DNA of 53,703 bases, taken from the IMG/VR virus record IMGVR_UViG_2526164595_000015, positions 1 to 53,703 of that record. One strand, written 5' to 3'. Position 1 is the stretch's first letter; each line of letters opens with the position of its first letter. Origin of the DNA: a virus. Lineage: Duplodnaviria; Heunggongvirae; Uroviricota; Caudoviricetes. Shown here piece after piece: positions 1 to 53,703 of this stretch. The notes under the pieces are model-generated. The model did no database searches and was not told where the DNA came from. It was given only the letters and a program-made list of their open reading frames with translations. The translations under genes and the position numbers were made by a program.

Positions 1-1284
1 TTACAGACTTCTGGAAGGTTGCACAGCTCTTACAACACGCGGTTGATCTTCCGCAGCGTCTTCCAGCGCACTTAAATCACGGTCTTTCACTTCTGGCATT
101 TTCAGCGCAGAGATTAAACCAATCACTGAATATGCCATGATCATAATGGCGATCGGATACCAGGATTCCGTCATGGTGCAGAAAATACCCGCCAGGATAG
201 GACCAAAACCGGAAGCGATAAGACCACCAATTTCTTTAGAAATGGCCATCCGGGTAAAGCGGTTTTTACAGCCGAACATTTCTGCCATGGTAATGTTTTC
301 CAGAGCAAATAATCCCAGCACCGCACAGTTATGAATCACAATCAGTGCAACCATAATGGTGCTCGGGGCATAGCTTTTATCTACAATGATAGAAAGCATT
401 GGCCATGCCAGCACAATCGCGGAGGTATTCATAATAATATACGGGATCCGGCGACCAATTTTATCGGATAACCAACCAAGGAACGGAATGGTCATAAAGC
501 CGAGAATCGAACTAATCATCAATGCATCTGTTGGAATTGCTTTGTTAAACAATAACGTCTGCACTAAATAGCCTGCAAGGAAAGTCTGAATTAACCCGGA
601 GTTACCCGCCTGACCAAAACGCAGCCCTGTTGCCAGCCAGAAGGATTTGCTCTGGAACATGCTACCAGCAGGTGCAGGTTTTGCTGTGGGTTGGTTGCTG
701 TCATTAACCTTCTCAAAGACCGGGCTTTCTTTCAGATTCATACGTAACCAGATAGCAAAGACCATCACGACAACGCTCGCCAGGAACGGTATACGCCATC
801 CCCACGCCAGCAGTTCCTCTTTACTGAGAATGAAGAACATAAAGGCCCAGATTGCCGTTGCGCTCAAGGTTCCGCAGTTAGTTCCCATAGCTACAAATGA
901 GGAGATAATTCCGCGCTTACCTTTTGGTGCATATTCCGCCAGCATCGTACCGGCACCGGAAATTTCCGCACCTGCACCCAACCCCTGAATAATACGCAGC
1001 GTCACCAGCAAGATGGGGGCAAAAACACCAATCTGTGCATAGGTCGGTAACACACCAATTAAGGTGGTACAGATCCCCATCATGGTGATGGTAATAAAGA
1101 GCACTTTTTTACGCCCTATTCTGTCGCCCATTTTGCCGAAAATAAATGCTCCGACAATACGCGCCACATAACCTGCACCGTAGGTTCCCATTGCCAAAAT
1201 TAACGCCATTGCCGTTGATGATTCAGGAAAAAATATTTCATGAAACACTAACGCTGCGCCGAGCGAATATAACTGGAAATCCAT
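1..1284 (-). CDS. ydfJ: MFS-family metabolite:H+ symporter (host gene flanking the prophage)
   Basis: 427-aa ORF with multiple hydrophobic helices and MFS-like motifs (GKMGDRIGRKK, RIPF); ATG at 1284. Symbol from memory of the K-12 Qin flank, not verified. Confidence 0.8.
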   Translation of the reverse strand: MDFQLYSLGAALVFHEIFFPESSTAMALILAMGTYGAGYVARIVGAFIFGKMGDRIGRKKVLFITITMMGICTTLIGVLPTYAQIGVFAPILLVTLRIIQGLGAGAEISGAGTMLAEYAPKGKRGIISSFVAMGTNCGTLSATAIWAFMFFILSKEELLAWGWRIPFLASVVVMVFAIWLRMNLKESPVFEKVNDSNQPTAKPAPAGSMFQSKSFWLATGLRFGQAGNSGLIQTFLAGYLVQTLLFNKAIPTDALMISSILGFMTIPFLGWLSDKIGRRIPYIIMNTSAIVLAWPMLSIIVDKSYAPSTIMVALIVIHNCAVLGLFALENITMAEMFGCKNRFTRMAISKEIGGLIASGFGPILAGIFCTMTESWYPIAIMIMAYSVIGLISALKMPEVKDRDLSALEDAAEDQPRVVRAVQPSRSL

Positions 1285-1528
1285 AATTCACAGATGTTTT
1301 TTCTCATTCTGTGGTTTCCTTGGCGCTTTCTAGGTTTTTTCAGATAGTTACATTTTTTCAAAAGCATCCTGAGTTCGATCTTACTATCTATCTGTGGCCT
1401 ATTTCTGTCCCATATATGCCCCAAAAAACACCCCAACAGATAAGCAGTCTTTTCATGGTGTTACGCGTAAAAAGAATAACGGCTTGAAATTATTCAATAC
1501 ACTCTCGAAAGTGCATCAGCCAACCGCA

Positions 1529-1561
1529 GAACGTTATTGCATACAACGTTTCTGCGGCATA
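1529..1561. repeat. 12-bp perfect inverted repeat (ccgcagaacgtt-N9-aacgttctgcgg)
   Basis: Read directly from sequence; no flanking T-run on either strand, so not a classic terminator. Confidence 0.5.
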
Positions 1562-2000
1562 TCACGAAACGATTACTTAATGACTGGGACTTCAGACCAC
1601 TCAATATCCGGTACAATTATGTATCAACGCAGTTTAACAACACCCTATATTTAATCCAGAGTGCGAGCAACGTTGTCCCTTTCTCTTTTGCACTCTTAAA
1701 ATATACGATTACTTAAGTGAAGATGCTTGACGAATCACCAAATAAAACATCTTCATCAGCATAAAAATCCATATATGATTGAAAATTTAGTCATTAATAC
1801 CATTCATATCTGAATACTGACCTAATACGCTTACTAACCGTGAGAAATCTTTTTTTTCGACTTAATCACTCGAAATAAACTTTTACTCAATTGAAAACAA
1901 TTAGCTACAATTATCATTGCAATATCAAATCAAACATAACAACTTGCATAAATTCTCATGGGATACAGCATCAGTTGTGCCAAACACATAAGGAATTGAA

Positions 2001-2198
2001 ATGAACGGAGAAAGCTTTAACTTTGATGACAATGATATTGAATTTATTGCTTCAATGTATGCATCATGTAAATTATCAGGAAGTATCGCCCCCATAATGC
2101 ATATAATAGTTAGCATTCCAAGAAATAAGAAAAAACAATTCTACGAACGAGTTGAGCATTATTGTAGTTTATATTCCAATAAAAACCCACCTTCTTAA
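2001..2198 (+). CDS. hypothetical small protein (possible moron) in AT-rich spacer
   Basis: 65-aa ORF with AAGGAA 6 nt upstream of ATG; no recognisable family. Confidence 0.3.
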   Translation: MNGESFNFDDNDIEFIASMYASCKLSGSIAPIMHIIVSIPRNKKKQFYERVEHYCSLYSNKNPPS

Positions 2199-2292
2199 AT
2201 TCGCTGCATTCTAGTGGATTCCATTAAGAAAACAATGACATACACTCAAACACATCTTTTTTATCAACAGTGAATTTCAGTTCGGCCAGTTT

Positions 2293-2481
2293 TTACCAGC
2301 TATTATAAAAATAGCATCCATATAAAGTTTTCACCCCACAGGTACAGCTGGCCATTCGATATCCGGCACTAAGGAAGTGCCAACACGACATCAGCAAGAC
2401 CCGATATTTCTTCCATGCCGCCAGCAACGATGTTAGGGTTAAATTAATTATAAAAAATATAATATAATTCCATCTTCGCAT
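2293..2481 (-). pseudogene. remnant 3' end of a second tail-fibre-assembly (tfa) gene
   Basis: About 2339..2425 is ~80% identical at DNA level to the 3' end of intact tfa (3027..3117); translated fragment retains [12 protein letters not shown] then diverges. Confidence 0.5.
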
Positions 2482-3016
2482 TAAATTTTAACCTTTAATC
2501 TCCACACGGAACAAGTTGCATAGGTGACTATATTAAGAAAACTTATAACCACCAAAACATTTGCTTTGCAAGCAAATACAGTGACCATTGACTCTAAGAA
2601 AATTCCGATCTATTGTTAGGGTCATCAAAGTTACTTAACAGTATTCCGAAATGAAAATACAAAGCAAGCTAATTGTCTTATTAAACATTATCATTGCATT
2701 TATATTATTTGAGCTTTTAGCTCAAAAATTTGGTTTGAGTACATTATTTTAAAGCAAGATAAACAATATCGGGCACTCTAGTTTTTATAATTAACAATTA
2801 AACGTCCATAAAATGTTATTTACTTTTCTTCGCTATTGTCATATCTTAATATAGTGGCTTACGCCACTCTACTTTCATCACATTTTGTACGTTTATGTAC
2901 TCGCCATGAAGCTCTTTCATGGCGATTTTTTATTCTTAATCCAAGAACATACTCTCTACCTATAGCAAAATCACTTTTTGAGCAAAGAATAACGTATTTA
3001 GGTAATCATTACGAAT

Positions 3017-3598
3017 TTACCCTATAGGTGCTACTGGCCATTCAATATCCGGTGCAGTTGTTGTATTAACACGGTTCAGCAACACCCGATACTTCTTCCA
3101 TGCTTCCAGCAACGAGTTTTCTTCCTCCGTTGCGATCTCCAGATCTACAGCATCCTGAAGTGGCGCTATATGCTCACTGGCTACCTGCATCAGGCTGTTT
3201 TTTGTTTCTTCCGCCTCCCGGATCCGGAACAGTTTTTCTGCTTCCGTATCCTTCACCCAGGCTGTGCCGTTCCACTTCTGAAACTCCCCTTCCGGGGATA
3301 ACCAGGTAACATTTTCCGGTAACGGACCGAGTTCAGAAATAAATAACGCGTCCCCTGACGCTACGTCATAAACCGTTTTACCCCGATGGTCTTCAACGAG
3401 ATGCCACGATGCCTCATCACTGTTGAAAACAGCCACAAAGCCAGCCGGAATATCTGGCGGTGCAATATAGGTACTGTTTGCTGGCAGACCTGTATGAGGC
3501 GGAATATATGCGTCACCTTCACCAATAAATTCATTAGTTCCGGTCAGCAGATTATAAATTTTTATGGTCCGAGGTTGTTCACTCATTCTGAATGCCAT
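3017..3598 (-). CDS. tfa: tail fibre assembly protein
   Basis: 193 aa; C-terminus [13 protein letters not shown]...PDIEWP typical of lambda/Rac/Qin Tfa; start overlaps stf stop (TAATG). Confidence 0.9.
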
Positions 3599-6500
3599 TA
3601 TGCAAGCCTCACAATATAGTTAAATGCGATGTTTTTGACGGTGTTTTCCGCGTTACCCGCAGCGTTAACGGTGATGGTATGTCCATGTGAACCAATCGCA
3701 ACGGAGTGCGTATGAGCACCAATACCGACAGTATGCGCGTGTGCACCTGCAGATGCTGCTGTGCCGGACAGTGAGTGGCTATGATTACCATCTGTACTGG
3801 TATTCGCTAACCACCCCGTAGACATACCTACTGAGCCTTGTACACCCCAGGTATTTTGACCTGAGCTTGTATAACCATATTGATAAGTATCTTTAAAAAC
3901 ACTGGGGTTAAATCGACGGCCATCTCTATGGCTGTGATTACCAGCTGCATTCGTGCTGCCACTTAAACTATGGGTATGCGCACCAGTGTTATTCGTGGAT
4001 TTAGTGCCGTAATCAAACGACGATGTGGTTTTCGTCCCCAAATCCGTACTGGATGCGCTGGCGCTGTGGGTATGCGATTTAATGCCGTCCTGTTCCTGAG
4101 ACAATACGGCCCGACCACTGGCAGGTTTGCCCTTAATCGTCCAGCCACGCATATCAGGGATCACACCTGACGGATAAGCGGCTGCAAGTTTCGGGTAAGC
4201 AGATTTGTCAAAAGTCTGTCCCTGCATCAGGGCATAACCAGACGGAACGGTATCTGATGGCCACGGGATTGGTGCACCGACTGGGTAGCTTTCTGGTGGA
4301 AGATTTTTCGAGGTATAAACTTCTGCCCAGTCTTCCTCAAAACCATAACCGTCTCTTGAAGAACGGTAGAACAGACCACCATTTCTGTAATGCGCCTTCA
4401 TCTGCAAGGTCCGGCAACTTCCGACTCCGGTATAGAAGTTAACCAGAATATAGCTGTTGCCAGAGCGGGTGACATTGTAAGCGCCTGATTCGGCATTCCA
4501 GGGAACGCCACCATCCGCATCGGCATATGTATCCGTTGCCCTTCTGGCAAAAGCAGCCACATGCGCGGCGGTTAAAGTAATATCTTTGGAACCATCAAAC
4601 TCAACACCAGAAACCAGTCTTGGCGTTTGCAGCTTTGTTGCTGTCAATGCGTTACCGTTCAGACTTGCAGACAGTTTGGTTCCAATAACCAGTTCGCCGG
4701 TTGCGTTATCAATAACAAACGGTCTTAATGTATTCCAGCCACCATAAACATCACCTTGATTGGTAAGCAGCAGGTAAGTTTTAGCGCCATCATTACGCCA
4801 TAATGCACCATACTCCCCACCTATCATTCGAATCTGATTACCACCACGCGCTACAATTTCGTCTGTGGCAAAAAGTTTTTTGCACGACAAGTTATCGTTA
4901 ACGATTAACGAATGAGACTCATAAAAACCACGCCCACTCTTAAAATCAAGGATAACGTCCGCCGCGATACATTCAGTCGCCGGATTTGTTGCCCCAAACT
5001 TATAGGTCGTATCATTAACAACGAGATCAGCACCAGGTGCGGATATTGACAGGCCATCTTCGAGAAACGCAAAAACAGGGAAAGCAGCGCCATCAACATA
5101 GAACACAGAGCGCAAATCATCGCCCTTATTACTCATCATTATTGAGTGGATGGCTCGTTCATTGTTTTGATATTGCCAGAACATGCCATAAGCATAACGC
5201 CCCCTGTCAGTCCAGCCACCAGGCATAACAAATCCGTTAAACTCGCAGTTATTCATCGGATCGCCTGCGATTCGCGTTGCCGTGGTGATAATGACCCTTG
5301 ATGCCAGTTCGCTTACTGAGCCAGCAGAACGCATAACAACAACAGGGTAATATTTTCCAGATGTTGCACCTGCAGGAGCGTTAACCCGCACATAACGCAT
5401 ACCACGCTTATCAGCAAAGTCTGTTTTACTGACCGCGTTAATGTTGTTCAGGAAGCGTCCCTTATCGGGTATATCAGCGCCGTTCTGGTCTTTCTGCAGA
5501 CGTTTCTCAGCATTGTCATTGGCTGCTTTTACTGCCTTTGGCGTTGCCGCCAGCGTTTCAGACGTGCTATTAGTCGCACTACTGAGCTGTACTATCCCCT
5601 TTTTCGTCGTGCTCGCATCCTCAAGCGCCACGGCGGATGCAATATCCTCTGCACGTTTTGCCGCTGTCTCGGCGCGCGTTGCCGCGGATTCCGCCGTACT
5701 TTTGCTCTGTGCTGCCGCCGTCGCACTGCCAGCAGCCTCTGTCGCCTTCGTGGATGCTGTCGTGGCGCTGCCCTTCGCTGCGGACGCTTGTCTGGTCGCC
5801 TCATCTTTTGAAGCAGACGCCGATGATGCCGATGACGCCGCCGAACTGGCGGACGATGCGGCAGCCGTTTTTGAGGATTCTGCGCTGGTCTCCGACGCTT
5901 TCGCGTTCGTCTCCGATGTCTTCGCTGCGGAAGCAGACCTCGCTGCTGCACTGGCCTGTTCAGTGGCTTCGCCAGCCTTCGTTGTGGCTGTTGAAGCGGA
6001 CGATGCGGCGCTTTCTGCCGATTTTCCGGCGGCGCTAGCACTGGCTGAGGCCTGCCCGGCACTTGTTGACGCTGCACTGGCAGACGACGCAGCCGCTGTT
6101 TTTGAGCCTGCTGCTGCGGAGGCACTCTGTGCTGCTGCCGTTTCAGAGGACTTAGCGTTTGTCTCAGACGTCTTTGCCGCCTTCGCGGAATTTCCTGCCG
6201 CCGTTGCCGAGGAAGCGGCATTACTGGCGCTCGAGGCTGCGCTCGTTTCTGATAATTTTGCCGCCTCTTTTGAAGCCGACGCATCCCGGGCTGAGGTGGC
6301 TGCTTCTGACGCTTTCGTGGTCGCGGTGGATGCAGAAGTGGCAGCTGATTGTTGTGACGCTGCCGCATTCGTTTCTGACGTTTTCGCCGCACCGGCACTG
6401 GTGGCCGCCGCGCTTTTTGAGGACTCTGCAGCGGCAGCACTTTTTGATGCTTCAGTGGCCTTTGCTGATGCCGTTCCTGCGCTGGAAGACGCAGACTGAG

Positions 6501-6996
6501 CCGACGAAGCGGCCTGTCCGGCTGACGTGCTGGCTGCTCGTGCTGAGCCTGCAGCATCAGTCGCACGGGTTGCCGCCTCACGGGCTGATGTGCTGGCATC
6601 GCTGGCTGATTTCTTCGCGGCTGCCGTGTTCTGTGCCACCGCGGACGCGTTACGCGCCACCTCTTCCACCATCAGTTCAAAGCGGCGCAGTGCCTCAGGA
6701 CGGGCATCATCCTCCGTCATGGCACCGAGAAAATCATTCAGCGTACCGGGTCGGGAATCTTCATACACGGTGATGGTCCCGGCATGTGACGGCGGGAATC
6801 CTTCCACCAACAGAATAACGCTGTACTGACCGTACTCAACGTCCATGCTGTAACGCCCGGCTTCATCCGGATTTTCTGAGGCCAGCGTGTTCACCACCAC
6901 CGTGGTGCTGTTACGTTTTGCTTTCAGCTGGATTGTGCAGTTCTGTACCGGTTTTCCTGTGCCGTCTTTCAGTACACCTGAAATCTTTACTGCCAT
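3598..6996 (-). CDS. stf: side tail fibre protein
   Basis: ~1130 aa; conserved lambda-Stf-like N-terminus ([20 protein letters not shown]...), long Ala/Ser/Thr-rich repeat shaft, His-rich HxH C-terminal tip. Start taken at MAVKISG (ORF track begins 2 codons upstream). Confidence 0.9.
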
Positions 6997-7014
6997 ATTC
7001 ACCCCACAAAAAAA

Positions 7015-7044
7015 GCCCGCCTGAACCGGCGGGCTGTCATAACA
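7015..7044 (-). terminator. rho-independent terminator downstream of lom
   Basis: gcccgcc-tgaacc-ggcgggc stem followed by a T-run on the minus strand. Confidence 0.6.
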
Positions 7045-7061
7045 CTGTGTTACCTGGCTAA

Positions 7062-7661
7062 TCAGAATTTATAACCGACACCCACGATGAAACCGTCAGT
7101 GCGCCAGTCGCCACTGCCGGAGCCTTCATAAGCAATATCAATGGCCACGGATTCGGTCGGGTTAAACTGCACGCCAGCTCCCCACGCCAGAGACGTGTTG
7201 CTGTGGCGACCGTCATCACTTCCGGTCAGCACATCGTGCGTTTTCCCCTTGTTGTCAGTTACGCGAAGATAATCCCCGGAGAAAGTCGACACACGGCTGT
7301 AAGCCACACCCGCCATCGCATACGCGCTGAACCATTCATTCACGCGCACAGACGGCCCCGCCATTACGCTGAACCAGCGGTTACGAACGGAATCTTCATG
7401 CCAGCGGGTATCGCTGTAACGGGTCAGCTGGCGATTCTTGTCTCCTGCATAGCTGAATGACGTCACCAGCCCCAGTGTGTCCGTAAACTCATAACGGTAT
7501 TTCACGTTAATCCCGTTCAGATCATCACTGCCGGGGACGTTCGTCGAGGCATGAAGATACCCCGCGCTCAGCGTGGACTGATGTTCAGACGCCCATGCAG
7601 GCGCACCGGATACGGCCAGACAAATGGCTGCGGACAAAATTGCTGCACAAACTTTACGCAT
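7062..7661 (-). CDS. lom: Lom/Ail-family outer-membrane beta-barrel protein
   Basis: 199 aa, signal peptide, C-terminal aromatic residue (…GVGYKF); lambda position between J and stf. Confidence 0.9.
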
Positions 7662-7683
7662 AATTACCTCTCGCTTTTCTGCA

Positions 7684-7710
7684 ATAAAAAAGGCGTCATT
7701 CCTGACGCCC
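7684..7710 (-). terminator. rho-independent terminator downstream of J
   Basis: ggcgtca-ttcc-tgacgcc hairpin followed by a T-run on the minus strand. Confidence 0.6.
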
Positions 7711-7731
7711 TTTATTGGGGTTATAAATATT

Positions 7732-10700
7732 TCAACGAATACTGATGCCGGAAGCGGCTTTTTTGGTCACAATCACCGTACAGTCGGTGATATTGCCTGC
7801 CCCCTGATTGCCTTTCTGGAAAATCTTAAACTCCAGAGTGACGCTTCCCCTGCCACTCGGCATATCAATAACTGCACTGTAACTACCGGGAATGGCCCCT
7901 TTAGTTTCTCTGGATGCGATTAATACGCCGTTTTTGCGAACTTCAAAACCATAACCCGTGTATCGCGTGCCTCCTGGGTTATTTCCGCTCCCCGGATCGT
8001 CATACGCTATACCGTTAAAAATAATGGGCGGAATAATAATCTGGCGGTCAAAGTTATGATCATCGCTGATGGTGACTGTAACCGTACCGTTTGGTGTTTC
8101 CGTGTTACCCCACGTACCGACTTTTTTCGGGAAGGCTTTTGATACAGCTTTAACGAAATCTCCTCTGACCTGGGTCGCCTCCAGCATGCCCTTAATCGTA
8201 CAGTTCTGGTTAATCGTGACATTGTTGAGCGTTCCTGAGTTCGCATTCACACTGCCACTGATATCCGCATTTTTCGCCGTCAGTCTCCCGTCTGATGTCA
8301 GGGAAAATGCCGGAGGATTACCGCCGCTGGTAATGGTGGGGGCCGTCAGGCGTTTCAGGAACACTTCATTCATGAATATCTGATCGCCCTGACCAACAAA
8401 CATCGGCTTTGTGTTGCCATTCGCAGGATTAATCATCGCAATCCTGTCTGCTGCCAGCAGCACCTGACTCTGCATGCCGTCAGGGGTGTTCTCAATACCG
8501 GCACCGATACCCGCAATATAAAGGCGTCCGTCCTGCATCTGCTGCAGCTTCACTGCCCACATGCTGTTCAGGTTATTATTTGTATCAACCTGAACCTTCT
8601 GTATCTGCTGGATCGCTGCACTCTGGTCTTCCAGTTTCTTATTGACGGTCTGTGTTATTTCATTGCTGACATCCGTTATGGACGTCCTGATTTCAGTCAG
8701 GTCAGGCGCAAGCTGACCGTTATCAATCTGCGTCCACAGCTCCTGAGCCAGATGGGTTTTCCCTATCTCGCCTTTGAAAAAATCCAGATAGCCTGATGCA
8801 TCATCACTCGGCTGACCGACAGCCTCCACGAATGCCGATTTGCCAACGGTGTTCACACTGCGAACGTAAAAATAATAATCATGGCCCGGTTTGATATTGA
8901 TACTGGCGGCTATCCAGTACAGTGCCGTACCAAGATAACGCGCGCTGGTTTCAACCTGCCTGATATCCGCAATCCGTTTTTCCGAGAACCAGAACTCAAA
9001 CTGTACCGTCGGGTCATAAACCGCAAGATGCGGCGTGGCGGTTATCTGAAAATAGCCCGGCGTCAGCTCAATCCGCGACGGCGCTGCCGGTGCGGCAATC
9101 CGGAACGATACCGACGCCGGATCGCCCTGCTGCCCCCACGCATTTACTGCCCGGACTGTCAGCCTGTAGTTCCCCAGAGCCAGTTGTGTGAAGCGGTAAG
9201 TGGTTTCCGTCGTCCGGGCCGTGCTGACCAGCCGCTCACGGCCGTCATCCGCTGCCACGGTCAGGCGAAGCAGGAAGCTCACGCCCTTCACCACCTTCGG
9301 CGTGTCCCAGCGGGCCAGCACCTGGTATTCCCCGCTGTCTGCGGTGACTTCTGCGGTCAGGTGCTGCACCGCTGGCGGCGTGACACCATTTACCGTGCCG
9401 CTCTGGTCGCCGTCAAAGTGCGCCCCGTTATCCACGATGGCCTCTTTTTCCGGTACATGCTGCACGGCGGTGATGGCATACGTGCCGTCATCGTTCTCAC
9501 GGATACTCACACAGCGGAACAGGCGCTGACGCAACGTCGGCAGCTTCAGCCCCCACACACTGTATTCTGCAACGCCGTCAGGAACCCGGTTCACTTTCAC
9601 CTTAAGTCCGTCGGTGACGGACTGAACCTCCACGCTGACCGGATTACCACTTCCGTCAACCAGGCTTATCAGCGTGGTACCGGAGGATGGCAGCGTGATT
9701 TCACGGTCGAGCGTCAGCGTCCGGGTCTGGCTGTTCACCGCCAGCACGCGACCACCGGTGCTGATACCGGCATAGTCATCATCGCAGATTTCAATGACAT
9801 CGCCCGGTACATGGCGAAGCCCTTCAGCACCCACGCTGAAATCCACGGTCTGCGTCTCCAGCAGTTCCGTTTTAATCAGCCACAGCCCGGCGCGGTGTGC
9901 CTGCCCCCGGCTGGTACAGCCAAAGGCATCCATCTTCGTGACATTACGACCGTAACGGGCAATGGCCTGCGTATCTTCAACAAGCTCTGTCGCCGTCTCC
10001 CAGCCGTTGTTCGGGTCAATCCAGTTCACCTCAACGGCATTATGGCGGTCCTTCAGGGCGCTGAAGCTGTAGCGGAACGGCGCGCCATCATCCGGCATCA
10101 CCACATTACTGCGGTTATAGGTCCACACCTTATCTGATGGTCGGTCCTGCACGAACGTCAGCGTCTGCCCGTTCCATACCGGCATACAGCGCATCGCCGA
10201 GCAGAAATCACTGAGCACATCCCACGCCTTGCGCTGTGTGGTCAGGTACGCATTACAGGTGATGCGCGGCTCCGTGCCGCCAAAACCGTCCGGCACCGAC
10301 TGGTCGCAATACTGGCCGATGACATACAGCGCCCATTTATCCACATCCGCCGCACCAAGACGTTTCCCCATGCCGTAGCGCGGGTGGGTCAGCATATCCC
10401 ACAGACACCAGGCCGGGTTGTTGCTGTATGCCGGCTTAAACGTTCCGTCCCAGATACCGCTGTATTGCCGCGTCTGCGGGTTATAGCTCGACGGCACCTG
10501 CAGAATGCGCCCGCGCAGATGATAATTACGGCTCACCTGCTGGCTGCCGAACTGCTCCGAATCCACCTGCACGCCGACCAGTGCCGTGTTCGGGTAGCAC
10601 TGTTTCACATCGATGATTTCGGTGTATGACGACCAGAGCGTTTTGTTCTGCAGCTGGTCTGTGGTGCTGTCCGGCGTCATCCTGCGCATCCGTATATTGA

Positions 10701-11229
10701 ACGGGCGCGGCGGCAGGTTACCCACCACCACCGAGGCCAGATACTGCGAGGTGGTTTTGCCCTTAATGGTGATGTCTTTTTCCGTCACCCAGCCACCATT
10801 ACGTTGTATCTGAACCAGCAGGCGAACTTCCGACGGATTCCTGTCCCCCTTTGAGGTGGTTTCCACCAGTGCCTGCACACCGAAGGTAAAGCGCAGACGG
10901 TCAATGTTTGCCGACGTGATGGTCCGGGTGATCGGCGTGTCGTATTTCACTTCCGTACCCAGTACCGTCTCGGAACCTGATGATTCAAATCCCTCCGGCG
11001 GTGTCTGTTCCTGCTCACCTGCCCGGAACACCACCGTGACACCAGAGATGTTAGTATTCCCCTCACTGTCCAGCACCGGTGTACTGTTCAGCAGCACGCT
11101 TTTTAATCCATCCACCGGACCTTCAACCGGCCCTTCGCTGATGGCATCGATCACACTCAGCAACTGCGTGGACTTCAGGTTGTCCTTTGCTTCGCGCGGG
11201 GTATGCCCCTTACTGCTGCCTTTACCCAT
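7732..11229 (-). CDS. J: tail tip / host-specificity protein J
   Basis: 1165 aa; N-terminus [22 protein letters not shown] typical of lambda gpJ; position after I. Confidence 0.95.
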
Positions 11230-11289
11230 TCCTCACGCTCCATAAACGACAAAACCGCCCGGAGGCGGTTTCACATAAAACATTTTGCA

Positions 11290-11937
11290 TCAGCGACCAA
11301 TCACCACAACCTGACCACCATCCCCTTCGTCTGCCGTGCTGATCTCCTGAGAAACCACACGTGACCCCACGCGCATTTCACCGTACAGAACAGGCAGAAC
11401 ATTGCCCTGGGCAACCATGTTATCCAGTGAGGAGAAATAGGTGTTCTGTTTGCCGTTATCTGTACTGGCTGCCGTGGGCGTCCTGGCTTTCGGTGCCAGC
11501 ATCTGCGCCACTCCGCCCAGGATCATACTGGCCCCTGCCGCATACATGCCCGATACAGCCGCGGCCCCCAGCCAGCCCACAGGGTTCCACCATGCCACCG
11601 CAATCAGCGCCGCCCCAAGCACCACCTGAAACACACCGCCACTTTTAGCTCCCGCCAGACGCGGCACGATGTGGATCACGGCACCATTTGCCAGCGGCTC
11701 ATTAAGACGGGCAGATAATTCATTTTCGCCTGCATCACGCCCGGCAATGCGCACCTGATACCAGCCCTCATTCAGTTTCTGACGAAACACCGGGAGCTGT
11801 GTGGCCAGTGCCCGGATGGCTTCAGCCCCCGTTTTCACACGAAGGTCGATACGGCGACCAAATCGTTGCAAATCCCCGTAAAGGCAGATGCGTGCCATGC
11901 CCGGTGACGCCAGAGGGAGTGTGTGCGTCGCTGCCAT
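11290..11937 (-). CDS. I: tail assembly protein I
   Basis: 215 aa; lambda gpI-like N- and C-termini; overlaps K as in lambda. Confidence 0.9.
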   Translation of the reverse strand: MAATHTLPLASPGMARICLYGDLQRFGRRIDLRVKTGAEAIRALATQLPVFRQKLNEGWYQVRIAGRDAGENELSARLNEPLANGAVIHIVPRLAGAKSGGVFQVVLGAALIAVAWWNPVGWLGAAAVSGMYAAGASMILGGVAQMLAPKARTPTAASTDNGKQNTYFSSLDNMVAQGNVLPVLYGEMRVGSRVVSQEISTADEGDGGQVVVIGR

Positions 11938-12587
11938 TTGTCGGTGTACCTCTCTCGTTTACTCAGTTGTTCAGGAATATGGTGCAGCAGCTCGCCGTCG
12001 CCACAGTAAATGGCGGCATGATTCGGCACCGATGAACCAAAACAGCACAGCAGCACGTCGCCAGGCTGCGCCTCTGTCAGTGGGACACGGTAAAAACCCG
12101 TTGCCTCCATATTGTCAAGATAGAGATTCTGGCCGTGACGCCACCAGTCATCCCCGCGATGCAAATCCGGCATCTCAATTCCCGCCAGATGGTAAGCGTC
12201 CCGGAACAGCGTGTAACAGTCCGTCACCCCGTGCTCAAAGCGCCGCCCGGTGAGATGCGGCACACAGCGGAATTTATGAATCGCCCCCCGGCAGACCAGC
12301 CACCACGGCAAATCACTCTGCACCTGCAGCCGCCGGTCGGCCTCACTCAGCCAGGGCAGACCACCGGGGTGGCTGTGGACCAGCGCCACAATCTCTCCCT
12401 GCATTTCTGCACTCAGCCAGTCCTCCGGCGACATCCGGAAATACGCCTCCGGCTCACCAGAGATATTCACGCAGGGAAAATATCTTTCCCCCTCCGGCGC
12501 TCTCACCACGAAGCCGCACGACTCCGCTGGCGCACATCGCCGGGCATGCGCCAGAATCGCTGATTCTGTCTCAGTCATGGGATTCAC
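11835..12587 (-). CDS. K: tail assembly protein K (NlpC/P60 + MPN/JAB-like)
   Basis: 250 aa with HSHP and Cys/His motifs of lambda gpK; ATGA overlap with L stop. Confidence 0.9.
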   Translation of the reverse strand: MNPMTETESAILAHARRCAPAESCGFVVRAPEGERYFPCVNISGEPEAYFRMSPEDWLSAEMQGEIVALVHSHPGGLPWLSEADRRLQVQSDLPWWLVCRGAIHKFRCVPHLTGRRFEHGVTDCYTLFRDAYHLAGIEMPDLHRGDDWWRHGQNLYLDNMEATGFYRVPLTEAQPGDVLLCCFGSSVPNHAAIYCGDGELLHHIPEQLSKRERYTDKWQRRTHSLWRHRAWHASAFTGICNDLVAVSTFV

Positions 12588-13282
12588 TGCGAAAGTTTGT
12601 TAATGGAAAGGAAGCCGCCAAAGTTGCCGACGTTATTGCGAAACTTACAGCCGCTCAGGCATTTGCTGCATTTATCCTTCGTGATATCGGACGTCGGCTG
12701 ATCATATTCATCCGCGACCGCCGGACCGTGATAACCGCACTCGTCACCGCGATAGGTCCAGGTGCAGGTGTTGGCCAGCATGATACGTCCCGGAAAAACG
12801 GCACCGTCCGTTTCCGTCGGCGTGGACAGTACAAAAGAGGCACTCACCGCGCTCAGTTCGCTGCACTGCTCGATGCGCCAGCGGCTAATCACCTCCTGCT
12901 CCGGATCGGCGTCACTGTTTCCGTTGACGAAGTTCACCGCATCCAGAAAACGGGCGTAAACCTTACGCCGGACCACCGTTCCGCCGACCAGACTCTGCAG
13001 GTCTTCCGCCATCCCGGTGACCATGCCGTGCAGGTTAGAAACCGTCAGTGTCGGACGGGCAGCACTGCCCTTGCCATTCAGTTCAAATCCCGTCCCCTGA
13101 ATGGGGTATGCCTGATACTGCCGCCCCTGCCAGGTAACCGGCTCACCTTTTTCGTTCTGCTCATTACAGAAAAAATAACGTTCACCACCGACCTCTGTCA
13201 GAGCGATTTCCCAGAGCACCACCTGGGCTGACTGAGTGAGGCGTGTCGTCTCATGATGTGTTTCCTGTGGAATATCCTGCAT
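12584..13282 (-). CDS. L: minor tail protein L
   Basis: 232 aa, same length as lambda gpL, C-terminal Cys cluster. Confidence 0.9.
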   Translation of the reverse strand: MQDIPQETHHETTRLTQSAQVVLWEIALTEVGGERYFFCNEQNEKGEPVTWQGRQYQAYPIQGTGFELNGKGSAARPTLTVSNLHGMVTGMAEDLQSLVGGTVVRRKVYARFLDAVNFVNGNSDADPEQEVISRWRIEQCSELSAVSASFVLSTPTETDGAVFPGRIMLANTCTWTYRGDECGYHGPAVADEYDQPTSDITKDKCSKCLSGCKFRNNVGNFGGFLSINKLSQ

Positions 13283-13291
13283 CAGAGCCTC

Positions 13292-13621
13292 CTATGCCAC
13301 GACCTGTTCAAAATCTGCCGTTATGGTTATCCACAGCGCCCCCACGCTTGCCGACCATTTACGACAAACCACCCTGATCGGCTTCCAGTCATAAGGTGGC
13401 GTCCACTGAAATGCGCGGACGCCACCGTGCCGTTCCAGAAAGGCTTTTAAAGATGGGTGTTCACATTTACGAACACGTATCGTCACGCTGTAAATCGACA
13501 ACTGGTTATTCAGTCCCGCCGCACGACGCTGTTCATAACCATCGCCCAGCTTCACTTTCACCACTTTCGGCTCTGATACCACATTCATATCCGGGCGCAC
13601 TTTCCAGTGAAACGTCTCCAT
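13292..13621 (-). CDS. M: minor tail protein M
   Basis: 109 aa, lambda gpM size and position. Confidence 0.85.
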   Translation of the reverse strand: METFHWKVRPDMNVVSEPKVVKVKLGDGYEQRRAAGLNNQLSIYSVTIRVRKCEHPSLKAFLERHGGVRAFQWTPPYDWKPIRVVCRKWSASVGALWITITADFEQVVA

Positions 13622-16600
13622 TACCGATATGCTCCACTTAACCGACCACCATCACGGGCCTGCTGTTGCATAAAGTCCGCTGCCGCTTTTTTCCCGAGGT
13701 CATAAACCACCTTCAGGGCAGCCGGACCTATCTGCCCGTTCGTGCCATCGTTATTGATCTCGATGTTGTACTGCGGGGCAAACATCGCCATACCTGAACC
13801 ACCAATATCCGCCACAACCCCCAGCTTACCGTCAGCACCACGACGCAGTGGCAGAATGGCTTCAGGTCCCGCTTCCCCCATCACACCCGCGCCTTTTGCA
13901 AAAGCAAAAAACGTCGGACGGTTAACCACCGTGCCACTGTAACGACTCAAATCAGCAGACTGATAAATCCCCCCATTGGCATTCAGGGAAAGGCTGCTGA
14001 GATCAAATCTCAGTACACTGCCAATCCCTTTTATCGATTTCATCATGGTTGCCTGCGCCAGGATTTTCGCCATATCTGACAGCACAGAAGAGGTGAAGGA
14101 TTTGAAATTGAGTTTGCCGGTAGTGACAAAAGTTGCCAGGCCATTTCCCATGTTGCTGAAGGCTGACGAGAACACCTGTTCTGCTGTTCCTGCCGTATTA
14201 TCTGCATCCACGGTAAAATCCTGAAATGCACGCAGGACTCCGTTTTTCCAGTTACCCTGCACAACTTCAAGCTGTTGCCAGTAACGGCGATTCTCATTCA
14301 GTTGTCGGTTCAGGCTCTCCGTCAGCGCCTGCTCGGCCTTTCTGTAGTCATCCGTGTTATATGTTCCTTTCTGCTCACTATCCCGCCTCAACTGCTCCAG
14401 CTGTTGCTGGTATTTCTGGCGAAGACTCAGTTGTACCTGATATCGCTGCCGCTGCTGATCACCCATACCCACCGTGGCGATATCCAGGTCATGTTGCTGA
14501 CGCTGAGCAAGCTCTTCTTCAGCCAGTTGACTGGTCAGCTGAATTGTTTTTTTCTTCAGCTCGTTGAGTGCCGTCTGTTTCTGAAGCTCCTGCTGTTTTA
14601 CATCCAGCAGCGTCAGTGCCTGAATCAGTTCATCTTTACGGGCCAGCACACTCTTTTCATCTGCCGTCAGTTTTTTCCCGTCCAGGTCGCTGATGCGCTG
14701 CTGCAGAGCCAGAAGCTGTTTATGCGCTTCTGTCATCCTTTCCGTGGCAATGCCTGCTGACTGTCTGGCAGCAGCAATCTGTCCTTCCACCTGTGCCTGT
14801 TGCTGACTGTACTGCAGCAATAACCGGGTGGCCTCATCATTACGGGGGTCGCGTGTTTTTTTCTTACCGGATGCCAGGGCTTTCTCGTAACGTTCATTTT
14901 CACGTTGTATCGCCGCATCCCTGACAGCCTGATCGGCGTACTGCATGGAATTAATACGCGCAATTTCACGCTGATGTCGTGCTGCTTCCGTTTCATTCAT
15001 CCGGTTCAGTGCAGCATTTTCAGCATTACGGCGTTTCTGTTGCTCCTGATAATTCCGCTCTGCCTGCTCTTTTGCATCCTGCAAATCCTTCTGGCGTTTT
15101 TTCTCCTGAAGCTCGTTAAGACGCTGCTGATCGTACTCAACCTGAGAAGATGATGCCGTCCAGGGGAGTCTTTTCGCCCGCGACACTTTCTCCTGTAAAG
15201 CGGAAATCTGTTCATCCAGCGAGTCTTCACGACCAATATTCATGGCCGCATCCCAGAAACGACTCCATAAATCAGACAGATACTTCAGCGTACTGCCCAG
15301 CGCATTGAGGTTATTATCAATATCCGCAGTACGCCGACCGGTTTCCTCTGCCAGTGCAGACATGGCTATCCGTGCCGCATCACTGGACCGCCCCTGTTCC
15401 CCAAGGACGCGTATCTGCTCAAGCTGAGTGGCAGTAAGAAAATGCAGCTCATTGTCCAGAGCCTTCGCGGCATTTACAGGATCATCCTTCAGCCGCTTAA
15501 ACTGATTTATGGTATCGCTGACCGACTGGCCAACCGATCGCTCCATCTGTGCGGCAGCTCTCGCCACCATACCGATATCGTTTCCACGAAATGCACCACT
15601 CCCCACCACCTGAGCCAGCGCACCGGCTGCAGCATGTTGCGTAATACCATTCCCGGAAATAGCACGACTGAGCGTCCACAGCTGCCCGGCAGTGACTCCG
15701 GCATAATGCCCCGTCAGCGACAACTGGCGGTTAAATTCTTCCCCCTCCTTCTGACCATCATACCAGGCTTTACCCAGACCATAGACGGCCGCGGCAATAC
15801 CGCCAATAACCCCGCCCAGCATCATGCCTTTCGGTGACATCAGTGTGTCTATCCATCCGGCACGGTTAGCCAGCGTTATCCCGGATCCCCTCAGCGCACC
15901 TAAATTGCCGCGAGCCAGTTCACCTATCAGAACGCCTATCTCCTGGCGGGCCGCTGCACTTTTCAGACCCAGCGAATGCGTGGCTTTTCCTGCCTGCTCC
16001 ATTTTGCGGATATACACTTCTGCAGCACTGCTTACCCCCAGCTGGGCAGCCTTAGCACGAAGCAACTCAGAAGAAGAAAGATTCTGGCGGGTTGCCTGCT
16101 CTTTAAGCTGACGGATAAACGCCACTTTCTGTCGGGTAGCCTCTGCCTCAGCCTGCGTAAGAACACCGGTTTTCGCCGTAACCTCAGAAATCAGCGCCAG
16201 ATAATCCTGCTGACCAATCCCGCCACTGTTTCTGGCCTGTCGGATCTGCTGCTGAATACGCTGTAATTCCTGCAGTCCCGCACTGGCCTGTTTCACACTG
16301 TCAATCTGACGATAAAACGCGGCAGCCGCTTTATCCTGAGCCTCCGCCAGAGCCATGGCCTGCGCCTGTTCCTCGCGCATTTTCTGGCTCAGTGCCTCCA
16401 TACGCTGGCGGGTTTGCTCCACCTCGCGGGCCATGCGTTCATGAGCCTGTGCGCTCTTCTCCACCGTCTGCGCATGGACGGATGCGGCTGTTGCAGCCGA
16501 AGAAGCCGCCTGCATTGTCTGCCGGGCGGCCTGAGTCTGACGCTCCATAAAACGCTGCATACGGGCAGAAGACCGTTCTGCATCGCTGGCTGCACCATTC

Positions 16601-16689
16601 AGAAGGTTTTTGATACGGGGAATTTCATTTTTAAACTCTGCCGCATCACTCCCCAAATCAATGACCAGGTTGGCTATCTGGTCCATAAC
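13621..16689 (-). CDS. H: tail tape-measure protein
   Basis: ~1020 aa, coiled-coil rich, Gly-rich C-terminal region; start taken at MDQIANLV with GGAGG 7 nt upstream (ORF track starts 9 codons earlier). Confidence 0.9.
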   Translation of the reverse strand, partial: VMDQIANLVIDLGSDAAEFKNEIPRIKNLLNGAASDAERSSARMQRFMERQTQAARQTMQAASSAATAASVHAQTVEKSAQAHERMAREVEQTRQRMEALSQKMREEQAQAMALAEAQDKAAAAFYRQIDSVKQASAGLQELQRIQQQIRQARNSGGIGQQDYLALISEVTAKTGVLTQAEAEATRQKVAFIRQLKEQATRQNLSSSELLRAKAAQLGVSSAAEVYIRKMEQAGKATHSLGLKSAAARQEIGVLIGELARGNLGALRGSGITLANRAGWIDTLMSPKGMMLGGVIGGIAAAVYGLGKAWYDGQKEGEEFNRQLSLTGHYAGVTAGQLWTLSRAISGNGITQHAAAGALAQVVGSGAFRGNDIGMVARAAAQMERSVGQSVSDTINQFKRLKDDPVNAAKALDNELHFLTATQLEQIRVLGEQGRSSDAARIAMSALAEETGRRTADIDNNLNALGSTLKYLSDLWSRFWDAAMNIGREDSLDEQISALQEKVSRAKRLPWTASSSQVEYDQQRLNELQEKKRQKDLQDAKEQAERNYQEQQKRRNAENAALNRMNETEAARHQREIARINSMQYADQAVRDAAIQRENERYEKALASGKKKTRDPRNDEATRLLLQYSQQQAQVEGQIAAARQSAGIATERMTEAHKQLLALQQRISDLDGKKLTADEKSVLARKDELIQALTLLDVKQQELQKQTALNELKKKTIQLTSQLAEEELAQRQQHDLDIATVGMGDQQRQRYQVQLSLRQKYQQQLEQLRRDSEQKGTYNTDDYRKAEQALTESLNRQLNENRRYWQQLEVVQGNWKNGVLRAFQDFTVDADNTAGTAEQVFSSAFSNMGNGLATFVTTGKLNFKSFTSSVLSDMAKILAQATMMKSIKGIGSVLRFDLSSLSLNANGGIYQSADLSRYSGTVVNRPTFFAFAKGAGVMGEAGPEAILPLRRGADGKLGVVADIGGSGMAMFAPQYNIEINNDGTNGQIGPAALKVVYDLGKKAAADFMQQQARDGGRLSGAYR

Positions 16690-16987
16690 GCACACCTCCG
16701 GAAATACCTTCCCCAAGATGCATCAGTTCTTCGTCCGTTCGCTCCGGTATCCCGTTCTCTTCCGGTAAAAGGCTGAAATCAGCCACCGCAGCATCACTGC
16801 TACCGGACACCATTCTCACGATCAATGCCTTCAGCGAGGCAAACTGCGCATCCATCCACACATCACTGAAGCTCTGCATCTGGAAATAATCGCCCCATTC
16901 ACCAAGCTCAGTGGCCGACATTTCCGACAGCATCCGCCGCCAGTCTGCCCGCCGGAACTCCCGGGCAAGCCGCATGACAAACTGCAT
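16658..16987 (-). CDS. T: gpT-like -1 frame extension of the tail assembly chaperone (putative G-T frameshift product)
   Basis: ORF in the -1 frame relative to G, overlapping the G 3' end; conserved G/T/H arrangement. Confidence 0.65.
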   Translation of the reverse strand: MQFVMRLAREFRRADWRRMLSEMSATELGEWGDYFQMQSFSDVWMDAQFASLKALIVRMVSGSSDAAVADFSLLPEENGIPERTDEELMHLGEGISGGVRYGPDSQPGH

Positions 16988-16995
16988 TTCCCGCG

Positions 16996-17382
16996 TCAGG
17001 ACTTTTCCGGCGTCAGCACCTCATGCTCCAAATCCCCGGCATTCTCAATGGCTCCCATACCGCTCAGCGACAGAACCATCTCCGCCCCCGCTCCCAGGGC
17101 ATCATACGACCATGTTGTAATAACGGATGCGCAAAGCGTCTCAACATCCTGAGACTGTTCCGCATTCCACAGTGAGCGGGAAACCAGCCAGGCATTGATA
17201 TCCATCCCCATCCGCAGAAAAGCAATCTGTCGTTCAGCCTCCGGCAGTTCTCCCTCTTCGGCATCAAACTTTGCCGTTCGCTGCTGAACAAACGCCAGAT
17301 ATTCAATTCTCTGCAGCCCGGACAGCTCACTGAGCACCACGGACTGCTTTTCATAATTAAACGAGCCCTGTTTCAGAAACAT
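16996..17382 (-). CDS. G: tail assembly chaperone G
   Basis: Lambda gpG position and size; start at MFLKQGSF with GGTGGAG SD. Confidence 0.8.
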   Translation of the reverse strand: MFLKQGSFNYEKQSVVLSELSGLQRIEYLAFVQQRTAKFDAEEGELPEAERQIAFLRMGMDINAWLVSRSLWNAEQSQDVETLCASVITTWSYDALGAGAEMVLSLSGMGAIENAGDLEHEVLTPEKS

Positions 17383-17397
17383 CATGTTCTCCACCTG

Positions 17398-17423
17398 CAA
17401 AAAAGCCCCGGATAACCGGGGCA
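17398..17423 (-). terminator. hairpin/terminator between V and G
   Basis: gccccgg-ttat-ccggggc stem followed by TTTTTT on the minus strand. Confidence 0.6.
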
Positions 17424-17442
17424 AATGATGAGTATCGTCCTG

Positions 17443-18186
17443 TTAACCTGCGGCGCTGACAGCCACCGCAGCCACGGCCACAAAATCGCCGTCAGAAGTC
17501 ATGCCCACAATGCTGACACTGCCCTGCTTCACGCCTTTCACCGTGGCCACAAGCCCGTTCAGGGTCACCGTGGCAGTCTGTGGATCTGTCGAATGCACAC
17601 TGATCGCTTTGTCACTGGCTCCGTCAGGTTTTACTGTAAAGGTCAGCGTGGTGGTTGCTCCCACTTTTACACTGGCAGATGCCGGTGCCACCGTCAGCCC
17701 GGTAACGCTCACTGTTTCAGTGCCTTCCTCTGCCAGATGCGGACGCCCCACACCGCTGATTTTCACTGTGCGGGTCATCACGTCTTTTGAGGCAATGGTT
17801 TTACCCAGTAAGCTCAGCCAGCCACGGAAAACATCAACAGTGCCGTTGGGATATTTGATACGAAACGCGCAGACTTCACCGGAGTCGAACAACTGAACCA
17901 GTTTTTTCTGCCCGCTGTCACCCGGACGCCAGGCCAGCGTCGCCGAAGTATCACCGACGGATTTCTGCCCCTGGGTTGTCGTTTTCCAGTCTGCATCTTC
18001 ATCATCGAGATAAGTGTCATCTTCTGCATCAGCGGTCATTTCGCCAGGTTGCAGATCCTTCACCATCGCAAGACGCAGCCAGTCAGTGTCCGATAAAGGG
18101 TTCGCAAACGCATCGCCCTTGCCGGTGTACATCCAGAACGTCGTTCCCGCACCTTTCGTTTTTGCCAGTGGATTTGGTGTGGTCAT
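17443..18186 (-). CDS. V: major tail protein V (with C-terminal Ig-like domain)
   Basis: gpV-like N-terminus (MTTPNPLAKTKGAGTTFW); GGAGG SD upstream of ATG at 18186. Confidence 0.9.
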   Translation of the reverse strand: MTTPNPLAKTKGAGTTFWMYTGKGDAFANPLSDTDWLRLAMVKDLQPGEMTADAEDDTYLDDEDADWKTTTQGQKSVGDTSATLAWRPGDSGQKKLVQLFDSGEVCAFRIKYPNGTVDVFRGWLSLLGKTIASKDVMTRTVKISGVGRPHLAEEGTETVSVTGLTVAPASASVKVGATTTLTFTVKPDGASDKAISVHSTDPQTATVTLNGLVATVKGVKQGSVSIVGMTSDGDFVAVAAVAVSAAG

Positions 18187-18197
18187 TGCCACCTCCT

Positions 18198-18599
18198 TTA
18201 ATTCGTGTACGTGATCTGGTACGTGATTTCCGCCATCGCCCAGGTGGCCATCTCATTATCACGTTGATAGTTAAAACCGAGAGGGATCAGGGTGTCGATG
18301 AGTCCGGAAAGTGCCGGTATATCATTCAGAGCCGGGAAAATGGTGCTCTCCATCCACATATCCAGCTCTGAATCCGGTGCCTGTGCCCGGATGAAGACAG
18401 CAATATGCAGAACAGCCTGCCAGTCATCTTCATCCGTCATTTTTCCGGTGTACTGAGCATCACTCAGCCACACCGCCACGGCAGGCAGTTCCTGCGCATC
18501 AATAAATGCCGGAAGCCCGTCAAAAAACGTGGCGCTGTCTCCACACTGTTCCCGAAGGCGTGCCAGTACGGCCTGGCGGATTTGTGTATGTCGGTTCAT
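18198..18599 (-). CDS. U: tail terminator protein U
   Basis: gpU-like (ATFFDG…PAVAVW…); start chosen at ATGA overlap with Z stop. Confidence 0.85.
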   Translation of the reverse strand: MNRHTQIRQAVLARLREQCGDSATFFDGLPAFIDAQELPAVAVWLSDAQYTGKMTDEDDWQAVLHIAVFIRAQAPDSELDMWMESTIFPALNDIPALSGLIDTLIPLGFNYQRDNEMATWAMAEITYQITYTN

Positions 18600-19174
18600 C
18601 GGGTCAGCCATAACCTCAGTTGTTGTTTCAGTGCATACCCCAGCTGTTTCGGCATTTCCGCAGCAATAATGCGGTCGCGGGCATCTTCAAATGCCTGTGT
18701 CAGCGGTCCGGACAGCGGGACTTTCACCACATCAATGGGGTAACGATTTTTGCCATCAATACGCCGCATCACATGCCAGCGACCATTCGCCAGTTGCTGA
18801 ATAAACGCATCCCGGAAAAGATATTTACCCACCTTCAGCACACTGCCACGGTACTGCAGTTTTCCACCACGCCGGGCCAGTCTGACCCGGGCTGTCCCCA
18901 GCTTAATAGCGGGCAGATTGCCCCGGTTAACGCGGATCCTGGCCGTCATTTTTCCTGACGGACTGGCTTTAAACACCCGGACACGCTGACGTACCAGTTT
19001 CAGGGGGATCCCTTTCACCTGGTTATCTCCCGCAACGGTATTCCCGGCAACCTGCCGGGTGGCGACCGAGACCGCTTTCTGTGCCACACGGTTTATCGCC
19101 CATGCGCTGGCCTGTGGCACCATACGGGTATCAAGGCTGTTCAGATTACGGATGGCATTCTCAAGCCCCTTCAT
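18596..19174 (-). CDS. Z: tail completion protein Z
   Basis: 192 aa, lambda gpZ position and size. Confidence 0.8.
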   Translation of the reverse strand: MKGLENAIRNLNSLDTRMVPQASAWAINRVAQKAVSVATRQVAGNTVAGDNQVKGIPLKLVRQRVRVFKASPSGKMTARIRVNRGNLPAIKLGTARVRLARRGGKLQYRGSVLKVGKYLFRDAFIQQLANGRWHVMRRIDGKNRYPIDVVKVPLSGPLTQAFEDARDRIIAAEMPKQLGYALKQQLRLWLTR

Positions 19175-19185
19175 CCCACACCTCT

Positions 19186-19461
19186 TTACTCAATAAAGAT
19201 CATTGGCTTACCGTTAAAACGTTCATGCCGTGTGACCGTCCATTGTTGTCCGTCATAAACAACGCGATCCCCGCGCCGTGGGCGGTATCCCGAAGAAAAC
19301 ACCACCAGAGATACCGCAGGTCCGGACAGAGCATTCAGCTCTGCCAGTGTTTCTCCCGGGATCACAGTCATATCGGCATCATTAATCGAGGCTGTCTTTC
19401 CCATCTTTCTGACCGTGATCGCATCCATACGCGCTGCCAGCCGGGAAAAGGGATCAGACAT
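19186..19461 (-). CDS. head-tail joining protein (FII-like position)
   Basis: 91-aa ORF between capsid module and Z; assigned by synteny only. Confidence 0.55.
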   Translation of the reverse strand: MSDPFSRLAARMDAITVRKMGKTASINDADMTVIPGETLAELNALSGPAVSLVVFSSGYRPRRGDRVVYDGQQWTVTRHERFNGKPMIFIE

Positions 19462-19777
19462 TGAGTTTTACCGGCACTTCTTCTGCACTGGTTCCGGCAT
19501 CTGCCCAGACAACCCCGACCAGCGGATCAGAGCCGCTGTTAGTCAGCTGAACTTTTCCGGACTTCAGATAAACCTTCTTACCCGTTTTCATGTCATCCGT
19601 TTTCAGCTTAGGCAGCATAAACACACCTTCGGTCATGCCGTCGCCTGTTTCACCCTGTGGAATATCGGTCAGCGCCACCGCAAAAACATCACCCACCTGC
19701 ACCAGATCTCCGCTGCTGATGGCTGCACTGGCAACAATCGCCACCGTTTTTCCTTCTTCTACAAAATTCTTTGCCAT
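19454..19777 (-). CDS. small head-associated protein (DUF2190-like; FI/decoration position)
   Basis: ~107 aa from MAKNFVEEGK; family name recalled from memory. Confidence 0.5.
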   Translation of the reverse strand: MAKNFVEEGKTVAIVASAAISSGDLVQVGDVFAVALTDIPQGETGDGMTEGVFMLPKLKTDDMKTGKKVYLKSGKVQLTNSGSDPLVGVVWADAGTSAEEVPVKLNV

Positions 19778-19820
19778 AACTGTCTCCGCACAGCCCCGTT
19801 CAGGGGCTGATTTCAGGTAC

Positions 19821-19840
19821 AAAAAAAGCCCTTACGGGCC
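19821..19840 (-). terminator. weak hairpin + T-run downstream of capsid gene
   Basis: gccc-ttac-gggc followed by a T-run on the minus strand; short stem. Confidence 0.35.
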
Positions 19841-19863
19841 ATCAGAGTTGTTGTCTGCGACGT

Positions 19864-21822
19864 TTACGCCGTACATTTCACCAGACCGCGGTGATCAACT
19901 GGCGCGACACCGGCGTCAATACGCACTTTCGTTGTCACGCCATCCACACTGAAGCCCTCCATCTGATCAATATATGGCGTATCCACACCGTTGAGATAAG
20001 CCACTTCAATCGTATCGGAGCCTTTTGACGCAGCCAGGTAGAAGGTGGTCTGGCTGTTATCATCAAGACGAGGCTCTGCAATAACGGTCGCAAAATCTTT
20101 CACCGGGTTAATAATACCGGCGTTAATGTCAGCCCCCTTGACACTTGAGGAGCGAATGACCTGGTTAGCAACAGACTCCATCGCCGTCGGTACCAGTACG
20201 AACGCAGGACGAATATTCAAATGACGCTCCCCCTCTTTCTGAACGCGCATCAACTGGCGGGCTTTATCCAGCGATGCCACGTCCATTGCAGCGCTCTCCA
20301 GTACGTTTGCATGTTTCGCTTTATCGAACAGACTTACATTATCTGTGGAGATTTTCGGGTTAGACGTCAGAATGGCATAAACCAGATCGGCAATAGTGGA
20401 TTTCGCCGCACGGCCCAGCTTCATCGGGACATCGGTCAGCATATTCAGATCATCATTGATAATGGCCTGACGGGTGATACTGAACAGCTCGCCATAGGTC
20501 GCCAGTGCAATAGTGGCCTGTTTATCTCCGGTGGTGACGTATTTATATTCCGCCCCTTCACGCACCTGACGCAGAGCACTGAAGCCCCCCATACCCACAC
20601 GATGGGCAATTTTAAAATCAGACAACTGACCTTTCCGCGTCCACTGTTCATAGGTTTCAGGGGCATCTTCCCAGCCCTGCAGAATGGCTTTGTTCGCAAC
20701 ATCCAGCAGAATATTACCGAAGTCAGACGTACTGTGTGTGAACGCCGCACCGACCATCTGCATCGGGTTATAACTGGAAACCCCAATACCCCGTTCAGTC
20801 AGTGACATACGGGCATATTCACGCAGGGTCATCCCGTTGTAGACATTATCACGTTCGGTTTTTTCAAATCCGGCACGCGCCATCAGCGCCTGGCGGATCC
20901 CGTCCCCCACAAAATTACCGTTACCGGCATAAATATGAGCCGGGGTATTTTTATTGGATGGCGTGGACTCGCGCCCCATCTCGTTCAACAGCTTTTCGCG
21001 GGCCTGCTCCAGCGAACATTCAGGATCGGCAAGACACTGAGCCTGCAGCGTCTGATAACGCCCGCCAAACATGGCAAACAGATCATTAATACCGTTTACA
21101 CGCGCTTTTTGCTCTGCCAGTACCTGCGCACGGATGCTGTTTTCATCCACCACGGGTGCTGCTGCCTGCACTGGCGTCCGGGAGGCTTCAGGTTCATTAT
21201 CCTGTACGCGTGGAGCACTGTTGCGTGGCGGAGTAATCATGTTTCGAATGGATTCCGGCATCTTTTTAAATTCCTCTGTACGTTTTGACTGAATACATGC
21301 CATTGCCTTAACGGCTGGCGTTACCTGATCAGCAAATCCATGTGCCAGACATTCGGCACCGGACATCCAGGTCTCATCCGCCAGCATGGCAGCAATTTCA
21401 TCGGTGGTTTTCCCGGTTTTCTGTGCATAAGCGGGTAACAGAACCGCCTCAACTTTATCGAGCAGGTCGGCATAGGTGCGCATGTCCTCCGCATCACCGC
21501 CCGTAAAGCCAAATGGTTTATGAATCATCATGAAGGTGTTTTCCGGCATAATGACCGGGTTTCCCACCATCGCAATGACCGACGCCATTGACGCCGCCAC
21601 ACCGTCGACATAAACGGTAATGGACGCACCATGTGTTTTCAGTGCATTAAAAATGGCGATGCCTTCAAAGACATCGCCACCCGGTGAATTAATATGGAGA
21701 TTAATATGGGTGATATCGCCCAGTGCATTCAGATCACTGATAAACTGCTTCGCTGTAACACCCCAGAAACCAATCTCGTCATAAATATAAATATCCGCGT
21801 CACTCTGGTGACCAGCCTGCAT
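19864..21822 (-). CDS. fused ClpP-like prohead protease / scaffold linker / HK97-fold major capsid protein
   Basis: ~650 aa; N-terminal ClpP-like region (HINSPGGDVFEG…), C-terminal capsid region; start taken at MQAGHQSD just after the portal stop. Confidence 0.8.
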   Translation of the reverse strand: MQAGHQSDADIYIYDEIGFWGVTAKQFISDLNALGDITHINLHINSPGGDVFEGIAIFNALKTHGASITVYVDGVAASMASVIAMVGNPVIMPENTFMMIHKPFGFTGGDAEDMRTYADLLDKVEAVLLPAYAQKTGKTTDEIAAMLADETWMSGAECLAHGFADQVTPAVKAMACIQSKRTEEFKKMPESIRNMITPPRNSAPRVQDNEPEASRTPVQAAAPVVDENSIRAQVLAEQKARVNGINDLFAMFGGRYQTLQAQCLADPECSLEQAREKLLNEMGRESTPSNKNTPAHIYAGNGNFVGDGIRQALMARAGFEKTERDNVYNGMTLREYARMSLTERGIGVSSYNPMQMVGAAFTHSTSDFGNILLDVANKAILQGWEDAPETYEQWTRKGQLSDFKIAHRVGMGGFSALRQVREGAEYKYVTTGDKQATIALATYGELFSITRQAIINDDLNMLTDVPMKLGRAAKSTIADLVYAILTSNPKISTDNVSLFDKAKHANVLESAAMDVASLDKARQLMRVQKEGERHLNIRPAFVLVPTAMESVANQVIRSSSVKGADINAGIINPVKDFATVIAEPRLDDNSQTTFYLAASKGSDTIEVAYLNGVDTPYIDQMEGFSVDGVTTKVRIDAGVAPVDHRGLVKCTA

Positions 21823-21835
21823 CCTGAACCAGGAA

Positions 21836-39866: not shown

Positions 39867-40295
39867 TCAGGGTTTAAAATCCAGCACCCCATTTTGAAAT
39901 ACTTTATATACTTCCGGCGAAGGGGGGGCAGGTATATCAGCATTCTTTATCGCATTCATCGCTTCACGACATAAATCGAGGTCTCCACTTTCTCTTTTAA
40001 CCTCCAGTAGAAGGCCATTCGGGGCCATATGCATTCTCAGTGTACACTCTTTTCCTGAATACTTACTCGCATCCCCGAACTGTTTTTCGATGGCGCTCTT
40101 GATTTGATGGGCATACAGACGGATATCCTCACTAACATCAGAAGTACGTTCAGATGAACTCACATACTGTGTCTCTATTGCTTTATCGGAGTAATATGAT
40201 GTACGGTCATGATAATTTGTCGATACAGCATCAGTGCACCCGATAATAATCCCACTAATAATCAACGTAAGAATTGATGCGCTACGAAAACCCAT
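39867..40295 (-). CDS. lipoprotein with TolA C-terminal (domain III)-like domain
   Basis: 142 aa; lipobox IIGC; C-terminus YAHQIKSAIEKQFGDASKYSGKECTLRMHMAPNGLLLEV…IPAPPSPEVYKVFQNGVLDFKP closely parallels recalled E. coli TolA-III. Confidence 0.75.
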   Translation of the reverse strand: MGFRSASILTLIISGIIIGCTDAVSTNYHDRTSYYSDKAIETQYVSSSERTSDVSEDIRLYAHQIKSAIEKQFGDASKYSGKECTLRMHMAPNGLLLEVKRESGDLDLCREAMNAIKNADIPAPPSPEVYKVFQNGVLDFKP

Positions 40296-40828
40296 TTTTC
40301 CTCACATATGTCATATAGTAAAGGATTATATATACCGTTGTTTTGGAGGCTCAAACAGCGAATCAGATCAAATAAAACGCACATTTGTTAACATTTACAC
40401 AAAGTCTGCGTGGGATATTCTGAAAGAATATCCATAATGTGGAGAGAATCTATTGAAGTGCATGGTGCCGGGTGCCTCCCGGTGAATTCAGTACCAGCAC
40501 CTGAATCCGCGATTATCCCATATACCTACTCGCTGATTGCCCCTCCGCACAGGGGGATTCACCATGCCAGTTTCTTTTAACAAACTCCCCGCAAACCAGA
40601 GAACAGTCAACCGCCTGAATTGTGAAGTATTTAAAAATCTCTCCCGCTAACTGATACCCGGCTAACAGTCTGGCGTTTTCTTTTTCAGCAACGGGAAAGC
40701 AACAACCACCACACCCGCCACCAGCACACCGTCAGCCAGCACTGACATTATCCGGCTGCTGCAATGCCATTCACAAAAACAGTAAGCAATCACTTTTTAC
40801 CGTAACAGGTGATAATCCAGATATGTAT

Positions 40829-41173
40829 CTACCCCAGATGAGTAATCCGAAGTTCATCCATACCACAAGTCCTGGCTATTCTGTTGTACTCCTGAACAAG
40901 AGCAAATAATTCTGAATTAGCAACCATGAACTCATCGCAAACCCTCTGTATAGCATCACTATTCAGAATAATAACGTCTCTTCCCGAAAGACGATCAGGA
41001 GTACAGAACAAAACTGTCAAACGGCTGAAGGCCTTTGCTCGTGCTGCATTGACTATATCAATACGCTGCCTAAGGATGAAACACCCCGACGCCTCATCAA
41101 TATTCACTCTACCCACACCATATGAATGATAAATATTTAATGCTGAAAAACCATTAGACCGTATAACAAACAC
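40829..41173 (-). CDS. hypothetical protein
   Basis: 114-aa ORF between the tRNA cluster and the lipoprotein genes; no family recognised. Confidence 0.4.
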   Translation of the reverse strand: MFVIRSNGFSALNIYHSYGVGRVNIDEASGCFILRQRIDIVNAARAKAFSRLTVLFCTPDRLSGRDVIILNSDAIQRVCDEFMVANSELFALVQEYNRIARTCGMDELRITHLG

Positions 41174-41291
41174 TCAATCAATACTTAACAGAACTTTTAT
41201 TTTTGACAAACATATAATATTTTCAACAATATCCTGAGCCAGGTATATTCCAGTATAAGGCTCTGCCGGAAGGAATCTGGAAGAATGAATA

Positions 41292-41368
41292 TGGCGCGCT
41301 GTACTGGATTCGAATCAGTGACCGATTGCTTAGAAGGCAATTGCTCTGTCCGGCTGAGCTAACAACGC
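41292..41368 (-). tRNA. tRNA-Arg (anticodon UCU)
   Basis: 77-nt cloverleaf on minus strand: GCGTTGT acceptor, anticodon loop CTTCTAA, T-arm GGTTCGAATCC-like, discriminator G, CCA. Confidence 0.85.
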
Positions 41369-41381
41369 TGAATACCGATAA

Positions 41382-41461
41382 TGGACCGCCATCGGGGACC
41401 CGCCCCCGCACCAACAACCCTGTTATCGTGTCGTCTGCTCTTCCTGATAAGCTAATGGCGG
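41382..41461 (-). tRNA. degenerate tRNA-like element (pseudo-tRNA)
   Basis: 7-bp acceptor stem (CCGCCAT/ATGGCGG) + CCA and a T-arm-like stem, but no pairable anticodon stem and non-canonical T-loop. Confidence 0.3.
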
Positions 41462-41468
41462 TTTGTGA

Positions 41469-41544
41469 TGGTGGCCCTTGCTGGATTTGAACCAGCGACC
41501 TGGCGATTATGAGTCGCTCGCTCTCACCACTGAGCTAAAGGGCC
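41469..41544 (-). tRNA. tRNA-Ile2 / Met-like (anticodon CAU)
   Basis: 76-nt cloverleaf: GGCCCTTTAGCTCAGTGG… anticodon loop CTCATAA, T-loop GGTTCAAATCC, CCA; closely resembles E. coli ileX/ileY from memory. Confidence 0.85.
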
Positions 41545-41583
41545 GGGAGCAGAATAATAACGGTCCGTAATTAATTCCGCAAT

Positions 41584-41606
41584 AAAAAACCCGCTCGGCG
41601 GCGGGT
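41584..41606 (-). terminator. tR'-like terminator downstream of the late promoter
   Basis: cccgc-cgccga-gcggg followed by TTTTTTATT on the minus strand. Confidence 0.6.
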
Positions 41607-41649
41607 TGTAGAAACTCTTCTAACGTCAGGCATAAAAAGCCCATCGTTA

Positions 41650-41685
41650 TGACGAATTTACCACAAATTCCGGAAAAATCAACCT
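41650..41685 (-). promoter_or_regulatory. candidate late promoter pR' (Q utilisation region)
   Basis: TTGATT-16 nt-TAAATT on minus strand immediately downstream of the Q stop. Confidence 0.45.
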
Positions 41686-41687
41686 TG

Positions 41688-42509
41688 TTACCTAGTTACC
41701 TTTTTTAACTGCCGCTCAGCCCATGCTTCTTCAATATCAAACCGGGTCACCAGCGCATCATAGAATTTCTTAACTGTTTTTTCCCATGACGCGCGTGTTA
41801 TCTGGTTTGTCACCTCGCATATAGCATTAAATGCCTCCGTTGATGGTAGTCTTTCATAGCCACGACCACCACAACGCTGGCAGTCTCTGATAACAGGCAT
41901 ACCACGTTTTACCGACTCTTCACGGTGAATGGCGACACCACGCCCACGGCAATCCTTACAGGCGGTGGAAACCTCACCCTTTCCGCCACACTCCGGACAG
42001 GCAACTTTTACCACCTCCCTGACTTTTTTCCATTCTTCCCAGTAAGACGGATACACACCTTTCGTACACTTTGCCCATACCGGCGGCTTACCATCCGGAT
42101 ACTGGACCTTGTTTGTAAAAACTACGCTTTCAATAAATTTTTCCCCATAGCAACAAGGGCACTGCTTTTTACTCGCTGCGCTGCGGGCATAATCCTCAAA
42201 AGCGTACGAAGCCATAATGCGCATCACTAACGGTTTTATTTCTGCCGGAAGTTTTCTCAACGCCGCCACACGATCGCACCGACTGAGTGCATAATCTGCC
42301 AGTAATTCTGTTGCCCGCGCCCTGTCATTCATACTGATGCCCATTTTCCCCAGGAACGCAGAAAACCCCATCTCAGCCCGATTCTGTGTCATGCCCTGCG
42401 CGGCCATCACATCAGTGATACTCAGCGCATCTTTTGACGTTGAGGCCGATGCATCGGTCAGGCAAGGGGATTTTGGGGAGTAGTATTTCGGTAAATCTTC
42501 CAGTTTCAT
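41688..42509 (-). CDS. late-gene antitermination protein Q (QuuQ-like, Zn-finger type)
   Basis: 273 aa with several CxxC pairs; position upstream of pR'/tR' and tRNAs; Qin quuQ-like by synteny. Confidence 0.75.
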   Translation of the reverse strand: MKLEDLPKYYSPKSPCLTDASASTSKDALSITDVMAAQGMTQNRAEMGFSAFLGKMGISMNDRARATELLADYALSRCDRVAALRKLPAEIKPLVMRIMASYAFEDYARSAASKKQCPCCYGEKFIESVVFTNKVQYPDGKPPVWAKCTKGVYPSYWEEWKKVREVVKVACPECGGKGEVSTACKDCRGRGVAIHREESVKRGMPVIRDCQRCGGRGYERLPSTEAFNAICEVTNQITRASWEKTVKKFYDALVTRFDIEEAWAERQLKKVTR

Positions 42510-42886
42510 TTTTTGACCTGCTCTTCATGCATTATGGGGTAAATCTTCACCCCCATACGTCCACCAGATACTGGCTGACCACGAACGATATTGATTTCAT
42601 CAAACTGCTCATCGTCCATTAACACTCCCGCATGCGTCAGCGCATCCAGTGGTGCTTTCAGGATATTGTCCAGGTCACGACGGCGCTTATCCGATGGCTC
42701 TGCAATAATCTTTATCGCCAGCCTTCCGGACAGGTTTAATTTCAACCGCTGCTGGCGAACAATTAGCGCCACATCACGGCGATAACGCTTTCCGGCTTCC
42801 GAGATGAAATACGTATTGCCATGACGTCGCCAGTAGGTATTCACCGTCGGCGGGTAAGGCAAAACAAATTCTATGCGTTCAGTCAT
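42506..42886 (-). CDS. rusA: Holliday-junction resolvase RusA
   Basis: 126 aa; RusA hallmarks (YPPTVNTYW…, DLDNILKAPLDAL, LMDDEQ). Confidence 0.85.
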   Translation of the reverse strand: MTERIEFVLPYPPTVNTYWRRHGNTYFISEAGKRYRRDVALIVRQQRLKLNLSGRLAIKIIAEPSDKRRRDLDNILKAPLDALTHAGVLMDDEQFDEINIVRGQPVSGGRMGVKIYPIMHEEQVKK

Positions 42887-43942
42887 TCATGCTTTCCACT
42901 TCAGGACACCCGAATTTCTCGCGTGCATTAAAAAACGAATCAGCAACAACAGCTGGCTGCCGTGTTTTTCTTCAAAATCTTTTACCCCGGCGTGCAGTTC
43001 GTTATGACATTTACGGCACAGCGGAATAACAAACAAATCATCAGCCTTTGTTCCCATCCCTCCCAGTCCATGACCAATGATGTGATGCGGATCATCTGCC
43101 TGATTACCGCACGTCATGCATTTCTGCGTTTTTACCCAGCGCGTGTATACAGGCATCTCTTCCCGTTGTGGTTTCTGGCGCTGGAGATACTGAGCCGGTG
43201 ACTCCGGATCAACGGCAATGCTTACCACCGTCTTTTCCTGTGGCGGGTTTTGCTGGTGGGCGTGAGGCATCGGCGCAAGATTTTTTGTGCGCTGCTTCAG
43301 TATGCTGGTGGCGGTCTGCTCTCCCGGCACGATGTCGCTTTCGCGGTACACCGAGCAGTTTTTTTCCGCTGGTAATCCCAGCGAGCGACGTAATACCGCT
43401 TCCGGTAGCGCGTCCGCCACCTGATTGCGGACCGCCCACCAGGATAATTCAGCCAGAGATAATTCACGCTCCTGCGTACCGCTTATTGCGTGACCGATGA
43501 CGTCAATCATCCATGCTGACAGGTTTTGATGAGCAAGTTGCTCGAGTGATTCGGATGTCTGGTCACGCAGCTGGTTGTCGCAGTGCCAGCACAACACCAT
43601 TGCGCCGGTACCATAACGGTGAATAACGGTTTCGCTGTGATGATAATCGCCGTGTGGCCACTGGCAGGATTTAATATGGCGCAACAGCCAGTCAGACAAT
43701 GCACCAGCACCACCAGCAGCACGAATTACCCGTGCGTTACTGAAAAACGGCAGCAATGTTTTGTCTTCCACCAGCGGCTGGCGAACGGCAGGAACGACCC
43801 CGGACGGCAGATTACGCATGCTTTTCGGTTCCGGCTCCACCAGTACCCGGGTATTGTGGAATACCGGCATGGATTCACGGCCCGGCTTAACGACCACCAG
43901 CCCGAGTTCCGGTACCAGAACAGGTCGAAGTAATACCCGCAC
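42887..43942 (-). CDS. DUF968-family protein with C-terminal HNH-like motif (YdfU-like)
   Basis: 351 aa; C-terminal HHIIGHG…CRKCHNELH motif; Qin ydfU position. Confidence 0.65.
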   Translation of the reverse strand: MRVLLRPVLVPELGLVVVKPGRESMPVFHNTRVLVEPEPKSMRNLPSGVVPAVRQPLVEDKTLLPFFSNARVIRAAGGAGALSDWLLRHIKSCQWPHGDYHHSETVIHRYGTGAMVLCWHCDNQLRDQTSESLEQLAHQNLSAWMIDVIGHAISGTQERELSLAELSWWAVRNQVADALPEAVLRRSLGLPAEKNCSVYRESDIVPGEQTATSILKQRTKNLAPMPHAHQQNPPQEKTVVSIAVDPESPAQYLQRQKPQREEMPVYTRWVKTQKCMTCGNQADDPHHIIGHGLGGMGTKADDLFVIPLCRKCHNELHAGVKDFEEKHGSQLLLLIRFLMHARNSGVLKWKA

Positions 43943-43943
43943 G

Positions 43944-44222
43944 TTACCTCCAGATGCGTTGCTGGAATGTACGGGACGGACGCGGTGGGCGTTCGGAGTA
44001 AGGCAATCTGACTGAGATTATCCAGTGACGGTAGTCGAGACTAAGAGCTTTCTTAACCTCGTATCCGCGCCTGCGGTAACACTGAATTATCCATTCAGCC
44101 TGCTCTTCAGTGCATGGAGGGTGCTGGAACCATTCAGACTTGAATGCGTGAGAATACCGCTCGTGCGTGCAGGCAAGAACGGGCGAATTATCAGAATTGT
44201 AATATTTTACGTTGCGTGCCAT
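43944..44222 (-). CDS. hypothetical protein
   Basis: 92-aa ORF. Confidence 0.4.
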   Translation of the reverse strand: MARNVKYYNSDNSPVLACTHERYSHAFKSEWFQHPPCTEEQAEWIIQCYRRRGYEVKKALSLDYRHWIISVRLPYSERPPRPSRTFQQRIWR

Positions 44223-44288
44223 CGGTTTTCTCCGGTGGCACGGTGTTACTCAGCGGGAGTTCAGCCCCGCGCAAGATTGTAGATGAGT

Positions 44289-44540
44289 TTATTCTTCTGC
44301 AAAAGCTGAAAAGCCTGCTTTTATTCCAATCTCTTTCAGTGCCTGTAATGAAGTGACAAACTCACCTTCGCGCAAGATAAATCCGTCTATCACTCGACCA
44401 TCCACAAAATTAATTAACGCAGCCCCATTCTTTCGCAAACACATAATGCGGTAATGACTAACAAGATTTCCATTTTCAACGCACACAGCATAGAGGCCAT
44501 CTTCACAAAAAATTTTACGCAGTTCTTCGATGTTCATCAT
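44289..44540 (-). CDS. hypothetical 83-aa protein (Rem-like by size and synteny)
   Basis: Same length and position as Qin rem; sequence identity not verified. Confidence 0.4.
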   Translation of the reverse strand: MMNIEELRKIFCEDGLYAVCVENGNLVSHYRIMCLRKNGAALINFVDGRVIDGFILREGEFVTSLQALKEIGIKAGFSAFAEE

Positions 44541-44755
44541 CAGAATCCTTCCGGATAATTAGCTCTCCCCTTTAAGGGACCATCCCTCTTATCCCTGCGC
44601 GCTACTTAAGTATTTTTGATTCTATTCCGGCACCGTCCAGAACTTCAAACGCGTGAAAATAAAAACAAAAACCCGCCGAAGCGGGTTAAGTGCGGGTGCG
44701 TTGAGGATGCCTGCCACATCAGAGGTGGCGAGGGATTTCTCCCTCGCCGGATCTC

Positions 44756-44911
44756 TTACTCCTCAGGTTCGTAAGCTGTGAAGACAGCGACCTCCGTCTG
44801 GCCGGTTCGGATTCGTACCTCGCAGAGGTCTTTCCTCGTTACCAGTGCCGTCACTATGACGGTTAAACAGATGACGATCAGGGCGATTAACATCGCCTTT
44901 TGCTGCTTCAT
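44756..44911 (-). CDS. hokD: Hok-family type I toxin
   Basis: 51 aa MKQQKAMLIALIVICLTVIVTALVTRKDLCEVRIRTGQTEVAVFTAYEPEE matches recalled HokD/RelF; leader region 44912..45120 contains a 9-bp-stem hairpin. Confidence 0.85.
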   Translation of the reverse strand: MKQQKAMLIALIVICLTVIVTALVTRKDLCEVRIRTGQTEVAVFTAYEPEE

Positions 44912-45460
44912 AGCCTGCTTCTCCTTGCCTTTCGGCACGTAAGAGGCTAACCTACATGTGTCTAGCATGAAATTGGCCTCAGATTAATGTTAAGCGTCTC
45001 GCAGGACGCGTAATGTTAACTGGGGCTTTTCTCTATCTGCCGTTGGTGTTCATGCCCGAGGCAGATAGCCTCAAGCACCCGCAGCCATTCTACTTAACTA
45101 CCGTTACCTCGCCAATGTGAAATCAGTCAGAAAGGCGATCCATAAGAACAATAGCAAGACAATAAATCGCCATTACAGCCGTAATAGCCAGCGCACATTT
45201 GAGAACCAGCACCACAACCTCCTGTATTGGACGTACACCAGTCCTGATGAATATGAGGCTGTCTCGTCAGTGATTCAATACAACTATTGGGTATAGTTTC
45301 TCTGATTTTTTCTGTGGAAATGGGGCTCAACCACTAGTCATTTAATACGCAAAGTCCGATACAAGCTAACCTTCTAGTCCGCTTTGAGCGAAAAGCGGAC
45401 GTTGGAAGTTTAAAACTCGCGAACTACTCAGCGTCCATTGATGCGTATTGTGTAACGTGA

Positions 45461-46105
45461 TTAACCACAGATGATATTGAAACGTTCTCCGGAAATCTTG
45501 ACCATAATGTCAGACAGTTTGCTGACGGCATGGGCTTCAGATGATCCCAGAGCGTCAGGCTGAACAGCTATTACCGAAGCTCCACTTGCCAGCCCTGCTT
45601 TTATACCCGCAGATGCATCCTCAAATACCACGCATTCACCAGGCTCAAGGCCCAAAGCCAAAGCTGCTTTGATGTAACCCTCGGGACTTGGTTTTCCCGT
45701 CATTACATCTTCTGCACACACCATTACTATGGGTAAGGGGAGATTAGCCGCTTTCATCCTGTTTTCGGCAAGCATTCTGCCTGCAGAAGTGACAAGTGCC
45801 CAGCTATCCGGTGGCAGTTTTGATAAGAGTGCAGCGGCCCCTTTTACTTCAGTAACGCCTTCTGTCATGTTGATTTCAACCTCTTCGAGTGAGGCCGCGA
45901 TTTTATTGGTTTTCTCACCTGCACCAATAAAATGCGTCAGTGTATCAATCGTTTGCCGCCCGTGTGCGTAAGCAATCACAGCCTGAGTATCAAGACCGTA
46001 TTCTGCACAAAAATCTCTCCAGACGCTTTCCACTACGGCTGTTGAATCAACCAGCGTACCGTCCATATCGAATAAAAAACCCTTAGCGTTGAATATCATT
46101 GCCAT
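45461..46105 (-). CDS. HAD-superfamily sugar-phosphatase-like hydrolase
   Basis: 214 aa; HAD motif I FLFDMDGTLVDS, later motifs (TSAG, GKPSPEGY, FEDASAGI); resembles E. coli HxpA/YfbT-type phosphatases from memory. Confidence 0.8.
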   Translation of the reverse strand: MAMIFNAKGFLFDMDGTLVDSTAVVESVWRDFCAEYGLDTQAVIAYAHGRQTIDTLTHFIGAGEKTNKIAASLEEVEINMTEGVTEVKGAAALLSKLPPDSWALVTSAGRMLAENRMKAANLPLPIVMVCAEDVMTGKPSPEGYIKAALALGLEPGECVVFEDASAGIKAGLASGASVIAVQPDALGSSEAHAVSKLSDIMVKISGERFNIICG

Positions 46106-46128
46106 TCCTTAATGGTTGCAGAAGAAAG

Positions 46129-46767
46129 TTAATCAAACCATGTTTTTTCATCACCTTTCGCTACTCTCAGGCTGACAGCAATCTGCTCAGGCACAATTCT
46201 TGAAAGCGACAATTCAGGCAGGTCGTTGACATCAAAAAAATCAGCATCGAGTGACTCATGGCTGATTGACAGGCTGCCACCTACTTCTTCACAGAGAAAA
46301 ATCAGCTTGTAAACATGCCAGGGTAAAGGCGGATGGCCGTGAAGATTACGATCCCAAACTCCCAATAGTTTAGTCACTCTGACTTTTAATCCGGTTTCTT
46401 CTTCGACTTCTCGACGCACAGCTTCAGAAGGTGTATCTCCAACATCTGCCCATCCGCCAGGAAGACTCCATAATCCATCTGCAGCCTCTTTCACCATCAG
46501 AATACGATTATTACGCAGGATAAACGCACGCACATCTGTTTTGGGCGTCGCGTAACCCGTTTCCGATACATGAAACAAATCATTGCGGCTAATATCAAAC
46601 TGCGAACTCAGCAGTCCAGCGGCAATTTCACGCAAGGCTTCATAGCGTTCCTTGTCAAAGACGTCTTTTGAATAGGTCAGGCCTGACTGCGCGAGGGCCT
46701 TTAGTCTCTGGGCAACAAAAATAAGCTTTTCTTGGGTCAACACTTCAGACATGTTTTTCATCTTCAT
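46129..46767 (-). CDS. NUDIX hydrolase with N-terminal accessory domain
   Basis: 212 aa; Nudix box GGWADVGDTPSEAVRREVEEETGL. Confidence 0.8.
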   Translation of the reverse strand: MKMKNMSEVLTQEKLIFVAQRLKALAQSGLTYSKDVFDKERYEALREIAAGLLSSQFDISRNDLFHVSETGYATPKTDVRAFILRNNRILMVKEAADGLWSLPGGWADVGDTPSEAVRREVEEETGLKVRVTKLLGVWDRNLHGHPPLPWHVYKLIFLCEEVGGSLSISHESLDADFFDVNDLPELSLSRIVPEQIAVSLRVAKGDEKTWFD

Positions 46768-46963
46768 TTATGTATTCAGAGTTCCTGTTAAGGATACTGC
46801 TCAATTCAATGAAGAATAACAAATGCATCTGGCACCTGCTATGTCCGCTTCTGGCACAAAGCGGACAACCACGCCAGATCTACCCTGTGCCATGAAAAAT
46901 GAGAATGTCAATTCACTCCTGAACTAATGCTTTTTAATCTAGTAACGTCTAAAATACCTAACA

Positions 46964-47401
46964 TTATCCCTGATAAAATGCCAGTATGCGCTGCATAACT
47001 TCACTCATCCGGCACTCGCGACAGATTATGTTTAGGCGACTGTCGTAGCGACGTATTTCTCCATCAGGTAACGACCAGATAAGGTCCGGATCAACCACAG
47101 CTGTTTTCTTCACCTTTGCCCTCGAGAGTTTTTTGCGGGCGTTTTGCCAGTCCTTACGCGCCTGTTCAGACGGGAATAACCCGTAGCCGGAGTTGTATAC
47201 ATCGCCACTGGCTACCAGCTCTCTGGCAAGAACGCTCATCAGATATCTAGTCGCACCTGTTTTAGCTTCCAGTTGCCGTAACGTCTCACGACCGCTCTGG
47301 CGCACGAGTTCCACCACCTGCCCTTTAATTTTTCCCGCTCTTCTTGTGTAAAAACTTTTGCCACAAGTCCCCCTTAAAATTACCTCATGACCTGAAATCA
47401 A
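46964..47401 (-). CDS. hypothetical protein downstream of replication initiator (P/helicase-loader position)
   Basis: 145-aa ORF; no family recognised. Confidence 0.4.
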   Translation of the reverse strand: MISGHEVILRGTCGKSFYTRRAGKIKGQVVELVRQSGRETLRQLEAKTGATRYLMSVLARELVASGDVYNSGYGLFPSEQARKDWQNARKKLSRAKVKKTAVVDPDLIWSLPDGEIRRYDSRLNIICRECRMSEVMQRILAFYQG

Positions 47402-47404
47402 AAC

Positions 47405-48373
47405 TTATCCTCTGAAACCAGGCGGAATTTCTGTATCCGGTTCAGAAATATGATTAACACAACGCTGTACAGGTGAACGCCCTAGGCGGATGACCAGTTC
47501 GTCCCATTTTTCGCGGAGCTTTGACGGGCTCATGATGTTTTTTACCCAGAATGGATCCCGCTGTACCCGACCAAACATTTCACAAATTTGTCTGTGGCTT
47601 CTGCCATCCAGCATCCGCATTGTGCGCACATCATTGGCCCAGACAGTCCAGTTAGGCTCTTTTGGTCGCATGATCTCGCCATCATCACTGGCGGCCTGTT
47701 CGTAGAGACCCACGATCCGCCCCCATATCCACTGCGCACACGCCAGATCCTCCTGGCTACCCCACTGGCGTTTTTTCGCACTAAACACAACTGCGCCAGG
47801 GTGCCGGATTAAAAAATCCTGTTCAGCCGTCTGCGGGTCCGGTTGCGAAGCTTCCGGACGAAAAGTGTTTTTATTCTCTGTAGTAATCTCTGTTGTATTC
47901 TCTGTAGGATCATCGGGCCATTTTGACCCGATGACATTGGGTCGTTTTGAACCAATGGAGCGTTTCATTTTGACCTCTTCCATCGTGTCATTTTGACCTG
48001 ATGGAGCGGCGCATTTTGAACCGATGGATTCGCTCAATTTGCCATCATCTAAAAGCTCGCTCCCATAGTTAATCGTGTAGAAATTGGTCATATCGCGCTT
48101 TGATTTATTGAGCTTTTCACAACGCAAAAGCCCCAGCGTTTTCAGACTTGCAAACGCGCGCTTTAACGTTGACTCTGACCAGAATGGGAACTGTTCCAGC
48201 CATTGTTCCGTTGTGTTATAAATCCAGCGAACACCATCACATTCCATACCGGAGTTGGTATCTCTCAACCAGTAGTGCAGTTGTTGCAAAACAATGGCTT
48301 CGTTTAAGCCGATTTTCATTGCCAGCTGCGTGTTTATAACCAGTGGGCGTTCAGCAAAAAGAAGACTCATAAT
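47405..48373 (-). CDS. replication initiator (lambda O-like organisation, iterons inside gene)
   Basis: ~320 aa; N-terminal HTH-like region, central repeated IGSK tracts encoded by the iterons. Confidence 0.65.
   Translation of the reverse strand: MMSLLFAERPLVINTQLAMKIGLNEAIVLQQLHYWLRDTNSGMECDGVRWIYNTTEQWLEQFPFWSESTLKRAFASLKTLGLLRCEKLNKSKRDMTNFYTINYGSELLDDGKLSESIGSKCAAPSGQNDTMEEVKMKRSIGSKRPNVIGSKWPDDPTENTTEITTENKNTFRPEASQPDPQTAEQDFLIRHPGAVVFSAKKRQWGSQEDLACAQWIWGRIVGLYEQAASDDGEIMRPKEPNWTVWANDVRTMRMLDGRSHRQICEMFGRVQRDPFWVKNIMSPSKLREKWDELVIRLGRSPVQRCVNHISEPDTEIPPGFRG
47919..48032. promoter_or_regulatory. putative replication origin: five direct ~22-bp iterons (CATTTTGA[A/C]C-N-GATGGA)
   Basis: Read directly; located inside the initiator ORF as in lambda ori. 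Confidence 0.6.
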
Positions 48374-48764
48374 TCCATCCAGCTTTTTGTTGGTATTGCT
48401 GTCGATACGCAAGTTTGAAAGCAATTGCTTTTTCTATAAGTTCGTCAGTTTCACGATCCACTACGGCAGGATCAGCAAAAAGCAGTCCGGACTCCACCAC
48501 ATCGCCATATTCTTTGTTTAACCCGGCGATCATGTACGTGATGCTTTTTCCGTCACTAATTTCACGATACAACCTGAAATCATTAATCCGGATAGCCTCC
48601 ATAATTGCAGGCACTAGCGCCGTGAACTTTTCACGCTTATCCCTAGTGTCGATAGCCTTCCAGCGTTCGAATATCTTCACTCGATTAACGCCAAGCGCTC
48701 GCTGATCAACCGCGCCACCTTCATCTGTGACACGCTGAACATCGATGTTCGGGCGCTCTTTCAA
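48351..48764 (-). CDS. hypothetical protein (cII position)
   Basis: 137-aa ORF between dicC and initiator gene. Confidence 0.4.
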   Translation of the reverse strand: MKERPNIDVQRVTDEGGAVDQRALGVNRVKIFERWKAIDTRDKREKFTALVPAIMEAIRINDFRLYREISDGKSITYMIAGLNKEYGDVVESGLLFADPAVVDRETDELIEKAIAFKLAYRQQYQQKAGWNYESSFC

Positions 48765-48855
48765 AGCTCAGAATGCTTCAGTGATTAATATCGTCGCCTG
48801 CTCCTGTGTCATTCCTGGTCGACATATCCAGGCATCCAGAGCCTCACGAGCCTGT

Positions 48856-53703: not shown

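Follow-up and report, generated by a model that had tools for sequence, protein, structure and literature searches.

An ileZ–argN–argO tRNA cassette with a scrambled middle gene in a Qin-site lambdoid prophage of Escherichia coli

Two tRNA genes and the element between them

The DNA described here, referred to throughout as 'the window', is a stretch of 53,703 nucleotides (positions 1 to 53,703 of virus record IMGVR_UViG_2526164595_000015). It matches the genome of Escherichia coli O111:H21 strain 15A at 99.976% identity (BLAST), with four small indels, and the region of interest lies in a lambdoid prophage at the Qin site. Reading along the minus strand, the order is the late antiterminator gene Q, a pR'-like promoter, an intrinsic terminator, a tRNA cassette, a small ORF, a DUF3927 gene, the small RNA gene STnc100, and two genes with TolA C-terminal domains. 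Beyond these, on the same strand, come an S21-type holin gene, a YdfR-like gene, and the genes for lysozyme and Rz.

The cassette consists of two tRNA genes and, within the ~100 nt that separate them, an element of 80 nt. The first gene, ileZ (41469..41544, minus strand), specifies a tRNA with anticodon CAU, and the last, argO (41292..41368, minus strand), a tRNA-Arg with anticodon UCU, for AGA. Both are found by ARAGORN, which labels them tRNA-'Met'(cat) at 41469-41544 and tRNA-Arg(tct) at 41292-41368, and both are found by the Rfam tRNA model RF00005. Their scores (72.5 bits, E = 5e-14, for ileZ; 62.1 bits, E = 4e-11, for argO) are far above chance, and exceed the gathering score of 29 bits that defines membership of that family. 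We placed no weight on minimum-free-energy folding of single sequences, which misses the cloverleaf even for true tRNAs. Three other Rfam matches in this region were set aside: 'Plastid-ycf2', antisense to ileZ (36 bits, compared with a gathering score of 65.7), and a sub-threshold YrlA match (16 bits) are chance or trivial, and a Trp leader match, also below threshold, is merely the terminator.

Judged by its body, the CAU tRNA is of the Ile2 type, and it is predicted to read AUA after modification of its anticodon to lysidine. It is identical at 68 of 76 positions to the host tRNA-Ile(CAU) encoded at the ileX locus, adjoining mug/rpoD. Host and phage molecules share A73 and CCA, the same anticodon loop (CUCAUAA), and the pairs C4:G69 and C5:G68. 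These last two are the acceptor pairs by which TilS separates tRNA-Ile2 from tRNA-Met, and ileZ keeps both. The eight substitutions include a compensated change at 6:67, and the anticodon stem is topped by A27-C43, where the host has G27-U43. PGAP names the gene tRNA-Ile in each matching genome among those listed. The Arg-UCU and Ile2/CAU identities proposed in the initial annotation, which was made by reading the letters alone, are borne out by the ARAGORN anticodons, by this ileX-like body, and by the PGAP name.

Arginyl-tRNA synthetase identifies its substrates by A20, C35, U36 and a purine at position 73. In argO all of these are present: the D-loop, AGCCGGACA, contains A20, the anticodon is UCU, and residue 73 is G. 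The initial annotation held that both tRNAs fold well. Both are indeed recognized as tRNAs, but in argO canonical position 53 (window position 41315) is occupied by A, not G, facing C61; the pair that would complete the T-arm is broken, and cmscan flags 53:61 as non-canonical. The cloverleaf energy falls accordingly, from -22.0 kcal/mol for the consensus to -18.2 kcal/mol for the G53A form, a loss of 3.8. Since G53:C61 is nearly universal among tRNAs, the argO copy in the window is probably impaired by this destabilizing change, which is private to one strain: in our sample of 138 cassettes the G53A allele occurs in two, the window and its twin genome, and of 5426 complete E. coli genomes only one matches it exactly over its full length.

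The 80-nt element between the two genes (41382..41461, minus strand) is recognized by neither predictor. Even with filters relaxed and E values up to 10 allowed, Rfam returns no tRNA match for it, and it matches no Rfam family; ARAGORN likewise makes no call. Alignment identifies it as a homologue of argN, the tRNA gene called as tRNA-Arg(tcg) by ARAGORN in an Stx2a phage, and on this basis we regard it as a dead copy of tRNA-Arg(UCG), hereafter pseudo-argN. The acceptor (7 bp), D (4 bp) and T (5 bp) stems are retained, as is an encoded CCA, and the sequence is conserved relative to argN over its first ~20 nt and last ~25 nt. Between these ends, an unrelated stretch has displaced the anticodon arm and variable loop along with the 3' half of the D arm. 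Where a tRNA has an anticodon stem and a 7-nt loop, this stretch forms a hairpin with a 7-bp stem and a 3-nt loop, and the molecule as a whole folds into a four-way junction with a z-score of -1.8. The T-loop is also altered, to 6 nt (GCGGGU), the canonical TTCGAGT having become GCGGGT. It is the replacement of the anticodon arm by a non-tRNA hairpin, together with the degradation of the T-loop, that makes the element a pseudogene. Alignment and fold thus agree with the earlier reading, of a degenerate third element with acceptor and T arm and no anticodon stem.

Among the cassettes sampled (see below) are 41 scrambled copies of this kind. Of these, 38 also have a degraded T-loop, and their poly-G runs vary from 5 to 12 G. 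When base-pair changes were counted in the 11 distinct scrambled haplotypes, no covariation was found: one pair had changed on both sides, a number reached by 39 of 500 shuffles. Stems are instead broken without compensation, in the acceptor, in the T stem and in the new hairpin (the latter in 4 of the 11), and individual haplotypes carry U8G, an acceptor C:A or T-stem mismatches. The absence of covariation and the uncompensated breaks are what would be expected of a pseudogene. When we looked for a donor of the scrambled interior, 25-46 nt long, in the window and across 50,697 phage records, the sequence turned up in this slot alone.

Late control region, cargo and state of the prophage

Upstream of the cassette are the customary elements of lambdoid late control, as the initial annotation had supposed, all on the minus strand. 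Q (41688..42509) encodes a 273-aa antiterminator that matches Pfam family PF03589 (Antiterm; E = 2.6e-55) and is named 'antitermination protein' by PGAP in the 99.98%-identical genome. The pR'-like promoter (41643..41682) comprises a -35 hexamer, TTGATT (41682..41677), and a -10 hexamer, TAAATT (41660..41655), and is followed by a -10-like pause element, AACGAT (41648..41643), and then GGG. Its score in a generic promoter scan is below threshold, and so we base the assignment on reading of the sequence and comparison with λ, the pR' of which has the same layout, TAAATT-N6-AACGATGGG. The terminator, a tR'-like structure at 41581..41607 (41607..41588 by a narrower delimitation), was found by a terminator scan as AACCCGCCGCCGAGCGGGTT + TTTTATTGCG and consists of a 7-bp GC-rich stem followed by a T-tract. 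By sequence, then, the region has the succession that characterizes a lambdoid late region—Q, a promoter with a proximal pause element, and a terminator—and read-through of the terminator is predicted to depend on Q. The interval between pR' and tR' (41583-41648) would yield a constitutive RNA of ~66 nt analogous to λ 6S RNA and StxS. An isrK-like Rfam match in this interval is weak and sub-threshold (18 bits), and we judge it chance or trivial.

Abutting the T-tract of the terminator is a second promoter-like element, TTGCGG (41582..41577) and TATTAT (41559..41554) separated by 17 nt, which ends 9 nt before the 5' end of the first tRNA (41554..41582 overall, minus strand). It does not appear in the output of the generic scan because its -35 hexamer is weak, matching at three of six positions. 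Its conservation is complete: a motif of the form TTGNNN-16..18-TANNNT, 5-10 nt ahead of the tRNA 5' end, is present in every one of the 136 cassettes whose upstream sequence is long enough, and each of the 28 distinct leaders keeps it, even those of a leader family that has otherwise diverged. By dRNA-seq of an Stx2a phage, Sy et al. found a tRNA promoter in an equivalent position, the correspondence here being one of position rather than of individual bases (PMC7547250). The cassette very probably has a promoter of its own, then, and need not depend on Q. The conservation of this element also implies that the tRNAs are probably made in lysogens, and not solely after antitermination by Q. Alternatively, the AU-rich leader may be conserved as a site of processing.

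The cargo that follows the cassette does not include a stx gene, in keeping with the earlier statement that no toxin genes follow. What follows is a small ORF of 114 aa (40829..41173, minus strand) and, ahead of the lysis genes, a cargo stretch (39321..40793, minus strand) made up of the DUF3927 gene (40662..40793), STnc100 (40406..40596; Rfam RF02076, 114 bits) and the two TolA-C-terminal-domain genes (39867..40295 and 39321..39716); the protein-coding assignments come from a Pfam search of the cargo (families PF13064 and PF06519). The description of this slot as holding an unknown 114-aa protein and TolA-like genes was therefore accurate. The small ORF has no Pfam match and is annotated neither by PGAP nor in phage mEp460. 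Its homologues are 52-57% identical, with a core conserved from 'NIDE' onward and zero frameshifts, and it likely encodes a real protein of ~90 aa that would start at an internal GTG. As a side observation, STnc100 is part of the late cargo, with the DUF3927 gene on one side of it and the TolA-like genes on the other; a 2026 preprint links this RNA with the prophage Pas sRNAs.

The prophage in the window is defective, because the gene for the large subunit of terminase is interrupted by an insertion of ~9.7 kb that bears an integrase gene (window ~24673-34403, minus strand). Among its genes are those for a tyrosine integrase (33001-34239), an Icd-like protein, a RepA-family helicase (28999-30399) and SSB (28128-28550), and it also encodes a fusion of ClpP protease and major capsid protein. 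It looks like a phage satellite of the capsid-forming, PICI-like kind, lodged in a prophage gene. Elsewhere in the window, a pair of genes for a NUDIX hydrolase and a HAD hydrolase (45461-46767, minus strand) occupies the early, nin-like region beside hokD/sok (44756-45080) and rem, and looks like metabolic-type cargo in an unusual location. Two RNA genes found at gathering threshold, DicF (52069-52120, plus strand) and IS009 (3057-3255, minus strand), fit a Qin-type prophage at the ydfJ locus.

Distribution, variation and probable role

The cassette is widespread. The region matches 289 of the 50,697 phage records by megablast, and the cassette itself (301 nt) matches 3061 of the 5426 complete E. 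coli genomes, in up to 13 places each and 7,598 places altogether; the genome that matches the window has three further such places. The scrambled middle element is present in 1813 of the 5426, the exact 80-nt allele in 912, and when a single genome of each species was scanned, the E. coli representative alone was positive for it. PGAP places no feature on the scrambled form, although variants with a normal T-loop are now and then entered as 'tRNA-OTHER'. A remnant carried, unannotated, by roughly one in three complete E. coli genomes should be given a pseudogene label.

To gauge variation we extracted 138 cassettes, for the most part from IMG/VR contigs; ARAGORN finds three tRNAs in 83 of these and just two in 45. 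Diversity per site is 0.002-0.06 within the tRNAs, compared with 0.22-0.38 in the flanks. ileZ is identical in 128 of the 138. argO varies more, and one of its changes, in the T stem, is compensated (CACTGG..CCAGT versus CAGTGG..CCACT). Variation is greatest in the middle gene, which occurs as an intact UCG gene, with defects of T-loop or stem, with a 17-nt deletion, as a Lys-UUU-like tRNA, and in scrambled form (the 41 copies referred to above). Particular contigs illustrate the range: a Lys-UUU-like tRNA that shares the acceptor scaffold (L130, ~1835-2100, and L141), a remnant from which the anticodon arm has been deleted (L129, L140 and L143), and a second, different scrambled form (L081, 237-314). 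It seems that the anticodon arm of the middle slot has been replaced or lost repeatedly. The contrast between a labile argN and an almost invariant ileZ suggests that decoding of AUA is the function under selection.

The surroundings vary too. Upstream are found the Q type of the window, the Q type of 933W, or a DNA methylase gene. Downstream, stx is present in ~14 of the 138, and DUF3927/orf114, with or without the TolA-like genes, in ~30; the rest have other downstream genes, or flanks too short for classification. With flanking modules so diverse and stx in the minority, the cassette is to be seen as a general lambdoid module, and not as a mark of Stx phages; the arrangement is far commoner outside these phages than within.

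Codon usage was compared with that of a 50-kb host region, using the PGAP genes of the matching genome. AGA occurs 1.3 times per 1000 codons in host genes, 3.9 in late genes (OR 3.0, p = 2e-4) and 9.1 in early genes; for ATA the corresponding values are 4.3, 6.2 and 12.2. The late-gene enrichment anticipated from the tRNA identities is thus evident for AGA, but for ATA it is not significant (OR 1.45, p = 0.056). Moreover, the excess of these codons over the host is greater in early genes (3-7 fold) than in late genes (1.4-3 fold), and AGG and CGG, for which the cassette in the window supplies no tRNA, are equally enriched. For these reasons we consider enrichment of rare codons to be a general property of this horizontally acquired DNA, one that would fit a role in tRNA supply without pointing specifically to late genes. 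The genes of the ~9.7-kb insertion have the most AGA and ATA in the window (11.7 and 14.2 per 1000).

Taking all of this together, we are confident that the region is a mobile lambdoid ileZ–(pseudo)argN–argO module of ~310 bp (41584..41277), positioned at the head of the late operon immediately after Q, pR' and tR'. Its own probable σ70 promoter, TTGCGG-17-TATTAT, would transcribe it constitutively in lysogens, and Q-antiterminated read-through from pR' would also transcribe it after induction. RNase P and 3' exonucleases would then free the tRNAs, TilS would convert C34 of ileZ to lysidine, and the products would raise the capacity of the cell to decode AUA and AGA. Pseudo-argN would probably be excised as an 80-nt tRNA-like RNA, unchargeable and non-decoding, and be degraded. 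In the window this system is decaying, as the private argO G53A and the defective prophage attest, and for these two reasons any benefit of the cassette to this strain may be nil.

Might the cassette serve chiefly as a recombination joint, a block of 300 bp, nearly identical in many lambdoid prophages, at which homologous recombination would exchange the Q or methylase module on one side and the cargo (stx, TolA-like genes and others) on the other, with decoding a secondary matter? We think this possible, though doubtful as the main explanation, and it is compatible with the one we prefer. Homology to Stx phages has sharp edges, beginning exactly at the T-tract of tR' and stopping 15 nt past argO (query 137-444); diversity is far higher in the flanks than inside the tRNAs; and the same cassette occurs with three different modules upstream and, downstream, with cargo of at least three types. 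But a pure joint would have no need of an ileZ identical in 128 of 138 cassettes, nor of compensated stem changes in argO; the promoter motif is conserved as well, and the edges of mosaic segments are to be expected at conserved genes in any case.

Two other proposals, both of which we consider very improbable, concern the RNAs themselves. According to one, the middle slot is subject to recurrent replacement of the anticodon arm on a constant tRNA scaffold, and the scrambled allele, far from being a neutral pseudogene, is kept as a processed, non-decoding tRNA-like RNA: a helper in processing or stability of the tricistronic transcript, a decoy, or a small regulatory RNA. Its perfect acceptor, D and T stems, its CCA and four-way junction, and its abundance in E. 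coli genomes speak for this, as does its diversity of 0.015, lower than the 0.035-0.059 of the short spacers in the sample. This low diversity is nonetheless what recent spread and linkage to the selected tRNAs on either side, ~100 nt apart, would produce, in a sample biased by a first scan that demanded intact acceptor ends; and the lack of covariation, the uncompensated breaks in hairpin and stems, the slippage of the poly-G run, the modest fold z-score, and the want of an Rfam family all tell against it. According to the other, the phage tRNAs are replacements that escape host anticodon nucleases or tRNA depletion during infection, rather than matches to codon usage. Such a role is established for some other phages, and the varied anticodon arms of the middle slot (UCG, Lys-UUU-like, scrambled) on a constant scaffold would suit it. 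Yet ileZ and host tRNA-Ile2 have one and the same anticodon loop, with no sign of the changes that evasion would call for; we know of no nuclease for these tRNA species in such a context, and nothing within the window bears on the idea. Supply of tRNAs by a mobile lambdoid module remains the explanation that we favor.

Relation to known phage cassettes

The initial annotation likened the region to the ileZ-argN-argO arrangement of Stx phages, and alignment substantiates the likeness: the window has three tandem elements in the same order, homologous over their full lengths to that trio. Cassettes of this kind are long known, already described and very common in lambdoid and Stx prophages, so that the finding is correct but ordinary, and beyond correct annotation its significance is small.

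The Stx2 phages (933W and Sakai Sp5 type; Stx2a_WGPS8, AP012540) have the same gene order and the same TTGnnn-17-TATTAT leader, and there too the cassette separates the late regulatory region from the first late cargo. Many of them match the window at ~88% (over 308 nt), with ileZ identical across its 76 nt and argO differing at two positions. In these phages argN is intact (UCG), whereas in the window it is scrambled; stx2AB lies downstream, where the window has the small ORF, DUF3927, STnc100 and TolA-like genes; and Q is the 144-aa type of 933W, in place of a 273-aa PF03589 protein with tR' directly upstream of the cassette. Three tRNAs are called in the Stx2a cassette, and depositors of these genomes annotate ileZ, argN and argO immediately ahead of stx2AB.

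Phage phiP27 (an Stx2e phage; AJ298298) is closer, at 92% over 306 nt, and like the window has no functional argN; the scrambled interior is shared, and identical over 42 nt. Unlike the window, phiP27 retains the canonical T-loop, TTCGAGT, and its cassette is flanked by a DNA methylase gene upstream and stx2e downstream. Its depositors annotate ileZ and argO only. (What we say of 933W and phiP27 draws on GenBank annotations.) Closest of all is mEp460_ev081 (LR597641), 99% identical over 521 nt that include Q, pR', tR' and the cassette, and with the same downstream cargo. Its argO has the consensus G53, in contrast to the window, and the record leaves the tRNAs wholly unannotated. Finally, the lambdoid phages SfI, Sf6, ST64T and P21 carry tRNA-Asn/Thr genes in the same slot after Q, different in species and unrelated in sequence to those of the window, and for tRNA genes in this position the proposed rationale is a supplement for rare codons (PMC3636060).

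Follow-up and report, generated by a model that had tools for sequence, protein, structure and literature searches.

What do a Nudix hydrolase and a HAD phosphatase do in the early region of a lambdoid prophage, and how did they come to be there? The question is raised by two adjacent genes in the caudoviral record IMGVR_UViG_2526164595_000015, of which the whole stretch of 53,703 nucleotides was analysed and is called the window here. The likeliest explanation, to which we give a probability of roughly one half, is that the pair is an accessory cassette for the two-step disposal of a nucleoside-diphosphate-linked compound (NDP-X), and that it moves between the cargo slots of temperate phages.

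Genomic setting of the gene pair

The window is 99.97% identical to, and colinear with, a Qin-type lambdoid prophage that E. coli O111:H21 strain 15A carries in ydfJ, the Qin site. Read along the minus strand, the genes run from a cro-like one through a YdaT-like pseudogene, the O-like replication gene, the DUF977/Ren-like gene, Nudix, HAD, hokD/sok, rem, DUF968 and RusA to Q. This order bears out the preliminary description, which had placed the pair in the early (nin-equivalent) region, between the replication genes and hokD. The content that it gave for the same place in K-12 Qin, relBE-ydfV-flxA, was checked and is correct, the equivalent position reading hokD-relE-relB-ydfV-flxA. The DUF977/Ren-like gene is kept beside many different cargoes. 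In the Rfam scan of the window, no family overlapped the cassette; the nearest match is sok in the flanking backbone, and the remaining matches are DicF, tRNAs, STnc100 and IS009.

Both reading frames are present at the coordinates given in the preliminary description (Table 1), with an intact Nudix box and an intact HAD motif I, and Pfam agrees with the two enzyme calls. The Nudix frame encodes 212 amino acids, and its homologues begin at the third ATG, which corresponds to a protein of 207 amino acids. The HAD frame comprises 214 amino acids, or 212 from the RefSeq start at the second ATG (46099), which is preceded by an AAGGA Shine-Dalgarno sequence. The HAD gene begins 23-29 nt past the Nudix stop codon. 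We propose that the two genes would be co-transcribed as a single unit.

Table 1. Features of the cargo slot and its surroundings (positions in the window)
Feature	Position	Strand	Basis
hokD toxin gene and sok antisense RNA, downstream constant edge of the slot	44756-45080	-	Pfam HOK_GEF, RefSeq hokD; Rfam sok 44906-45080
Whole mobile cassette (palindrome B, HAD, Nudix, palindrome A)	45377-46866	.	Sole segment common with P2-like phages
Palindrome B, GTCCGCTTTGAGCGAAAAGCGGAC, 3' of the HAD gene	45377-45400	.	Exact pattern match
HAD-IA phosphatase	45461-46105	-	Pfam HAD_2 and Hydrolase; TIGR01509; motifs I-IV
Nudix hydrolase	46129-46767	-	Pfam Nudix_N and NUDIX; PDB matches; subfamily motifs
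Palindrome A, GTCCGCTTCTGGCACAAAGCGGAC, 8-bp arms and 8-nt centre, 5' of the Nudix gene	46843-46866	.	Exact pattern match
DUF977/Ren-like backbone gene, upstream constant edge of the slot	46964-47401	-	Pfam DUF977; phrog_142 Ren-like exclusion protein
O-like replication gene	47405-48424	-	

Family assignment of the Nudix protein

The Nudix protein matches Pfam Nudix_N (E 7.6e-18, 64.4 bits) and NUDIX (E 7.9e-19, 68.4 bits, cut-off 21.1). Members of the superfamily are recognised by the box GX5EX7REUXEEXGU on a Nudix fold, and the cassette protein has this box as GGWADVGDTPSEAVRREVEEETGL at residues 104-127, with R119, E120, E123 and E124 present. Position 7 of the box is D instead of E, a variant that the subfamily signature permits. 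Nearly full-length matches in the PDB are the B. cereus CDP-Chase (3Q1P, E 7e-50, residues 19-204), a S. suis protein (3O8S, E 4e-42) and the S. pneumoniae UDP-X diphosphatase (4HFQ, E 2e-37).

The CDP-Chase/UDP-X diphosphatase subfamily has a published signature, comprising a length of 200-210 amino acids, the N-terminal helical motif G-U-x-ar-x2-D-x-ar-D-x-[ED]-R-ar, the hinge ETGYxTPK, the motif LPxLS, and the variant Nudix box (PMC3655063). The cassette protein contains GLTYSKDVFDKERY at 29-42, ETGYATPK at 69-76 and LPELS at 183-187 in addition to the variant box. With all four signature elements and the full-length structural matches in place, the protein is, as far as sequence criteria go, a member of this subfamily. 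The two characterised members cleave CDP-choline or UDP-sugar/UDP-MurNAc compounds, that is, pyrimidine NDP-alcohols and NDP-sugars, the S. pneumoniae UDP-Xase acting also on UDP-glucose; they are in addition 3'-5' RNA exonucleases in vitro, and their catalytic efficiency is modest or weak (PMC3655063). The asymmetric homodimer counts among the criteria of the subfamily, together with these two activities. The Nudix gene of the cassette has a dN/dS of 0.09-0.11 and is thus under purifying selection. We know of no physiological role for the Nudix enzymes of this subfamily.

Some other substrates can be weighed against the sequence. Nudix chemistry needs a pyrophosphate bond, and cyclic oligonucleotide signals lack one, so that they are unlikely substrates. 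ADP-ribose-derived signals are possible. The classical ADP-ribose pyrophosphatase signature includes a proline about 16 residues past the Nudix box; the prolines of the cassette protein lie at +19/+20 and do not fit it, which is a weak argument against an assignment to that class.

Family assignment of the HAD protein

For the HAD protein, the Pfam match is to HAD_2 (E 2.2e-22, 80.5 bits), and Hydrolase is matched too. Class IA of the family is defined by motif I DxDx(T/V), motif II S/T, motif III K and motif IV (D/E)D, together with a helical C1 cap, and the cassette protein fits this definition. Motif I is FLFDMDGTLVDS at residues 10-21, containing D13/D15, and LVTSAG, GKPSPEGY and FEDASAG represent the other motifs in intact form. 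The score against TIGR01509 is 58.9 bits (cut-off 29.4). The best NCBIfam match is the YfbT/HxpA model NF008610 (E 1e-55); at 188.3 bits it stays below the equivalog cut-off of 282, which excludes a YfbT orthologue and leaves a related paralogue only. In the PDB, the yeast glycerol-3-phosphatase Gpp1 (2QLT, E 2e-22) comes out on top. The protein is thus predicted to be a YfbT-like phosphatase of class IA, nearest to the sugar/polyol phosphatases. As for the Nudix gene, the dN/dS (0.11-0.19) indicates purifying selection.

Origin of the pairing

In Cedecea, Leclercia, Pseudescherichia, Kluyvera, Sodalis and other Enterobacterales, the chromosome carries relatives of the Nudix gene (57-72% identity) that stand alone, with neighbours that are conserved within genera. 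When the subfamily was described in 2013, it was held to be restricted to Gram-positive bacteria (PMC3655063). This restriction no longer holds, since such genes are common in Enterobacterales chromosomes. The relatives of the HAD gene, at 60-68% identity, are likewise stand-alone chromosomal genes.

An ancient, conserved Nudix-HAD operon was considered and rejected: a HAD gene lies within 4 kb in 0 of 80 species-representative Nudix loci. The pairing is therefore young and narrow, and occurs mainly on mobile elements. The pair itself was found only in close relatives: in E. coli phages (about 100% identity for both proteins), in a chromosome-like contig that has a GGACT gene on the upstream side (Nudix 88%, HAD 82%), and in an integrase-adjacent island (Nudix 80%, HAD 71%). 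One further contig carries the Nudix gene (83%) alone between two palindromes, the HAD gene being absent.

Occurrence and boundaries of the cassette

The preliminary reading had missed that the pair belongs to a palindrome-bounded mobile cassette common to P2-like phages. In the P2-like phages P2_4C9 and 10W, the cassette is present at 99.3% identity (query 77-1567 of 45300-46950), where it separates gene G, for tail-fibre assembly, from the sheath gene FI; P2 itself has fun(Z) at this position. The homology starts at palindrome B (45376/7) and stops at palindrome A (46866). A third context is the chromosomal paoD-ykgJ region by prophage remnants, and a fourth is another viral contig; the plasmids that were searched gave no match. 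The full cassette occurs in 19 of 5426 complete E. coli genomes, the flanks in 1291. Phage 11W has a decayed copy, and two genomes have a partial HAD copy only (76% of the query), annotated as 'HAD hydrolase-like protein'.

The two palindromes, of 24 bases each, fit the pattern GTCCGCTT-N8-AAGCGGAC perfectly. With up to 3 mismatches allowed, the pattern has only these 2 matches in the 53.7 kb, where 0.22 are expected. The centres are unlike, A being of the GTGCCA type (yGTGCCAr) and B of the CGCTCA type (TTCGCTCA). When the four cassette contexts are compared, the cargo-side arm and the 8-nt centre are constant in each palindrome, and the outer arm depends on the context. The inner arm moves together with its cargo, the outer one remains at the host site, and the exchange points thus map within the palindromes. 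Palindromes of this kind also enclose other cargoes of the lambdoid slot, and degenerate copies of the palindromes are found at the slot edges in P2 and K-12 Qin.

The layout resembles that of heterospecific recombination sites around an exchangeable cassette, and makes the palindromes candidates for site-specific or short-homology recombination. The possibility that they are canonical intrinsic terminators was rejected, as neither has a T-tract. In a check for RNA covariation, the arms proved to be conserved in sequence with few compensated variants, in a sample that had been chosen by arm sequence.

The cassette has the properties of a moron in part. It is a discrete, replaceable insert between conserved backbone genes, with alternative cargoes at the same site. 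With respect to a promoter and terminator of its own, a scan for sigma-70 promoters within the cassette predicted none, consensus scans being weak evidence, and the flanking palindromes lack T-tracts, as stated above. In both phage families, the cassette is oriented in the direction of the flanking phage operons, and its expression may thus depend on lytic read-through. Such read-through would fit better with a benefit to the phage than with defence of the lysogen, as a weak indication.

Other cargo of the slots and sites

At the lambdoid slot, alternative cargoes encode HEPN, FRG, RelA/SpoT, DUF4209, QueH (with or without a methyltransferase), alpha/beta hydrolase, KilA-N, DUF7167 and hypothetical proteins. 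The Z/fun locus has been described by Vassallo et al. as a second defence-enriched hotspot of P2, with fun(Z) and three validated systems (PMC9519451). The exact palindrome arms are found in more than 119 viral contigs. Between pairs of these sites, defence-like cargo is represented by an NsnA/PD-T4-2-like DUF262 protein with its partner, by a trio of SIR2, adenosine deaminase and Ham1, and by a protein that has, by eye, a PIN-like N-terminus and no PADLOC match, and metabolic cargo by LysR+SDR, NmrA+HxlR, GNAT and VOC. The palindromes also enclose a cupin gene on the chromosome of Pseudescherichia vulneris. The G+C content of the cassette is 0.47, near the host value; defence-like cargo enclosed by these palindromes is lower, at 0.33-0.37.

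Discussion

The function of the pair would be most simply understood as follows. The Nudix enzyme would split the pyrophosphate of a sugar, polyol or alcohol linked to a nucleoside diphosphate, to yield NMP and X-phosphate, and the HAD enzyme would then strip the phosphate to give X and Pi, which would make the breakdown irreversible. The cassette would be metabolic or house-cleaning cargo, drawn from enterobacterial chromosomes and carried passively, probably with no dedicated role for the phage. Recombination inside the flanking 24-bp palindromes would swap it between the Z/fun slot of P2 and the Qin-type lambdoid slot, which has hokD on one side and the Ren-like gene on the other.

Metabolic cargo is favoured because the family assignments, the intact motifs and the action of relatives on CDP-choline and UDP-sugars suggest such chemistry. 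It is also favoured by the stand-alone chromosomal relatives, the occurrence of the pair in a chromosome-like contig, the low dN/dS, the host-like G+C content, and the metabolic cargo between the same palindromes. Finally, the pair contains no sensor, toxin, regulator or effector domain, and the cassette is rare and occasionally decayed. The preliminary description had left the choice open between degradation of a nucleotide-based signal, degradation of a modified nucleotide, and metabolic cargo; its enzyme calls, early-region position and K-12 comparison stand, and metabolic cargo is the best-supported of its readings.

Some observations do not sit easily with plain cargo. Each of the two slots is a known or likely hotspot of defence genes, the lambdoid one with relBE, HEPN, FRG and RelA/SpoT, and HAD phosphatases do occur in validated defence systems (DS-9, HAD+TM). 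That two unrelated phage families carry almost identical copies suggests a recent, perhaps selected, spread. The lack of pairing in the 80 representative loci and the weak in vitro activity of the characterised relatives also belong here.

It is possible, if rather doubtful, that the pair acts in phage exclusion, the lysogen expressing two enzymes that drain a nucleotide-linked metabolite needed by an incoming phage, with the HAD enzyme blocking its recycling. UDP-glucose, required for DNA glucosylation in T-even phages, a modified dNTP, or ADP-ribose, used in phage NAD-reconstitution, are candidates for this metabolite, and cleavage of UDP-glucose by the S. pneumoniae enzyme would suit the first of them. 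Exclusion could explain the presence in two slots that are rich in defence or toxin-antitoxin genes, and the company of NsnA/PD-T4-2-like and SIR2-containing systems in cassettes with the same palindromes. DS-9 and HAD+TM are precedents for hydrolase pairs, with a mechanism that is unexplained. However, the lack of a predicted sigma-70 promoter makes expression in the lysogen doubtful, there is no sensor or regulator, and close relatives are ordinary chromosomal genes. In PADLOC-DB 2.0, the Nudix protein has only a generic match (36.8 bits) to the Nudix domain of the candidate PDC-S07 and the HAD protein has none; on this result, membership in one of its known or candidate anti-phage defence systems was rejected. 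The rarity and occasional decay of the cassette also speak against exclusion, as does the literature: in full-text searches and the supplements of defence-discovery papers, a scope that did not extend to older papers on P2 variable loci, no publication on the Nudix-HAD pair was found.

In a broader form, with about the same probability, the pair would be a module of immunity or counter-immunity made up of two enzymes and no sensor, which would irreversibly destroy one NDP-linked metabolite, for instance UDP-glucose, or ADP-ribose and signals derived from it, and would spread among unrelated temperate phages by site-specific exchange at heterospecific 24-bp palindromes, via a putative recombinase.

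It seems distinctly less likely that the pair, along the lines of the preliminary description, acts in lytic growth to counter host defence or to take over the host. The Nudix enzyme would then destroy a signal or by-product that contains a pyrophosphate, such as gcADPR, His-ADPR or ADP-ribose, and the HAD enzyme would clear the product, both being expressed by read-through from pR in the lambdoid phage or from the late V-G operon in the P2-like phages. The shared orientation with the flanking operons in both families and the lack of a predicted promoter in the cassette are in line with this expression, and Nudix enzymes recur in viral NAD/ADP-ribose networks (PMC9503650). Against it, the two characterised subfamily members favour pyrimidine NDP-X, cyclic oligonucleotides offer no pyrophosphate bond, and the Nudix gene is stably chromosomal in non-phage contexts. 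Moreover, the gene that P2 carries in its Z/fun slot, fun(Z), serves in lysogenic conversion and not in anti-defence.

Least probable is lysogenic surface conversion, in which hydrolysis of nucleotide-sugar or CDP-polyol precursors would alter LPS core, O-antigen or capsule and thus adsorption or host interactions: UDP-MurNAc derivatives and CDP-choline, which are precursors of cell wall and teichoic acid, are substrates of relatives, the cassette adjoins tail-fibre genes in P2-like phages, and P2 adsorbs to the LPS core, but the cassette has no glycosyltransferase, flippase or other envelope gene, draining a precursor would be blunt and costly, and no supporting data were found.

Comparison with known systems shows where the pair agrees with them and where it differs. 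The B. cereus CDP-Chase (3Q1P/3Q4I) and the S. pneumoniae UDP-X diphosphatase (4HFQ) have the same size (about 205-212 amino acids), the Nudix_N helical domain with the Nudix fold, and the motifs. Unlike them, the cassette protein is located in E. coli phages and has a HAD partner. YfbT/HxpA and Gpp1 share the HAD class IA fold and the four motifs with the cassette phosphatase, which differs in being mobile and downstream of a Nudix gene. DS-9 (metallophosphatase and HAD, from DefensePredictor) and the HAD and transmembrane system of the P4 hotspot are likewise small operons of E. coli mobile elements in which a phosphoesterase accompanies a HAD phosphatase, but the pair is not a member of either by sequence, and its HAD partner is a Nudix protein. 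The Z/fun cargo of P2 (fun(Z), PD systems) and the relBE-ydfV-flxA cargo of K-12 Qin occupy exactly the same variable positions as the cassette; they are unrelated genes, and the pair contains no toxin or known exclusion function.

The palindrome-bounded exchange is the more unusual feature of the finding. In its short bounding sites with identical inverted 8-bp arms and differing 8-nt centres, the cassette is similar to Acinetobacter pdif modules, integron cassettes and the engineered exchange of cassettes by recombinases at heterospecific lox/FRT sites, but its palindromes resemble neither dif nor attC. The older P2 literature may, at least partly, already describe this kind of exchange; Nilsson 2004 and Odegrip 2006 reportedly deal with P2 variable loci.

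Should house-cleaning be all that the pair does, it would be an ordinary set of accessory genes on a phage. In view of its presence in two slots with experimentally validated defence genes, it is still a cheap and well-defined candidate for tests of phage resistance or anti-defence. The palindromes provide precise, searchable limits of accessory cassettes across lambdoid phages, P2-like phages and enterobacterial chromosomes, and these limits could serve for a systematic harvest of cargo and for the hunt for the recombination mechanism.

Palindromes at the edges of exchangeable cargo

Exchangeable cargo with 24-bp palindromes at its edges is found in the Qin-type lambdoid slot (between the Ren-like gene and hokD), in the P2 Z/fun slot and in some enterobacterial chromosomes. 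The palindromes form a family with the pattern GTCCGCTT-N8-AAGCGGAC, and their centres are mainly of two types, GTGCCA and CGCTCA. Exact copies are present in more than 119 viral contigs, and the same family is seen in the comparison loci L003 and L004. The cargo takes the inner arm of each palindrome along; the outer arm remains at the host site. The exchange may be due to a site-specific recombinase, to a HUH transposase, or to short-homology recombination.

Further copies of the Nudix-HAD cassette were found. In Escherichia phage 11W the copy is decayed: it matches in fragments, at about 91% identity, and carries 'similar to hypothetical protein' as its sole annotation, which shows that the cassette has lost its function in one lineage. 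The chromosomal copy in E. coli NMBU-W12E19 has ykgJ on one side and, on the other, a piece of a LysR gene situated downstream of paoD. It adjoins prophage tail-fibre remnants and is a third context of the cassette, outside the slots.

The same palindromes, A and B, also enclose a cassette of low G+C content (0.37) with genes for adenosine-deaminase-like, Ham1/ITPase-like and SIR2 proteins. The SIR2 protein is ThsA-like (PADLOC, E 9e-32), and the trio is a candidate nucleotide-targeting defence system.

Coordinates of features in the window and in comparison loci (own coordinates)
Feature	Location	Context
Palindrome pair	window 45377-45400 and 46843-46866	around Nudix-HAD cassette
Palindrome pair	L001 6002-6025/7468-7491	
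Palindrome pair	L007 4229/5086	
Palindrome pair	L026 1685/2354	
Palindrome pair	L227 4982/5973	
Decayed Nudix-HAD cassette	L013 1501-2841 (Escherichia phage 11W)	P2 Z/fun slot
Nudix-HAD cassette, 99.7% identical	L229 3501-4982 (E. coli NMBU-W12E19)	chromosome
Three-gene cassette	L137 1793-5282 (IMG/VR contig UViG_2531839583_000011)	A and B palindromes at ends
Integrase-bearing element, ~9.7 kb	window about 24672-34404	interrupts large terminase gene
sok antitoxin RNA	window 44906-45080	adjoins hokD; Rfam
DicF sRNA	window 52069-52120	Rfam
STnc100	window 40406-40596	Rfam
Two tRNAs	window 41295-41544	Rfam
IS009	window 3057-3255	Rfam
YdaT-family gene	window 48351-48764 and neighbourhood	adjoins cro-like gene; matching RefSeq record
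IS2 copy	window ~50540-51770	between ydfB and dicB

Other features of the prophage

Rfam matches in the window were counted at the gathering score; the two tRNAs, annotated as Ile and Arg, lie upstream of the Q antiterminator gene. The RefSeq record that matches the window marks the YdaT-family gene as a pseudogene with an internal stop.

According to annotation mapped from RefSeq record NZ_CP077477.1, the element that splits the large terminase gene encodes a tyrosine integrase, an HTH regulator, BRO-N, an Icd-like protein, a RepA-type helicase, SSB and a ClpP-protease/major-capsid fusion. This element looks like a PICI-like phage satellite that has inserted into its host prophage, and the insertion would render that prophage defective.
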